NCBI GenBank assembly: GCA_958296135.2
Contig: CATQHZ020000001.1
Span: 1,152,001 to 1,216,000 of the forward strand
Origin: an uncultured Poribacteria bacterium
GTDB lineage: Bacteria > Poribacteria > WGA-4E > WGA-3G
Length of the DNA stretch: 64,000 bases
Direction of reading: 5' to 3'
Both the position numbers and the translations under genes were made by a program. The notes beneath the pieces were generated by a model. The model saw nothing but the letters and a program-made list of their open reading frames with translations, did not search any database and was not told where the DNA came from. How positions within the stretch are numbered: the first letter of the stretch is position 1; each line of letters starts with the position of its first letter. Below are positions 1 through 64,000 of the stretch, one piece after another.

Positions 1-844
1 ATCTTGCATCCTGTTCCGCGGAACGTTTTCCGTGGTCGGTGGAGAGCCAGATGTCAATTGCTGTCACTAACCCGATGATCTCCTGCCGGTCTACTTTCAT
101 CCCGCGGCCGACAGGGCGCGGGCCAATGAAGCCGTGTGTTCTCACCGTTTGAATGAGTTCCTTTCTGCCACAGACGAATCCTGTTGAATGCGGCGCGTTG
201 AAGTACTTGCCGCCGAAGCAAACCAGGTCTGCGGATTGCGCGTTCTGTCGGAAGTAGTCTAGCGGATAGATTTGAGACGCGGCATCGGCGATGAGCGGCA
301 GGTTGTGCGAGTGCGCAATCTTCACTGCCTCCGCTAACGGCAGTGCCTTCCCCTGGTCGGGTTGGATGAGATAAGCAACCGCCGCTGTCTTTTCGCCGAT
401 GGCATCGTTCAATGCTTCTGCAGTGCAGCCCTCTTCGTCGCCGACAAAAACCAGTTTGCTTCCCGGAATGGTAAACGCCCTGTCGTAGGTGTAGTGTTGC
501 GTCTTCTGAAAGACGATTTCGTTTCTGAGCCCGGTGGTATCCGGGAGTTGTGCGCGCTTATCGGCATCGTTGCCGGTCATGACGGTGGCGGCGGTTAAGA
601 CGAGTGCGGCGTAGCATCCCGCCGTGACGTAGGCATCCTCAACGCCTAACCGTTCGGCGATGAATTGCCCGGATTTCTCCAGCAATTCTTCCATCTCGAC
701 GTAGCTTGCATCGGCTTGATGCATCGCTTCGCGCACGGCTGCGGCGGGTGTTGAGCCGCCGCGCACGGTCTGGTTGCCCGTGGCGTTAATCACGGGCCGC
801 GCGCCGAGTTGCTTGTAAACGTTTCCCCAATCTGTATTCGCCAT
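1..844 (-). CDS. SelA-like / D-glucosaminate-6-phosphate ammonia-lyase-family PLP-dependent enzyme (3' end runs off the window)
   Basis: Manual translation from ATG at 844: MANTDWGNVYKQLGARPVINATGNQTVRGGS...; later DLVCFGGKYFNAPHSTG with the PLP lysine. SD AGGAGG upstream. Missing from the ORF track because it is truncated. Confidence 0.75.
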   Translation of the reverse strand, partial: MANTDWGNVYKQLGARPVINATGNQTVRGGSTPAAAVREAMHQADASYVEMEELLEKSGQFIAERLGVEDAYVTAGCYAALVLTAATVMTGNDADKRAQLPDTTGLRNEIVFQKTQHYTYDRAFTIPGSKLVFVGDEEGCTAEALNDAIGEKTAAVAYLIQPDQGKALPLAEAVKIAHSHNLPLIADAASQIYPLDYFRQNAQSADLVCFGGKYFNAPHSTGFVCGRKELIQTVRTHGFIGPRPVGRGMKVDRQEIIGLVTAIDIWLSTDHGKRSAEQDAR

Positions 845-959
845 AAGATGGCCTCCTTGCAGCGTTCACAGGTTTGGACAAGAAGTTAAACGCATTTTAG
901 CAGGCGTGGGACAATTTGTCAAGAAAAAAACTGGGGGGACTAGGACGATTCGGTTTTCC

Positions 960-2030
960 GTTATGGTAAAAAGGGCCCTTCGTCCGTAAGGCGCGGTCTT
1001 GTGCTGCGCCGTGCATCGGTAAAAAGGGCCCCTTAGTCCGTAGGGCGAGGGCCTGTCCCTCGCCATGCTTCGGTCTATCAAGAGAGATTGCGAGGGATGG
1101 GTTCTTGCGCGATGGTGAAAGGGCGCCTTCGTCCGTAGGGCGCGGTCTTGTGCTGCGCCATGCTGCGGTCTGCAGAGGAGATGGCGGTAGTCCGGGATTT
1201 CGCGCGTTTTTTGTGTGGGTCGAGAGATCGCGAGGGACAGGCCCTCGCGCTACGGTTAATAAGAGCTTAGCGAGGGGACCCCTCGGCGATTCGTTATCGC
1301 CGGGCCCTCGCGCTACGGTGAAAGGGGCCGTTTTGAGGGATCGAGAGATCGCGAGGGACAGGCCCTCGCGCTACGGTTAAAAGGGCGCCTTAGTCCGTAG
1401 GGCGAGGGCCTGTCCCTCGCCATGCTTCGGTCTATCAAGAGAGATTGCGAGGGATGGGTTCTTGCGCGACGGTGAAAGGGCCCCTTAGTCCGTAGGGCGC
1501 GGTCCTGTGCTGCGCCATGCTGCGGTCAATTGAGGAAGCTCGCGAGGGGACCCCTCGGCGATTCGTGATCGCCGGGCCCTCGCGCTACGGTGAAAAGGGG
1601 CCGTTTTGAGGGATCGAGAGATCGCGAGGGACAGTGGACATCTCTGCAGCGAGGCTGCAGAGATGACAAAGTTTCGGCGTGACGGCCCTCGCGCTACGGT
1701 GAAAGGGGCCTCTTTCGCGCTACGATGAAAGGGGCCCTTCGTCCGTAGGGATCGAGAGATCGCGAGGGACAGGCCCTCGCGCTACGGTTAATAAGAGCTT
1801 CGCGAGGGGACCCCTCGGCGATTCGTGCTCGCCGGGCCCTCGCGCTACGGTGAAAAGGGGCCGTCGGTGAAAGGGGCTTTCTTGTCGCGTGAACGATCGC
1901 GAGGGACAGGCCCTCGCGCTACGGTGAAAGGGGCCGTTTTGAGGGATCGAGAGATCGCGAGGGGCACCCTCGGCGATTCGTGCTCGCCGGGCCCTCGCGC
2001 TACGGTGAAAAGGGGCCGTTTTGAGTCGCA
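960..2030. repeat. Dense cluster of GTAG-family REP palindromes (core GTAG[C/G]GCGAGGGCCTGTCCCTCGCG and variants), in both orientations
   Basis: Many copies of cgcgagggacaggccctcgcgctacgg, ccgtagggcg... and the extended form cgagggga-ccctcggcgattcgtg-tcgccgggccctcgcg. Confidence 0.9.
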
Positions 2031-2040
2031 ACAAAAATTC

Positions 2041-2121
2041 TTGACAAAAATGTGAAAAAATGATAGCATCTAAAAGAATTCACATTTTTAAGTTGACAAA
2101 CGCGCAAAAATGTGGTATCCT
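2041..2121 (+). promoter_or_regulatory. Two tandem sigma70-type promoters with an operator-like inverted repeat
   Basis: TTGACA(2041)-17-TAGCAT and TTGACA(2093)-17-TATCCT, both with an extended TG. Inverted repeat AAAAATGTGAA(2046-2056)/TTCACATTTTT(2079-2089). Confidence 0.6.
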
Positions 2122-2176
2122 ATTTATAGTATCAATTTTGGCATGAAATTCAACACAACGAAAAAGGAGCACGAAC

Positions 2177-2560
2177 GTGAACACTCAATTCCACGCGGAT
2201 CCTCCGATTCGTCTGCAGACATCCGTGAAAGCGACGCTGCAGCCGCCCTGGCTGCGCACCGTATCCCCGTTTGCGTTTGCGCCTCCCGTTGATGATGCCC
2301 TAGACCGGATTACCCCCCCCCATTGCTTTACGCCTGTTAACCATTGCCAATCTCGGCACGAAGGGGCTCTGGGGGGATATCCCTGCTCACAATTCCAATA
2401 TGAAAAACCGCGCGCGGTGCATGCGCGCGACTCACATTGCTCCGTGGCAGCCGCTCACGTTCGCGTGGACGCGGCTGCCACGGGGCTCTTCGCGTTGCAC
2501 CGATGGCTGCAACGCCGAAGGCCACCAGCGTTGTTCCGGGGAAATTTCTGTCCCCACTAG
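2177..2560 (+). CDS. Possible leader ORF containing a C9 tract
   Basis: GTG start with AAGGAG SD just downstream of the promoters. No recognisable domain. Confidence 0.3.
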   Translation: MNTQFHADPPIRLQTSVKATLQPPWLRTVSPFAFAPPVDDALDRITPPHCFTPVNHCQSRHEGALGGYPCSQFQYEKPRAVHARDSHCSVAAAHVRVDAAATGLFALHRWLQRRRPPALFRGNFCPH

Positions 2561-2713
2561 GGGTATAAAGGGACAGGATAACCGTGGGCCTCCGCCCACG
2601 GTTACCCTGTGTTCTCCGCGGACGCTACTGCCTTCCAATCTAACATCGGACAGCGCGGCCGTGCCGCCGCTGTTATCTCACTTCACTCTATTTTCAATGG
2701 AGGAACTATTATC

Positions 2714-5700
2714 ATGACAACGAAATCGTTATTTTTCTACGCGAGATTCTTTGTTTGCCTGATGCTCGCCGGGGGTGTCTCCGTAATCGCTACCCCGAAC
2801 GAAGCACAGGCTGCCGCCCCGACGCTGGTGAGCGTATCGCTAGACCCGCCACCAGCCGGGCAGTCCGGAAAATCCCGTTATCATAAGGTGCGCCAAGAGT
2901 GCCCGGGGGCCGGTAGACGAAACCACCCTACTAACTGGCAATGTGACCTCACGGACCCCAAGGGCCTCGTGCACGACCACGGGTGGTCCCTTCCCACCGG
3001 CCCCAGGCCGGTGAGGTTGGACAATAGCCCAACAGCTGCCTACTATAAAGTTGGCGACACCGTGAGATTCAATGTGGAGTTTAGCGAGCCGGTCACCGTG
3101 AGTGCTCGTCCGCCGCTTGTGTATCTGCAAGGTGACGCTTTCAAGGTGCCGTATTTCACATACAGCTCTGGCTCGGGCTCAAAGGTGCTCACTTTTGAAA
3201 AGACCGTGGAAGAAGGACAGCATAGCTTCGGCGGATTGCAGCTTTTTAGCGGCTTTTGGCCGAATACCCATCAGGTTGCAAATGATCAGGCGGACCTCTG
3301 GAGGAAAGGCACTGCACTTTCCGCCGGTCAGGTCCGGTGGATAAGAAATGCGGCCAACGAGAATTTTGATATGGACACCAATGGTCAAACGGCATTGACT
3401 GCGTTCTTTGCTACGCAGGCCGACTCTGCCGCAACCGGTATCATCCAATACCTTGTAGATCCCATCCCGGCGACGGTGTGGATTCCCGGCTTGATAGATA
3501 ATGATGATACAGCGGTTGATGGAGATCCTGCTACGCACATGGAAGATCGGCGCCTCGAATTCATATCCGCGGTGACGAGGGGGGATTACGTGAAGGAGGA
3601 TTTTACGGAGACTATTACAGAAGGGACCCTGCAGACAGGTCCGTTTGATGTGGAATTCCGCTTTTTCAACCTTGATACGCCGAATCCGCTTAAGTATCCG
3701 GGAACTGAGGTCCTCGCGGACGAAGTGGGCACGAGTTTTGAACCGAGTGATGTTGAAATCATGTATCCGGGTGTCTCCCGAAGTGACTGGGGTGTCGAGC
3801 TGGCGTATGTCGGGCTGGACCATCGCGCGGGGAACGAGTGGCCGTGGAGTAGCGGTGCCACGCACGGCCCAGGTGAAGTCAAAAAGTCTGCATCGTTCCT
3901 CGTCTACAAAGCGACTATCACCCCGCCGGACGGTATTGGCGGCGATGTGGCAATCAGTCTGCCCCAAGGTGCCACGATGGACATCGCCGGAAATCCCAGC
4001 AAGGCATCAAATACGTTGATAGTGCCGGTGAGGACTCGACCGGGGGTGCAGCTAGCCCGGCCGGCAGGGGAAACGAGCGTAGCGATAGACGACTTTACCG
4101 TTGAATTGTCCTTCACTCACAACGTGGATTTTCCGCTGGATATCGAGAAACTCAGCATCACGCAGGCGGATGGCACCGCCTTAGATTGGCCGGTTGCGCT
4201 CGCCGATCGGACAGCTCTGGGCACGACAGACAGCATTGTTGTGACGCCGGCTGCCAATTTTGAGGGAGAGGTGCACATCACGCTTGCTGCAGGCGCGGTT
4301 CAGGACGAATCCGAGCAGTGGAACGTTGCCGCCGCGGCGGCATTAGTTGTGACGGTGGACACTCCGTTGCGCGTGGTGGAACCGCCGGAGATTGTCGAGC
4401 CCCCCGCGGGTGTCTATACCGCCGGGGATAAGATTGAAGTGTCGGTGACGTATGCCCAGGAGAATCTACGGTATGAAGGGGCGAACCCGCCGTATCTGGT
4501 GGTGTATCTGGGTGAACAGGTGTTAGCGAATGCGCGGCATGCTGTTTGGACAGCGGCGGCAGGCACGAATCCGACGAAAGTGACGTTTGCGTATACGGTG
4601 GCAGCCACGGACACGGTGACGGATGCAGTGCGTGCTCCCTCTGTTGAGATACTCGTGCCGGAAGAGACGACGTTGTTGTCTGGGCCCCTAGGTGCGCCGG
4701 ATGGGCAGCAGGTTGGGACAGCGGCGCCAGCTGTTGCGTCTGGTGCTGCGCCGGCCTCGGTGCCGGAGTTAGATCCGGTGGAAGATACGTCTGGACGTGA
4801 GCTTCCGCCGATCGTCAGGGAGACACCGGTTATACCGGTTGTGCCGTTTTTCCCCGAGGCGGCTTCGCCGAAGGCTGCTGCCTCCGAGGTGCCTCGCAGT
4901 CCGATTGTTTTCAACGAGTTTGGCAATGGCAGCGGTGATGCAAACGACTGGCTGGAGCTCCGCAATGTCACGGGTTCGGCTGTCTCCTTGAAAGACTGGG
5001 AGCTCAGTGTCGTGCAAGATGACAAAAAGGAAGATACGTCGCTCTTCGTTTTCGCGGATGTGAGCGTGCCGGCGAATGGGCTGCTGTTGCTGACGAACAG
5101 CGATCCGACAGCCGACGGCAACGTCCTCGCCGGTGGCGATGATGTCGCCACTGCCGATGTGGAGCACAAAGGTTCGCCGCATCAGTATCTCATCAACGCA
5201 GGGCTGTCCCTGCCGGATGATGGGCAGTTCCTGTTGATTCTGCGAAACGCCAAGGAGAAACTCGGTATGAACGAGGCATTTGTCGATGTCGCCGGTGGCG
5301 GTGGCAGTGACACGGATGCGTTCGTTCGCGAGCAGACAGGTGACTATGATACCTACGTGTGGCCGTTGCAAGTGCGTCAGGCACCGGGTGGTGATACCGA
5401 AGGGGCTCTCAGCTCTGGTAAGGTGTGGCAGCGCGCCAAGGCAGATATTGTGGGTTACCATAAAGATGCCTGGGCAGAGGCGGCGTTCACCGGTATCGGC
5501 TATGACAGGACTGTCTCGAAGTCTGCGGCGACGGGTGGCACGCCGGGGTATCCGAATGGTGCCGTGAAAACCGGTGCAGCCACGCCGAAAGGGAGTATCA
5601 CTATCAGCGAGGTGATGTTCGATTCAGGTGGTGGGACATTGCCGCAGTGGATAGAACTCTACAATGCTTCCAAGACAGAGGCCCTCAACCTGAACCGGTG

Positions 5701-6586
5701 GCAATTGGAGTTCCAGAATGTGGATTCGGAGGAATTGGTAGGGCGGCCGATTGTGGCGTTGGCGTTGCAGGAGAAGGTGATTCAGCCGAATCAGACGCTG
5801 CTGATTGTCGCGGGGCCTGCGCGTGCGTCATCAAGCACGGTGTTTCCTGCTGAGCGCGTTTACAACCTGTTGGCATTGCATCAGCGGAACCTGCGTATCA
5901 AGCGTGCGCAGGATACGTTCCTGAGCGCGGAAGGCTTCTACCTGAAGTTGACAGATAGCAACGGTAACCTCGTAGACGAGGTTGGCAACACTGATGGGAA
6001 TCGTCGGACGAAAGATGCGCCAGCGTGGGCGTTACCGGTGAGTGGCGAGGCAGGTGTTCGGAGCTCGCTGATTCGGCGTTACGACAACGGCGTTGCACTG
6101 AAAGGGAAGGAGCGTGCGAGTTGGGCGTTGTCAGCGAATCTCAAGAAACTCGCCGTGTCAGAACTCCACTGGGGTGATGCTGAGGACATCGGCACACCGG
6201 GGTATCGCGCTGGCGGTGCGTTGCCGGTGGAGTTGTCAAGTTTCTCGGTGATGCAGAATGAAGCTGGTGCGGTTGTCTTAACATGGACGACGGAGTCTGA
6301 AGTCGACAATGCTGGCTTCAACCTGCGCCGCAGCGAGAAACGCGACAGCGGTTTCACGCTGCTGAATGCTGCGTTGATTGCGGGTGCTGGCACGACGGGC
6401 GAGCGTCAGACGTATACGTATACGGATACGTCGGCGAAGCCGGGTGTTGAGTACTACTATCAGATTGAGGAAGTCGCGTTTGATGGGCGGCCGGCGACGT
6501 TGGCGACGCGGATGTTGCGGGGGCCTGTCTCTGCGGCGAATCGGATGCTGACGACCTTTGGTGCTCTGAAGCAGCAGGTGAAATAG
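2714..6586 (+). CDS. Large exported protein with Ig-like repeats and two lamin-tail (LTD) domains
   Basis: GGAGGA SD before ATG 2714; signal peptide ending AQA; YKVGDTV and YTAGDKI Ig-like modules; IVFNE...DWLEL and ITISEVMF...QWIEL LTD motifs; LPVELSSF...NAGFNL..S module; terminal MLTTFGALK. Confidence 0.8.
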   Translation: MTTKSLFFYARFFVCLMLAGGVSVIATPNEAQAAAPTLVSVSLDPPPAGQSGKSRYHKVRQECPGAGRRNHPTNWQCDLTDPKGLVHDHGWSLPTGPRPVRLDNSPTAAYYKVGDTVRFNVEFSEPVTVSARPPLVYLQGDAFKVPYFTYSSGSGSKVLTFEKTVEEGQHSFGGLQLFSGFWPNTHQVANDQADLWRKGTALSAGQVRWIRNAANENFDMDTNGQTALTAFFATQADSAATGIIQYLVDPIPATVWIPGLIDNDDTAVDGDPATHMEDRRLEFISAVTRGDYVKEDFTETITEGTLQTGPFDVEFRFFNLDTPNPLKYPGTEVLADEVGTSFEPSDVEIMYPGVSRSDWGVELAYVGLDHRAGNEWPWSSGATHGPGEVKKSASFLVYKATITPPDGIGGDVAISLPQGATMDIAGNPSKASNTLIVPVRTRPGVQLARPAGETSVAIDDFTVELSFTHNVDFPLDIEKLSITQADGTALDWPVALADRTALGTTDSIVVTPAANFEGEVHITLAAGAVQDESEQWNVAAAAALVVTVDTPLRVVEPPEIVEPPAGVYTAGDKIEVSVTYAQENLRYEGANPPYLVVYLGEQVLANARHAVWTAAAGTNPTKVTFAYTVAATDTVTDAVRAPSVEILVPEETTLLSGPLGAPDGQQVGTAAPAVASGAAPASVPELDPVEDTSGRELPPIVRETPVIPVVPFFPEAASPKAAASEVPRSPIVFNEFGNGSGDANDWLELRNVTGSAVSLKDWELSVVQDDKKEDTSLFVFADVSVPANGLLLLTNSDPTADGNVLAGGDDVATADVEHKGSPHQYLINAGLSLPDDGQFLLILRNAKEKLGMNEAFVDVAGGGGSDTDAFVREQTGDYDTYVWPLQVRQAPGGDTEGALSSGKVWQRAKADIVGYHKDAWAEAAFTGIGYDRTVSKSAATGGTPGYPNGAVKTGAATPKGSITISEVMFDSGGGTLPQWIELYNASKTEALNLNRWQLEFQNVDSEELVGRPIVALALQEKVIQPNQTLLIVAGPARASSSTVFPAERVYNLLALHQRNLRIKRAQDTFLSAEGFYLKLTDSNGNLVDEVGNTDGNRRTKDAPAWALPVSGEAGVRSSLIRRYDNGVALKGKERASWALSANLKKLAVSELHWGDAEDIGTPGYRAGGALPVELSSFSVMQNEAGAVVLTWTTESEVDNAGFNLRRSEKRDSGFTLLNAALIAGAGTTGERQTYTYTDTSAKPGVEYYYQIEEVAFDGRPATLATRMLRGPVSAANRMLTTFGALKQQVK

Positions 6587-6587
6587 A

Positions 6588-7378
6588 TGTAGGGCGAGGG
6601 TTGTCCCTCGCGATGTAGAAAACGGCCGTGGTCCCTTGGGGCTGCGGCTGTTTTTTTCGTGGGTTGCGGCGATTGCGAGGGGGTCCTTAGTCCGTAGGGC
6701 GCGGGCCTGTGCTGCGCCGTGCGATGGTAAAAAGGGCCCCTTCTACCGTAGGGCGCGGGCCTGTGCCGCGCCGTGCGATGGTAAAAAGGGCCCCTTCTAC
6801 CGTAGGGCGCGGTCCTGTGCCGCGCCATGCATCGATCTGCAGAGAAGAGGCCCGAAGTCCTGGGGCTTCGGGCGTTTTTTGTGTAGGTCGGTAGATCGCG
6901 AGGGACAGGCCCTCGCGCTACGGACTAAGGGGCCTTCGGTTAAAAGCCTTAGTCCGTAGGGCGCGGTCCTGTGCCGCGCCGTGGTTCGGTCTATCGCGAG
7001 GGGCACCCTCGGCGATTCGCGATCGCCGGGCCCTCGCGCTCCGGTTAAAAGGGCCTTTTCTTGTCGCGTGAGAGATCGCGAGGGACAGGCCCTCGCGCTA
7101 CGGTGAAAAGGGCCGTTTTGCGAGGGACAGTGGACATCTCTGCAGCGAGGCTGCAGAGATGACAAAGTTTCGGCGTAACGGCCCTCGCGCGATGGTGAAA
7201 GGGGGTCCTTAGTCCGTAGCGCGCGGTCCTGTGCCGCGCCATGCATCGGTCTATCAAGAGAGATCGCGAGGGGCACCCTCGGCGATTCGCGATCGCCGGG
7301 CCCTCGCGCGATGGTGAAAAGGGCCGTTTTAAGGGGCGATCGCCGGGCTTTCGCGCGAGGGTGGAAAGGGGCCGTTGT
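6588..7378. repeat. Second GTAG-REP cluster with the same modules as 960-2030
   Basis: Repeated gtagggcgcgggcctgtgccgcgcc and cgcgagggacaggccctcgcgctacgg, plus the nested ctctgcagcgaggctgcagag module. Confidence 0.9.
6622..6658 (+). terminator. Putative intrinsic terminator
   Basis: Stem acggccgtggtcc/gggctgcggctgt (with G-U pairs) followed by a T tract, 35 nt after the stop codon. Confidence 0.45.
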
Positions 7379-7386
7379 GATAATTC

Positions 7387-7415
7387 TTGCTTTTTTTTGC
7401 GAATTCTGGTATAAT
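7387..7415 (+). promoter_or_regulatory. sigma70-type promoter
   Basis: TTGCTT-17-TATAAT with an extended TG, upstream of 7447. Confidence 0.6.
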
Positions 7416-7446
7416 AAATGTCAAACGGCTTTTGTAAGGAGGCACT

Positions 7447-8577
7447 ATGAAGGATTTTGCGTTTACAGGCGGCCGGCCAGATCCCTATACCTTCCCAACG
7501 GAAGGGCTCATCGCCGCGAGTGAGAAGGCACTCCGGAAACTTGGCGGCGACTTGGTGAATTATCCGGGTGAATCTGGCTACCGCGGCCTGCGTGAGCTCG
7601 CCTCAATGCGGTTTGAACGGCGCGAAGGCATCCCTCTCCCGATAGATAATATCTCGATTACCTCCGGTTCCATGCAGGCCCTGGAATTGGTGCTCGGGAC
7701 GCTTATCAACCCGGGCGACACGGTGCTGACGGAGGAATACACCTACAGCGGTACCTTGGGCATCATGCGGCATTTCAAGGCGAATATCGTCGGTGTGCCG
7801 ATGGACTATATCGATGGCATGGACATGGACGCGCTGGAGGTGCAACTGAAGGCGCTCCAGGCACAAAATATCCGGCCGTCGCTTATCTATACCACCTCGA
7901 ACCACCAGAACCCGACGGGTGCGATTTTGTCGCTGGAACGCCGGCACCGGATGTTGGAACTCGCCGAGGCATACGACACGCTCATCGTTGAGGACGACTG
8001 CTACGGCGACATTGACTTTACGTCTACGCCGACGCCGGATTCGCTTTTTAAGTTGGATACCGCAAATCGGGTGATTTTCATCGCCACGTTCTCTAAAATT
8101 TTAGGTGCAGGCGTGCGGCAAGGCTATTTCGTTGCACGAGAACCCTATTACGGGCAAATTCACCAGAGTCGGTGGGATGGGGGTACGAGCGCGCTAGCGA
8201 GTGCTATCGTCGCCGAATTTTTCATGGAGCACCTTGAGGCACACCTCGTGAAGACGAACGCCGCTGTCGGCGCGAAATGCCGCGCTGTCGTTGAAACGCT
8301 TGACAAACACGGCAGCGAGTGCTGCACGTGGACGCGGCCCCGCGGCGGACTTTTTCTCTGGCTCGATCTGCCATCGGAAACTGATTTGGACCGGTTGCAG
8401 CAACTTGCTTCGGCGAAAGGGGTGGGATACAGCAACGGCAGCGCGTTCCACTATGCGAGCGAGCCGGTCAAAGCGATTCGCCTCGCGTATGCTTACTGCC
8501 ACGTTGACGACATTCCGGAAGGGATTACCTATCTGTGCGAAGCTATCCGTGGCGCGCAGCGCACAAAAACGGATTAG
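7447..8577 (+). CDS. PLP-dependent aminotransferase class I/II (2-aminoadipate transaminase/MocR-like)
   Basis: HQNPTG, VEDDCY, TFSKILGAGVRQG and GGLFLW motifs; AAGGAGG SD. Confidence 0.9.
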   Translation: MKDFAFTGGRPDPYTFPTEGLIAASEKALRKLGGDLVNYPGESGYRGLRELASMRFERREGIPLPIDNISITSGSMQALELVLGTLINPGDTVLTEEYTYSGTLGIMRHFKANIVGVPMDYIDGMDMDALEVQLKALQAQNIRPSLIYTTSNHQNPTGAILSLERRHRMLELAEAYDTLIVEDDCYGDIDFTSTPTPDSLFKLDTANRVIFIATFSKILGAGVRQGYFVAREPYYGQIHQSRWDGGTSALASAIVAEFFMEHLEAHLVKTNAAVGAKCRAVVETLDKHGSECCTWTRPRGGLFLWLDLPSETDLDRLQQLASAKGVGYSNGSAFHYASEPVKAIRLAYAYCHVDDIPEGITYLCEAIRGAQRTKTD

Positions 8578-8592
8578 CGAGGGAAAGTTAAA

Positions 8593-9402
8593 ATGAAGAA
8601 ATTGACACATCGGCTCCTGAACCTGAGAACCGTTTGGGTTCTCTTGACGTTCGCCGCGAGTTTGGGATTCGCAACGCACGGTTATGGCCAGGCTGTTGTT
8701 TCGCTAGCGGCGACAGAAGGTGATACGCTGACTGTCGGCGAACAAATAGAGGTAAGCGTTACCGTCGCGAATGGCGCGGGGGTTGCGGGATATGCATTGC
8801 TCCTCGCCTTTGACGCGGCGGTGTTGCGCTATGTCAACGCGACACCGGGAGACTACCTCCCGCCGGGTGGTGTATGGATGGCACCTCAATTGCGCGCGGA
8901 CGGAAGTTATGAGGTCGCGCTCAGCGTTGGCGATGAAACATCGTCGGGCAAGACTGTGCAATTTGCGGAAGAGGAGCTCTCTGTACAGGATATGCTCTTC
9001 AATCTGCCGGGACAGCCGGCAGCGGTTGAGGATCCGTACGCTGTGTCCGTTCTGGCTTCGTCTGTCCCCGAGGCCGCCGAGGCAACGGATGGCACGCTTG
9101 TCACCTTCACGTTTGAAGTCATTGCGGCAAAATCGACTACCCTCAGCCTTGTTGAAAACCTCTCCGATGTTGAAGATGTCCCTTTGGCAGTTATTGCCCA
9201 GAGTCAAACGCTGTCCCTTAACGCTTCGGCGGCACCGGTTGATGTAAACGGCGATGGCACTGTCAACATCTTGGACTTGGTTTTCGTGGCTGGGCATTTC
9301 GGTGCGTCCGTGACGGCGGCGAATAAGGCGGCGGATGTCAATGGTGATGACGCGATTAACATTTTGGATTTAACGCTCATCGCGCAAAACTTCGGAAAAT
9401 GA
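8593..9402 (+). CDS. Exported cohesin + dockerin type I protein
   Basis: Signal peptide; cohesin-like VAGY..L.FD..VLRY and GTLVTFTFEV; two DVNGDG.[VI]NILDL dockerin repeats. Confidence 0.8.
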   Translation: MKKLTHRLLNLRTVWVLLTFAASLGFATHGYGQAVVSLAATEGDTLTVGEQIEVSVTVANGAGVAGYALLLAFDAAVLRYVNATPGDYLPPGGVWMAPQLRADGSYEVALSVGDETSSGKTVQFAEEELSVQDMLFNLPGQPAAVEDPYAVSVLASSVPEAAEATDGTLVTFTFEVIAAKSTTLSLVENLSDVEDVPLAVIAQSQTLSLNASAAPVDVNGDGTVNILDLVFVAGHFGASVTAANKAADVNGDDAINILDLTLIAQNFGK

Positions 9403-9477
9403 GTGGAATTTCACGGGTGAATCAAAAACCGAGAGCTACATCGCTCTGCCTGCCAACGGTTAAGAGAGGTTCAAACT

Positions 9478-10845
9478 TTGCGCAATATCATTTTGATTTC
9501 ATTAGACACGCTGCGTGCTTCTAGCATGAGTTGTTATGGACATAGCAATTTGACGACACCGCATCTGGATGCCCTGGCAGAAAAATCGACGCTGTTTGAG
9601 GGTTGCATCAGTCCGCATATCCCGACGCATCCGGCGCATACGACGATGTTCACGGGTAAAGATGTGTTAACGCACCAGATCATCACACAGGGCGGTAGTC
9701 TCGATTTGGCGATGAACGTCAAAACGGTGGCGGAATTGCTGAGTGAGGCGGGCTATTTCACCGTGGCGGCGGATAACCTTGGGCGTTGGTTTCAGCGCGG
9801 CTTTTCATCGGCACACTACCGTGGGTATCAGTGGGAGACCCGTTATCGTGCTGCGCGCAAGGCGGAAGCTGTGAATCAGACGGCGATGGAATTGTTAGAC
9901 ATCGCGCGGGCCCAAGACAGCCCGTGGTTCGCGTTCTTGCATTATTGGGATCCGCACACGCCTTATTTGCCGCCGCTGCCGTTTGAGCGGATGTTTTATA
10001 GCGGTGACGAGTGCGCCCCGAGCAATCGGAGCATGGATGCGGTGTATGCGTGTGAACCGTTTACTGACTATTTCCGGCAGTGGATGTGGACACCGGATGC
10101 CGCGGATCCACATTTGCACAAAGGGCGGTTGTGGACAGACAGGCGGTATGTCAATGCGCAATACGATGCTTCTATCGCGTATATGGATGCCTGCCTCGCG
10201 CAACTCTTCCGCTACCTGCAGGATTCTGGGCAGCTGGAGGAGACACTCCTCGTCATCACAGCAGACCATGGTGAGGAATTGGACGAACACGAACTTTGGT
10301 ATGACCATCACGGGCTTTACCAGACGAATTGCCACGTGCCGCTCATCGTCCACTGTCCTGCGTTGGTTTCTGGTGGACAGCGGTTGGGGGGCTTAGTCAG
10401 TTTGAAGGATATTGCGCCGACGCTCTTGGATTACGCCGGGCACTCCGAGCTTGCAGCACGCGAGCAGATGGAAGGCACGAGTCTCCGGGCAGTGATGGAG
10501 AGTGGCACGCACGGTGGGACAGCGGATGCAGTCTATCTCACCGAGTGCGGCTGGATGAAGAAGCGCGGGTGGCAGACGAAGCAGTGGAAGTTGATTGTTG
10601 AGACCGGCGGTACGCCGGCTGTCTACAATACGCCGGAGATAGAGCTCTACGATTTGGAGGATGACCCGGACGAAGTCTACAATCTTGCGGAGGAGGCGGA
10701 TGATGTCGTGGCGCGGCTGCGCGGCGAGATGGAGGCTTTCGTGGAAGGCCGCCTTGCCGAAACCGGTCTTCCAGATCCGACGGAGGTGCAGGACATCACG
10801 ATGCGGCGCATTGGCGATAAGAGGAAGGCGGTGCCGCTTCCGTAA
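9478..10845 (+). CDS. Sulfatase-like / alkaline-phosphatase-superfamily hydrolase
   Basis: ILISLDTLRA, PTHPAHTTMFTG, HYWDPHTPY, TADHGE and ELYDL..DP.E motifs. Confidence 0.85.
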   Translation: MRNIILISLDTLRASSMSCYGHSNLTTPHLDALAEKSTLFEGCISPHIPTHPAHTTMFTGKDVLTHQIITQGGSLDLAMNVKTVAELLSEAGYFTVAADNLGRWFQRGFSSAHYRGYQWETRYRAARKAEAVNQTAMELLDIARAQDSPWFAFLHYWDPHTPYLPPLPFERMFYSGDECAPSNRSMDAVYACEPFTDYFRQWMWTPDAADPHLHKGRLWTDRRYVNAQYDASIAYMDACLAQLFRYLQDSGQLEETLLVITADHGEELDEHELWYDHHGLYQTNCHVPLIVHCPALVSGGQRLGGLVSLKDIAPTLLDYAGHSELAAREQMEGTSLRAVMESGTHGGTADAVYLTECGWMKKRGWQTKQWKLIVETGGTPAVYNTPEIELYDLEDDPDEVYNLAEEADDVVARLRGEMEAFVEGRLAETGLPDPTEVQDITMRRIGDKRKAVPLP

Positions 10846-10857
10846 AAGAGAAAAACT

Positions 10858-11853
10858 ATGAAATACAGAATTGCGATTCTATTGCACTTTATCGGCGTAG
10901 CGTGCGTTCTCAGTGGCTGCACGGCGTTGCAGGAGGCGCAAGAGAAAAGAGCGGCGCGTTTGCTTGAGGAGCGGGATGCGAATTCGCTCATGCTTGCGCC
11001 GTCGGATGCAAACATTCAGATTGCACCGGACGCTCTCTACGCTGAGAGCGACCACTATACCCTCAAGTTCGCCGCAGATTTGCTCGAGCTGGAGGGGTTT
11101 GATGAGGTGACAGAACGACACACCTTCGCACTCAGCGCGCTCGGCTACATGGAGAGCCTCTACGACTCGATGAACGACTACTTCGGGTTTCAACCGAAGC
11201 ATAAAATTCACGTGACGTTGTATGATGTCTATCGGGGAACCAGACACGCTGCAACAACCGGAACCAGTTATAGCCACGGCTATCGGGACGGTGCCTATGT
11301 GAAATTCGTTACCGGCATCACGATGAATTTTCCCCTCGCCATGTATGAACAATCCGATGTGAGGGCCCACGAATTGACGCACGCGTTCACCAATATCTAT
11401 TTCCTGCCGACGTGGTTTTCGGAGGGGCTCGCCGGGCTAATTCAGGCGGAGTATGCGAAAGGTGACTCCCATAGGAAACTCGATCTGCGCGGCAATTTGA
11501 AAATGAATCTTAACGGTGTCAATGCGCTTGAGGATTGGCAAGGGCACACCGGCAATAGCCCACTGACAGGCGGGCCGCTCACCCGCTGGCGGTATAACTA
11601 TTCCTATTCCATCGTGTCAAAACTACGTGCAGATTACGGGGACGATTTTTACATCCGCGTTTTCCAATTGATGGAAGCAGACCGGCTGCACCAAAAATTG
11701 CCGGGTAAAATGAAGACCAGTTTTCTCGTCTACTACTTCAGCAAAGCCGCTGGCGTTGATTTAGTGCCGTTCTTTGAAGAATTGCAGTTTAACGTGAAAA
11801 AATTAGACGAAAGTGACATTCTTCAGTGGATTGCAGACCTCGGGAGCCACTAG
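10858..11853 (+). CDS. Lipoprotein, putative HExxH zinc metallopeptidase (MA-like)
   Basis: Lipobox LSGC; HELTH followed by WFSEGLA. Confidence 0.7.
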   Translation: MKYRIAILLHFIGVACVLSGCTALQEAQEKRAARLLEERDANSLMLAPSDANIQIAPDALYAESDHYTLKFAADLLELEGFDEVTERHTFALSALGYMESLYDSMNDYFGFQPKHKIHVTLYDVYRGTRHAATTGTSYSHGYRDGAYVKFVTGITMNFPLAMYEQSDVRAHELTHAFTNIYFLPTWFSEGLAGLIQAEYAKGDSHRKLDLRGNLKMNLNGVNALEDWQGHTGNSPLTGGPLTRWRYNYSYSIVSKLRADYGDDFYIRVFQLMEADRLHQKLPGKMKTSFLVYYFSKAAGVDLVPFFEELQFNVKKLDESDILQWIADLGSH

Positions 11854-11870
11854 CGGAGGAGAAATTCATC

Positions 11871-12470
11871 ATGAAATGGAAACGAAGCGCGGGCATCATC
11901 CTGCTGTTCGGGCTGATGCTTTACTGCTACGGTTGCACACTTGGGCAGCAGTGGAGTGAAAACTACGCGCGCCTCCCCGGTGCCAAAGCGAATGACCCGG
12001 CCATCATTGATGGCAACTTGGAAACCGTTGGGCAGTCACAACGCAAAAAGGGTTCTGGCAGTCTTCTGACAGATCTCAACCTGCCGTCAGAGGCGATTAT
12101 CTTCTTACCGGAGAAAAGGGCGCTCTATCGCATCGTCATCCATTCGCCGAATCTGGAGGAATTCGCGTTGATGGCATTGGATTCGTTCGGCGAGTGGGAT
12201 AAAATCCACGATGAACGGAGCAATAAGCTGCCTGTTGTGGATATCCGTCTCAAGCGGGTTATCCGGACGACAGGCGTTAAATTGGTGGTTCGGCGCACGA
12301 CAGAAGATGCTGCTCGGAAACGCGAGAACGTCCAAGTGAGACGCGAAAATGTGGAGATTGGGGATGGGCAAAAACGGCGTGGGCGTTACTTACGCTATAT
12401 CACGGGTCCGACAACGGCACCCGCGAAAATCGCCGAGATCGAGTTGTATGGCTATGCTTCCGGCGAATAG
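11871..12470 (+). CDS. Hypothetical lipoprotein (discoidin-like end motif)
   Basis: MKWKR...CYGC signal peptide; IDGNLET and IAEIELYG. Confidence 0.6.
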   Translation: MKWKRSAGIILLFGLMLYCYGCTLGQQWSENYARLPGAKANDPAIIDGNLETVGQSQRKKGSGSLLTDLNLPSEAIIFLPEKRALYRIVIHSPNLEEFALMALDSFGEWDKIHDERSNKLPVVDIRLKRVIRTTGVKLVVRRTTEDAARKRENVQVRRENVEIGDGQKRRGRYLRYITGPTTAPAKIAEIELYGYASGE

Positions 12471-12617
12471 GGCCGAATTGTGGGGATGTGTACGGGTGGA
12501 TTTCTAGCTCTGTCCCTATAGTTGGGTTCGGTGCAGGTGGCATTATTAACGGCTTTACGACGATGGACATCATTGGAGCCAACCCCGCTATGCGAACGCC
12601 TCGCGAACAACAAAAAC

Positions 12618-13757
12618 ATGCAATCCAATCACCTTCAAAAACAGTTAGACCGGTACCTCGGTATCCCGTTGTGTTTTTTGCTAGGCGGGTTCCGCGCGAG
12701 GCGCAATCTCCCGAGCGCGATGCCGAACAAGATTCTCTTTATCCAACTTTCTGCCTTGGGGGATACTGTTTTGGCGGTGCCGACGCTTCGCGCGATTCGG
12801 CACTGCTTCCCGAATGCCCATCTCACGATACTCGCCTCACCGATAAATCTAGCCTATTTGGCGTATTGCCCTTATATTGACAAGCGCGTCGCGTTTCAAG
12901 GCGGCATTTCCTACGAACTGCTCTCTACGCTCCGCCGGGAGCGTTACGATTGGGCGATAGATTTGGAGCATTGGCCGCGCCTGAGTGCGTTGCTGGCCTA
13001 TGCCAGCGGCGCGCCGATGCGCATTGGATTCAGCGCGGAGAGACAGCACCGGCACTTCCTCTTTACAGAAGTTGTGCCGCACACGCCGGGGCGGCATGAA
13101 GTGCTGAATTTTTTGGACTTGGCGCATCGGCTGGGGTGTCCGCTGCAAGGGACACATCTGGAAGTTTGGGTGCGCGATGCGGAGCGGGTGTGGCTAGAGA
13201 ATACCTTAGCACAGGAGGGAGGCGCGCTTTGTGAGCGCGCACTTATCGTGCTGCATCCGGAGGCAGGCAGGCGCGGCGAGCCACGCCGCCGCTGGCCCCA
13301 TGAACGTTATGTCCAATTGGCGGATGCTCTCGTCGCGCGCTATGACGCACAGATTGTCCTAACCGGCGCGCCAGACGAGGTGGAAGTCTCACAACAGATT
13401 GCGGCAGAGACAAAGCAGCGTCCCGTGGTGTTGGCAGGCAAAACGCGTATCAATCAGCTCGCTGCGCTCTTCTCGCGCGCCGCTCTGGTAATCAGCGGCA
13501 ATTGTGGCCCGATGCATCTCGCGGCGGCGGCGGGTACGCCTATCATCGCGTTGCATGGCCCGACAAATTCGGCGCAGTGGGGCCCGTGGACATCTCGAGC
13601 GACGGTGCTTCATGCGCGTGGGTTTTCGTGTAGTCCGTGTCTCAATTTAGGGTTTGAGTATGGGTGCCAGGCGTTGCCGGATGGCACGTCGCCGTGTATG
13701 CATACGATTGAGGTTTCGGCGGTGCTGCGGGCCTGTGCGACTTATCTTGAGAGTTGA
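12618..13757 (+). CDS. Glycosyltransferase family 9 (heptosyltransferase-like)
   Basis: LSALGDTVL, RRWP.E.Y and ISGNCGPMHLAAA.GTP...LHGPT motifs. Start codon uncertain. Confidence 0.9.
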   Translation: MQSNHLQKQLDRYLGIPLCFLLGGFRARRNLPSAMPNKILFIQLSALGDTVLAVPTLRAIRHCFPNAHLTILASPINLAYLAYCPYIDKRVAFQGGISYELLSTLRRERYDWAIDLEHWPRLSALLAYASGAPMRIGFSAERQHRHFLFTEVVPHTPGRHEVLNFLDLAHRLGCPLQGTHLEVWVRDAERVWLENTLAQEGGALCERALIVLHPEAGRRGEPRRRWPHERYVQLADALVARYDAQIVLTGAPDEVEVSQQIAAETKQRPVVLAGKTRINQLAALFSRAALVISGNCGPMHLAAAAGTPIIALHGPTNSAQWGPWTSRATVLHARGFSCSPCLNLGFEYGCQALPDGTSPCMHTIEVSAVLRACATYLES

Positions 13758-13895
13758 TTCATTTGGGGTCAGAACGCTTCAGTGCTCGGGTGAATTGTAA
13801 GGACAGCTTTCTATAGTTGTCTGAATCAGGGAGAATAGGGTTAATGAAAATATTTGGAAGTTTGCCTTAAAAAACGGCAGAATTGTGAAATTAAT

Positions 13896-13924
13896 TTGCA
13901 TTACTTAACAAATTATGGTATAAT
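13896..13924 (+). promoter_or_regulatory. sigma70 promoter, probably giving a leaderless mRNA
   Basis: TTGCAT-17-TATAAT ending 7 nt before ATG 13932; no SD. Confidence 0.55.
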
Positions 13925-13931
13925 TAATGGT

Positions 13932-14234
13932 ATGATGGCAAATTTTCATGAAATGCGCGACCCGATTCATGGGTTCATCAAACTTTCTGATAAGGAAATG
14001 AAGTTGATTAACACACGAGTGTTTCAGCATCTTGAGGCAATTATGATATTTGACGAAAAGCGCGAGGTGCTAGAGTTTCTGCCTGAGTACACTGGTGAAC
14101 TGTTTTTCGTGAGGCCCGCCACCGCCGCCGCTTCTTTAGAGACCGTGCAGGTCTACGCGCCACTTGATCTGGCCAAAAAACAGAACCTATTGGAGCTTGA
14201 AACGGAAATTCAAGACATTTTGCGTTCTGATTAA
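13932..14234 (+). pseudogene. HD-domain (dNTP triphosphohydrolase/YwfO-like) phosphohydrolase with an in-frame internal deletion
   Basis: Family N-terminus RDPIHGFI.L...E..LINT..FQ.L joined directly to a C-terminal-like segment; the H...HD core is absent; only 100 aa. Confidence 0.65.
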
Positions 14235-14245
14235 AAGGAAACAAT

Positions 14246-14812
14246 ATGTACACGATGGATGTTATCCTCCTTGTTATCAACGAGGCAGGAAAAGAGGGTT
14301 TACGTGGGAGAACGCTCCTGCAAAAGAAACTCTATTTTTTATCTGTCTTGATGGATATTAATTTAGACTTCACCGCGCATCGCTACGGTCCCTACAGTAG
14401 TGCAGTTGCGGTGCATCTCGCTAGTTTAGTGGGGCATGGCTTCGTTAAGGAAGTGACAGAGTCCTTCGCAACGGCTTCAACCGAGCGGAGTGTCTTCGGT
14501 GAAATTCGCCGACACACCTATTTCTTAACCGAGGAAGCCGGCGAGGTGTGGAGCGACATTGAGAAGGAACCAGATTTTCCAAAATGGAAAGATACCCTCG
14601 GCCGGATAAATGCCCAGCCTATCGCCGACAATTTCAACAAACTCTCCATCGCCGCGAAGGTGCATTACATTGTCAATTGGAGAGGGAAAAGCACCGTTGA
14701 AGAGGTACGCCAAGTCGCTAAAGAGTATGGATGGGACGTGAGCAAGGAGGACATTGACAGCGTGCTATCCTTTCTGATGGCACTTGACCTGGTATCCGCC
14801 GCGGAGGTGTAG
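14246..14812 (+). CDS. YwgA / SocA(DUF4065)-like protein
   Basis: GRTLLQKKLYF and F.AHRYGPYS motifs. Confidence 0.7.
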   Translation: MYTMDVILLVINEAGKEGLRGRTLLQKKLYFLSVLMDINLDFTAHRYGPYSSAVAVHLASLVGHGFVKEVTESFATASTERSVFGEIRRHTYFLTEEAGEVWSDIEKEPDFPKWKDTLGRINAQPIADNFNKLSIAAKVHYIVNWRGKSTVEEVRQVAKEYGWDVSKEDIDSVLSFLMALDLVSAAEV

Positions 14813-14947
14813 CACCTTGCCGCGCAAAAGGGGGAGGGAACAACACTGCGGTTGTGCCCTCTCTCTTGATATGTTCTCCCTCAAGACGAAGGCGGCGGCG
14901 CGTTCCACTCGAAAATCAGAGCTGCACCGTAGGCTGTCAGATGCTCG

Positions 14948-15727
14948 CTAGAGAAGCCTTTCCTTCAACCGCTGCGTCGCCATCTTCACGTAGTGCGGAT
15001 TGCGCTCTATTCCCAGCCAACCTCTTCCTAACGCCTGTGCAACAACCGCTGTCGTCCCGGAACCTAAAAACGGGTCTAGCACCAGTTCTCCTGCCTCCGT
15101 TGAACAGAGAATTAGTTTCTCAATGAGCCCGTAGGGTTTTTGACACGGATGCCCGCACTTTTCTTTGGAGTTTCCTTTCAAACTTGGAACACGCAGCAGA
15201 TTCGTGGCGTATTTGCCCGCCATCAGATGCTGATGGCGCGCGGCTTTGTCCTTATAGCGGGTGTCCTTGAGATACGCCGCGATCGTCTGTTCATCGTAAG
15301 GAATTCGGACAGCATCCTTGATGAACTTCACCTTCTCGCTTTTGCGAAGCACGAGGATTATCTCGTATGCAGGCGTGAAGCTGTCTCGGCGTTCGTTGTA
15401 TCCGACGGCGCGATCCCAGATAACCAGGTCATGAAACTGAAATTCGGTGCAGAAGTGGGACATGAGATGGATGAAAACATGCTCGCGCTTGCCGAGTTGT
15501 CCGAAGCAGAAGAAGAGTCCGTCTGATTTCAACAGCCGGATGCACTGCCGCGCCCAGTGCATGGACCAGGCGAGATAATCCTCTTCGGAGTGCCATTGCG
15601 TATCCCAGGTCTCGTCGGTGAGGACGTTGTAGTAAGGCGGATCTGCGATGATGGTTTGGAATGCGGCATCGGGGAGTTTGGGTAATTCGTGGCATGCATC
15701 GCCGGTGATGATGTGGTTGGTTTTCAT
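14948..15727 (-). CDS. Site-specific DNA methyltransferase (N4-C/N6-A, beta class)
   Basis: Motif order IADPPY ... HPCQKP ... VLDPFLGSGTT. Confidence 0.9.
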   Translation of the reverse strand: MKTNHIITGDACHELPKLPDAAFQTIIADPPYYNVLTDETWDTQWHSEEDYLAWSMHWARQCIRLLKSDGLFFCFGQLGKREHVFIHLMSHFCTEFQFHDLVIWDRAVGYNERRDSFTPAYEIILVLRKSEKVKFIKDAVRIPYDEQTIAAYLKDTRYKDKAARHQHLMAGKYATNLLRVPSLKGNSKEKCGHPCQKPYGLIEKLILCSTEAGELVLDPFLGSGTTAVVAQALGRGWLGIERNPHYVKMATQRLKERLL

Positions 15728-15883
15728 GGGAGCTCCACTAGTGCATGTTTGAATTTTCCGGATGTCCTTGTCTGCCCAGGTCAAGATCGCCTGAAGTTCT
15801 GGCATGCTTGCCAAACGTTCTTAACCTCGTTTTCCGCGAAATGATTCTCCTTCATCCCGGTAATTTCAAGTTGGACACCAGTA

Positions 15884-18085
15884 CTAGCCATCCTGCTGAA
15901 AGATCTTGTCAAGAATCGACGGCAGAAGTTCGTCAAGTTCCTCGGCTGTCCGAACTTGGAGTGCCTTGATTTGCTGGACCTTTTCTTGGAACTTGTGAAA
16001 CTGATTCAGATAAGCGACAATGCGTTCTTGTTCTTCAGGGGGCGCGATTGGCACCTGAAGAGCTGCCAATTTTCTTCCGTTAAAATTTGGCTGAGCACTC
16101 CCAATTGTGTTTGCTGAAATCTGTTCCCAATAGTTTGGAGACTGGAAGAAGGCGTAGAGATATTGTGGCGTAACCCATTTGCGAACGCGAAGGCGAATCA
16201 GATAGGACGCGAATACTGCTGTCGGGCACTCGTCTACAAGGAAACTTCTCCCTGTCGGTCCAGTCCGAGCAAATAAGATGTCGTCCTTTTGGATAAGGAA
16301 CTTCTCCGGATTTGGACAGTCACAATAGGGCACCGTTTCCCAGTTGACGGATCCATCTTGAATATCCGTAATGCGGAGTAAGTGTGGGCCAATTTGCTCA
16401 GAAGTAGCCGAGGCAGTATAACCATACTGCGGTTTTTCGCACAACTCGCTGACAGGTTTAACAATCCATCCTTTAGAGGGTTTTAAAGCATCTCGGTAAA
16501 CTGAGAGACATTCCGCTCGGATTTCTTCCATGAGTTCCAGAATTATCTGTTCCTTATGGATGATGCTGTTGGCGATTTCCGTAGGCGGCAGATGTTTTAA
16601 AGCCGCCGCGCTGTTGGGGTTCTTGATATCCAAATTCACGGTGGCAATTTTGCCATCGTCGTTGTATTCCAAGACATCCTGCGGGTTAACCTTCCACGCT
16701 TGTTCGGTTTCCTGTCGTTCTGCGATGGGATGGAACCACTGGATGCACGCTGAGAATTCCTCAAACTGCATCGGCTTTGTTTTCGTGTAGTTCTTCCGTC
16801 CTTCAGGTAGCGGGAGTTCGTAAAACCAGATCTCTTCTGTCGGACCGGAGCGGTCGAAAAAGAGCAGATTGGTAGGAATGCTAGTGTACGGTGCGAAAAC
16901 ACCTTTGGGCAAACGGACAATCGTGTGAAGATTGAAGTGGGTGAGGAGTTCTTTCTTAATCCGGGCACAAACGCCATCCCCGAAAAGCGTTCCGTTCGGT
17001 ACGACAACAGCGGCGCGCCCCGGCTTCCCCTTGTTGTTTTCTGGGCGTTTGAGCCTACGCATGATAATCTGGAGGAATAGCAACGCCGTTTCCGAGGTCT
17101 GCATGTCCGCGGGGAAATAATTTTTGATGCTCGCCTCTTCTTCTCCACCGAAAGGGGGGTTGGTGAGGATAACATCGTATCGATCGCTGTTGCCGATTTC
17201 GCTATACCTTTTGACGGTGAGGGAGTTTCCAAAGTCGATACTTGGATTTTCCAAACCGTGCAGGAGCAAGTTCATCTGGCAAAGGAGGTAAGGAAGCGAT
17301 TTCGCCTCTGTGCCGTGGATGGTTGATTCTTGAAGAGTGCGGTGATTCGCGATGGTTTGGCACTGCTTCTGGAGATGCGCAAGTGCTTCGACAAGGAACC
17401 CCCCGGTGCCGCTGGCAGGATCCAGAACGGTTTCACCGAGTTGCGGTTGCGTTACTGCCACGATGAATTGCACCACGGGACGTGGTGTGTAGAATTCGCC
17501 GGAGTCGCCGGCGGCATCCCGCATTTCTTGGAGCATCGTCTCATAAAACCGGCTCAGGGTATGCATTTCCTGGGAGGAGTCAAAATGAATGCCGTTGACT
17601 TTGTTAACGACATCCCTGAGCAGGTAACCTGATTGCATCCGATTGACAGTTTCTCTGAAAACAGTAGAGATAACCTCTTCGCGGCCTTTTCCATCTGTAG
17701 AGCGCAAGGCTCGCAGATAGGCGAAAAGGCCGGGACCTTTAGTGCCGTCTGGCAGTTCAGTTTCGTCGTGGTTGACAAAGTTTATCAGCGCGTCGCCGGT
17801 GGTGCCCCCTTCATCGGATGCCCAATCCCGCCAGCGATACGGCGGTTTAATAATAGGGTAAAATTCTTCGTCTGCGAGTTCTGCTTCGGATTCGCGAATC
17901 CGTTCCATGTCATCAAGGAACTTAAGGAACATAATCCACGTCAGCATCGGAATCCGGTCTGCTTCACCGCTGAGCCCTTTATCCTTGCGCATGATGTCAC
18001 GCGCCGATTTGATAAGGACGCTCAGTTCTTGGGCCGTTGTCTGTGAGTCCTCGTGGAATTTCAACTGTTTTGCGTTTGGTGTCAT
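15884..18085 (-). CDS. hsdM: Type I R-M methyltransferase HsdM fused to a single-TRD half HsdS
   Basis: GEFYTPR, VLDPASGTGGF and ILTNPPFG motifs, then an S-type region GW..KPVSEL...LRITDI...DILFART...AQPNFN...PPEEQERIV. Confidence 0.85.
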   Translation of the reverse strand: MTPNAKQLKFHEDSQTTAQELSVLIKSARDIMRKDKGLSGEADRIPMLTWIMFLKFLDDMERIRESEAELADEEFYPIIKPPYRWRDWASDEGGTTGDALINFVNHDETELPDGTKGPGLFAYLRALRSTDGKGREEVISTVFRETVNRMQSGYLLRDVVNKVNGIHFDSSQEMHTLSRFYETMLQEMRDAAGDSGEFYTPRPVVQFIVAVTQPQLGETVLDPASGTGGFLVEALAHLQKQCQTIANHRTLQESTIHGTEAKSLPYLLCQMNLLLHGLENPSIDFGNSLTVKRYSEIGNSDRYDVILTNPPFGGEEEASIKNYFPADMQTSETALLFLQIIMRRLKRPENNKGKPGRAAVVVPNGTLFGDGVCARIKKELLTHFNLHTIVRLPKGVFAPYTSIPTNLLFFDRSGPTEEIWFYELPLPEGRKNYTKTKPMQFEEFSACIQWFHPIAERQETEQAWKVNPQDVLEYNDDGKIATVNLDIKNPNSAAALKHLPPTEIANSIIHKEQIILELMEEIRAECLSVYRDALKPSKGWIVKPVSELCEKPQYGYTASATSEQIGPHLLRITDIQDGSVNWETVPYCDCPNPEKFLIQKDDILFARTGPTGRSFLVDECPTAVFASYLIRLRVRKWVTPQYLYAFFQSPNYWEQISANTIGSAQPNFNGRKLAALQVPIAPPEEQERIVAYLNQFHKFQEKVQQIKALQVRTAEELDELLPSILDKIFQQDG

Positions 18086-18099
18086 CGGTACTTCTCTTT

Positions 18100-20403
18100 T
18101 CAGGAGGATTCATAAAGAAGCCGCTGAAGTTTTTCAACCGCTTCGCGGAGTTGATCTGTCCCTTTGAAAGCTTTGGCGATTTCAGAGACATTGCCGTACT
18201 CAGAAATAGGCGGAACATTTAAGGCATCAGGAATCTTCAGTTCCTTGTAGCCATGCTGACTGTATTTATCAAGCAGGGCCTGAAGGACGTACTGAGCCAA
18301 AGGGCCATAGTTGTTAAAAAAATCGGAAGCGTTTTGCACGGACTCGGCACGTTGTTTCCTCGTTTGAGTCGGTGCTCCGAAAGCAACGTTGCAGAACAAA
18401 TCAAAGGCATCCACGTCAGGTGCCTGTAATTCTTGGGCTAGTTGCTCCGTTTCAATACCGATCTCTTTCAACTCTTCAACGATTTGGCTTCGTGATTTCG
18501 GATCGAGCCATCTTTCGCGAAGTTCTGATTCGGATTGGTAGCGCGTATAGATTTGTTCGCCTGCGTATTCTGTGTAGGCTTTATGTTGCAGGTTTCCATC
18601 GTGGGTAAGGATGGAAACCCCTTCTTCGGCGATTGTTACGGTCCCTTCGTCGACGTAGAACTTTCGTTCACCGGTCCGGGCGGCGGTAGTGTTAACGTGA
18701 CTACGTTGTTTTCCGGTGGGTTCTTCGATGACTTCTTCCTCGGCGGAGAGTGGTTCGCCATCGAAATCAACGTCGTTAAAATGTTGGATGGAGGCACCTG
18801 TGTAGTCAAGGATATTGAAGGTGAACTTACCGTATTCCTCACAAACGCGGGTGCCTCTGCCGATCATCTGTTTGAATTCAACAATCGAACCAACCCCTCG
18901 GACAATAACAATGTTTTTGACCGTGGGTGCATCGACACCGGTGGTAAGGAGCCTAGAGGTAGTCACAATGCTAACAGAGTTGTCCTCAATATCCTGGAAT
19001 CGGCTGAGACGTTCACGTCCAAAATCACCTTCGTCGGCAGTGATGCGGCTGACATAGTCAGGAAACTTTTGGACATGCTCTGTGTTGAAGTTGGAGAGAA
19101 TCTCCCGCATGGTGTCCGCGTGCTCCTGGTTCACACAGAAGACAATGGTTTTGGCATAAGGATCTGCTTTCAGTAAATCTGTCAGATGCTGCGCTATCGC
19201 GACTGTCCGCGGCCGCAGTGCCAGCGTTTTATCAAAGTCTTCCGTGTTATACAGTTTGTCAGGTATTTCTGCGCCATAGCGATCTGTCTGTCCCTTTTCG
19301 GGTTGCCAACCGTGCGTGTCCGCTGTCGTTTGGATATTTCGGACGCGATAAGGCGCGAGAAACCCGTCTTGAATGCCTTGTTTGAGCGAATAGGTGTAGA
19401 CTGGTTCGCCGAAATATTGGTAGGTGTTCCGTGTTTCTTCGTGGAGCGGTGTCGCGGTCATACCGAGTTGCACCGCTGGCTCAAAGTGTTCAAGAATTGC
19501 GCGCCACAGGCTCTCATCTTGAGAAGAGCCGCGGTGGCACTCATCCACGATAATAAGGTCGAAGAAATCCCTTTCGTATCCACGGTAGAGCCCAAGGCGA
19601 TTTTCGCTTGGGCCTATGGATTGGTAAAGCGCGAAATAGATTTCTCGACTTTTTACTGCTTCGCCTTCGATCCGATGCCGTGCCTCGCCAAAAGCGGAAA
19701 ATTCTTTATTCATCGGGTCATCGACAAGAATTTTCCGATCTGATAAGTAGAGAATTTTCGGGCGATTTGGAGTGCCTTTGAGATTCCAGCGTTGATTCCA
19801 AAGTTTCCAACAAATTTGGAAAGCGGTGGTGGTTTTGCCGGTTCCCGTTGCCATTGTAAGGAGGATCCGCCTTTGTCCTTTTACAATAGCTGAGATGACT
19901 TCGTTGATCGCGATTTGCTGATAGTACCGGGGCGTTTTGCCGCCGGTGAGTTGGAACGGCGAAAGAATGAGGTCTGTCTCTTGTAAAGTGATGCCTTTGC
20001 TCGGGTGCAGACGATGCCACAGATTCACGGGAGTCGGCATTTCGTGGTATTGAGATTCTCTACCTGTGATGAAATCAAATTCCACAATCGCTTCGCCGTT
20101 TGTAGCGTAGGCAAATTTGAGCCCGAGCATCTCGGCATAGGTTTTCGCCTGCTGGATGCCATCGGATGGCAATTTATAGTTTGCCTTCGCCTCAACGACA
20201 GCAATTGGAAACTGGGGTTGCCGATAGTAGAGAATATAATCGGCGCGTCTCGCTTTTCCGCGCGTACCCTCCGCCTCTATTTTTCCATCAGTGAAGCGGA
20301 CCTCCCGTTTAAAGGCTGGCTCGTCAGGGGTGTTTGTATCGCGCCACCCGGCGGCTTTGAGTCGCGGATCGATGTTTCTGATGCGAGTCTTCGCTTCGTT
20401 CAT
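18100..20403 (-). CDS. hsdR: Type I restriction subunit R (EcoEI/EcoAI-like)
   Basis: ADYIL..VVEAK nuclease, MATGTGKT, DECHR, TATP, QMIGRGTR and an EcoEI-R-like C-terminus. Confidence 0.9.
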   Translation of the reverse strand: MNEAKTRIRNIDPRLKAAGWRDTNTPDEPAFKREVRFTDGKIEAEGTRGKARRADYILYYRQPQFPIAVVEAKANYKLPSDGIQQAKTYAEMLGLKFAYATNGEAIVEFDFITGRESQYHEMPTPVNLWHRLHPSKGITLQETDLILSPFQLTGGKTPRYYQQIAINEVISAIVKGQRRILLTMATGTGKTTTAFQICWKLWNQRWNLKGTPNRPKILYLSDRKILVDDPMNKEFSAFGEARHRIEGEAVKSREIYFALYQSIGPSENRLGLYRGYERDFFDLIIVDECHRGSSQDESLWRAILEHFEPAVQLGMTATPLHEETRNTYQYFGEPVYTYSLKQGIQDGFLAPYRVRNIQTTADTHGWQPEKGQTDRYGAEIPDKLYNTEDFDKTLALRPRTVAIAQHLTDLLKADPYAKTIVFCVNQEHADTMREILSNFNTEHVQKFPDYVSRITADEGDFGRERLSRFQDIEDNSVSIVTTSRLLTTGVDAPTVKNIVIVRGVGSIVEFKQMIGRGTRVCEEYGKFTFNILDYTGASIQHFNDVDFDGEPLSAEEEVIEEPTGKQRSHVNTTAARTGERKFYVDEGTVTIAEEGVSILTHDGNLQHKAYTEYAGEQIYTRYQSESELRERWLDPKSRSQIVEELKEIGIETEQLAQELQAPDVDAFDLFCNVAFGAPTQTRKQRAESVQNASDFFNNYGPLAQYVLQALLDKYSQHGYKELKIPDALNVPPISEYGNVSEIAKAFKGTDQLREAVEKLQRLLYESS

Positions 20404-20506
20404 AATCAAAAACCCTTGATGTTCCAATCTGAGCGGGCGGATATAGAAATCCGCCCTGACACCCCAGGATATTCTGGAAGTCCCTCTTGAGATTCTTAGA
20501 TGTTAC

Positions 20507-20535
20507 ATTATACACTGCATCACCGTTTTTGTCAA
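20507..20535 (-). promoter_or_regulatory. Consensus sigma70 promoter of hsdR
   Basis: Minus strand TTGACA-17-TATAAT, a perfect match. Confidence 0.7.
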
Positions 20536-20632
20536 ACCTTTTTTAATTCGTTGACAATTCGCCTGAAGCATTGTTGAGTTTCCGGTTACCTTATACAGAT
20601 TGGGTTAATGCTGGCAGGCGCGAGAGTCCGCG

Positions 20633-22192
20633 TTAGGAATTAAAAAAACCTAGGTATTCGGGAGGGGTTGTGACGAGCATTTCCCCACCCTCCTGATTGG
20701 AGTGCAACAACCAATTTTCACACCGGCTCTTCCAATTTTCCCATCTCGCCTTCATTTGCTCTCGTGTGACATCCAAGCACTCCCAGAGTTCCGAGAGTCC
20801 TGGATCGTTATGGAGAAGATCCGCGGCACGCTGTTTTATTTCGTCGGCACGCTGTTTTATTTCGTCGGCACGCTGTTTTATTTCGTATGTCTCGGAAAGG
20901 AAATCCCAAGGCACCCGTAACGGAGTGCTATTCGGAAAAGCGATTTCTGCCGCTAATTCATGGATGCTCAGTGCCATGTAATACGCGACGAGGGAAGCAC
21001 GATAGGTGAAGTCATCCTCAAATATGAGCCGCAGCCATTCCCACTTGTTATAAGCATTTGCCAGATCTTTCCAACACTCTTTACGATCTAGCAGCAATTC
21101 GCAGTCGCCCATAAGGTGGGGATTTTCCCAGACACGCGTCGTCCCGGAAGACTCAATTGCAAAGGGGACTTTTTCTCGGGCTAAACCCAAGGCGCGAGTT
21201 AACTGCTTCGTGTTGAGGCACAGTGCTCCGTGCAGGCTATGATACACATAACCGAGCGCGTAGGGAATCTGCACCCAAGTTTGGCTCCAGGGTTGGGTGT
21301 TATTGCCCTGCCAGCCACGGATAGTTAACAGGGCACTGAGCAACGATTTTTGATCATTGAACCGCTCGTTTCCTGATTCAACTCCCGCAAGGGCGACAGA
21401 GATTAAGGGCGCAACAATGTCAACGGCCTTATTTACGGCTTGGAACCGGTTTGCAATATCAACAGCCTTATTTACGGCTTGGAACCGGTTTGCTACGTTT
21501 CCCGGTGGTTGTGAATCTAGTTCCTTTTGTCTCCACTGCACTAACGATTGGAATGCATCGGAGCGAATGCTCTTAAGGAGTTGTTGCAAACCAATGGTGT
21601 CTCCCGCTCTAGCAAGTTTGATTGCCGAACGGTAGGCGTGAGATGCGGATTCAACTTTTTCGGGAATGTTGAGAAGGTGGTTGCTTGATACTTCAGGCGC
21701 GGAAGGTTGGCCAGCGTACGGATTTTTCCCTATTGGCGGTTTTTGGATACGCTGTGCTTGGTGGATTTCCCGCAGCAATTCATCGAATTTCTCGTCAAAT
21801 TGGTTGTCATCCGTGAAGTCAATATAGACCCGCGTTCGGAGAAAATCTGGAGTTTTCTTATTACCGGAAGATTGCCGGATGATAGGGATAAATTTCGTTG
21901 TTTCCGAATTCTGATAGAGCTCGGCTGTGATCATTGTGCCCTCATATCCTACGCCCCTTTTCCGGGCATTCGCTTTTTCCACGTAATAAGGGGTGCATAT
22001 CACAATGACCCTATCAGCGTCCCTAACGCCACTTTCTACGAAAAGCGTTAGGTCTCCACCAGGGCTTAAATCCCACTGGTCAAGGATTGCGTCAACCCCG
22101 TTTTCGCAAAGTTTGGTGCAAAGATATCGCACCCATTTCTTATGCTCAAGAGAGTCGTGGGAATATGAAGCGAATACTTTAGGATTTTTCAT
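20633..22192 (-). CDS. TIR/SEFIR-domain protein with a helical C-terminal region
   Basis: KVFASYSHDS..HK.WV, LDQWDL.PG and GVGYE (TIR glutamate); AAGGA SD before ATG 22192. Confidence 0.85.
   Translation of the reverse strand: MKNPKVFASYSHDSLEHKKWVRYLCTKLCENGVDAILDQWDLSPGGDLTLFVESGVRDADRVIVICTPYYVEKANARKRGVGYEGTMITAELYQNSETTKFIPIIRQSSGNKKTPDFLRTRVYIDFTDDNQFDEKFDELLREIHQAQRIQKPPIGKNPYAGQPSAPEVSSNHLLNIPEKVESASHAYRSAIKLARAGDTIGLQQLLKSIRSDAFQSLVQWRQKELDSQPPGNVANRFQAVNKAVDIANRFQAVNKAVDIVAPLISVALAGVESGNERFNDQKSLLSALLTIRGWQGNNTQPWSQTWVQIPYALGYVYHSLHGALCLNTKQLTRALGLAREKVPFAIESSGTTRVWENPHLMGDCELLLDRKECWKDLANAYNKWEWLRLIFEDDFTYRASLVAYYMALSIHELAAEIAFPNSTPLRVPWDFLSETYEIKQRADEIKQRADEIKQRAADLLHNDPGLSELWECLDVTREQMKARWENWKSRCENWLLHSNQEGGEMLVTTPPEYLGFFNS
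20824..20886. repeat. 21-bp perfect tandem repeat x3 (EIKQRAD) inside the TIR gene
   Basis: cggcacgctgttttatttcgt x3. Confidence 0.9.
21420..21497. repeat. 39-bp tandem duplication (ANRFQAVNKAVDI x2) inside the TIR gene
   Basis: tcaac[g/a]gccttatttacggcttggaaccggtttgc x2. Confidence 0.9.
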
Positions 22193-22307
22193 CGTTTTCC
22201 TTACCTTCAGGATTTCCGCAAGTTCCGTAATTTCAATCGGGGGACGCGACAAAGAGCGCGGGGGCCGCATATTAAGGTTCTATAGACTTCCGAACTACAG
22301 AGATTAA

Positions 22308-22985
22308 TTATGAAGCATCACTGCGAGGACCCATCGACTCCCGCAAACTCCGCTTCAACTCTTTGGAAATCGGATATCCCTCAATCTTCTCAAGGATTTC
22401 CGCGTCGGTCATCCCCTTTTCCTTGAGGTTATCAAGCACCCGTTTGAAGAGTTCCTCAAAACCAAACTTCGCTAAGGCACTGCCGATAAAGGTTGACGCA
22501 AGCAGAATAACGATGCCACCGAGGATACCGCCCGGGCCGAGAATAGTCAAGCCGGCAGTAATCGCTGCCGCACCTGCTACACCTGAAACTGACACCGCGA
22601 CAAGCAAGACGAGTCCGGGGATGCCCAATCCTGCGATGATCTCGGCGGCTTTGTCGATGGAAAGCACGTCTTTTTTGAGCTGCCGGGTCCATTCGGGCCA
22701 TTGGAATGTGGGAGTCTCCGGTTCTGTCTCCTTGGTGAGGGATGGCGCGAGGAATGCGGCGAGTTGCCTGCACGCGAAACTGATATCGCCGAGGGAGGCA
22801 TCGGCGGGGAGTTCGTCAAATAGGCCATCAGGCACTGCGTCAATCGTTTGCAACCGGGCCAGCGTGTTGTTAAATTGTGTAATGCATCGGGATTCGCCGC
22901 CTTGGATAGCGGGTTCTTCTGTCAGTTCGGCTGTCTGCCCGAGCATGTGATAGAGGGACCAGAGTTCCTGTTGATGTTTTTCCAT
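22308..22985 (-). CDS. Hypothetical membrane protein with a Gly/Ala-rich hydrophobic hairpin
   Basis: ATG 22985 (MEKHQQ) after AGGA; segment AGLGIPGLVLL...GPGGILGG. Confidence 0.65.
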   Translation of the reverse strand: MEKHQQELWSLYHMLGQTAELTEEPAIQGGESRCITQFNNTLARLQTIDAVPDGLFDELPADASLGDISFACRQLAAFLAPSLTKETEPETPTFQWPEWTRQLKKDVLSIDKAAEIIAGLGIPGLVLLVAVSVSGVAGAAAITAGLTILGPGGILGGIVILLASTFIGSALAKFGFEELFKRVLDNLKEKGMTDAEILEKIEGYPISKELKRSLRESMGPRSDAS

Positions 22986-23071
22986 GGTTATTGTCCTATT
23001 TCTTACGCAGTATGAGCCGCGTAAGCGCGGTTTGAAACCGCGCCTACGGGACGCGAATGATGGCATTCGCT

Positions 23072-24775
<1,704 letters not shown>

Positions 24776-24842
24776 TTAATTCAGTATCAAAGAACTGATT
24801 GGGCGGTCTGCCTGCGCGGCTGCGCGATGGCGACCGCGGTGT

Positions 24843-25133
24843 TTAGCTCACCTTGGCTAGGATGTCATCCTCGCGCAAGATGAGATACTCTGTGCCGTTG
24901 TAGGTTACCTCGGTGCCGCCATATTTGGCGAAAAGCACCAGGTCGCCGATGGCGACATCAACGGATTGACGTTCACCGCTGTCCAGCAGTCGGCCGTTTC
25001 CGACGGCTACGACTTCGCCTTCCTGCGGTTTTTCCTTTGCGGTATCGGGGATGATAATCCCACCGCTGGTGGTCTGCTCATCTTCGTCGGACCGTTTGAC
25101 GAGTATGCGATCGCCAAGAGGTACAAGTGCCAT
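24843..25133 (-). CDS. groS: Co-chaperonin GroES
   Basis: [24 protein letters not shown] and KYGGTEV motifs; AGGAGG SD. Confidence 0.98.
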
Positions 25134-25258
25134 TGTTTTCAATTCCTCCTTATGTCGTGCGTGCTGGCAATGCACGCTTACAAAAACAGAAGTCCCGGTT
25201 GCGATTTCCGGGGTTTTCGGACGTTGCGAGTGCATCGTCTTCATTACGCTTAATATAT

Positions 25259-25275
25259 AGCAAAATTCGTGCCAA
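25259..25275 (-). promoter_or_regulatory. sigma54 (-24/-12) promoter of groESL
   Basis: Minus strand TTGGCACGAATTTTGCT matches the consensus YTGGCACG-N4-TTGCW. Confidence 0.8.
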
Positions 25276-25316
25276 TTCGCGCGAGCTGTGTAGACTAGCG
25301 GTCCGCGCGAAAGTTG

Positions 25317-25394
25317 TGACATTCTGGCAGGTTTTTAAGTGTGACAAATTGTCATATATTCATGTGATTGGCGTTAGGGTATGCCATTTTGGCA
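25317..25394. promoter_or_regulatory. Three TGNCA-N3-TGNCA palindromes (putative activator binding sites)
   Basis: TGACATTCTGGCA 25317-25329, TGACAAATTGTCA 25342-25354, TGCCATTTTGGCA 25382-25394. Confidence 0.6.
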
Positions 25395-25538
25395 CACCTA
25401 TTTCGGTGGAAATTGGGGAGTGGCGGCCGTATTCCGCGTCCCGCGTAGGGCTGGCGCGTTCAAATTACAATAGCGGGCCCGAACGCGCGCGTGCGCGGGC
25501 GGCCGCCAAGCGACGTTCGCGGGGCCCAGGCCCCCGCG

Positions 25539-26024
25539 CTACGTTCCAAGGGTGGGGTTTTCTGCGACGATAGCCTCGGTGGACAGCGGCTGCCTTCTGT
25601 CGCTCACGGGTGCGTCTAACACAGGGGAGGTTTCCTCTTCCGCTGTTTCAAACTGCACGAGCGGCTCAATGGAAATCCGACAGCCGAAGGTGTTCAGCAG
25701 CGTCTGAAGCGTGCTGAGGCAGTGGTGCGCCTCGTCGCTGCCTAACATGTCCAAGAAGGTTTGCGGTGCCACGTCAGTCTGCTTTGCAAGTGCGGCAATG
25801 CCGCCTTGTGCCTCAATGACGCTCTCAATGGCGGACATCACGGCAAGAGGATTGCCGAAGAGTTGGAAGTCTTCCATGACAGCGTGGAGAAAGCCGATTG
25901 CTTCCTCCCGGTCGGCAAGGCGTTCGACGAGGTATTCGCGCCAATCTCCGGTGTCGCTCAAGTCCAGCGTGTCGTTTAAATCTAGTGTGTCACTCAGCAG
26001 TTTTCGCAGTTGTGCGTTACGCAT
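25539..26024 (-). CDS. Addiction-module antidote-like HTH protein (HI1420/HigA-like), no adjacent toxin
   Basis: L.DREEAIGFL.A.....AI..V.EAQGGIAALAKQT...TLQTLL..FG pattern. Confidence 0.65.
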   Translation of the reverse strand: MRNAQLRKLLSDTLDLNDTLDLSDTGDWREYLVERLADREEAIGFLHAVMEDFQLFGNPLAVMSAIESVIEAQGGIAALAKQTDVAPQTFLDMLGSDEAHHCLSTLQTLLNTFGCRISIEPLVQFETAEEETSPVLDAPVSDRRQPLSTEAIVAENPTLGT

Positions 26025-26157
26025 TGATAATTTCTCGATAGTGCGCGGACGGGTGTGGACGACATCCGCCTTTACAGTCATTTGGTTCGGGCGGATAGAG
26101 ACATCCGCCCTTACAGTCCGGGCGTGGGTGGCTCTGAACGCTGTCTGCCCAGTCGTT

Positions 26158-29100
26158 CTACGCTTTTGGCAGTGTTGGCAGCGTCAAACGCGGGCGTTCG
26201 CCGAAATCGGGGAGTTGCGGCGGGTTTTCCGCCATCTGCTGAAGAATCTCCGCGATTGCCCTGTCCAGCTGCGGATCGCGTTCATCAAAATAATCTTGTG
26301 GCCGGTAATCAACTTCAATATCCGGGTCTGTGCCGTAATTCTCGATGCTCCAGCCGACATCCTTGAACCAGTGGGAGTACTCCGGTTGCGTTGTTCCGCC
26401 GCCGTCGACGAACCCCTGATGCGGTGCGATGCCGATGACACCGCCCCACGTCCGTTTTCCGATGAGCAGCCCTAGTTCCATCAGTTTGAAGCAGTGCGAG
26501 AAAATGTCGCCATCGGAGCCGGCGTTCTCGTTTGTGACTGCTACCATCGGACCGAGGATGGAGGCATCTGGGTAAGGGTTCGGCGTGCCCCAGCGCGGCA
26601 CATCATATCCGATGCGGCGGCGTGACAACTTCTCCAAGATGAGCTGCGAGACATGTCCGCCGCCGTTATAGCGCACGTCCACGATTAAGGAGGGATGACT
26701 GACTTCGGCGAGGAAGCCGCGGTGGAATTCGGCATACCCGCGCCCCATCATGTCGGGGATGTGGACGTATCCGACTTTTCCATCGGTTTTCTGGTGAACG
26801 TACTGCCGATTTTGGGATACCCAGTCGCGATACCGAAGTTCGCGTTCACTGCGGAGTGCCTTGAGGGTGAGTGTGCGTTTCTCGCCGTTTTCGGCGTTTT
26901 GGAAGGTGGCTTGCACCTCTTGCCCTGCGAGGTTGACGAGCAGTTCGCCGGGGGTGACTTGTTGACTGACGCGCTGTCCACCGATTGCCAGCAAGATGTC
27001 ATTTGCGCTGAGATTCATGCCGGGTGCGTTGAGCGGTGAATCTTTCGTTGCTTCCCATGCATCGCCGTGCGGGATGCGCGCAATGCGGTAGCCGTTGTGC
27101 TCGGTATCGTAGGTGAAATCTGCGCCGAGGAACCCTTGCGCGTAGTTTGGCGAGCTGCGGTAATCGCCGCCGGATTCATAAGCGTGCGAGGTGCCGAGTT
27201 CCCCCTGCATTTCCCACATCAGGTCGGAAAATTCGGCGCGCGTTGCAACGCGTGCGAGCAGCGGCAGGTAGCGTTGATACACCTGCTCCCAATCGACACC
27301 GGACATATCGGCTGTCCAGAAGTAATCGCGTTGGAGCCGCCACGCTTCGCGATACATCTGATGCCACTCAGTTGCAGGAACGACGGATGCCTTGACGCGG
27401 TTGAGTTCGATCCAACCGTTCTGTCGGTTCGGTCTGCCGCGATTTTCAGGTTTCTGTTCATCTTCCGCCTTTTTGCCTGCCTTGAGGACGCGGAGCCGAT
27501 TCCCGGCGCGATAGGCGAGCGTTTTGCCATCGCGGGAGAGTTGGAATGTATCTACGCCTGAGGCGAGTTTCTCCTTTTTCTGCTCCTTGAAATCGTAAGC
27601 GTGGAGTATGCCTTTCGGTTTCTCGGCGCTAGCGGTACTTCCCGGTGCGGGAAGGGTATGTTGCATCGGGTAGGCGGTGAAAATCGCTTTGTTGTCAATA
27701 CCAGCAATTAGCCCGTAACGTCCCTGTGGATAGGGGAAAGCGACGATGCGCTGCGAGATGCCGTCCATCTCAATGCAAATCGGTTTATCTTCGTCGCTCT
27801 TTTCTTCTGTCGTAGCGGCAGCATCGCGAGGGCCGGGCCCTTGCGCCCCGTTATCGGAGGTGTCGGTATTCTCCTCGTCCTTCGGTTCTTCAAGCGGCCG
27901 GGGCTGCGGGATGAACGGATTCGGGAGTTCTTTCTGCAACGTAACGAGCATGGGCCGCGTTGCTAGTGGGAACCCGAGGTCGAAGTATAGCGCGTCGTAG
28001 ACAGGGTTGAATTCGCGGATGGAGAGGAAGTAAAGGTATTTTCCCGCTGGGTCCCAGGCGGGCGCGCCATCCATAAATTCTGGATGCGTGACGAACCACG
28101 TTTCGGTTGTGTCAACCTTGCAGAGTTTGATGGAAGCCGTGGTCTCCGTTGCGGGGAAGCTATAGGCGAGCCAGTTGCCGTCGGGTGCCCATGCTGCGCT
28201 TCGGATGCGGTTATGGTGGCTTTTGTCAAGCACGCGCACCTCCTGCGTCTCTAAATCCACGAGGAGCAATTCAAACCGCTGGTTGGTGATAAGCACCTGG
28301 TCCTTCTTGGGCGAGACTGCGAGTTGTCTGACGTGTCCGATGTCAAGCGTGTCGAGGCGCACTGGTTCCGCGCTGCCATCGCAGGTATGGATTTCAAGTG
28401 CTTCTTCGCCATCGGCATCGGAGAGCGTCACGATGCGTTTTCCGTCGTTGAGCCATTGCGTGAATCGGTATCGCGCGCCGTCTCGTTGTCCGTGCTGGAG
28501 GACAGCGCCTTCCCAATTCGCCATGGTAAAAGGTTTGCCGCGGACTGTCAACGCTAAGGCGTGGCCGTCAGGCGTTAGCGCGCAATCCTGCAGGTACTTC
28601 GTCGTGCTGACGAACTTCCGTTGCCGTTGGATGCGCGGGCTGTGGAATTCGACGTTGACTTGGGAATTCTGCTTGGTATCGGGTTCGTACACCCACAAAT
28701 CTGCGCCTGCGTGGTAGACAATATTCTTGCCATCGGTGTGCGCGGCGCGGCAGTAGTAGTCTTCGTGGTGCGTGTGGCGTTGCAAATCGTCGCCGGTCGG
28801 GAGGCAGGAATAGATATTTCCGATTCCCTCGTGGTCCGAAATAAAATAGATGCGTTCGCCTATCCACATGGGCGTGGTGAAATTTCCCTCGGCGGGCATG
28901 AGGAGTTGAAAGAAGCTGTTGCAATCCCGGTCGATCCAGATTTGACCGGCGGTGCCGCCGCGGTAGCGTTTCCATCGTGCCGGGTCGCGTGTTAATCGGC
29001 CGATGACAACGCCGCCTTCGTCGCCAAAAGTGATATGGTTGGCGGGGCCATAGGGGAGCCGTTTCGGTTCGCCGCCCTCGGCCGGGACGCTCCAAATCCA

Positions 29101-29433
29101 CGGGTCGAACGCTGAATTGGCACTGCTGGCGTAGTAAACCCCGGTTTGCGCCGGGTTCCAATCAGCGATGCTGACGTTGCTTCCCTGATAGGTGAGCCGT
29201 TTCGCTTCACCGCCGATGGCTGGCATGACGTAGACTTCCGTAGGACCCTCTTCACTTCCTGCGAATGCGATGCGTTTGCTGTCGCAGGATAAGCGGGGTG
29301 AGCCTACCGCGCTGAGGTTTGACGTGAGCCGCCGTGCGATACCGCCGCTGATGGGGACAGTCCACAAATCGTCTTCACAGACAAAAACAATGGTATCTTG
29401 CGCAATTGTCGGGGCTCTGTAGTATCCTGACAT
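26158..29433 (-). CDS. Tricorn protease (peptidase S41B)
   Basis: FVCEDDLW, WKRYRGG, PDZ region, GYVHIPDM, DVRYNGGG, AGSDGDIF and GKRTWGG motifs. Confidence 0.95.
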   Translation of the reverse strand: MSGYYRAPTIAQDTIVFVCEDDLWTVPISGGIARRLTSNLSAVGSPRLSCDSKRIAFAGSEEGPTEVYVMPAIGGEAKRLTYQGSNVSIADWNPAQTGVYYASSANSAFDPWIWSVPAEGGEPKRLPYGPANHITFGDEGGVVIGRLTRDPARWKRYRGGTAGQIWIDRDCNSFFQLLMPAEGNFTTPMWIGERIYFISDHEGIGNIYSCLPTGDDLQRHTHHEDYYCRAAHTDGKNIVYHAGADLWVYEPDTKQNSQVNVEFHSPRIQRQRKFVSTTKYLQDCALTPDGHALALTVRGKPFTMANWEGAVLQHGQRDGARYRFTQWLNDGKRIVTLSDADGEEALEIHTCDGSAEPVRLDTLDIGHVRQLAVSPKKDQVLITNQRFELLLVDLETQEVRVLDKSHHNRIRSAAWAPDGNWLAYSFPATETTASIKLCKVDTTETWFVTHPEFMDGAPAWDPAGKYLYFLSIREFNPVYDALYFDLGFPLATRPMLVTLQKELPNPFIPQPRPLEEPKDEENTDTSDNGAQGPGPRDAAATTEEKSDEDKPICIEMDGISQRIVAFPYPQGRYGLIAGIDNKAIFTAYPMQHTLPAPGSTASAEKPKGILHAYDFKEQKKEKLASGVDTFQLSRDGKTLAYRAGNRLRVLKAGKKAEDEQKPENRGRPNRQNGWIELNRVKASVVPATEWHQMYREAWRLQRDYFWTADMSGVDWEQVYQRYLPLLARVATRAEFSDLMWEMQGELGTSHAYESGGDYRSSPNYAQGFLGADFTYDTEHNGYRIARIPHGDAWEATKDSPLNAPGMNLSANDILLAIGGQRVSQQVTPGELLVNLAGQEVQATFQNAENGEKRTLTLKALRSERELRYRDWVSQNRQYVHQKTDGKVGYVHIPDMMGRGYAEFHRGFLAEVSHPSLIVDVRYNGGGHVSQLILEKLSRRRIGYDVPRWGTPNPYPDASILGPMVAVTNENAGSDGDIFSHCFKLMELGLLIGKRTWGGVIGIAPHQGFVDGGGTTQPEYSHWFKDVGWSIENYGTDPDIEVDYRPQDYFDERDPQLDRAIAEILQQMAENPPQLPDFGERPRLTLPTLPKA

Positions 29434-29577
29434 TTTTATTTCTCGCTATGCGTTGTTCAACTGCTGTTGTGCAGAGAAGGTTGGTTTACCAGGCTGCATT
29501 GACGTTGTTGATGTTTATGTTCCTGGTATTTCTTAATCAAATATATGTTCAATTTGGCTCGGATGCCGTGTTCAAAA

Positions 29578-29730
29578 TCAGCATCGAGACGCGGGAGGCA
29601 TCGAGCCCGAGGTCTCTCCTACCGGGAGGGGAGTCGAGACCAGGAGGTCTCTCCTACCGGGAGGGGAGTCGAGACCGGGAGGTCTCTCCTACCGGGAGGC
29701 CTCGAGCCCCGAGGTCTCTCCTACCGGGGC
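29578..29730. repeat. Second REP family (GTAGGAGAGACCTCC[T/C]GGTCTCGA), tandem copies
   Basis: About 4 copies of (tcgagacc/a)ggaggtctctcctaccggg; same family as 33700-33930. Confidence 0.85.
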
Positions 29731-29736
29731 TTCCGA

Positions 29737-32628
29737 TTAAGGCACCGTTGGTTCGTTGCCGAGCCAGAGGTTTATCGCTGGGCTGCTTGCGATGCGCCGC
29801 TGCCCAATGGCGGCGTTGATGACAACCGTGTGCGGCAAAGTTTGTGGATTGCCGATGAACGGGTTCCGCCGCAATTCGTTGCTGCCGGTGGCGATGATGT
29901 TCGGCACGAGCGTCAGCGTTGCCTCGGTTTCATGTTTTCGTAGGACGGTTGTGCGTCGCTGGAGCCGCACGCCGTTCGGCAAACCGACGGCGGTGAGGTT
30001 CAGATTCTGGCGATTGCCGGGCTGCCGCTCAACGGTGACGACGATGTCCACTGGCCCCCCGGGAGTTATCGTGATTTCTTCCTGCATCGCCGAGAGCCGT
30101 ACCGGTGAAGTCTCAGTTACACTGACAACAACGTTTTTCCGCTGCACCGTCAACGGGTTATTCTGAATGCGGTAAACTTCGACAGGAGTTGCGTTGCGCT
30201 GGATGGTTTGTCCGGCGGCAGTCGTCACGGTGCCGACAACCTGAACGATGCTATGCCGTAACTCAGCATCGGGTGCGGCGGTTAAGGTGAGGTATCCGAC
30301 ATTATTCCCGCCGCTGGAGAGAATCGCGCTCTCACTGGCGGTGATGCCTGCAGGTAGATTGTCGATGGAGAGCCGAATCGGTTCCGTGAACCCGACGCGG
30401 CGTTGCAGCGACACCTCCAAAAGGACAGTGCCGCCTCTGCCGATGTTCGGGTTGTCGGGTGTGACAGCCATGGCGAAATCGGGAGTCGTTGGCCGAACGT
30501 CGAGATGGTAGAGGTATCCTGCGCCGCCTTTTCCTGCGATGTCCTCAATTCGGACAGCATAGACACCCGGTTCAGTGAAGCTGTAATCGATGATGGCGTT
30601 TCGTCTGCCGCCCGCGCCGGCATTATTGGCTAGCACTTCACCTTCGGCGTTGAGCAGTGTGAGGGAAGGGCTGAGCGGCGAGTTCAATCGTTCTGCGGAT
30701 AGTGCGATGGAGTACCCGCCGATGTCGGCGAAAAATCCCCACGGGCCGTAGCCGTTGGTGATTTTGAAGAGGATCTTGTTCTGGCCTTTTTTGACTGGGA
30801 GTTGGATGACATCGTCTGCCCGCCGGAGGGGCCGATGCACATATTTGCTGAAGATGAGCCGGTCGTTCACCCAGATTTTAATCGTATCGTCAGACCCGAG
30901 GGATAAGAGATAGTTCTGGTCCCGTTCAGATTCTAGGAATGTGATGGCGTAGCCGGTGACATCGTCTTCTGGTACGTTTGAGAACAGGTTTTCGCCTCGG
31001 CGATCCGTGCGGTACCATCCGATTTTCCGGTTATTTTTTCCGATGTATTCCTTGTGAAAATCTATTTCTACTTCGGGAGGATAGACAGTGTCAAACCCCG
31101 TTTCGTTGGTGTTATCAAACGGATGGATTACCCACCACGGTCCGAGGCGCGCGCCTTCTGATATGGTAAACCGGTAATAATCGACTTCGCCCGGTTCTGA
31201 GATGCGTCCGCTGAGTCCGCCGGGTGTGCCAAAATGTTGTGCTTGTTCGAGTTGCCGTGCGATGAGTTCTCCGAGTCGGCTTGCTTCCTGCTCGATGAAA
31301 GCGAGGATCCGGTTGCGTTCGGTGGGTGTAATGTCGGCGTTATCTTTCGCCGCCATGCGTGTGATGGTTTGCGTCCATTCTTCTGCGGATAGAGCGCGGT
31401 TGGCGGGTGAGCGGAGTTCGTGGCAGGCGGTGCATTTTGTCTCGAAAAGGATTTCGGATTCGCTGCCTTCGTTTTCGGGTGTCGTGCTCGTACCGGCCAT
31501 CGCGCCTGGGAGGTTGCGCGTACGATTTTTTTCCACAGTTTCGGGCATGTCGTTGGCGATGAACGGGAAGATGCCGTAAGGGGTGCGGATGTGCTTGAGT
31601 CCGAGTTGTCTGTCAAGTTCAACCTGCCACTTCGTTTCAGGCAGATTTTCGCCGCCGATTGTCGCTTGGATAACCTCATCTGTTTTTCCGGCGGGTGGGA
31701 AGAGATAGGTATTGTAAGGGAGCGCGCCGCATGTCAGGCGATAGACAGCATCGGGGTTGCCGCGATGCAGTAAATCCCGGATGCGGAGGCGATAGGTTCC
31801 GTGCGCTGGCAAGGTGTAGTCAATGAGCGGATCGAGGCTATAGAACCCGTTGCTTCGCGCGAGTTCCTCGCCGGTTGCATCAAATAGGGACAAAGTCGGG
31901 TTGAAAAACTGCTGGCTAACGTTGTTGAGGCGATAAGCGTTCACGCTGAAAACGCATCGTTCGCCTTCAACGCCTTCAAAAACGTAGTAATCCTCGTCGC
32001 CGCCGGGGTTGATTGCCCCGTTAATGATGCCCGGCAGTTGGATGGCGGTGGCGGTTTCGGGGAGGTTATTCGATTCTGTCTCAAGCGTGTCGTGGGTGTG
32101 ACTGACTTCAAAGGGCCAGGCGGTGGAGGTGCCGTTTTTGCCGACGATGCGCATCTCTCGCGTGCCGATAGGGGCATCGGGAGAGATGGCTATCTGTGCA
32201 GTCAACCCGCCGCTTGCCCGCGCGGCTGATTTGAGATAGGCGGCGATTTTGCCTGCGTCATTGGCACTAATCTCTGCGCCCTTTTCTGTAATCATCCGTT
32301 GCACGGTGGCTTCCCACTGTGCGGGTGTCATAGAGCGGTTATTGGGGGAACGGAGTTCGTGGCACTGCCCACAATTCGCCTTGAAGACAGGTTGATGCGT
32401 GTTATCAATTTCGCCGCCGCCTGCGTGAAGTTCGCCCGTGATGCCGGGTTCGCCTTCAATGATGAGCGTATGCGCGCCCTTTAAATCTGCACCTTGCACC
32501 TTCATCTCAACTGTGGTGCCGACTTGTCCGCCTGCAGGAAATAGGGAATTGAGGCGCGGCTGGTTTCCTTGCGCAAAAAGGAGGCCCGGGAAGATAACAG
32601 CTATTAAAAAGACGGTGACTTTTCTCAT
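29737..32628 (-). CDS. Exported PPC/Ig-domain protein with two c-type cytochrome domains and a PA14-like insert
   Basis: Signal peptide; PRL.SLFPAGGQ.GT; ETESNN..ETA; GDEDYY.F; two CxxCH motifs (CGQCH, CTACH); LGSDD.IKIWVN. Confidence 0.8.
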   Translation of the reverse strand: MRKVTVFLIAVIFPGLLFAQGNQPRLNSLFPAGGQVGTTVEMKVQGADLKGAHTLIIEGEPGITGELHAGGGEIDNTHQPVFKANCGQCHELRSPNNRSMTPAQWEATVQRMITEKGAEISANDAGKIAAYLKSAARASGGLTAQIAISPDAPIGTREMRIVGKNGTSTAWPFEVSHTHDTLETESNNLPETATAIQLPGIINGAINPGGDEDYYVFEGVEGERCVFSVNAYRLNNVSQQFFNPTLSLFDATGEELARSNGFYSLDPLIDYTLPAHGTYRLRIRDLLHRGNPDAVYRLTCGALPYNTYLFPPAGKTDEVIQATIGGENLPETKWQVELDRQLGLKHIRTPYGIFPFIANDMPETVEKNRTRNLPGAMAGTSTTPENEGSESEILFETKCTACHELRSPANRALSAEEWTQTITRMAAKDNADITPTERNRILAFIEQEASRLGELIARQLEQAQHFGTPGGLSGRISEPGEVDYYRFTISEGARLGPWWVIHPFDNTNETGFDTVYPPEVEIDFHKEYIGKNNRKIGWYRTDRRGENLFSNVPEDDVTGYAITFLESERDQNYLLSLGSDDTIKIWVNDRLIFSKYVHRPLRRADDVIQLPVKKGQNKILFKITNGYGPWGFFADIGGYSIALSAERLNSPLSPSLTLLNAEGEVLANNAGAGGRRNAIIDYSFTEPGVYAVRIEDIAGKGGAGYLYHLDVRPTTPDFAMAVTPDNPNIGRGGTVLLEVSLQRRVGFTEPIRLSIDNLPAGITASESAILSSGGNNVGYLTLTAAPDAELRHSIVQVVGTVTTAAGQTIQRNATPVEVYRIQNNPLTVQRKNVVVSVTETSPVRLSAMQEEITITPGGPVDIVVTVERQPGNRQNLNLTAVGLPNGVRLQRRTTVLRKHETEATLTLVPNIIATGSNELRRNPFIGNPQTLPHTVVINAAIGQRRIASSPAINLWLGNEPTVP

Positions 32629-32629
32629 C

Positions 32630-33622
32630 TTACTGCTCCTTGAACTCGTGGATTAATTGCGCCCTGCGGAGATGCCAGATGCGCGCTACGCCGTCACGTC
32701 CGCCCGCGGCGACGAGTTGCCCGTTTGGGCTGAGCTGCACGGCGTAAACGGCATCGGTTGGCTCGTCAAAGGTGCGGCGGCGGTTGCCGGAACGCAGATT
32801 CCAAATCATCACGGAAGTATCCGCGCTGCCAGAGGCGATGATTTCTTGGTTGTTCCATACGCCGCAGTCAACGCTGTAGACAGGGGCTTGGTGCCCGTTG
32901 TATTCACGAACTAGCGCGCCGGTGTAGGCTTCAGGCCTTGCTGTTACGCGCCACGAGCGAATGGTATTATCGGCGGAACCGGAGACGATGAGTCCATCGC
33001 CTGCTGCGTAAGCGAGACTATAGACAGCGTCGTCGTTGCCATCAAAATTGACGAGGACGGTGTGGTTTTCAGGGTGCCACACCTTAATCGTTTTATCCTC
33101 GCTGCCTGTTACAAAGTAGGTGCCGTCAGGATGATACAAGGCGCAAAGCACGCGTCCGACGTGTTGGCTGAGCCATGTCGCCGTTTCCTGGCTCTCTTCC
33201 GCTTCTTGCGTGATGTTGAGGACAGCACTGTATTCGTCCATGCTCGCCGTTAACAATTTCGTTTCGTCTGGGCTGATGGCGATAGACTCGATCGTATCGG
33301 CGTGAATATCAAGCGTGTTGAGCAGTTCTTCAGATGCGACATTCCAGATGCGAATTTCGCCGCTTCGGGCGGCTAGTCCGCCGCCTGCGAACAACTTTTT
33401 TCCGTCGCGTGAAAACGTCAGGCACCGCACTGCGCTGGCGTGCGGTTCATAGGTATGGATGATGCGCTGCGTTTCTAAGTCCCACACCTCAATCCACTGA
33501 TATTTGCCGACAGCGATGGTTTTCCCGTCGGGGCTAAATTGGAGTGCCCAGATGGGAGATTGCGCGGCATACACGGGTGTGAGGAGCAACAGCAGCGTTA
33601 AGACGAAGAAATAAGGTTTCAT
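32630..33622 (-). CDS. Exported WD40-repeat protein
   Basis: Repeated H..V..L.FS.DG....SGS.D..I..W units; signal peptide. An alternative TTG start lies at 33661. Confidence 0.9.
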   Translation of the reverse strand: MKPYFFVLTLLLLLTPVYAAQSPIWALQFSPDGKTIAVGKYQWIEVWDLETQRIIHTYEPHASAVRCLTFSRDGKKLFAGGGLAARSGEIRIWNVASEELLNTLDIHADTIESIAISPDETKLLTASMDEYSAVLNITQEAEESQETATWLSQHVGRVLCALYHPDGTYFVTGSEDKTIKVWHPENHTVLVNFDGNDDAVYSLAYAAGDGLIVSGSADNTIRSWRVTARPEAYTGALVREYNGHQAPVYSVDCGVWNNQEIIASGSADTSVMIWNLRSGNRRRTFDEPTDAVYAVQLSPNGQLVAAGGRDGVARIWHLRRAQLIHEFKEQ

Positions 33623-33699
33623 CTTGGATAGCGTGGGCGCGGTTTGATGAAGTTTCAGCAATTAATCAGACCATTTTTCTGACATAAACATCCTTTAGG

Positions 33700-33930
33700 A
33701 TGTGGGCATCGAGACGCGGGCGGGTTTGTCCCGTTTCCGAATCGAGACGCGGGAGTGTTCATCGAGCCCGGGAGGTTTCTCCTACCGGGGGAATCGAGAC
33801 CAGGAGGTTTCTCCTACCGGGGGAATCGAGACCAGGAGGTCTCTCCTACCGGGCGGTTTGTCCCGTTTCCGAATCGAGACGCGGGCGGTCTCTCCTACCG
33901 GGGTGTTCTGCATGAAACCGCGCCTACCGG
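33700..33930. repeat. GTAGGAG-family REP cluster
   Basis: gaatcgagaccaggaggt[t/c]tctcctaccggg repeats and two copies of gtttgtcccgtttccgaatcgagacgcggg. Confidence 0.85.
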
Positions 33931-33936
33931 TTGCAA

Positions 33937-35367
33937 TTACGCCAGAACGCCGCGGATAGGTCTGCCGCCGCGCGAGAGCACAATGCGGACCCCGTCAGGC
34001 GATTCTAGGCTTTGGTTGTAATCGATGCCGAGGCTCTGATAGATAGTCGCCGAGAGATCTTCTGGGCGCACCGGTGTTTCGGCGGGTTCCATTCCGTTCG
34101 GATCGGATGCGCCGATGACTTGTCCGCCCTGGACACCGCCGCCTGCTAACATCATGGAGAAGACGCGCGAGTGATGGTCCCGGCCGCCATTCTGATTGAT
34201 AACCGGTGTTCTGCCGAATTCGCCCATTGCGATGACAAGCGTGCTGTCTAGTAACCCGCGGTTCTCCAAGTCATCGACAAGGGTGGCCACCGTCCGGTCG
34301 AACTGCGAGAGTTTGCCGGGGAGCGTGGAGAAGATGCTGTTGTGGTTGTCCCAGCCGCCGTTGCTCACGGTGACGAAGTTGACACCGGCTTCTACCAGTC
34401 GCCTTGCAAGCAGGCAGCTCTGTCCGAAAGCGTTGCGCTGATATGCGTTGCGCATACTCCCCGGTTCGTTGTTGAGCTCGAACGCGGCGCGCGCGTCGGC
34501 GGAGCTCATCAGGTTGTAAGCGGAGGTATAGAAACTATCCACTGCCTTTGCCGTGGGGTTTCCTGCCTCATACTTCTTGAAGGCGGCATCGACGGCTTGC
34601 CGCAAGGAGCGTCGGCGTTCAACGCGTTCAAAGGAGACCCCTTTCGGCGGCTGTAAATCGCGCACCTTGAAATTTTTGTTCGCTGGGTTTCCGCCGGGTG
34701 AGAAGGGGGCGAGGGATGCGCCTAGGAACCCGCCGCCGCCATACGCGATTGGCGCGGGGACAGCGATGTAGGGCGGCAAGGCACTCCGCTGTTCCTTGAG
34801 TTTAGAGACGACGGCCCCGTACCCTGGTACGGCGAAACCCGGTAGCGGTTGATAGCCTGTCATCATGTAGTGTGTGCCGCGTTCGTGGGCTGCCTCCGGC
34901 GATGTCATCGAACGGATGATGCAGAGTTTATCCATCTGTTGCGCGAGTTTCGGCATGTGTTCGCTAATCTGGATGCCGGTGACGTTCGTGGCAATCGGCT
35001 TGAAGAGTCCGCGGATTTCCTCGGGTGCGTCCGGCTTCAGATCCCACATATCAAGATGACTCGGTCCGCCGCCGAGCCATAGGAGGATAACCGATTTGGC
35101 GGTGCCTTCAGACACGAGCGATTGGGCAACTGCTTCTCCATGCGCTTCCGTGGTCGGGTTTGCAGCGGCTTTCAGGCGGAACAAGTCGGTGAGGCTGAGC
35201 CCGAACAAGCCGAGCACGCCTGCCTTGATAAAATCTCTGCGATGAAATCCTTCGCAATCGGTCTTTTGTATTGGCGCAAAGCGTTCGTGAGCGTTTGCTG
35301 GTGCAATGCCAGTTGTTTGCCGGCTCTGCTTGCGCCGTTGTTGCAAGCTGCGTTTCTTGGATGACAT
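33937..35367 (-). CDS. DUF1501 family protein (Tat-like signal)
   Basis: RRDFIKAG, WLGGGPSHLD.WD.KP, FGQSCLLARRLVEAGV, WDNH, GEFGRTP and GRDH motifs. Confidence 0.92.
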   Translation of the reverse strand: MSSKKRSLQQRRKQSRQTTGIAPANAHERFAPIQKTDCEGFHRRDFIKAGVLGLFGLSLTDLFRLKAAANPTTEAHGEAVAQSLVSEGTAKSVILLWLGGGPSHLDMWDLKPDAPEEIRGLFKPIATNVTGIQISEHMPKLAQQMDKLCIIRSMTSPEAAHERGTHYMMTGYQPLPGFAVPGYGAVVSKLKEQRSALPPYIAVPAPIAYGGGGFLGASLAPFSPGGNPANKNFKVRDLQPPKGVSFERVERRRSLRQAVDAAFKKYEAGNPTAKAVDSFYTSAYNLMSSADARAAFELNNEPGSMRNAYQRNAFGQSCLLARRLVEAGVNFVTVSNGGWDNHNSIFSTLPGKLSQFDRTVATLVDDLENRGLLDSTLVIAMGEFGRTPVINQNGGRDHHSRVFSMMLAGGGVQGGQVIGASDPNGMEPAETPVRPEDLSATIYQSLGIDYNQSLESPDGVRIVLSRGGRPIRGVLA

Positions 35368-35467
35368 GGTAAGGCCCCCTGTCTTAATTCGGGTTCCGGT
35401 AGCAATTCTACCGAAATATTTCGGCAGGTTGCGGAAGTCTTATGAGGATAAGGCGTTTCGGTTGCGC

Positions 35468-35707
35468 CTATTTGCTGAGGTTCTGCATGAACGCTTCGAG
35501 GCTCTCCGGGCGCGCCGCTGCGGCGAGGAGCAGCTGTTGGAGGCGTTGCACATCGTCAATTTTCTCCAGCGTTGGTTTCAGAGCCTGCACTGCGTCAGGG
35601 TGGAATTGCAAGCTGAGCAACGCCAAAATGTCGTCAATCCTCGCTTCAATTCTACCCTCGTCCCTTGCCTCTTCCATGTAAAGTTGGACAAAAGCAGATT
35701 CTAACAT
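35468..35707 (-). CDS. C-terminal cassette 3 (79 aa), putative RpnS-like antitoxin
   Basis: GGAGG-5nt-ATG; MLESAFVQLYMEEARDEGRIEARIDD... Confidence 0.6.
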   Translation of the reverse strand: MLESAFVQLYMEEARDEGRIEARIDDILALLSLQFHPDAVQALKPTLEKIDDVQRLQQLLLAAAARPESLEAFMQNLSK

Positions 35708-35870
35708 GATCCCCTCCGGTAAGAAATAGCGGATGAGGCGCGGATTATGAGCCAACCCGCCCAACACCCCTGCTGCTTCAAATAAGAGATGCCGCGTCGA
35801 CTCGTCTGTCCGAGAAGTCGCTATCGCATTTAGACATTGCTCCACCCAAGGATGGGTGTCTCGGTTTCGG

Positions 35871-36107
35871 CTATTTGCTGAGGTTCTGCATGAACGCTTC
35901 GAGGCTCTCCGGGCGCGCTGCGGCGAGATGCAACTGCTGGAGGCGTTGCACATCGTCAATTTTCTCCAGCGTTGGTTTCAGGGCTTGCACGGCATCCGGG
36001 TGGAATTGCAAGCTGAGCAACGCTAGGATAGAGTCAATAGTGGCATCTATCCTGCCCTTTTCTTTCGCCTCTTCCATGTAAAGTTGGACAAAAGCAGATT
36101 CTAACAT
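35871..36107 (-). CDS. C-terminal cassette 2 (78 aa), putative RpnS-like antitoxin
   Basis: GGAGG-5nt-ATG; MLESAFVQLYMEEAKEKGRIDATIDS... Confidence 0.6.
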   Translation of the reverse strand: MLESAFVQLYMEEAKEKGRIDATIDSILALLSLQFHPDAVQALKPTLEKIDDVQRLQQLHLAAARPESLEAFMQNLSK

Positions 36108-36276
36108 GATCCCCTCCGGTAAGAAATAGCGGATGAGGCGCGGATTATGAGCCAACCCGCCCAACACCCCTGCTGCTTCAAATAAGAGATGCCGCGTTGA
36201 CTCGTCTGTCCGAGAAGTCGCTATCGCATTTAGACATTGCTCCACCCAAGGATGGGTGTCTCGGTTTCGGTTGCGT

Positions 36277-37152
36277 CTAGTTGCTGAGGTTCTGCATGAA
36301 CGCTTCGAGGCTCTCCGGGCGCGCTGCGGCGAGATGCAACTGCTGGAGGCGTTGCACATCGTCAATTTTCTCCAGCGTTGGTTTCAGGGCTTGCACGGCA
36401 TCCGGGTGGAATTGCAAGCTGAGCAACGCCAAAATGTCGTCGATCCTCGCATTTATCTCGCCCTCTTTTCTCGCTTCTTCCATGTAAAGTTGGACAAAAG
36501 CAGATTCTAACATGATCCCCTCCGGTAAGAAATAGCGGATGAGGCGCGGATTATGAGCCAACCCGCCCAACACCCCTGCTGCTTCAAATAAGAGATGCCG
36601 CGTCGACTCGTCTGTCCGAGAAGTCGCTATCGCATCAAAACATTTCTCCAACCACCGGTCCGGTTGCATCCGCTCCGGCGGCTTCATCAACGGTGTAAAA
36701 GGCAACAGCCCCGGTGTCTGCATCTCCAAGATGGCTTCGCCTTCAAAATCGGCCAACCGAATCACCTTGTAGCGGAGTTGAAAGTGGTAGTCCGTGCCAC
36801 GCCCGTATTCGTGGATGCCCGTGTCGTTTCGTCCTGCCCTCGGGTGCAGGTAGAGGACGTTGCAGTAGACGTTCAGTTCGTGGGCGTGGTTGAGAAAGCC
36901 GTTGTATCCGGCGAGTCTCATTCCAATCGGTTTGCCACTGGTGTGGGTTTGCACCTCGGTGTGAAAGATGGCAATTTCATCGGGGAACTGCACGCGCATG
37001 GTGCAGTCTGTGCGATGCGCCTTGAGCGTTGCCTGTTCCGACTCAAGATTGGCCAGTACCTTGACGTTCGCGTCGCCGAGGACGAACTGTGCGAACGCGT
37101 CGGCGTGTTCAAGTATGATATATTTGACAGTGTTGTCGTATTGTTGAGCCAT
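36277..37152 (-). CDS. Rpn-family (recombination-promoting nuclease/putative transposase) PD-(D/E)xK protein, with an internal start at 36513
   Basis: YDN..K, RTD...FHTEVQT, M.L..Y, VLYL, YKVIRL and LLPFTPLM motifs typical of Rpn-like proteins. Confidence 0.75.
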   Translation of the reverse strand: MAQQYDNTVKYIILEHADAFAQFVLGDANVKVLANLESEQATLKAHRTDCTMRVQFPDEIAIFHTEVQTHTSGKPIGMRLAGYNGFLNHAHELNVYCNVLYLHPRAGRNDTGIHEYGRGTDYHFQLRYKVIRLADFEGEAILEMQTPGLLPFTPLMKPPERMQPDRWLEKCFDAIATSRTDESTRHLLFEAAGVLGGLAHNPRLIRYFLPEGIMLESAFVQLYMEEARKEGEINARIDDILALLSLQFHPDAVQALKPTLEKIDDVQRLQQLHLAAARPESLEAFMQNLSN

Positions 37153-37157
37153 CGAAA

Positions 37158-37187
37158 ATAATACCCTTTTTTGTAGGATGATGTCAA
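37158..37187 (-). promoter_or_regulatory. sigma70 promoter giving a leaderless Rpn-like mRNA
   Basis: TTGACA-18-TATTAT ending 5 nt before the ATG; no SD. Confidence 0.55.
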
Positions 37188-37279
37188 GCGTTTTTTTGCA
37201 TTGACACCACTATTTTATCATATTGAATGCGCAAGAAACCAGCATTAAGCAAAAAATCTGCTAAAGTGCGAGTGTTTTT

Positions 37280-38719
37280 CTATTTGCGCGATTTCCGGAG
37301 TCTTTTAATCCATCGGCGCGCCGCTGCCAGCTCGGTGTCAAACGGCTCTTTTATTTCAAAACATTCGGTATGCCCTGCGTAGACGTGATGCCAATCGACA
37401 ATGCACGGCATCCGATTTTCATAGAGGTTGTGCATCAGAAACGAGCGGACCTTGGCGCGCGTATCCTGAGGTGCATTCTCAATTGCGTGCTCAATCTGCG
37501 TGTCCGTTACAACCCGTTGCATGAAGCCCTGTTCTTCCAAGGCGTAGTAAAGTCCGCTATCCGGATGGATGTTATGATACGCCAAGTCTTGGCTCTTAAT
37601 CCACGGGTCATCCCAGTCCAGCCCTTCTTCGGCAATGAACGTGTCGAGGAGCATTTTCTTTGCGGCCCAATCGACGCGGTCGGTGACGAGCTGCCAGTCT
37701 TTCTCCAGGTCATCGAGTATCCGTTCCCATTCAGTCAGCACCCACACGGTTTCCGCGTCCTGGTCTGCAGGGACATATTTCTGGACGAATTGGAGGTATT
37801 CCCTTTGCAGTTCTATGGCACGGGCGGTTTCTCCTGTCACCAATTCGAGGTTCCAGTCGAAGGTGCTGTCTCGCGAGACTTGCCGAATGGCATAAACCGG
37901 ATCGGCGAGGACGAGATTGGGTAGCGGCAGTTTCTCACCGTTTTCCCGATGGAATTCTTCGAGGGCGGCGAGGAGCAGGGCTGTGGTGCCTACCTTCAGC
38001 GCGGTTGCAAACTCCGACATATTGGAATCCCCGACGAGGAGGTGGAGTCTGCGGTATTTCGTGAAATCGCTGAGCGGTTCATCGCGTGTGTTGATGATGG
38101 CGCGGCTAAACTGGATCCACTCGTAAATTTCGGCGACGATGTGGTCTGCGCGTTGCGAGATCTGGTAGTCTGGAAAGTCCTCGAAATCGCCGTAAATTCC
38201 GGCGTATTCTCCCATTTCATCGTGTGCACCGACTCTGCCTGCGCCCGCGTAAATCTGCCGGGTGACGAAGAAGGCCATGAGCGTCGGAATGACGATTTTA
38301 TAGAAGGGTACTCTTCGGCTGACTTGGAAATTTTCGTGACAGCCAAACGTCGCCCCCGTGAAGTGGTCGATGTTGTTTTTGAAAAAGGCGGTACGTAACC
38401 CGGTGCCCTCTAGTATTCTGACGATGACGCGCTCAATTGCTTTATCGTAAGCGATGAGGTCGAACAGCGAGCCGCACTCGGGCGTGGCGTATTCAAGGTG
38501 CCCCATATCAATGTAGAGGCGGCCGCCGTTGAAGAGGAACCCGCCGTTGCCGGGCGGTTCTCCCCAGTCGCGGTAGTGGATATCGCGGATGCCGAGTTCG
38601 AGCGCGTTGAAGACGTAGTCGCGCACGCGCGCCGCAACGCCTTCCGAGGTGCCGCGTGTTCCTTCCTGCTGCATCATGCAGCCAAATTCTGTTTCAATGC
38701 CAAAAATTCGGTTTTTCAT
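37280..38719 (-). CDS. pafA: Pup/UBact-protein ligase
   Basis: RIFGIETEFG, NGGRLYID..H.EYATPEC, GCHENF, ISQRADH, INTRDEP and RRLHL.VGDSNMSE motifs; last gene of the operon. Confidence 0.9.
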   Translation of the reverse strand: MKNRIFGIETEFGCMMQQEGTRGTSEGVAARVRDYVFNALELGIRDIHYRDWGEPPGNGGFLFNGGRLYIDMGHLEYATPECGSLFDLIAYDKAIERVIVRILEGTGLRTAFFKNNIDHFTGATFGCHENFQVSRRVPFYKIVIPTLMAFFVTRQIYAGAGRVGAHDEMGEYAGIYGDFEDFPDYQISQRADHIVAEIYEWIQFSRAIINTRDEPLSDFTKYRRLHLLVGDSNMSEFATALKVGTTALLLAALEEFHRENGEKLPLPNLVLADPVYAIRQVSRDSTFDWNLELVTGETARAIELQREYLQFVQKYVPADQDAETVWVLTEWERILDDLEKDWQLVTDRVDWAAKKMLLDTFIAEEGLDWDDPWIKSQDLAYHNIHPDSGLYYALEEQGFMQRVVTDTQIEHAIENAPQDTRAKVRSFLMHNLYENRMPCIVDWHHVYAGHTECFEIKEPFDTELAAARRWIKRLRKSRK

Positions 38720-38833
38720 AGGAGGCCGGGGCAATCACGTTTCTTTACGTAATTTGTCATTGATGTTGTTGATGCCTACGTTTCGGTTTGAACGTTCGCG
38801 GGGGACGGCCCCCCGCGCTACGGGCTGTGTTTG

Positions 38834-39610
38834 TTAATTCCATGCTTCTAGGGCTGCCTGAATTTCTACGGGGCTGAGCAGTCGGAACTTGCTTGCGCCG
38901 CGCTGCGTCGTTTCCAAAACGCCTGCCTCAATTTCGCCATCTTTCAGAGCTTCGTCGACGATTGCGCGCATCTGTTCTGCGTCAATGTCGGGTTCATCTT
39001 CCGGATCTTCGCTGTCCCGCAGGCTTAATTCCTTGCCGACTGCCCACGTTTCAAGTCCGAATTGCAATGCGGCGTTTAAACCCAGGTCTGCCTGCGCGGG
39101 CGCGTTGGCGAGGTAGCTTTTCATCCGTTCTTCAATTATTTCTGTTCCCCCGAGGACTGATGCCACGGTGTCTGTTCGGACGTTGCCATCGTAGTTAATC
39201 AATGTCCACCGGTTTTGTTCAGGTGCGTTGCCGAGTTCGGCGAGCAACATTTTGATGATGAACGCCTCTCCGACAATTGACTCAAACGCCTGTTTGAAGG
39301 TATGCGCCAACACAAAGTTTGTCAAGCGATGTAGGTTCACGTCCTCTGTGGCGTTTTGAAAGCCTTGGACGCTGGCGGTGTCGGTGACGAGCATCCGAAG
39401 ACGTTCAATATCCGCGGGGTGGCCGATTGCGGAGAGTGCAATCCGGTCGTGTACCTCAAAGATTTTCCGCTGTCCTCTGCCGATAGTCAGCATCACCATG
39501 CCTTCGTTATATCCGAGTCCGACGACGGGACTGCCGAGTCGGAGCTGGTCTTCGATGTAATCTCGCCGGTCTTGAATTGCTTCTATCCAGCGATAGGGTT
39601 CGTCTCGCAT
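38834..39610 (-). CDS. prcA: 20S proteasome subunit alpha
   Basis: EPYRW.EA..DRRDY, GSPVV and RKIFEVHDRIA...IG...D motifs. Confidence 0.9.
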   Translation of the reverse strand: MRDEPYRWIEAIQDRRDYIEDQLRLGSPVVGLGYNEGMVMLTIGRGQRKIFEVHDRIALSAIGHPADIERLRMLVTDTASVQGFQNATEDVNLHRLTNFVLAHTFKQAFESIVGEAFIIKMLLAELGNAPEQNRWTLINYDGNVRTDTVASVLGGTEIIEERMKSYLANAPAQADLGLNAALQFGLETWAVGKELSLRDSEDPEDEPDIDAEQMRAIVDEALKDGEIEAGVLETTQRGASKFRLLSPVEIQAALEAWN

Positions 39611-39641
39611 ATTTTTCCTTTGCGATTGCTTGTTAATTCGG

Positions 39642-42600
39642 TTAGGCGGCGGTTCGTGCTTTGCGTTCCGCCTTTGCCTTTTCAAGTTCTGCGGCTGCGT
39701 TGGGTAATTTGATGCCGCGCATTTGTAATGCTAGTTGCTGCGTTGCTAATGCTGCAGCGTCGTCGGCGTAGCCGTGCTTCTCGCCCTCTTCTGCCAAGTC
39801 CACCATGCTGTTTTTCGTTCCAGCGATGCTCGGTTCATCGGACAGCATTGTTCGCAGCGTTTGCATTGCATCGTGGACTGTGGTATCGGTAATCCCCAGC
39901 ACCTCTGTCAGCAGCCGTGCGTCTAGCACATGTCGCCACGCATCCCAACGGCATTCGCTGTATGGTAGCATCCGCGCGTTTTTCACATCGGCGAATACGC
40001 GTTCTGCTGCGTCAATCTGTTCGTCGGAGAGTTTCCGCACATCCAGTGTTGGTACGTTCAGCAACGGTGTCAGCGTTAACTTCCCACGTCCTGGTTGTTG
40101 CTTGCCCGCCATCGCCCAGTGAGACAGCAACCCGAGTGTGGAGTTTGTCCACAGCGTCCATACAGTATCGCCCCGTGTATCATGGAGTGCAATATTTGTG
40201 ATAGACGCAACACCGATGGATGGTTTGTCTGTCCATGGTGCCAATATAGAATTGGCTGGATAGCCCGGTAAAAGATGGTAATGCGTGCGTCTGCTCCTTT
40301 TCAAAATTCGCTGCGCCTTTTCTTCATTACCTGTCCGAATTTTGAATTTGGCATCAGGCTGCGTAACTATTGCTCGCTGAGTCTCGCACTGCACTTGCCA
40401 AAGGCCATCATATCCCTCAACGTCTATATTCTTGTAGGGATCGAATGCGCCGCGCATGCCATCCTTCTCCTTCTTGTCCTTGATATCTGCGGTGTGAAAA
40501 CCAGTTAGACCGATGTCGCCAATTTTGCAAATCGGGATTTCAACGTTTTCTTGCGTCATCGGCAAATGTAACTCGCCAGAAATCAGCCGATGTGTCGTTT
40601 GGAGTAACGACATCGATTGCAGACGTGTCGCGCTCCAAGCTTCATCGTTGATGGGACAATCCATGAATTGCCCGATGATTTCCTCGCCAACGTAAATCGG
40701 TTCCCCGCCAGTGGGGGTATCTTCCTGTTTCCGTACCGCTCTGCACCTCAGGATTCGGTTCGCGACCTCGCTAGCGTCCAACAGGCTCTGTGGCCGCTCC
40801 TTCAGGCAGACAAACGTTGCCCGTCCGGTGTTTTCTCCAACGCCTTTATCAGCGATTACCATGCATTCTGCCATGCTAGTGTCAGCCGAGAATGCGCTGT
40901 TGTAACCGCTATACTGCGCTATAGTTACCACTTTCACGTTGTGGTAAGCCTCCGCCCACATTTTACGAACCTTACGAAATGTTGCGCCTGTAAAAATTGT
41001 TGCAGGCAGAATCATTGCCATGCGCCCGCCATCCCTCAGTTTCCGATGCGCTAACTCCACAAAATAGGAAAATGCGGCTGTCCCATTAGAGACGGTAGTT
41101 TCCTTTTTCGCAAGTTCCTTAAGCATGGCCTTCCGGTCGGCAGCTTGGCGGAATGCGGATGCAAAAACCAGTTTCTGCTTCTTGGAATTATTGTCTGCGC
41201 CATTCGTTAGGTACGGAGGATTCATAATGACGATGTCCATCTCGCCGTGAGGGAACGCCCGTTTCAGTTCAGCCGTTGCGATTTCGTCACCGCCCGCTTG
41301 CTTGCCTTCCGCCTCCATTTCGTCAAACAGCAGTTGGTTGTCCAGCAGCTCCAGAGAACCCGTTTTGAAGCCCCCCGAGGTCTTGCCACAAGGTGCGGTG
41401 ATAACCCGCGTTGCGCCGAGTGTCACCGCGGGTTGCGCGCTCGCCATCGCCGAGAACGTCAGGTGTGTGCAGTGAGAGAAGATGTCGCAGCCCGCCAGAT
41501 TGTTCTCTAGCATGTAGCGGTGGATACCGATGCTGCTCTCGCCTTTCTGTTCTTCCCACAGTTGCTGGATGCGTTTGTAAACGCCGTTCAGCAAAGCCCC
41601 GGTTCCACAGGCGTAGTCGGCAACTTTCGGCAGTGTCTCAAGTGTTGCGTTTTCAGGTAGGCTTGGACATGCGAGTGCCGATATTAACGTTGCGCTTTCT
41701 GGCAAGGTGTAGTTCGCCTTCACCTCTTTCCTGTCGACGAGTAGCGTCTGAAATACCTCTCCCGCCAACTCGTGGATTTGTGGTAGATGGGACTTAATCA
41801 GTTCGCAGGCGGCATTGCACAGTTGCTGCAACACTGTCTCGGCTTTTTCTTCATCGTAGCAGAGTGCGGCATCCAGCATTCGGCGTGCATCGTTGAAGAT
41901 GGGATGGTAGTTCACTTTAAGGATGGCATTCCAGTCGCGCGCCACCTCCGCCAAATCGATGCCGTTCGTCTTGTAGTAGGCAGGCGGCCGCACCGTTTCC
42001 ATCTGCGGTTTTCCTGCGAGAGAATTTTGAAAGACGAATGCGTCCGTGATGATTAAGCATCCGACTCGTGCCATCTGCTCGCCATACTCGCCGCATTCCC
42101 CGCCCAAAATCTCATTCAATCCAGCGGCGACAGCCGGCCGCTCGGTAGCAACTTTGTGTAGTTCACTTGCTGCGTCCTTCACCGCGTTGCCCATCTGTCC
42201 AGCGGCGTTTTGGATGCGCGCGCTCGGCACTGCGCCGAACCGAATGGCGTTAGCGATGTCACTCAGCGTCCCACAAGCAAAGCCCTCTTGAGGAAATCGG
42301 TAATCCGCCCCTTTTGACAATCCGACGAGCACATACTCGATGTCATCAGCGGCCTTTACAGCTTCAAGGAGTTTCCAGCGTCTTAACGGTTTGAAGGTTT
42401 CGGGGTAGCGAACCATCATCACCGTTGTTAACGCCGCGCTCTTTCCGCGGAAATCGGTAGTCAGCGTTTGCCCCCTGTATTTGGCGCAGACCTCCTTGAG
42501 ATTTGCCTCACCCTGATTTGTGGCCCCTTGCCACTTGGCATCGATGGCCACGGTCTCGTGTCCTAAGCGTGTCACCACGATGTCGGGATGCTTCGCGCTT

Positions 42601-42710
42601 CCGTCCAGGACGTTTTCTTGTTCTTCGATTTCCCAGCCAGCGGTACGTGGTAAAACAGCACCTAGCACATCCACAGTCAGACTCGTGACCACGTTCTCTT
42701 TCTTTTTCAC
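39642..42710 (-). CDS. Type IIG-like fused restriction endonuclease / N6-adenine methyltransferase
   Basis: N-terminal HPDIVV...IDAK nuclease; VADYACGTG (motif I) precedes IMNPPY (motif IV), i.e. gamma class; C-terminal TRD-like region; GGAG SD before GTG. Confidence 0.8.
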   Translation of the reverse strand: MKKKENVVTSLTVDVLGAVLPRTAGWEIEEQENVLDGSAKHPDIVVTRLGHETVAIDAKWQGATNQGEANLKEVCAKYRGQTLTTDFRGKSAALTTVMMVRYPETFKPLRRWKLLEAVKAADDIEYVLVGLSKGADYRFPQEGFACGTLSDIANAIRFGAVPSARIQNAAGQMGNAVKDAASELHKVATERPAVAAGLNEILGGECGEYGEQMARVGCLIITDAFVFQNSLAGKPQMETVRPPAYYKTNGIDLAEVARDWNAILKVNYHPIFNDARRMLDAALCYDEEKAETVLQQLCNAACELIKSHLPQIHELAGEVFQTLLVDRKEVKANYTLPESATLISALACPSLPENATLETLPKVADYACGTGALLNGVYKRIQQLWEEQKGESSIGIHRYMLENNLAGCDIFSHCTHLTFSAMASAQPAVTLGATRVITAPCGKTSGGFKTGSLELLDNQLLFDEMEAEGKQAGGDEIATAELKRAFPHGEMDIVIMNPPYLTNGADNNSKKQKLVFASAFRQAADRKAMLKELAKKETTVSNGTAAFSYFVELAHRKLRDGGRMAMILPATIFTGATFRKVRKMWAEAYHNVKVVTIAQYSGYNSAFSADTSMAECMVIADKGVGENTGRATFVCLKERPQSLLDASEVANRILRCRAVRKQEDTPTGGEPIYVGEEIIGQFMDCPINDEAWSATRLQSMSLLQTTHRLISGELHLPMTQENVEIPICKIGDIGLTGFHTADIKDKKEKDGMRGAFDPYKNIDVEGYDGLWQVQCETQRAIVTQPDAKFKIRTGNEEKAQRILKRSRRTHYHLLPGYPANSILAPWTDKPSIGVASITNIALHDTRGDTVWTLWTNSTLGLLSHWAMAGKQQPGRGKLTLTPLLNVPTLDVRKLSDEQIDAAERVFADVKNARMLPYSECRWDAWRHVLDARLLTEVLGITDTTVHDAMQTLRTMLSDEPSIAGTKNSMVDLAEEGEKHGYADDAAALATQQLALQMRGIKLPNAAAELEKAKAERKARTAA

Positions 42711-42789
42711 GTTGCTAATCTCCAGTTCTTTTGCTGTTTTCGGGTTCGCGGGTGCGAACTAGGACAGTGGTGTTTTCGTCTTCGGTGCT

Positions 42790-43737
42790 TTATTGCGTGC
42801 TGTCTTCTGCGTAACATTCCTCAAGATATTCATCGGAAACGGTTCCGACGCCATCCTGTGTGACGGTTTTCACAGTTGGGAAGATCTGTGCTTTTGCGTT
42901 ATAGCCGCTCGTTGCTGCGTCGTATTCGCTTGCGGTATCGAGGAGCCGCAAAATGGTGATAGTTGCCTGCCGTTCGTCCATTGCTTCTAGGCGCGTTTCG
43001 CCCCATCGGTTGAGGTACCGTAACACGCCACGGATCCAGATGGAGCCGGAGCCAGTCGTGGCGAAATCGACGTTCTCAAAGTGTGCGCCGAGGGCATCGT
43101 AGAAGAAGATTTTTCCGCCGTTTTCTGTTGAACGTTCGTGAGTGACAGGCTCTGGTGCTGCGGCGGTTGTGGCGTTATTCTTCGTATCGTAAATGGCGAA
43201 GATTGGGATGACACCGCCGATGCCTTGGAGTGCCATCGCGAGGTTATCCCGGATGAGGCGCGAGAGCATCCGCAGTTTTCCCTCTAGGCTCAGCTCTTGT
43301 AGTTGGCTGCGGCGGAAGTATTGGAACGAATGCTCCAATATCCGCGCTATCTCGTACGCAATAGCGGGCGAACCCGAGATAGCGAGGACAGAGTGCCGGT
43401 CGATCTGGAGGACTTTCTCCGCCTTGTCATAGATGACAGAGGTGCCTGCGGTTGCGCGCCGGTCGCCTGCAATCATCACGCCGTTGCGGTAGCGCACGGC
43501 GATGACTGTGGTGCTGTGCGCTATCTCAATATCGTGAGGGACAGGTCCTCGTGCGCCGGTATCGCGCGGTGTAAGCGCGCTCCCGGTCTCGATGCCGGCG
43601 TGTTTCAAGAGGCTGAGAAAGTCGCCTTTGTGGTTAGTCTCCCCGGGTAGGAGCGCGCTTCGTGCACTTAGTGTTGAGGGTTCGCGGGGGACGGGCCCCC
43701 GCGCTACAGCAAGGTGCTCGAATTCCTCGTGGTTCAT
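42790..43737 (-). CDS. prcB: 20S proteasome subunit beta with a long propeptide
   Basis: AHS|TTVIAVRY..GV.IAGDRRAT, LSLEGK and TGSGS motifs. Confidence 0.92.
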   Translation of the reverse strand: MNHEEFEHLAVARGPVPREPSTLSARSALLPGETNHKGDFLSLLKHAGIETGSALTPRDTGARGPVPHDIEIAHSTTVIAVRYRNGVMIAGDRRATAGTSVIYDKAEKVLQIDRHSVLAISGSPAIAYEIARILEHSFQYFRRSQLQELSLEGKLRMLSRLIRDNLAMALQGIGGVIPIFAIYDTKNNATTAAAPEPVTHERSTENGGKIFFYDALGAHFENVDFATTGSGSIWIRGVLRYLNRWGETRLEAMDERQATITILRLLDTASEYDAATSGYNAKAQIFPTVKTVTQDGVGTVSDEYLEECYAEDSTQ

Positions 43738-43748
43738 GGGTTGCACCT

Positions 43749-43949
43749 CTATTCTCCGGTTCGCTGACGGTATCGGCGCGACTGGTCCTTGTCGACACGG
43801 CGCATCCGCTTGAGCAGTTCCTGCGTATCGGGCCGGTTGACGTTCTGGCGTTTGGGGCCACCGTTATCGCCGTCGCCATCGCCGGGGCCGATCGGTTTGG
43901 TGTCTCGCTGCTTGCGTTCTAGTTGCGTAATCGTAGGGTTCCGTTCCAT
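43749..43949 (-). CDS. ubact: UBact ubiquitin-like (Pup-analogous) modifier, 66 aa
   Basis: Disordered small protein between dop and prcB ending LLKRMRRVD...RRYRQRTGE (UBact R[S/T]G[E/Q], not Pup GG[E/Q]); AAGGA SD. Confidence 0.9.
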   Translation of the reverse strand: MERNPTITQLERKQRDTKPIGPGDGDGDNGGPKRQNVNRPDTQELLKRMRRVDKDQSRRYRQRTGE

Positions 43950-44147
43950 TTTTTTGTAGTTCCTTTCGGTTAACAAGCTCCCTCTTAGCAGGGAACCGTT
44001 GTGTTGGTGAATCTGTCATCGACGTTGTCGATTTCTGCGTTTCTGGGCTAATTCTTCTCATTCATGGGGTTCAGACACCGCAGTCTATAGAGCCTAGCGT
44101 GGCGAGGGACAGGTTCCCCTCGCCCTACGGCGGGCAGACTGCATTTG

Positions 44148-45686
44148 TTACAGTTCCAATTTTTTAATCAACGTTTCCACGTTCGGCGATTCGTCAAGTG
44201 CCTTGTTATATTGCTTGGCGATTTCGGCATCAGCGAGTGCGTCCATGTCAACCGAGACGGGGCGGCCGTTCACCCGAAAGGTGATGCTGTCCCACTGGAT
44301 TGCTTTGATGTCTTGACTGAACCGATTGACAGCGTTGCCTCGGAAATAGGCCCGCGTTCCTGCTGGTGGTGCGTGGATGGCTGCGTCGATCTGTTCGTCA
44401 GTTACGACGCGCCGCATCGGGAGTCCATAGAAGAGTCCTTCGTCTTGATGGATGTTGTGGTATTCCAGATCGAGGCTCTGCAGCCACGGGTCATCCCATT
44501 CAAGTCGTTCTTCTTGGGCAAAGGTTTCAAGGAGCCATTTCTTTGCTACCCAATCGAGCCGGTCGGTGAGCGACATCGGGTCCTTCTCCAATGTGTTCAA
44601 CGTATCTTCCCATTCTGTCAGCACCCAGTCAATCTCGAAAGGGGTTGCTATTTTGCTATGGCCGGCCCCGCGCGTTGCGGTATCCTGTGCAAAATGTTTC
44701 TGCGCGAGGGCGAGATATTCACGCTGATGGTCTGGCGCGGACATCGTTTTTCCTTCCGCCGTTGTGACGAGCCACCGATATCCCTGGTCGTGCGAGATAG
44801 TTTTGATGGTGTCAATCGGGTTTGCGAGTGCCAATCTCCTTGGTATTTTGCGTGCTTCAATCAGCGCGATGACGAGTGCGGTTGTGCCGACCTTCAACGC
44901 GGTCGCGTATTCAGACATGTTTGCGTCGCCGACAATTCCGTGCAGTCTTCGATATTTCTTAGCATCGGCGTGCGGTTCATCTCGCGTATTGAAGATGGGG
45001 CGTTGATGCATCGTGTCGACACTTGCTTCGACGTGAAAGAAATCGGAACGCTGTGCGAGCTGAAAATGCCCGGGTGTTGCGAGTCCGGCTTCGGTTTCGA
45101 TGCCGAGTTTGCCTGCGCCGGCGAAAATCTGCCGTGTGACGAAGAAGGGCAGGATGCTCTCCTTGAGGTATTCAAACGGGACTTCCCGTGCCATGAGGTA
45201 GTTATCGTGGCATCCGTAGCTATGCCCTTGGAAATCGGTATTATTTTTAAATAGGAGCACGCGCTTGCCGAGGTGTTCGCTGCGTGTTTCGGCGCACCGC
45301 TGTACGATGCGTTCTCCCGCTTTATCGTGCGCGACCAGGTCGAACAGGCTGCAGCACTCCGGTGTGGCATACTCCGGGTGCGCGTGGTCATTGTAGAGTC
45401 GTGCGCCGTTGCCGAGTATCCGGTCGCTCTTGATTTCGGCGAAGGAGAAGTTGTGGCGCCGGTCGCGTTTCTCTTCTTCCTTTTCATCGGGATGATTGGA
45501 GAGGGTTTTCGCGCGGAAGCCGCGTTCATCACGAAAGGGGTCTTCGCCGCGGTAGTCCCACATCGGCTGAAAGTCCTCCTTGCGATAGCTCTTAATCAAC
45601 TCAATGGATTCCTTGACGGCATCGATGTGCGCTTCGTTTTCAAGGGTGATGCCGTATTCCGTTTCGATGCCAAAAAGTCTTTGCAT
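44148..45686 (-). CDS. dop: Depupylase/deamidase Dop (PafA2 family)
   Basis: LFGIETEYG, WDY.GEDP.RD.RGF, NGARLYNDHAHPEY, SYGCHDNYL and RRLH.IVGDANMSE motifs. Confidence 0.9.
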   Translation of the reverse strand: MQRLFGIETEYGITLENEAHIDAVKESIELIKSYRKEDFQPMWDYRGEDPFRDERGFRAKTLSNHPDEKEEEKRDRRHNFSFAEIKSDRILGNGARLYNDHAHPEYATPECCSLFDLVAHDKAGERIVQRCAETRSEHLGKRVLLFKNNTDFQGHSYGCHDNYLMAREVPFEYLKESILPFFVTRQIFAGAGKLGIETEAGLATPGHFQLAQRSDFFHVEASVDTMHQRPIFNTRDEPHADAKKYRRLHGIVGDANMSEYATALKVGTTALVIALIEARKIPRRLALANPIDTIKTISHDQGYRWLVTTAEGKTMSAPDHQREYLALAQKHFAQDTATRGAGHSKIATPFEIDWVLTEWEDTLNTLEKDPMSLTDRLDWVAKKWLLETFAQEERLEWDDPWLQSLDLEYHNIHQDEGLFYGLPMRRVVTDEQIDAAIHAPPAGTRAYFRGNAVNRFSQDIKAIQWDSITFRVNGRPVSVDMDALADAEIAKQYNKALDESPNVETLIKKLEL

Positions 45687-45783
45687 GGGTTTTGAGTTCC
45701 TCTGTGCGCCTCCTCATGTTGAACGCCCGCGGGGGACAGGTTCTCGCGCTCTGGTATGAGCAATAATCTTGGGAAGAGTGCCG

Positions 45784-47577
45784 CTAAATGACGCGGTTTG
45801 ATACCTTCCGCCGTTCCCGTTTCTCGGTTTTGATAGGCGTAACCTTCACCACATTCGCCGGATCATAGTCAAGTAGTTTGAGCCAGTCTTCCGTTGCTTC
45901 TGTGGGCGGGAAGATTTCGCTTTCGCTGTATTCGGCGTTGAGTGCGTCGAGCAAGTCTGCGCGCGTGATGCCGGCTTCTCGCTCCGGTTCCCGAATTGCC
46001 CGCTTTAGCGCGTACTCTTTTGCGCGTTGCACAATGGACTCGATGATGGCCCCGCTGCAGAGGTGTCCGCGATAGAGAATATCGCGTCTCCCGCTGCGGA
46101 GCGAGACTTCTAGGAATCGGTTATCATCGTCCTCCCGGAACATTTCATCAACCACCTGTCCAATCAGGTCAGTGATGAGTTTCTCTGTGCCGTAGTCTTC
46201 TTCATTTTCTGCCAGTTCGCCTTTCGTCGCGGGTTCTGAGACGAGCGGCAGTTCTGGGGTGAGGTAGATACGGAAAATATCCTTCGCTGCTTCTGCGTTT
46301 GGGCGCGTCACCTTGATTTTTCTATCAATGCGGCCGGGACGCAGAATCGCGGGGTCGACCAGGTCTGGCCGGTTTGTTGCGAGGATAATAACGACATCGT
46401 GGAGCGATTCAATGCCGTCCATCTCTGCGCAGAACATCGGCACCAGCGTATTCGATATGCTGTGTGAGCGTAGGGCGCGGCGGGTGCCTAGAATCGATTC
46501 TGCCTCGTCAATGAAGACAAAGGCGAGTTTTCCTTCTTCGCGTTTCTCGCGGGCGATTTGGAAGATTTCCCTGACTTTCCGTTCGGATTCGCCGAGCCAC
46601 ATGTTGAGGATTTCCGGTCCCTTAATGTGTAGGAAACATCCCTCCACGTCCTCCCCGGTTTCGCTGCGAAGTTGTTCGGTGAGGTTATGCGCGGTTGCCT
46701 TTCCGATGAGCGTCTTCCCGCATCCTGGCGGTCCGTGTAGGAGGAATCCCTTCGGTGCGCTGTATTGGAATTGCTCGAAGAGTTTCGGGTGAAGGATTGG
46801 CAGTTCGATGGTATCCTTGATGAGTTGGATAGTCTGGTCTAGTCCCCCCACCTTCGACCAGGGGATGTCGGGCACCTTTTCAAGAGCGTAATGGTCTGCC
46901 TCTTTCGTGACTATCTGCTCAATTGCGATGCGAAAGTTAGAGTCAATGCGAATTTCGTCGCCCGGCTTCAAGTTGGCCTTGGCGAGTGTTGCGCTGCGTT
47001 CAAGGATGATGGATTGCGCGTTCGGTTCGCCGCCGACCCGGAGTCTGCTGTCGGGCAGTATGTCGGCGATTTTGACGATGGGTCCAGCGTCGCTATATCC
47101 GAGTTCTCCGACGACGACAAAAGCATCGTTCAGCAGCACGCTGTATCCCTTTTCGAGGGCTGCTGGGTTGAGTTCGGGTGCGAGGTTAGCGTAGTATTCG
47201 GATCCGCCGACGATGACGCGGGCGATGTCGTCCTTGTGCAGTCCGAGCAGTGTCCCGATTCGATTTGCTGGGGAAGTGAGTTGCTCGATCTGTTCTTCCA
47301 TCTCGGCATGGATGCGTAGTGCTTCGCGCTGGATGGCTTGCATCCGTTCTTGGAATTCACCCTCATCGCTGAGGATAGAGCGGCGGAGTTCTAGTAGCCA
47401 TCTTCGTCGCCGGTCTTCCACGGGTGTTTCGGAGATGATATGGTGAATGAGCTGCAAGGAATAGCCGGAGCTGCGTTCTTCGTCTTCGGCTTCAAATTCC
47501 TCATCCATCTCGTCTTCAATAAACAGGTCTGGCTCGTTTGTGCGTGCGCCAGGATGTCCACGTTTTTTATCGTACAT
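45784..47577 (-). CDS. arc: Proteasome-associated AAA+ ATPase ARC/Mpa
   Basis: Coiled coil plus OB region; GPPGCGKT, IKGPEILN, FIDEAES and ILRPGRID motifs. Confidence 0.92.
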   Translation of the reverse strand: MYDKKRGHPGARTNEPDLFIEDEMDEEFEAEDEERSSGYSLQLIHHIISETPVEDRRRRWLLELRRSILSDEGEFQERMQAIQREALRIHAEMEEQIEQLTSPANRIGTLLGLHKDDIARVIVGGSEYYANLAPELNPAALEKGYSVLLNDAFVVVGELGYSDAGPIVKIADILPDSRLRVGGEPNAQSIILERSATLAKANLKPGDEIRIDSNFRIAIEQIVTKEADHYALEKVPDIPWSKVGGLDQTIQLIKDTIELPILHPKLFEQFQYSAPKGFLLHGPPGCGKTLIGKATAHNLTEQLRSETGEDVEGCFLHIKGPEILNMWLGESERKVREIFQIAREKREEGKLAFVFIDEAESILGTRRALRSHSISNTLVPMFCAEMDGIESLHDVVIILATNRPDLVDPAILRPGRIDRKIKVTRPNAEAAKDIFRIYLTPELPLVSEPATKGELAENEEDYGTEKLITDLIGQVVDEMFREDDDNRFLEVSLRSGRRDILYRGHLCSGAIIESIVQRAKEYALKRAIREPEREAGITRADLLDALNAEYSESEIFPPTEATEDWLKLLDYDPANVVKVTPIKTEKRERRKVSNRVI

Positions 47578-47888
47578 CTGTTTGAACGTCTCCTCAGGCG
47601 GAAGGGGATGACTTTACGAAATACATTTTACCCTATTTCGGAATAATTTGCAAATTTTTTTTGCGATGTGCATAAAAAGTTGCTAAAAACCGAGTTGGCA
47701 GTGGCGATTTGCATTAGTATAGCATAAATTAGAAAATAGCTGCAAGAAAAAAGTGATTGGCCCCTTTTTTGAGCGGACTGAAATAACCGTTTTCTGCGAG
47801 AAGGGCTCGGTTAATCTGTGCAGAGCTTCGGCACAGCGGTAAGTTCCCGGTCTAATTCGCGCACTGTGTTCGTTACAAACTTCACGGC

Positions 47889-49613
47889 TTAAGTGCCATA
47901 TTCTGCCGATTCCTCCGATAAATCTGACGGCCGCTCCTGCAAGACCGGCACGACATAACTCCGGATCTGCAATCCGTCTATCGTCTCTGTCTCTACGCGG
48001 GGTTCTGGATTTTTGCGCCTGTCAAACACGACATAGTAGCCTTCCGAAACGCCCTCCGATTTGAGATAGGCAGCAAGCTGCTGTTTGCCGCCCTCATACC
48101 GCCGCTCGCTGTTCCATACCTTGATTTCGACGACATACTTGCGTCCATTGTGGAACACCACCAGATCCATCCGGCCCCGTCCCGTTGGCAGCTCCAAGTA
48201 CATGTCCCCGCGCACTGCCTGCACAAATGCATCCAGGTACGTGGCAAGGAGATGCTGCCCAACGGATTCCTTTGGAATGCCCGGTACTTGCAGAATCCGA
48301 AACCCAATGCGTGCGATGAAAGCGCGGAAGTTATCCAGCAGCGATGTCATGTCAATCTGTCCATCGGCGGTGAGGTAATCCGCGAATTCTGCACCGGTTC
48401 TTTCGGGGAAGTAGTCGTTCTCTAACCCGTTGGTAGCCGGTTGGAACGCTTGCATGACGCGGTACTGATAAATCGGGTTGACAATCTCACACCACCTGTC
48501 GGGTCCTTTCGTGATGACACCGGCTGTGGCAAGTTCGCGCATGAGTTCATTGTCGGGGTTGAAAAGGATGCCTTTCTCCGAGGTGGCGATTTCCATGAGG
48601 AGGCTTTCAAACCGTGCGTCTCGGCGAATATTGGTAGTCAGATGTTCTATGTTGACGTTAACTTCCTCAAGGATGCCGGTGTGTGCCTTCGCGAAGTGCG
48701 CGAGGGTGATGGGCACGTCTTTCGGGATGTCCATCTCCGCGGTGAGTATCTGCGCGAGGCGGTTGACGAGGAACGGCTGTCCGCCGGTCTGCCGGTGCAG
48801 TGCCTCAATCACCTCAGCGGCGAACGCCTGTCCCACTTCGTCGGTATACTGTCCAAGGAGTTCTGCCACCTGCGTCAATGTGAAGTTCTGCAACGTAAAC
48901 TCATCTTGGATATTAAACGGGGAGATAGTCCTGTCATAGTTGAGCTGCTTGATGCTCTTAACGCCGATGATGCCGACGCTGTGGATACATCGCTCTCCTC
49001 TCGTGAGGTAAATGCGGCGGAGGGTATGAAGGAACCCCTTCGCGGCGGCGTGAGGGATACCATCAAACTCGTCGATGATGAGCACGACCCGGGGAGCGCG
49101 CGGTGGGGCTGCAGCTTTACCCTGTATCGCCCCGAATTCCGTAGGGCGCGGGCCTGTCCCTCGCGGTGGGGCATCTGTTCCCTGCTGGCTGAGCAGAGGT
49201 GTCAGCTGTCCAAAGAATCTTCCCATTGAGAGATGGTTGGTTATTTTCGCCTGGGTTAAGAATTCGCTTAACTCTGCAGTGGGTTCTAAGCCGCGCTTTT
49301 GGAAGACGTTTGCAATTTCCACGCGAATATCTGGGTAAAGGTCTTCGTAAAAATCGGCAGGTTCCACGTCTTCATATACCTCAAAATTGAGTTGAATTGG
49401 GAAGTAGTCGGGCTCTTCGGCCATGAGCGCGTCGAGCGCGTTTTGGAAGAACGTGGTCTTTCCAGTTTGGCGCGGCGCGAAGAGGACGATATAACGTCCC
49501 TCTTTTACGCGGTTGATAAAATCGGTGAGTTCCTCCGTGCGCGAGACAACATAATGGTCGGTCGGATTCACGGGCCCGCGGGTGCCAAACGTTTTTCGAT
49601 GTCGGTTTTCCAT
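47889..49613 (-). CDS. AAA-like (AAA_35-type) ATPase with a C-terminal PD-(D/E)xK nuclease-like domain
   Basis: APRQTGKTT, IIDEFD, SPFNI, TGGQPFLV and GRGRMDL...VVEIK...QL..Y motifs. Confidence 0.85.
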   Translation of the reverse strand: MENRHRKTFGTRGPVNPTDHYVVSRTEELTDFINRVKEGRYIVLFAPRQTGKTTFFQNALDALMAEEPDYFPIQLNFEVYEDVEPADFYEDLYPDIRVEIANVFQKRGLEPTAELSEFLTQAKITNHLSMGRFFGQLTPLLSQQGTDAPPRGTGPRPTEFGAIQGKAAAPPRAPRVVLIIDEFDGIPHAAAKGFLHTLRRIYLTRGERCIHSVGIIGVKSIKQLNYDRTISPFNIQDEFTLQNFTLTQVAELLGQYTDEVGQAFAAEVIEALHRQTGGQPFLVNRLAQILTAEMDIPKDVPITLAHFAKAHTGILEEVNVNIEHLTTNIRRDARFESLLMEIATSEKGILFNPDNELMRELATAGVITKGPDRWCEIVNPIYQYRVMQAFQPATNGLENDYFPERTGAEFADYLTADGQIDMTSLLDNFRAFIARIGFRILQVPGIPKESVGQHLLATYLDAFVQAVRGDMYLELPTGRGRMDLVVFHNGRKYVVEIKVWNSERRYEGGKQQLAAYLKSEGVSEGYYVVFDRRKNPEPRVETETIDGLQIRSYVVPVLQERPSDLSEESAEYGT

Positions 49614-49650
49614 GGTGCGTTTTTCCTTAATCGTTGGATTTCATATCTTT

Positions 49651-49716
49651 ATTGTATCACAGCGTCTATGTGAAAGTCAAATTGAACTTGACATCTTTCC
49701 GACGCTATGCTAAAAT
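49651..49716. promoter_or_regulatory. Back-to-back divergent sigma70 promoters
   Basis: Minus strand TTGACT-18-TACAAT (49680-49651); plus strand TTGACA-17-TAAAAT (49688-49716). Confidence 0.6.
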
Positions 49717-49813
49717 GGGGCATTGCGAGGGGAACCCTCGGCGATTCGCGCTCGCCGGGTTTTCCCTCGCGCTACGGTATTCGAGTGTGAAATGACAGCA
49801 GGAGACAAACCTT

Positions 49814-51568
49814 ATGACACTTACCTCTATGTTGGCACACGCCATTCAGCACTACGGCGACAGGCCGGCGTTGGCGCACAAGCCCAAAGGCGGCACCTAT
49901 CAGGACATCTCTTACAATGCCCTCGGCGAGTCGGTTGCGGCATTCAGTAGCGGGCTCAGTTCACTCGGTGTTGAGAAGGGCGAGCGGGTTGCGATTTTAT
50001 CGGAGAATCGACCGGAGTGGGCAATTGCGGATTTCGGCACTCTCGCCGCTGGTGCCATCACCGTCCCGATGTTTTCAACGCTGACGGCACCGCAAGTCGG
50101 CTACATTCTGAAAGATTCTGGGGCAAAAATTATCTGCGTCTCTACCGAAAAGCAGTTGGAAAAGGTGGCGGACATCCAGACGCTAGAGCAGATTATTCTG
50201 TTTGATGCAACGGAAGGTGAACTCCGTCCCGGCGTTATTTCTTTTGAGTCTGTCTGCAGTGCGGTTGATGGGGAAAGGCATCGAGCTAGGGAGGGCGCGC
50301 CGACGGCAGAAGAGGACATCGCCACGATTATCTATACGTCTGGCACGACAGGTGAACCGAAGGGTGTGATGTTGACGCACGCGAATTTCATTTCAAATGT
50401 GCAGGCGTGCAAATCGCTTGTTGATGTCGGCGAAGAAGATGTGCTGTTGTCGTTCCTGCCGCTGTCGCACGTGTTTGAGCGGCTCGGTGGGCATTACGTG
50501 CCGCTCTTCTCCGGTGCGAAGATAGCCTACGCCGAGAGCGTGTTGACAGTAGCGGCGAATATGCAGGAGGTTTCGCCGACGTTGATGCTCAGCGTGCCGC
50601 GTCTCTATGAGACGATGCACGAGAGAATCTTGCGTGCGGTGCGCGCCGGTTCGTCCCTCAAACAGAAGATTTTCCACTGGGGAGTCGGTGTTGGTTCGGC
50701 TTGCAGTGCGGCGATTCAGCAAGGCAAGGAGCCTTCGGCACTTTTGCGCCTGAAATCGCGTATCGCCGACAAACTCGTCTTTGCGAAGTTGAAGGCGGCG
50801 ACCGGGGGTAGACTTCGGTTTTTCATCTCCGGCGGTGCTGCGTTACCGCAAGCCATCGCCGAATTCTTTCACGCCGCGGGAATTCTGATTTTGGAAGGAT
50901 ATGGGCTCACCGAGACGTCGCCTGTGATTAGCATGAACCATCCCGGCAAGTGGCAGTTTGGGACTGTCGGCGCGCCTGTGCCCGGGGTGGAGGTGCGCAT
51001 CGCCGAAGATGGCGAGATTCTGACGCGCGGCCCGCACGTGATGAAGGGCTATTTCAACAACCCTGATGCTACCGCCGAGGTTATTGACGCGGAGAGCTGG
51101 TTTCACACGGGTGACATCGGCCTTGTTGGCGAGGATGGGTTCGTTAAAATTACCGATAGGAAGAAGAACATCATCGTGTTGTCAAACGGCAAGAATGTGG
51201 CGCCGCAGCCGATAGAGAGTGAGTTGATGCGGAGTCCGTTCATCAGCCAGATTTTGGTGCTCGGCAACGAGCGGAAAAACCTCGCTGCGCTGATTGTCCC
51301 GAATGGTGATGCGTTGAAAGAGTGGGGTGCGGAAAATGGCGTTGCAACCGATGCGCTTCAGGCGCGTGAGGTGCAGCGGCTCTTCCAAGGCGAGCTCCGC
51401 GAGCGGTTAACGGACTTTGCCGATTTTGAGCAGGTGCGCCGGTTCGTGCTGATGGCGAAGGAGTTCACGCTGGAAAACGATGAGATGACTCCGACGCTGA
51501 AACTGAAGCGGAACGTGATTATCGAACGCTACGCCGATGTGATTGAAAGTCTGTATTCGGGGGAATAG
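49814..51568 (+). CDS. Long-chain fatty acid--CoA ligase
   Basis: YTSGTTGEPKG, EGYGLTE, WFHTGD and TPTLKLKR motifs. Confidence 0.93.
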   Translation: MTLTSMLAHAIQHYGDRPALAHKPKGGTYQDISYNALGESVAAFSSGLSSLGVEKGERVAILSENRPEWAIADFGTLAAGAITVPMFSTLTAPQVGYILKDSGAKIICVSTEKQLEKVADIQTLEQIILFDATEGELRPGVISFESVCSAVDGERHRAREGAPTAEEDIATIIYTSGTTGEPKGVMLTHANFISNVQACKSLVDVGEEDVLLSFLPLSHVFERLGGHYVPLFSGAKIAYAESVLTVAANMQEVSPTLMLSVPRLYETMHERILRAVRAGSSLKQKIFHWGVGVGSACSAAIQQGKEPSALLRLKSRIADKLVFAKLKAATGGRLRFFISGGAALPQAIAEFFHAAGILILEGYGLTETSPVISMNHPGKWQFGTVGAPVPGVEVRIAEDGEILTRGPHVMKGYFNNPDATAEVIDAESWFHTGDIGLVGEDGFVKITDRKKNIIVLSNGKNVAPQPIESELMRSPFISQILVLGNERKNLAALIVPNGDALKEWGAENGVATDALQAREVQRLFQGELRERLTDFADFEQVRRFVLMAKEFTLENDEMTPTLKLKRNVIIERYADVIESLYSGE

Positions 51569-51615
51569 CAACGGACAGATATAGACATCTGTCCTGACAA
51601 GGGGGCATCTGAGAG

Positions 51616-52656
51616 TTACGGTGCGAGGACGGTGAGTCCATGTTTCACTATCTCAATTGTCGCCGGGGTTTCGCACATCGGTTCGCCATCGGCGTAGAGC
51701 AGCAGTGAGGGTTCCGTTTCAATCCGCAGCGTGCGCGTTTGATGTATTTCCACGGCGGGGTGCGAGAGGTGCCCGCCCCAGAAGAGCGTCACGAGGATTC
51801 GGAGTATCGTGATTTTTGGGACCGGGCGGATGCTACAGACATCAAAAAGTCCGTCATCGTAATGCGCGTTCGGCACAATACGGAACCCGCCACCATATCG
51901 AGGCATAATGCCTGTCGCGGCGAGGAGGTGTTCTCCCTCAAGTGTGCCAAAGTCGCCCTCAAGTTTGATGTATGGGCATTCGTAGTTAGCAAGCGTGGCG
52001 ATGGCGGCATATACGTAGGCGGCGGTGCCTTTAAACGGCGTGCTTCGTTCTGCACCGCGTCGGCTGACTTCGGCATCGTAACCGCAGGTGGCAATGGTAA
52101 TGAAATATTTTGGATTTCCTAGCGGTTGTTCAGCTGCGTCTGGTTCGAGTGGGGTTGACTTTCCGATAACAGTGCCATTCGGCGCGGCCTGTTTATGGCT
52201 TTGCTGTTCTGGGATGATTTTCCCGATGTCTACGTGAATGGGTTTGCCGGTTAATAAGTTCTGGATGGCGGCATTGGGTTTTCGCGGTACGCCGAGGGCG
52301 GCGGCGAAATCGTTGCCGCGTCCGCATGGGAGCACGCCTAAGATGACAGCGGAATCTTCGCGAGGGCCAGGTTCTCGCGCGCCGGTATCCTGCGGGGTTT
52401 TGGGCACCGGCGATTCCAACCGAACGATGCCGTTGACTACCTCGTGGAGGGTGCCGTCGCCGCCACAGGCGATTATCTTCCGAATGCCGGCGTTCACTGC
52501 ATCTTGCGAGAAACGTTTGGCATCGCCGGTGCCGGCAGTCAATGCCAATGTGCCGCTATGTCCGGCTGACGTTAAGGCGGCGTATGCCTGCTCTGCGATG
52601 GATTTTGCGCTGCCTTTGCCGGAGATGGGGTTTGCGATGATGATGAAATTGTCCAT
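51616..52656 (-). CDS. Diacylglycerol-kinase-family lipid kinase (YegS/BmrU-like)
   Basis: NPISG, GGDGTLHEV, PCGRGNDF, YGGG and ADGE motifs. Confidence 0.9.
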   Translation of the reverse strand: MDNFIIIANPISGKGSAKSIAEQAYAALTSAGHSGTLALTAGTGDAKRFSQDAVNAGIRKIIACGGDGTLHEVVNGIVRLESPVPKTPQDTGAREPGPREDSAVILGVLPCGRGNDFAAALGVPRKPNAAIQNLLTGKPIHVDIGKIIPEQQSHKQAAPNGTVIGKSTPLEPDAAEQPLGNPKYFITIATCGYDAEVSRRGAERSTPFKGTAAYVYAAIATLANYECPYIKLEGDFGTLEGEHLLAATGIMPRYGGGFRIVPNAHYDDGLFDVCSIRPVPKITILRILVTLFWGGHLSHPAVEIHQTRTLRIETEPSLLLYADGEPMCETPATIEIVKHGLTVLAP

Positions 52657-52657
52657 T

Positions 52658-55600
52658 TTATCTGATGACAGCGATTTTCCCGATTTTTTTTAGGTTCTCA
52701 AACTCAAGGACATAAATATAGATGCCGGTTGACACATCCGCGCCGCCCTTGCTGGTGAGCCACCATTGGCTGCGGTTATTATTGTGTACGTGCAAGTCTT
52801 CGATAAGATGTCCGGTCGGTGCGAAGAGCTGGATGCGTGTGCCGATAGGGACTTTATCGAACGTAATCGCGCCTTTGTCGGCGACGTTGGGATAGACGGG
52901 ATTCGGGTAAACGCGTACCTGCGTGAAATCTGTCACCTCTGTGAGTCCGATGCTTTGCGGTATGTGCAGCGGTTGCGTAGCGGTTCGCAGTGGGTTTTCG
53001 TCACTATCGGCGACGTTGGCTACCGTAATTTCATAGTTCGTCTGTTGAACATGCTGTGGTTCAAAGGCGAGGATGGCCCGCGTTCCCATTCTGTCTCGGA
53101 TGGCAGACAGGGGCCGCACGCCGCCGATGCGCTGTGGTTCGCGCAGGAGGTAACGGCTCGCGTCGCCAATGGCAAATCCCATCTGCCGGTTAAAGGTGAC
53201 GATAACCCGTGTCCGTTCTGTTTGTGGGAGCGGCCCACGATGTCCAGCGGTAGAAGTGTCCGGAACGTGTAGGCTCGCGCTGATGAGTTTCGGCGGCTGA
53301 CGCGGCGTGGCGGCAACTGCCTCGGTTCGTTCTGTCTCTTTGCCGTTTTCGCCTTTTGCGGTGATGGCATACCAATGGGTTTTATCTGTAGTGACGGCCC
53401 TGTCTAGAAATCGGGATGTCGTGAGGTTCTCGGCGATAGGCTTAAATTCGGTATCGTCAGGGGCTTTGTCCTTTTCTCCCATCGCGCGATAGACGGTGAA
53501 GTTCGCATCCGGGAGGGCATTCCTATTGGAAGAGGGTTCGCGGGGGACAGGCCCCTGCGCTACGTTCAACGAGGGGGCTATCCACGTAACCTGAACGGCT
53601 TTTGCAGTCAGCGGCGTTGCGGAGACTTCCCACGGTGTGAGGGTTTCAACGGACTGCCTATTTTTCGCGAACGTGGATTCAAAACGGAGGAGTTCGTCAT
53701 CAGCATTGACGTAGATTTCGTCAAACCCATTGTTGTCCAGATCGGCGGTGAACAAGGCGGGTGTCTCGGATATCTTCTGGTGCCATATCGGGACGAAGGT
53801 GTCGCGCGGGCCTGTGCCTCGCGCTGCGGTATCTGTCGGGCTGGAGATGGTGCCGTTCCACTTCATCACGTAGAGATTCGGATGCGTGAGGATGACGAGT
53901 TCCTTGTCGCCATCCCCTGTTACATCGGCGATGCTGATACCGTTTCCCGTTCGGCGATACGGTACTATTGCTTGTTCCCAGAGCGGCACGTAGCCCTGGC
54001 TCGTATGCGTCCAAACAAGAAACTTCCATAGGGGTGGGGCTGAAGGTACTCCCGGCAATGCTAATGTGCCGCCCACCACAAACTCTGGTATGCTGTCTCC
54101 GGTCAAGTCACCGGCAGTAAGCAACGTCACTTCTGTGAGTTCAAGTTGCGTCTGCCATTCTCGGCGGAATCTATCGTTTGCGAAGGCAGAATAGACGAAG
54201 AGTTGTCCTTCGCTGTCGCCCGCGATGAGTTCTCGATGTCCATCGGCATCAAAATCGGCGATTGCGAAGTGATGCCCGAACACGTTCGCGCCTTCTGTTT
54301 CGTTGACGAGTTGCGCTGTTTCTTCATAAAGGTTGTTTCCCCGGTTCTCGAAAATCAAAATCCGGTCGTTTCGGTTATCGGCTCCGATAATTTCTTTCCT
54401 GCCATCTGCATCTAAGTCGGCGATGCTCCCACTGGAGAGAAAAGGTGATTCCCAGGTAATGTTTTCGGGGTATCCGTTAGGCGCGGTGCTCTCAAGCAGA
54501 AAAGTCCTATTGCTGTCGCTGGCGAGGATTTCTAGTAAGCCGTCGTTGTCGGTATCGTCAACCGTCCAAGGCGTGAACGTTTCCGCATCAATTGGGAGCG
54601 TATGCACTTCTTGATACTTGCTGTTCAAGACCGGGGGGGCTTTCCTACCGGTTTGCGTCCCTTCATAAATCGTAATGCCCATCTCCGAGAGCGGTTTTCC
54701 GACGATTTCCAACGCGCCATCGCCATCAAAATCGGCGGTGAGGCTGGCGATGTGGAGAGGTGGCACACCGAGGGAGAAGTCGTCAAACCCGTTTGGCGAG
54801 ATGGCGCTGCCGACAACGTCAAGCGGCCAGTATTGCCCTTGATTATTTTCCGTTACCGTCAATCCTATGGCGTTTTGCGATTTGACGAAAAATTGGTAAG
54901 TGCCACTGGTTAGCCCGAGGGAGAGGAAATGTTCTTTACCGAGTTCGTTTTCCTCAATAGCAGCGAAGGGCGCGAGTTGGTTTTTGCGCCGATAATAGAG
55001 GGTGTTGCGTGTGACATCATCGGTTGCCCACGTGAAAATGGTAATGGAGCGGTTCTCATAAAGCACTTCTGTTGCGGTGAGAGCGGTGACCTGGGGTGGT
55101 GTCCTGTCAACTGCGACAACAACCTGGGCGTGCGTTTCTCTGCCCTCTTTGCCGGTGACTTGTAATCGGACGGTGTAAACGCCTTCCGGCATTGCTGTGG
55201 TATCCCACACCGCCAATGTCTCCCCGATTTTTTGTTGAAAGGACGGTTCTGTGAACGGAGTAAATAAACTTGGTACTGTCGATTCGCCATAAAGGAGTTG
55301 CCATGACGCGAATCGATATCCGCCTGCGGTGCCGACAATCGTAATCGTGCTGGAGCCGCCGCTATTCGTTTCGGGTGCGAGGATGCGCGCTTGCAAGGCA
55401 CTGCTCGCCAACAGTGCGCGTTCGGCGTTGAGTGTGCCTGCCCCGACAAATTTTTTGTCGGGCATATCGGGCATAGGGGCATCGCGAGGGACAGGCTCTT
55501 GCGCTGCGGTATCCGGCGTGTTGTTTTGTGGTTGAAGCACAACATCGGCGGTGTTAATCAAAATCTGCCGCACTTCTTCATGCGTGAGTGCGGGCCGCTT

Positions 55601-56812
55601 GGAGAGCATCAACGCGGCCACCCCGGCGACGTGCGGGGCAGCCATGGAGGTGCCAGTGAGCAGGCGATATTGATTGTCAATCTGCGTGCTGAGGATGACG
55701 TTTCCGGGTGCGGCGATATCCACGGAGGCACCGAAGTTCGATTGGTAAAACCGCTGTTGATGCTGTTCTGTTGAGGCAACGGCGATGACTTGGCGATAGG
55801 CGGCGGGAAAGATGGCGGCCGCTTTCTGTGAGTTTCCTGCGGCACCGACTAAGACGACACCGCGGGCGTGTGCGTAATCGATTGCATCTTGGATGACGAA
55901 GGAGACTTGTTCGCTGCCCCAGCTCATATTAATCACGCTGGCCCCGTTATCGGCGGCATAGACGATGGCGGCGGCGGAGTCATCGTCTTGCATGCGGGAG
56001 CTCCCGCCGAGGGAGAGCCCGGCGCGAATCGGCATCAGTGGGCAATTCCATGCCACGCCTGCGATGCCGATGCCGTTATCTGCCATCGCGCCAGCGATAC
56101 CGGCGACGTGCGTGCCGTGTCCGGATTCATCGATGGGTTCGTTATCGCCTTCGATGAAATCGCCTTCTCCCTGTACATTCGGTGCATCGGTGAAATCCCA
56201 TCCATGCACATCGTCGACATAGCCGTTGCCATCGTCGTCAAGCCCGTTATCCGGTACCTCGCCGGGATTCACCCACGTCTTCTCCCCCAGGTCATCGTGT
56301 CTATAATCGATGCCGGAGTCGATGATAGCGATGACGATGCTTGCGTCGCCTTTCTCAATTGTCCATGCCTGTGGAAGCCTTGTCAACGGGAGGTTCCACT
56401 GCTCTGCGTACCTCGGGTCGTTCGGATTAACCACTTCTCCTTCCCGCCGCCGCGTTTCTTGCAACGTTGGACGGAGATAATTAAACGCGACTGCCTCAAC
56501 GAGTGGGCTTTCGGCGTAAACCGCTTTGATTGTCTCTACGTCTGCGTCCGGGTTGAAGCGTAGCAGATAGATGCGCCTGAGGTTCGGAGTGAGTGCCGGG
56601 CGTGCGAGATAGGGAAACAGCGGATGCAGCGATTCCACCCGATGCTCAGCATGCAGCAGGAATATCGGCGCGTTTGCTTGCAACCGCTGGATGTCTGCTG
56701 CAGCGGCCGGTGTCAAGCGAATCAGCAATTCGCCGGGAGTGATTTCGGCGGACACCTCTACACAGAGCGCGATTAAAAGGAGGGCGACACTTGATGGAAT
56801 TTTTAACTTCAT
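52658..56812 (-). CDS. Exported S8 subtilisin-like peptidase with FG-GAP/VCBS repeats, FN3 and a C-terminal sorting-like domain
   Basis: Catalytic triad IIDSG, HGTHVAG, GTSMAAP; D.D.DG..E repeats; VYPNP...GIYIY...GKIAVIR. Confidence 0.92.
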   Translation of the reverse strand: MKLKIPSSVALLLIALCVEVSAEITPGELLIRLTPAAAADIQRLQANAPIFLLHAEHRVESLHPLFPYLARPALTPNLRRIYLLRFNPDADVETIKAVYAESPLVEAVAFNYLRPTLQETRRREGEVVNPNDPRYAEQWNLPLTRLPQAWTIEKGDASIVIAIIDSGIDYRHDDLGEKTWVNPGEVPDNGLDDDGNGYVDDVHGWDFTDAPNVQGEGDFIEGDNEPIDESGHGTHVAGIAGAMADNGIGIAGVAWNCPLMPIRAGLSLGGSSRMQDDDSAAAIVYAADNGASVINMSWGSEQVSFVIQDAIDYAHARGVVLVGAAGNSQKAAAIFPAAYRQVIAVASTEQHQQRFYQSNFGASVDIAAPGNVILSTQIDNQYRLLTGTSMAAPHVAGVAALMLSKRPALTHEEVRQILINTADVVLQPQNNTPDTAAQEPVPRDAPMPDMPDKKFVGAGTLNAERALLASSALQARILAPETNSGGSSTITIVGTAGGYRFASWQLLYGESTVPSLFTPFTEPSFQQKIGETLAVWDTTAMPEGVYTVRLQVTGKEGRETHAQVVVAVDRTPPQVTALTATEVLYENRSITIFTWATDDVTRNTLYYRRKNQLAPFAAIEENELGKEHFLSLGLTSGTYQFFVKSQNAIGLTVTENNQGQYWPLDVVGSAISPNGFDDFSLGVPPLHIASLTADFDGDGALEIVGKPLSEMGITIYEGTQTGRKAPPVLNSKYQEVHTLPIDAETFTPWTVDDTDNDGLLEILASDSNRTFLLESTAPNGYPENITWESPFLSSGSIADLDADGRKEIIGADNRNDRILIFENRGNNLYEETAQLVNETEGANVFGHHFAIADFDADGHRELIAGDSEGQLFVYSAFANDRFRREWQTQLELTEVTLLTAGDLTGDSIPEFVVGGTLALPGVPSAPPLWKFLVWTHTSQGYVPLWEQAIVPYRRTGNGISIADVTGDGDKELVILTHPNLYVMKWNGTISSPTDTAARGTGPRDTFVPIWHQKISETPALFTADLDNNGFDEIYVNADDELLRFESTFAKNRQSVETLTPWEVSATPLTAKAVQVTWIAPSLNVAQGPVPREPSSNRNALPDANFTVYRAMGEKDKAPDDTEFKPIAENLTTSRFLDRAVTTDKTHWYAITAKGENGKETERTEAVAATPRQPPKLISASLHVPDTSTAGHRGPLPQTERTRVIVTFNRQMGFAIGDASRYLLREPQRIGGVRPLSAIRDRMGTRAILAFEPQHVQQTNYEITVANVADSDENPLRTATQPLHIPQSIGLTEVTDFTQVRVYPNPVYPNVADKGAITFDKVPIGTRIQLFAPTGHLIEDLHVHNNNRSQWWLTSKGGADVSTGIYIYVLEFENLKKIGKIAVIR

Positions 56813-56890
56813 TGTAACTTCGCTCAAAATGTAGTCATTGACAACGTCAATGACGGATTCGGCAAGCAGACGTGAATGCCCCAAAGACAT

Positions 56891-58009
56891 CTACGAACGC
56901 TTTGCGTCAGTACGAAAAATCAACACGTCAAGCACTTCTCCCGTTTTGTCGTCGATAATGACGATGGCGAGATTTCCCCGGCTGTGGTTATAGAAACTGA
57001 CTGTCCACGCGAACCCTTGAAACCGGGCGTATGCGTGGATTCCGTTTTTATCTCGCAATGCCTTTTTCACGCGTGCAGCGGATTTGGCAGTCTGAAGAAT
57101 TGCTTCTGATTTTGCGCGCTTTGAAAGCGCGCCTACCGGAGAAGGTTCATCATCGTTAAAGGTAGCTTGCTTTCGCGGGGCGACACACGCACGTTTCTGT
57201 AGGCGCGACCGTGACGGCCCTCGCGCGCCGGTGTCCGGCGGGATGAAGGCATGGACGAGTTGTTTTCCTCTGTCTGCCTCCGGGGGCAGTGTCTTGGGAT
57301 GTTGTTTTGCCAGCGCGCGGAGCAGCATCGCGTGGTGATGATAGGCATCTCGGACTTTCTCATAACGTTTCAGCCCCAGGGCGATAGGCATTTTTTCATA
57401 CTGCGCTGCGCACATCTCCGCTGCGTCTGCTTCGAGTTGTAGCACCTTGACGATGTCCTTTTTCTCTTCTGCGCGCTCACGCAGTGCCCTGAAAAAGGTT
57501 GGATATATGCCGAAATCGTAGAACCGATTTGGATACTGCGGTGCCCACGTCGCCATAAATTTCGCAATTTTTTGACGTTCTGCACAAACGTAAGCATCGC
57601 GAACGGCGATGCGGCCTGATAAGTCAACGTTATCTGCCCGGTGGTTGCTAAACAACGCCTTGCGAACGACGAAGAATTTTCTCCATGCAGTTTCGGCGCG
57701 TTTAAGATGGGCCTGACGTTGTGCCAGAATCTCCGCGCGTTCTTTCTTCGCCCGCGCTGCCCATTTCTCATGGCCATGGCGCGTATAGTAGCCGTGCGCA
57801 ATCTCGTTCATCGGGAGGGAGATGCGGGTGAGGCATTCGGCGGCAGCTTCCTGCCAGAGTGCCACTTTGTCCCACTCGCCACGCTGTTCATACTGTTTGA
57901 TGAAAATGGTGGCGTTCGCCGTTCCTTCACGAATAGCGAGGCACGACTGCGCATAGAAGAGTGAAAGTAGAAAAAGTCCAACGAATTTTTGCAGCGTCGG
58001 TTTGTGCAT
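56891..58009 (-). CDS. Hypothetical exported protein containing repeat-derived inserts
   Basis: 372-aa ORF with a signal peptide; internal repeat WQEAAAEC / LEADAAEMC. Confidence 0.65.
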   Translation of the reverse strand: MHKPTLQKFVGLFLLSLFYAQSCLAIREGTANATIFIKQYEQRGEWDKVALWQEAAAECLTRISLPMNEIAHGYYTRHGHEKWAARAKKERAEILAQRQAHLKRAETAWRKFFVVRKALFSNHRADNVDLSGRIAVRDAYVCAERQKIAKFMATWAPQYPNRFYDFGIYPTFFRALRERAEEKKDIVKVLQLEADAAEMCAAQYEKMPIALGLKRYEKVRDAYHHHAMLLRALAKQHPKTLPPEADRGKQLVHAFIPPDTGARGPSRSRLQKRACVAPRKQATFNDDEPSPVGALSKRAKSEAILQTAKSAARVKKALRDKNGIHAYARFQGFAWTVSFYNHSRGNLAIVIIDDKTGEVLDVLIFRTDAKRS

Positions 58010-58127
58010 GGTAAATTTTTCTGCTTGGGGCGCGTGGCCTTGCGAGGGGAACCCTCGGCGATTCGTGCTCGCCGGGTTTTCCCTCGCGCTACGGTAATTA
58101 GGGCCGTAGTTGGGGCCTTGCAGATGT

Positions 58128-59153
58128 TTAGAGCGGCATAATACGCACGGTTGCAGAAAAAGTCTCCTCCGGGGATAACACGATGATACCGGCAGGAATG
58201 CCTTTCGCCTCTAAATTGATCGCATCTGTCGGGCAGGTATACGGTTCAAAGCAGATAGCGTCTCTTCCCGGCGGCGTATAGACGACGAGCTCTCTGAAGA
58301 TGGCATCCGATTCCATGACGAGTTCCTGTCCGATGATACACCGGGTAACCCTGTCTGTCAATTGCACGTCTGTGAAGACATGATCTAGTTTCAGACCGGC
58401 GAACGGTTTTCCATCGCGCAAATCCAAGGCACCGGCGACAGGAAGTTGTTTTCCTGTTGGCACAAGCACGTCGTCAAGTTCCCAGTACTTCGCGGCCGGC
58501 ACGGTAATTGTCGCTTGCGATGGATTCGCGACGCGAAAATAGGGATGGATGCCGAACCCTATCGGCATGTTCCGCGCGCCGGTGTTTTTGATAGAAACGT
58601 TCATCGTCAGCGCGGTGTCTTTGAGTATATACGTTATCTCAATGTGAAAGGGGAACGGGTACTGACGGCCAATATCTGGCACCTCGCGCGAATTAAGAGA
58701 GCAGACCAGGGTTGCACCGTTTTCGTCCGCTGCGTGACGTTGGACCTGATATGGCTGGTTGAGTAACAACCCATGAATCGTCGTCGGTGCATCAGGCGGT
58801 TTATCGAACTGATACGTTTCACCTTCAAACGTCCAACTGCCGCCTCGGATGCGGTTTGGAAACGGGAACAAGACCGGATTTCCGTATGCGGTGGGGCGTT
58901 CTTGCAATATCGCCAGATCTGGCGGTTCATCTATTAAGCCCCGTCCGGCGACTCGGAAGGCGTAGCAGTTATTTCCGAGCGCGGGGACGATTTCGGCGAT
59001 GGCGGTTTGACTACCGTAGGCGCGGTGTTCAACCCCGTTCTCCTGTTTGCTACTGTGTAGTGCGGGGGCCTGTTCCGCGTTATCTTGTTGTAGAGAGTAA
59101 ACGTGAAACCCATCAACTATTTTGTCGCTGACTGAATACGTTGTATGCTCCAT
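58128..59153 (-). CDS. Aldose 1-epimerase family protein
   Basis: YGNPVLFPFPNRI, IHGL, GFGIHPYF, LDHVF and ICFEPYT motifs. GAGGA SD before ATG 59153; the longer ORF reads through REPs. Confidence 0.88.
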   Translation of the reverse strand: MEHTTYSVSDKIVDGFHVYSLQQDNAEQAPALHSSKQENGVEHRAYGSQTAIAEIVPALGNNCYAFRVAGRGLIDEPPDLAILQERPTAYGNPVLFPFPNRIRGGSWTFEGETYQFDKPPDAPTTIHGLLLNQPYQVQRHAADENGATLVCSLNSREVPDIGRQYPFPFHIEITYILKDTALTMNVSIKNTGARNMPIGFGIHPYFRVANPSQATITVPAAKYWELDDVLVPTGKQLPVAGALDLRDGKPFAGLKLDHVFTDVQLTDRVTRCIIGQELVMESDAIFRELVVYTPPGRDAICFEPYTCPTDAINLEAKGIPAGIIVLSPEETFSATVRIMPL

Positions 59154-59323
59154 AGGTTCCTCTGTATTAACGGTTTGCGAGGGACAGGCTCTCGCGCTAC
59201 GGCTTATGATAGGAACGGCTGCAATGAGCGTCGCGAAGGATAGGCATAAACCGAAGAGGCATCGCGAGGGCCAGGCCCTCGCGCTACGGTATTCGGCAGG
59301 GCAGAGCATCAAAATCAGGTGCT

Positions 59324-59941
59324 TCATCGTTTATCCCTTCCAGTCCACTGAATGCCGCGCTTGAGCACTTCCCTGAAGTTCGGATTGGAGAAGGTGACAT
59401 CGTCATGGCCGCTCTGCAGGCAGAAAATACGGGAGTTCCTGTATTCTCGCGTCCAGCCGAGCACTTCCATGCTGTTCGGATGCTTGACTGTCAGCAGGAT
59501 GTCGCTGTCCTCGCCTGTCGAATCCATCGTGTAGGTTTCATCGCCCATCTCCCAGTCTGTCATTCCTGCGGTGATGGGGTGCGTCGTGTTGGCGATATGC
59601 ACGTCAAACGTCTGTCGCGGGTAGTAGCCGAAACGTCTGTCTGCAATCCCGCACATATCCGAGTAGGCACCCCACTTCGGAAACGCGAGGATTGCATGAT
59701 GCAAAATGACGATGCCTTGCCCGCGTTCTGTCAAGCTGAAGATGGCTGCCGCTTGTGCTGCTGTCGGGTAAGGCCGGTGAAAATTGTAGAAGACGACGGT
59801 GTCGTAATCCTTCTGGCTCGGGTCATCGACAAAGACATCCAAGTCTTGGCGGACGAATTGGATGCTGTCCATACTCTCAAAAACTGCGTCGAACTGTTTT
59901 TCTTGGAAACCGTGTTCGCCGGTAACGACTGCAATTTGCAT
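59324..59941 (-). CDS. ThuA-like (trehalose utilisation) domain protein
   Basis: G.G.V.LHH, HPIT.G, DETY and WTR......F....GH motifs. Confidence 0.8.
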   Translation of the reverse strand: MQIAVVTGEHGFQEKQFDAVFESMDSIQFVRQDLDVFVDDPSQKDYDTVVFYNFHRPYPTAAQAAAIFSLTERGQGIVILHHAILAFPKWGAYSDMCGIADRRFGYYPRQTFDVHIANTTHPITAGMTDWEMGDETYTMDSTGEDSDILLTVKHPNSMEVLGWTREYRNSRIFCLQSGHDDVTFSNPNFREVLKRGIQWTGRDKR

Positions 59942-59994
59942 GATTTTGTTTCTCCGTTATGGCATGGGCGGTGATAGATGTCCGCCCTTGCAGT

Positions 59995-60445
59995 ACAAAT
60001 TCCGTAGTGTGTCGGGCTGTCCCTCGCGAAATCGCCGGTCCCACACCGTAGCGCGAGGGAAAATCTGTCCCTCGCGAAATCGCTGGCTCCACACCGTAGC
60101 GCGAGGGTCTGTCCCTCGCGAGCCCCCGCTCAACCGTAGCGCGAGGGCCGTCACGGTCACGTCTACAGAAAAAGTGCGTGTGTCGCCTCGCGTAAACACG
60201 GTCACGTCTACAGAAAAAGTGCGTGTGTCGCCCCGCGTAAACACGGTCACGTCTACAGAAAAAGTGCGTGTGTCGCCCCGCGTAAACACGGTCACGTCTA
60301 CAGAAAAAGTGCGTGTGTCGCCCCGCGTAAACACGCTACCTTACTTTAACGTTGTCATCTCTGCAGCGAGGCTGCAGAGATGTCCACTGTCCCTCGCGTT
60401 CTCTCGGAGCAGATGGCGTTGACGGGGGCCCCTCGCCCTACGGGC
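59995..60445. repeat. REP cluster containing a 45-bp x4 tandem array (60152-60335)
   Basis: Unit cacggtcacgtctacagaaaaagtgcgtgtgtcgccccgcgtaaa x4, nested between two REP halves. Confidence 0.92.
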
Positions 60446-60456
60446 AAAGTGGGTTT

Positions 60457-61635
60457 TTAATCAATAATCGCCTGATAGGTGAGCACGCGGAACTGTGCGT
60501 GGAAGGGTGAGTCGCCGATGAGCTGCGTCATGAAGACTGCTACCAGTTCCTCCACCGGATCGATCCAGAACGTTGTGCTTGCCAAGCCGCCCCAACTGAA
60601 GGTGCCTTCCGAGCCGAGGCATTGTGTGCCGGCCAGATCTGTGACGACAGCGAATCCGAGCCCGAAACCGCATCCTTCTCTCTCCAGTGGCTGCCAAGCA
60701 TCGTCAATGTGATTTATGCGGATGAGTTCCACCGTCTTTGAACCGAGGAGGCGTTCGCCCTCAAGTTCGCCGTTGTTGAGCAGCATTTGGCAGAAGCGCA
60801 GATAATCTGTGGCGGTGGATTGGAGTCCTGCGCCGCCGGATGGCGGAAAGCTGCGCGGCCCGAGGGATACCGGTGCGTTCTCGATTACCTGAATGCCGCC
60901 GTTTTCTGCGGGTTCATAGAGCGTGGCGTACCGGTCTGCCTTTTCATCTGGGACGGAGAAGGCGGTATCTATCATGCCGAGCGGCTCGAAGATGCGCGTC
61001 TGCAAGAATGTTTCAAACGGCATTCCGGCCACGATTTCCACGAGGTAGCCGAGTACATCAGTGGACATGCCGTAACTCCACGCTGCACCGGGGTGATACG
61101 CCAGTGGGATGTTTCCCAGTTTTTGCGCCATTGCCTCGAGGGTTGCATCGTAGAAATTCGCCGCCCGATAGGCTGTGTCGATTGGGCTATCGCTATCGCC
61201 GCCATAGATGAGCCCGGACGTATGCGTCAGCAGGTGCTTTATCGTCATCTCGCATTCGGCATCGACGATTTCAGTCTGGGCTTCGCAGTAGCTCTGCATG
61301 TCTTTGAAGGCTGGAATAAATTCGGAGACAGGCGTGTGAAGTTGGAAATGTCCTTCTTCGTAGAGCATCATCACGGCGATGCTGGTTATCGGCTTCGTCA
61401 TGGAGTAGATGCGGAAGAGGGTATCAAATTCCATTGGTTTTGCATCGGCGACATCGCGCGTGCCGAATTTTTCAAAGTGGACGAGCCGCCCTTCGCGGGC
61501 AATCATCGTCAATGCCCCTGGAATGGTTCCTTCATCGATGTGGCGTTGCATCACCGGGGCGATGCGTTTTAGCCGCGCGGCTGACATTCCTACTTCTTCG
61601 GGGATGGCGCGCGGGATTCCGTGGCAGTGTGTCAT
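60457..61635 (-). CDS. Serine hydrolase, beta-lactamase class C/EstB family (no signal peptide)
   Basis: FRIYSMTKP, LLTHTSG and FSWGG motifs. Confidence 0.92.
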   Translation of the reverse strand: MTHCHGIPRAIPEEVGMSAARLKRIAPVMQRHIDEGTIPGALTMIAREGRLVHFEKFGTRDVADAKPMEFDTLFRIYSMTKPITSIAVMMLYEEGHFQLHTPVSEFIPAFKDMQSYCEAQTEIVDAECEMTIKHLLTHTSGLIYGGDSDSPIDTAYRAANFYDATLEAMAQKLGNIPLAYHPGAAWSYGMSTDVLGYLVEIVAGMPFETFLQTRIFEPLGMIDTAFSVPDEKADRYATLYEPAENGGIQVIENAPVSLGPRSFPPSGGAGLQSTATDYLRFCQMLLNNGELEGERLLGSKTVELIRINHIDDAWQPLEREGCGFGLGFAVVTDLAGTQCLGSEGTFSWGGLASTTFWIDPVEELVAVFMTQLIGDSPFHAQFRVLTYQAIID

Positions 61636-61698
61636 GGTTTCCTCCTATGCAGTGCGTTGCGCGAGGCAGGTTTTCCCTCGCGCTACGGGAAAGTGTCG

Positions 61699-62925
61699 TC
61701 AATCTGTTAAGGCCTGATACGTCAGCACCTTAAATTGTTGCTGGAAAGGGTGCGGGTTATTCATCAGCTGCGTCATCAGCACGCCGATTAATTCCTCCTG
61801 CGGATCGATCCAGAAGGTAGTTGCGGCGGCTCCGCCCCAACTGAAATTCCCCACCGATTCGAGAATGTCGGCTTGGCTTACATCGGTGACGACAGCAAAC
61901 CCGAGCCCGAATCCGCCGCTGCCTTTTCCGCCTTTTCCCCATCGGTGATGCGGCTGCCGCATCAGTTCCACCGTTTTCCGTCCCAAGATACGCGCTCCGT
62001 CCAATTCGCCGCCGTTGAGGAGCATTTGGGAGAAGCGCAGGTAATCCGCTGCGGTGGAGACGAGTCCGCTGCCGCCAGCGGGGAAGAAACCGAGGTCTTC
62101 GTTTGCGAGAGGGGGGGCTTTCTCTAGTTTCATTCCCTCATTTTTCGTGTACCGATACAGTGCCGCGAACCTGTGCGCCTTTTCTGCCGGTACAGAGAAC
62201 CCGGTGTCTACCATGCCGAGGGGCTGGAAGAGCCGCGTCTGCAAGAATTCCTCGAACGGCATCTCGGCGATGACTTCCACGAGGTAACCGAGTACATCGG
62301 TGGAGACACCGTAAGTCCATCTTTCACCGGGTTCGTGAACGAGCGGGATTTCTGCCAAATTTTGCACCATCTCGGCTAACGTTTTGCTGGACTTAAGAAG
62401 TGATGCCTCCCCGTAAAGTTTGTCAACCGGTTTGTTGCCCCAGCCGTAAGTGAACCCTGCGGTGTGTGTGAGCAGATGCTTGATGGTTATCGGTTTCTCT
62501 GCATCCCTGGTCTCCGTCTGGTCTTCGTTGTAGACCTGCATGTTTTTAAATTCAGGGATGAATTTGGCGGCCGGGGTATCGAGATGAAAGCGTCCTTCTT
62601 CGTAGAGCATCATGATGGCGACGCTAGTTATCGGTTTTGACATGGAGTAGATACGGAAGAGGGTATCCGGCTCCACCGGCTTGCTATTTTCGATGTCGCG
62701 CATGCCGACGGTTTCAAAATGCACGACTTTCCCGCGCCGCGCGATGGCTGTTAAGAATCCCGACACTTGTCCTTCATCGACGTATCCTTGCATGACAGGG
62801 TGGATGCGTTGGAGGCGTTCGGCTGAAACGCCGACTTCCTCCGGCACCGCCGTCGGCAATCCTTGTCCGAAGGCCATCGGGGTGATGCAGAAAAGCAGTA
62901 GGCATGTGTAAATTATTTTTTTCAA
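61699..62925 (-). CDS. Serine hydrolase, beta-lactamase class C/EstB family (with signal peptide)
   Basis: FRIYSMSKP, LLTHTAG and FSWGG motifs; MKK...AFG signal peptide. Confidence 0.92.
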   Translation of the reverse strand: MKKIIYTCLLLFCITPMAFGQGLPTAVPEEVGVSAERLQRIHPVMQGYVDEGQVSGFLTAIARRGKVVHFETVGMRDIENSKPVEPDTLFRIYSMSKPITSVAIMMLYEEGRFHLDTPAAKFIPEFKNMQVYNEDQTETRDAEKPITIKHLLTHTAGFTYGWGNKPVDKLYGEASLLKSSKTLAEMVQNLAEIPLVHEPGERWTYGVSTDVLGYLVEVIAEMPFEEFLQTRLFQPLGMVDTGFSVPAEKAHRFAALYRYTKNEGMKLEKAPPLANEDLGFFPAGGSGLVSTAADYLRFSQMLLNGGELDGARILGRKTVELMRQPHHRWGKGGKGSGGFGLGFAVVTDVSQADILESVGNFSWGGAAATTFWIDPQEELIGVLMTQLMNNPHPFQQQFKVLTYQALTD

Positions 62926-63016
62926 TGAATTTCTCCCTATGGGATTTGGCGCGGTGCAGTTCCTCGCGCTCCGATTTATTGAGCGATTGTTATACGGTAT
63001 TCAACGGGATAACCGG

Positions 63017-63799
63017 CTATCGCGAGCGTTTCAGGTATGCCCATCGCGTGGCGAGTTTGCCGCCCGGTTCAACGCTGAGTATTTGGGCTAGGCCGACATC
63101 CATCGCTTCCTGAATCTCCTTTTCGGTGCGTGCGATGTTGGAGATGCGCGCCTCGTCGATGATGCCCATCAGTCCGTTGGCGTTATCCAGATTCGGCACG
63201 CCGATAGTAATCGGATCGCCGCTTTGAAAGGTTGCGGCGTTGGGTGCTTCGTTCTCCAATTCGCCGTCAACGTAAACGCGTCCCATATCCCCATCGTAAG
63301 TAAAGGCGAGGTGGTGCCATTTGTCATCGGTGATGACAGTTGTGGCATCGATGCTAAACGCGCACCCGGCGTTCGCGCCGATTTGCGCGTGCAGCACGCT
63401 GGAGTTGACGTTCACCCAGATGCCGTAATTTCGGTTCGTGCAACCGGCTTGCTGTTTGCAGATGATGCCTTGCCATTTGCCGGTAGCCTTCTTGACTTTC
63501 ACCCAGGCTTCCACCGTGAGCGTCTCCAATTCCAGTTTTTTGGTAGATTCCACGATGAGGTAGCCGCCGGCATCGCCGGGGAATTCTAATCCGGTGCCGA
63601 ATTTCGCCTTTACCCACTTCAGGCTGCCGGCGAATTTGGCATCGTGTCCATTGCCGGAAGCGTCTTTCACGACTTTGCCGGCTCCTTCCTCGAACAGCCA
63701 GACAGCGACGGTGTTTTCATCGACTGCCGCTGATGCAGGCGCGCTCGCGAAAAATAGGCAGAGCCAAATGGCTATCGCGATGGCGTTGATGCGTTGCAT
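63017..63799 (-). CDS. Exported LamG/concanavalin-like domain protein
   Basis: WLFEEG.G....D.SGNG, TVEAWV, WHHLAFTYDG and GIIDE motifs; C-terminal VEPGGKLATRWAYLK. Confidence 0.9.
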   Translation of the reverse strand: MQRINAIAIAIWLCLFFASAPASAAVDENTVAVWLFEEGAGKVVKDASGNGHDAKFAGSLKWVKAKFGTGLEFPGDAGGYLIVESTKKLELETLTVEAWVKVKKATGKWQGIICKQQAGCTNRNYGIWVNVNSSVLHAQIGANAGCAFSIDATTVITDDKWHHLAFTYDGDMGRVYVDGELENEAPNAATFQSGDPITIGVPNLDNANGLMGIIDEARISNIARTEKEIQEAMDVGLAQILSVEPGGKLATRWAYLKRSR

Positions 63800-64000
63800 G
63801 TTCAGTTCCTCCTTTTTGCGCTAAAATGGCGGAAACTTTGCCTCGTGCTATGGAATTCGGCGAGTTTTATAGTATTGTATAAAAAAACGAATTTTAAGTC
63901 AAGCGTATTATTCTGTGAGGGCAGAACCATTCAGTCTGCACCCCGTAGGGCGAGGGCCCGGCGACCGCGCTGCGGTAAAAGGTGGGGTTTTTTTGTTTGG

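Follow-up and report, generated by a model that had tools for sequence, protein, structure and literature searches.

The window, i.e., the whole stretch of 64,000 nucleotides that was analysed, contains a gene for a putative nuclease (hereafter the resident gene), which is followed by two tandem copies of its own 3' part. The copies, termed cassettes 2 and 3, and the resident gene are inserted between a DUF1501 gene and a Pup-ligase gene. The following features were assigned:

33937..35367, minus strand, DUF1501 gene, downstream neighbour and one edge of the insertion (Pfam PF07394, E 4.5e-113)
35455..35857, minus strand, repeat unit of cassette 3 (Shine–Dalgarno (SD) sequence 35713-35717; mini-ORF 35468-35707, 79 aa; variable segment 35624-35671)
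35858..36263, minus strand, repeat unit of cassette 2 (SD 36113-36117; mini-ORF 35871-36107, 78 aa; variable segment 36024-36071)
36277..37152, minus strand, rpnL-like resident gene, an ORF of 291 aa starting with MAQQYDN
36277..36513, minus strand, internal RpnS-like frame of the resident, 78 aa (MLESAFVQ...), ending at the resident stop
36430..36477, minus strand, hypervariable helix segment of the resident, codons 226-241
36519..36523, minus strand, internal SD sequence GGAGG, followed by 5 nt and the internal ATG (36511-36513)
36673-37152, minus strand, PD-(D/E)xK-type nuclease domain at the resident N-terminus, approximately residues 1-160
37158..37187, minus strand, sigma-70-like promoter TTGACA-18-TATTAT (consensus scan, 11/12 matches)
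37280..38734, minus strand, Pup-ligase (PafA/Dop-type) gene, other edge of the insertion (Pfam PF03136, E 5.8e-134)

In other genera, the DUF1501 gene is located approximately 50 to 250 nt from the Pup-ligase gene among the matches listed. The setting is a Pup-proteasome gene cluster and not a defence island; a single defence-type gene (type IIG R-M-like, approximately 2.5 kb away) was detected among the 10 neighbouring ORFs scanned (26158-47577).

The resident protein consists of the nuclease domain, a helical linker, and a C-terminal RpnS-like module, in this order. The −10 box lies 5 nt from the ATG of the 291-aa frame and the gap is devoid of an SD sequence, as the initial annotation had described; coordinates and promoter scan agree with it. 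Because the −10 box ends 5 nt before the start codon, the full-length mRNA is probably leaderless. The arrangement is retained at the same locus in two other assemblies, designated G080 (TTGACA-17-TATCAT, 4 nt, ATG) and G152, and the −10 box is found 3 to 9 nt from the ATG in 4 of the 12 full-length paralogues of the source genome.

The GGAGG-N5-ATG at 36513 and its 78-aa frame, both noted initially, were re-read in the sequence. The corresponding start methionine (M214) is at least 90% conserved in a 60-sequence family alignment. A conserved internal ATG or GTG is preceded by GGAGG at a distance of 5 to 7 nt in all 12 full-length paralogues; the background for this spacing is 109 of 18,895 internal in-frame ATGs (0.58%). 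The GGAGG is kept across the paralogues though the amino acid contexts differ, and GGAG(G) also precedes the start in eight of nine tail-only ORFs of the source genome. These data support the assumption that the internal start for a tail-only small protein is a conserved feature of the family, and the separate C-terminal start proposed at the outset is in line with a signature present in 12/12 paralogues.

The tandem array was identified by TRF at 35455-36654 (period 406, 3.0 copies, 91% matches, score 2024) and by a separate repeat search, which yielded three copies with spacings of 400 and 406 nt. Two copies of the resident 3' part follow the resident gene head-to-tail, each with a GGAGG-N5-ATG and a frame of 78/79 codons; SD, ATG, and stop are retained in the mini-ORFs of both cassettes. 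TRF and ORFs are in accordance with the two further copies of approximately 400 bp that had been reported before. The 5' remnant of cassette 2 codes for HPWVEQCLNA... and lacks its own start. This 5' end is identical in copies 2 and 3, whereas the resident reads DRWLEKCFDA, which bears out the earlier observation that the cassettes resemble each other and not the resident at this end. Cassette 2 is a mosaic: it shares its 5' end with cassette 3 and the larger part of its 3' flank with the resident (HL residues and no 3-nt insertion), while the last codon, K, is again that of cassette 3. Over residues 165-290, the two cassettes share 90% and 92% identity with the resident. A full-length paralogue carrying the helix of cassette 2 or 3, which the initial annotation had led us to look for, is not present in the source genome, where the next best paralogue is 44% identical.

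Each cassette frame is in +1 to the previous one and open into it, and every cassette has its own SD and ATG. Fusion of the resident with the cassettes through read-through or frameshifting was considered and discarded; the +1 frame is open, but no similarity was found there. The sequence (GCAA)CCGAAAC stands after all three stops, as noted previously. It is just the first 13-20 nt after the stop and as such part of the duplicated unit. Its interpretation as a recombination signal was rejected: the 11-mer occurs in 12 copies in the genome against approximately 2.5 expected and at none of the other rpn-like loci. A 'GCAACCG' microhomology is located at resident codons 161-163 and may have seeded the first duplication.

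Tail-only ORFs are not restricted to this locus. They are located directly downstream of 5 of the 12 paralogues of the source genome, two of the five having two cassettes, and at four other loci of this genome the tail-only genes are likewise most similar to their own resident. A resident with a cassette is present at the same locus in G080 and G152, and a tail-only ORF follows all three related loci in two other assemblies. Of the TIGR01784 loci with a tail that the C-terminal HMM of this family recognises, four have a tail-only ORF downstream as well. Throughout the orthologous loci compared (4 loci, 3 genomes, 5 cassettes), the helix of the cassette differs from that of the resident.

The difference between the copies is concentrated in one helix. 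Within 36277-36635, 17 of the 19 differences between copies 1 and 2 cluster inside 36430-36475 (binomial P 9e-14 for one given window; approximately 3e-11 allowing for all window positions). The helix sequences of the three tails are ARKEGEINARIDD / AKEKGRIDATIDS / ARDEGRIEARIDD. One variable window with three helix sequences had been claimed initially, and the clustering and the sequences agree with this. The accompanying statement that the copies are near-identical outside the variable segment holds for copy 2 but not for copy 3, which shows 10 synonymous and 1-2 non-synonymous changes and a 3-nt insertion in its 3' flank. Between resident and cassette 2, dS is 0-0.03 in the flanks, and the variable segment is saturated. 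The dN of this segment amounts to 0.18-0.31 and is below its saturated dS; the dN/dS comparison gave no formal sign of positive selection on this segment. The 3' flank of cassette 3 compared to the other two copies showed a dS of 0.378 and a dN of 0.009-0.017, with 0.017 against the resident (dN/dS approximately 0.02-0.05); the cassette coding frame is under purifying selection. The sequences give a clear indication that the flanks were homogenised by gene conversion and the helix was left unconverted.

The first cassette is older than the genus, since G152 shows this 5' start as well. The second originated from an unequal exchange between cassette and resident, the middle parts being homogenised later by gene conversion. 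This history, with an old first cassette, unequal exchange, and later conversion, would explain why the cassettes do not look like simple duplications of the resident.

Variation in repeat number was observed as well. At the variable segment, the count of EGRx units varies among the orthologues P0003-P0005 and the G080 and G152 residents; in orthologues and stand-alone clusters, 0-4 extra EGRx units are inserted after residues 14-16 of the small protein. In other assemblies, 33 stand-alone small-protein clusters were found, all with whole frames, the start MLESAFVQL, and lengths of 78+4n (78 aa, 18 clusters; 82, 9; 86, 2; 90, 3; 94, 1). Mutagenesis of the DGR type was rejected as the source of the variation, since the substitutions in the segment are of all kinds and not adenine-specific; no reverse transcriptase was found among the 10 neighbouring ORFs scanned (26158-47577).

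The description of the resident as Rpn-like, made initially, stands in terms of remote homology and fails in terms of family models. No Rpn-family match was obtained for the resident with Pfam, NCBIfam, or PADLOC, for 60 family members with Pfam, for 10 further paralogues with Pfam and NCBIfam, or in a PDB profile search. Whole-genome scans gave no match for PF04754, PF14261, and PF11103 (0 each) and a best E of 0.0755 for TIGR01784; PF04754 and TIGR01784 are models of the Rpn family (COG5464), and PF14261 (DUF4351) represents its tail. Of the 468 homologues of the family, none of the 120 matches listed carries a Pfam domain. The sole matches with E < 1e-3, FliH and Yae1_N (one of 60 members), fall on the glycine-repeat helix of other family members and were dismissed as repeat-helix likeness. 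With hhalign, comparison to E. coli RpnA as a single sequence gave no significant match (E 0.57). The 60-sequence alignment compared with 28 TIGR01784-positive proteins (28 of 30 loci fetched, from sister genomes) reached a probability of 96.5 (E 1e-9, 265 columns). The C-region alone gave 97.4 (E 9e-12), while the nuclease domain alone provided a weak link to Rpn (P 0.0077, probability 5%; reversed control 0.54). The homology signal thus comes mainly from the C-terminal module. The C-terminal HMM of the family, scored at genome-scale Z, matches the tails of 10 TIGR01784-positive proteins (best E 1e-24, others 5e-7 to 6e-4), whereas the HMM of the N-terminal domain finds no TIGR01784 protein of that set.

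Rpn nucleases use an E-x-Q motif. D49, E66, and Q68 are invariant in the 60 sequences and coincide in the alignment with the D and E-x-Q positions of the TIGR01784 proteins. In the ESM Atlas, 'Rpn family recombination-promoting nuclease', DUF4351, and DUF2887 are the nearest named clusters (0.97), and JGI lists one homologue with 53% identity as 'predicted transposase YdaD'. TIGR01784 proteins of other Poribacteria and cyanobacterial DUF2887/DUF4351 proteins have a C-terminal module homologous to that of the resident. TIGR01784 proteins are present in the phylum (a match at E <= 1e-5 in 114 of 151 genomes), but the source genome has no match better than E 0.08. The resident is classed here as a very divergent, putative Rpn-type protein that is unseen by curated HMMs and accompanied by a two-cassette array.

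The AF2 model of the resident had a pLDDT of 88. VIA-align of residues 5-132 gave Z 5-7.2 to NucS, VC1899, Can2, SdaI, and BspD6I (2vld_B, Z 7.2, rmsd 2.9, 101 aligned; 1xmx, 6.1; 8bao, 6.0; 2ixs, 5.5; 1y88, 5.2; 2p14, 5.0), where Z < 8 may mean a common arrangement; the rows for residues 229-291 were generic helical bundles. The 78-aa protein was modelled with a pLDDT of 90.5 as a 31-residue first helix with short helices. Foldseek returned nothing at E <= 0.001 for either model, and 7th0 is not among the matches listed for the 78-aa protein. A complex of resident residues 165-291 with cassette 2 was modelled with a score of 0.71 (best control 0.22), a level that 58 of 80 solved complexes and 2 of 110 mismatched pairs attain. 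At least 82% of the contacts were shared between runs and the pLDDT of the partner was at least 82. The predicted interface (residues 220-246 against 7-33) is the variable helix. The variable segment pointed out initially corresponds to the hypervariable 4-residue-repeat helix of the family, located in the predicted dimer interface. The pass of the complex model may reflect likeness only, because the RpnA-S dimer has been solved (7th0).

The initial annotation regarded the array as new. However, the combination of a toxic nuclease, an internal antitoxin, and downstream copies corresponds to the design published for E. coli RpnL/RpnS (Zhong et al. 2023, PNAS, PMC10400941), and the locus is most simply described as a new example of it. 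In E. coli, rpnE-ypaA (rpnESs) and rpnCSs are separate downstream RpnS copies that arose by duplication of the tail of the resident. In both cases, the 3' portion of the nuclease gene recurs immediately downstream with its own start, the copy is closest to its own resident (here 90-92% vs <= 44% for other paralogues), the variation is found in the first helix, and recombination between resident and copy has been noted. Two cassettes are present here versus one in E. coli, although Fig. S1B, S3, and Dataset S1 of that paper may hold multi-copy cases. Unlike at rpnE/rpnC, the three tails differ by substitutions and are of equal length (relatives do vary in repeat number), the nuclease domain of the resident is missed by every Rpn model, the gene looks leaderless, and the host belongs to the uncultured Poribacteria (sponge symbiont). 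The hypervariable 4-residue repeats of RpnS start 8-20 residues past the small-protein methionine (PMC10400941).

Like RpnA-L/RpnA-S (PDB 7th0), the locus combines a PD-(D/E)xK-type nuclease, putative here, and a small tail, modelled here as helical, with signals for internal ribosome binding and initiation. A 4-residue hypervariable repeat, which begins after residues 14-16 here, is likewise shared, and the first helix is again long and, in the model, forms the dimer interface. In contrast, neither RpnA nor 7th0 shows a detectable sequence match to the resident, and the small protein comprises 78 aa here versus 49.

The analogy to orphan immunity arrays drawn initially was not sustained. Rhs/CDI orphan cassettes carry the toxic tip and the immunity gene of a delivered toxin. 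The rhs/cdiA arrays do have in common with this locus that variable 3' pieces stand head-to-tail behind a full-length gene, with a stretch of homology permitting recombination. Here, however, the cassettes consist solely of an antitoxin-like tail, derived from a nuclease of the cytoplasm, and have no nuclease domain: the nuclease-domain HMM matches no cassette, Pfam detected no delivery domain, and neither a delivered toxin nor a toxin part in the cassettes is present.

Taken together, we consider the locus to encode a divergent Rpn-type toxin with an internal antitoxin and two spare antitoxin-type genes (probability roughly 0.75). By analogy to E. coli RpnL/RpnS, the leaderless mRNA would yield small amounts of the full-length protein, which would act as a toxic DNA endonuclease; the small proteins, each led by an SD sequence, would bind its C-terminal module helix-to-helix and keep the nuclease silent until a signal frees it, phage infection being one possibility. 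The cassettes arose by tandem duplication and unequal exchange, are probably cotranscribed with the resident, and would be kept as working small genes, with gene conversion keeping the flanks resident-like and the contact helix remaining different. They could then serve as further antitoxin-type subunits whose specificity is altered and which buffer or tune the nuclease. Incidentally, they would also provide alternative helices that recombination can move into the resident. We infer a role as extra or alternative antitoxins, or as donors for helix swaps. Cassettes with a different helix may fail to inhibit the resident, because helix mismatch abolished neutralisation in E. coli (PMC10400941).

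A bolder reading, which we regard as rather speculative, is that resident and array form a built-in diversification system for the recognition code between toxin and antitoxin. Stored helix variants would be swapped with the resident by gene conversion, perhaps initiated by the nuclease, whole tails would also move between unrelated nuclease domains, and non-matching cassettes, being expressed, would shield the cell while a switch takes place and afterwards. If true, a population would keep changing which small protein silences which nuclease, e.g., to escape mimics of the small protein encoded by phages.

It is unlikely, in our opinion, that the cassettes serve mainly as silent donors for switching the resident helix, comparable to pilin/vls, with translation being irrelevant. 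Donor activity would account for the mosaic copies with homogenised flanks around a non-homogenised helix and for the distribution of an 'EKIDDVQ'-type 3' flank, which is present in all three copies of the source genome and solely in the cassettes in G080, both copies in G152 having the resident-type flank. The tail of a TIGR01784-type protein in a further assembly (G133) is 59% identical over 83 aa to that of the resident's family, suggesting that tails move between different nuclease domains, and fusions of an N-domain with the rpnSs region have been described (PMC10400941). Silent donors would, however, hardly be expected to retain SD, ATG, and an intact frame in 5/5 cassettes of the 4 loci and 8/9 tail-only ORFs of the source genome, or a coding sequence under purifying selection. 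The untranslated 5' remnant has shrunk by deletion to approximately 25-30 nt in G080 and G152, leaving SD, ATG, and frame intact; the 5' homology for a swap is down to approximately 25 nt in G080, while the translation signals remain. Furthermore, E. coli RpnESs is produced as a protein (PMC10400941). Helix donation is compatible with an antitoxin-type function of the cassettes.

Still less probable is that the cassettes are functionless scars of unequal crossing over, possibly provoked by the nuclease and too young for decay. Cassette 2 is indeed young and almost identical to the resident outside the variable segment, and tandem duplications are frequent around rpn genes (PMC10400941). Scars would not account for a first cassette that predates the split of three genomes diverged by approximately 12-16% in their DNA at the locus and is intact in all of them, nor for the low dN/dS of the cassette 3 flank, the confinement of deletions to the untranslated remnant, and the whole frames of the 33 stand-alone clusters. 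The sequence comparisons support the downstream copies behaving as selected small genes.

The role of extra copies and the driver of helix variation are questions left by the E. coli work (PMC10400941). The source genome offers a natural data set for both, with 12 paralogues, five of them with tail-only genes behind, gene conversion around an unconverted helix, and tail exchange between two nuclease-domain families. Rpn-like systems are under-counted, a whole family (468 database matches) being invisible to Pfam, NCBIfam, and PADLOC. Literature searches from 2023 on turned up Zhong et al. and its commentary alone, and in them nothing on Rpn-like genes in Poribacteria was found.

The array was compared with Logan contigs of four runs, all of one sample from one study, possibly the source sample. 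The depth of the repeat contig was 2.1-2.4 times that of the unique flanks, and the junction of copies 2 and 3 (35800-35900) was matched exactly by a 101-nt contig. The contigs leave 35501-35768 and 35903-36237 uncovered. An assembly artefact is unlikely because of the depth ratio, the exact junction contig, and the same locus layout in two assemblies. That the true locus has one tail is scarcely credible, since, although the short-read contigs merge the repeat copies and never cross the array from end to end, each of the three copies also has a distinct helix. A 359-nt contig combined a cassette-3-like variable segment with resident-like flanks; it was rejected as a fourth variant and taken as a collapsed path through the repeat.

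The final ~400 nt of the resident gene are repeated twice more in head-to-tail orientation on the minus strand, giving the following architecture:

36277-37152, minus strand: resident gene, 291 codons
35858-36263, minus strand: cassette 2, a copy of the 3' part of the resident gene
35455-35857, minus strand: cassette 3, a further copy of this part

The array was detected by TRF at 35455-36654 (period 406, 3.0 copies, 91% matches), and a repeat search returned three copies with a spacing of 400 and 406 nt. Each copy contains GGAGG-N5-ATG and a frame of 78 or 79 codons ending with TAG. TRF, repeat search, and ORF reading confirmed the 291-aa gene and the tandem tail copies with their own SD, ATG, and stop described in the initial annotation. 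The promoter TTGACA-18-TATTAT, identified in a consensus scan with 11 out of 12 consensus matches, ends 5 nt before the resident ATG. Since a scan of the array revealed no terminator-like site on the minus strand, the cassettes are likely cotranscribed with the resident gene. Upstream, the reading frame of each cassette remains open for about 45 codons within the +1 frame of the preceding copy (35468-35959 and 35871-36365, minus strand), which results in 163/164-aa "genes" in ORF lists. In these ORFs, as in a 124-aa database cluster (P0122), a 78-aa gene has probably been called too long.

Of 359 nt compared between resident and cassette 2, 19 are different, 17 of them within 36430-36475 (P about 1e-13). 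The near-identity of the copies outside this block, noted before, holds for this pair, but not for cassette 3, which displays a divergent block of the same kind and, 3' of it, an additional codon along with 10 synonymous and 1-2 non-synonymous changes. The 5' ends of both cassettes are identical to one another and unlike that of the resident, in accordance with the earlier description. An assembly artefact is unlikely to account for the three-copy array. Contigs from short reads of four runs, all from one sample that may have been the source of the assembly, end at the repeat, yet in these runs the contig into which the repeat collapses is 2.1-2.4 times as deep as the unique flanks. In addition, the junction of cassettes 2 and 3 is matched exactly by one 101-nt contig, and two further same-genus assemblies contain the gene and one cassette at the same site.

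According to Zhong et al. (2023; PMC10400941), an internal start in rpn genes yields the small protein RpnS, which blocks the toxic full-length Rpn nuclease. Hypervariable 4-residue repeats start 8-20 residues past the Met of RpnS, within its long first helix, which is the dimer interface, and inhibition is lost when the repeats do not match. Some rpn genes are followed by second copies, described as rpnESs (= ypaA) and rpnCSs. Every sequence-level Rpn hallmark is recognizable at the locus. Searching all six frames of the genome with HMMs yielded 12 full-length paralogues along with 9 tail-only ORFs. The internal SD and ATG first noticed in the resident recur in all 12 paralogues as GGAGG 5-7 nt before a conserved internal ATG/GTG (background: 109 of the 18,895 in-frame ATGs inside long ORFs), and the residues encoded at this GGAGG vary (SEE, PEG, KEV, TEE, RRI, RRD). 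GGAG(G) is found at the same place in 8/9 tail-only ORFs. Orthologues differ from the resident in EGRx units exactly at the variable segment (36430-36477). In other assemblies, 33 clusters of stand-alone small proteins all start with MLESAFVQL and have lengths of 78 (18 clusters), 82 (9), 86 (2), 90 (3), or 94 aa (1).

When resident residues 165-291 were modelled in complex with cassette 2, the score was 0.71, compared to 0.22 for the best control; this mark is reached by 58 out of 80 solved complexes and 2 out of 110 mismatched pairs. Contact agreement between runs was at least 82%, the partner pLDDT was at least 82, and the predicted interface (residues 220-246 vs. 7-33) takes in every variable position. 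The model supports a putative binding of the resident tail to cassette 2, and its score may stem from resemblance to the RpnA-S dimer of known structure (7th0). The repeat helices of two paralogues (C1:42246-43337 and C1:1040606-1041643) match FliH models (E down to 2e-8) and Yae1_N. They are probably pairing helices of the same glycine-repeat (GxxxG-like) type, and this likeness may inform the packing of the Rpn repeat helix.

Membership in the Rpn family, as proposed initially, found no support in direct HMM searches, but was supported by profile-profile comparison with TIGR01784 proteins. The resident matched no Pfam, NCBIfam, or PADLOC model, 60 family members and 10 other paralogues gave no Rpn-family match, and genome-wide scans with PF04754, PF14261, PF11103, and TIGR01784 were likewise negative. 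The family has 468 database matches, and a Pfam domain is absent from all 120 homologues listed. Homologue names supplied by the sources indicate Candidatus Poribacteria; one reads "predicted transposase YdaD". Across an alignment of 60 sequences, D49, E66, and Q68 never vary, while P210, E211, and M214 are nearly invariant. The AF2 model of the resident (pLDDT 88) has an alpha/beta N-terminal domain, which VIA-align placed on the PD-(D/E)xK nucleases NucS, VC1899, Can2, SdaI, AF1548, and BspD6I (Z 5-7.2). These model-based matches are modest but consistent; Foldseek gave no significant match with the resident model.

TIGR01784 is found at E <= 1e-5 in 114 of 151 genomes of the phylum, in 62 of those above the cut-off. 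The C-terminal HMM of the resident's family matches the tails of 10 TIGR01784 proteins of sister genomes (best E 1e-24), and the N-terminal HMM matches none of them. Using hhalign, the family aligned to 28 TIGR01784 proteins (of 30 fetched loci) with a probability of 96.5 (E 1e-9, 265 columns, D/E/Q in register). The tail alone reached 97.4 (E 9e-12), whereas the nuclease domain alone gave P 0.0077 vs. 0.54 for the reversed control. ESM Atlas neighbours at 0.97 are "Rpn family" clusters with DUF4351/DUF2887. Together with these neighbours, the split between tail and nuclease domain argues that the tail is, by sequence homology, clearly an Rpn tail and that the nuclease domain belongs to a PD-(D/E)xK branch that is far diverged or distinct and has its motifs in the same order.

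Seven of the nine tail-only ORFs are located directly downstream of five paralogues, with two cassettes at two loci, and the other two are orphans. The repeat helix of a cassette usually differs from that of its own resident: at the C1:42 kb locus, for instance, the cassette is shorter by two EGRE units. The helices at C1:3307396 are the same. Three more loci of the orthologous group, in two assemblies, harbor one cassette each, and every cassette helix is unlike its resident's. The untranslated 5' remnant of the cassette is cut to about 30 nt (G152) and 25 nt (G080) before the ATG in two same-genus assemblies, with SD, ATG, and frame intact. In the 3' flank, cassette 3 and the resident differ with a dS of 0.378 and a dN of 0.017, indicating selection on the cassette. 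Both observations speak for small, expressed genes and against scars. Leaderless-type promoters are present at 4 of the 12 paralogues. One orphan (C1:1054272-1054634, plus strand) lacks an SD, and TTGACA-18-TATAAT directly abuts its ATG (MSMEARN...), an arrangement suggestive of an RpnS-like gene that stands alone, is leaderless, and has (GFQL)n repeats.

Among the rows listed, about 50-250 nt separate the DUF1501 gene from the Pup-ligase gene in other genera of the family, and only the present genome, G080, and G152 carry the rpn-like insert between them. The 5' start of the cassette is common to the present genome and G152, so the first duplication is older than both. Cassette 2 has a 5' end of the cassette 3 type and most of its 3' flank from the resident type; such a mosaic would be expected from unequal resident-cassette exchange, yet the helix is of a third type. 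Gene conversion has homogenized the flanks within loci in a direction that varies by genome: all copies are of the "EKIDDVQ" type in the present genome and both are of the "AEIKDLQ" type in G152, while the two types stay separate in G080. Synonymous sites in the helix segment are saturated, which points to old or shuffled sequence within young flanks and not to a burst of point mutations. This pattern would follow if the repeats had expanded and contracted and different units had survived. A protein of the sister genome G133 (L049, C1:2616191-2617096) combines a canonical TIGR01784 nuclease domain with a tail that shares 59% identity over 83 aa with the resident's family (P0077), which argues that tails have moved between two nuclease-domain families.

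We infer that the nuclease would be produced from a leaderless mRNA and hence weakly translated, and that SD-led small proteins would restrain it through helix-helix pairing. The cassettes would contribute subunits of altered specificity and might also provide helices for exchange. Against this mechanism, the link of the N-terminal domain to Rpn is weak at the sequence level, and mismatched helices may fail to inhibit the resident, by analogy with the findings in PMC10400941. The design of Rpn nuclease, internal antitoxin, and downstream tail copies is already known from the same source. New are the HMM-invisible family in Poribacteria, the two-cassette array (the supplements of that study may already hold multi-copy arrays), the consistent helix mismatch between resident and cassette at orthologous loci, the leaderless-type promoters, and the evidence for tail exchange.

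A further point against the mechanism is the location of the locus within a Pup-proteasome cluster and not in a defence island:

37280-38734, minus strand: Pup ligase
39642-42710, minus strand: Eco57I/type IIG restriction-modification-like protein, 1022 aa, NPPY methylase motif
42790-43746: proteasome subunit
44148-45686: Pup ligase
45784-47577: AAA ATPase

The type IIG-like gene sits among the proteasome-subunit genes and, as the rpn-like locus, looks like an insertion in a housekeeping operon. The spacer between the WD40 and DUF1501 genes contains a 32-nt tandem repeat (33761-33853, 2.9 copies, 95% matches).
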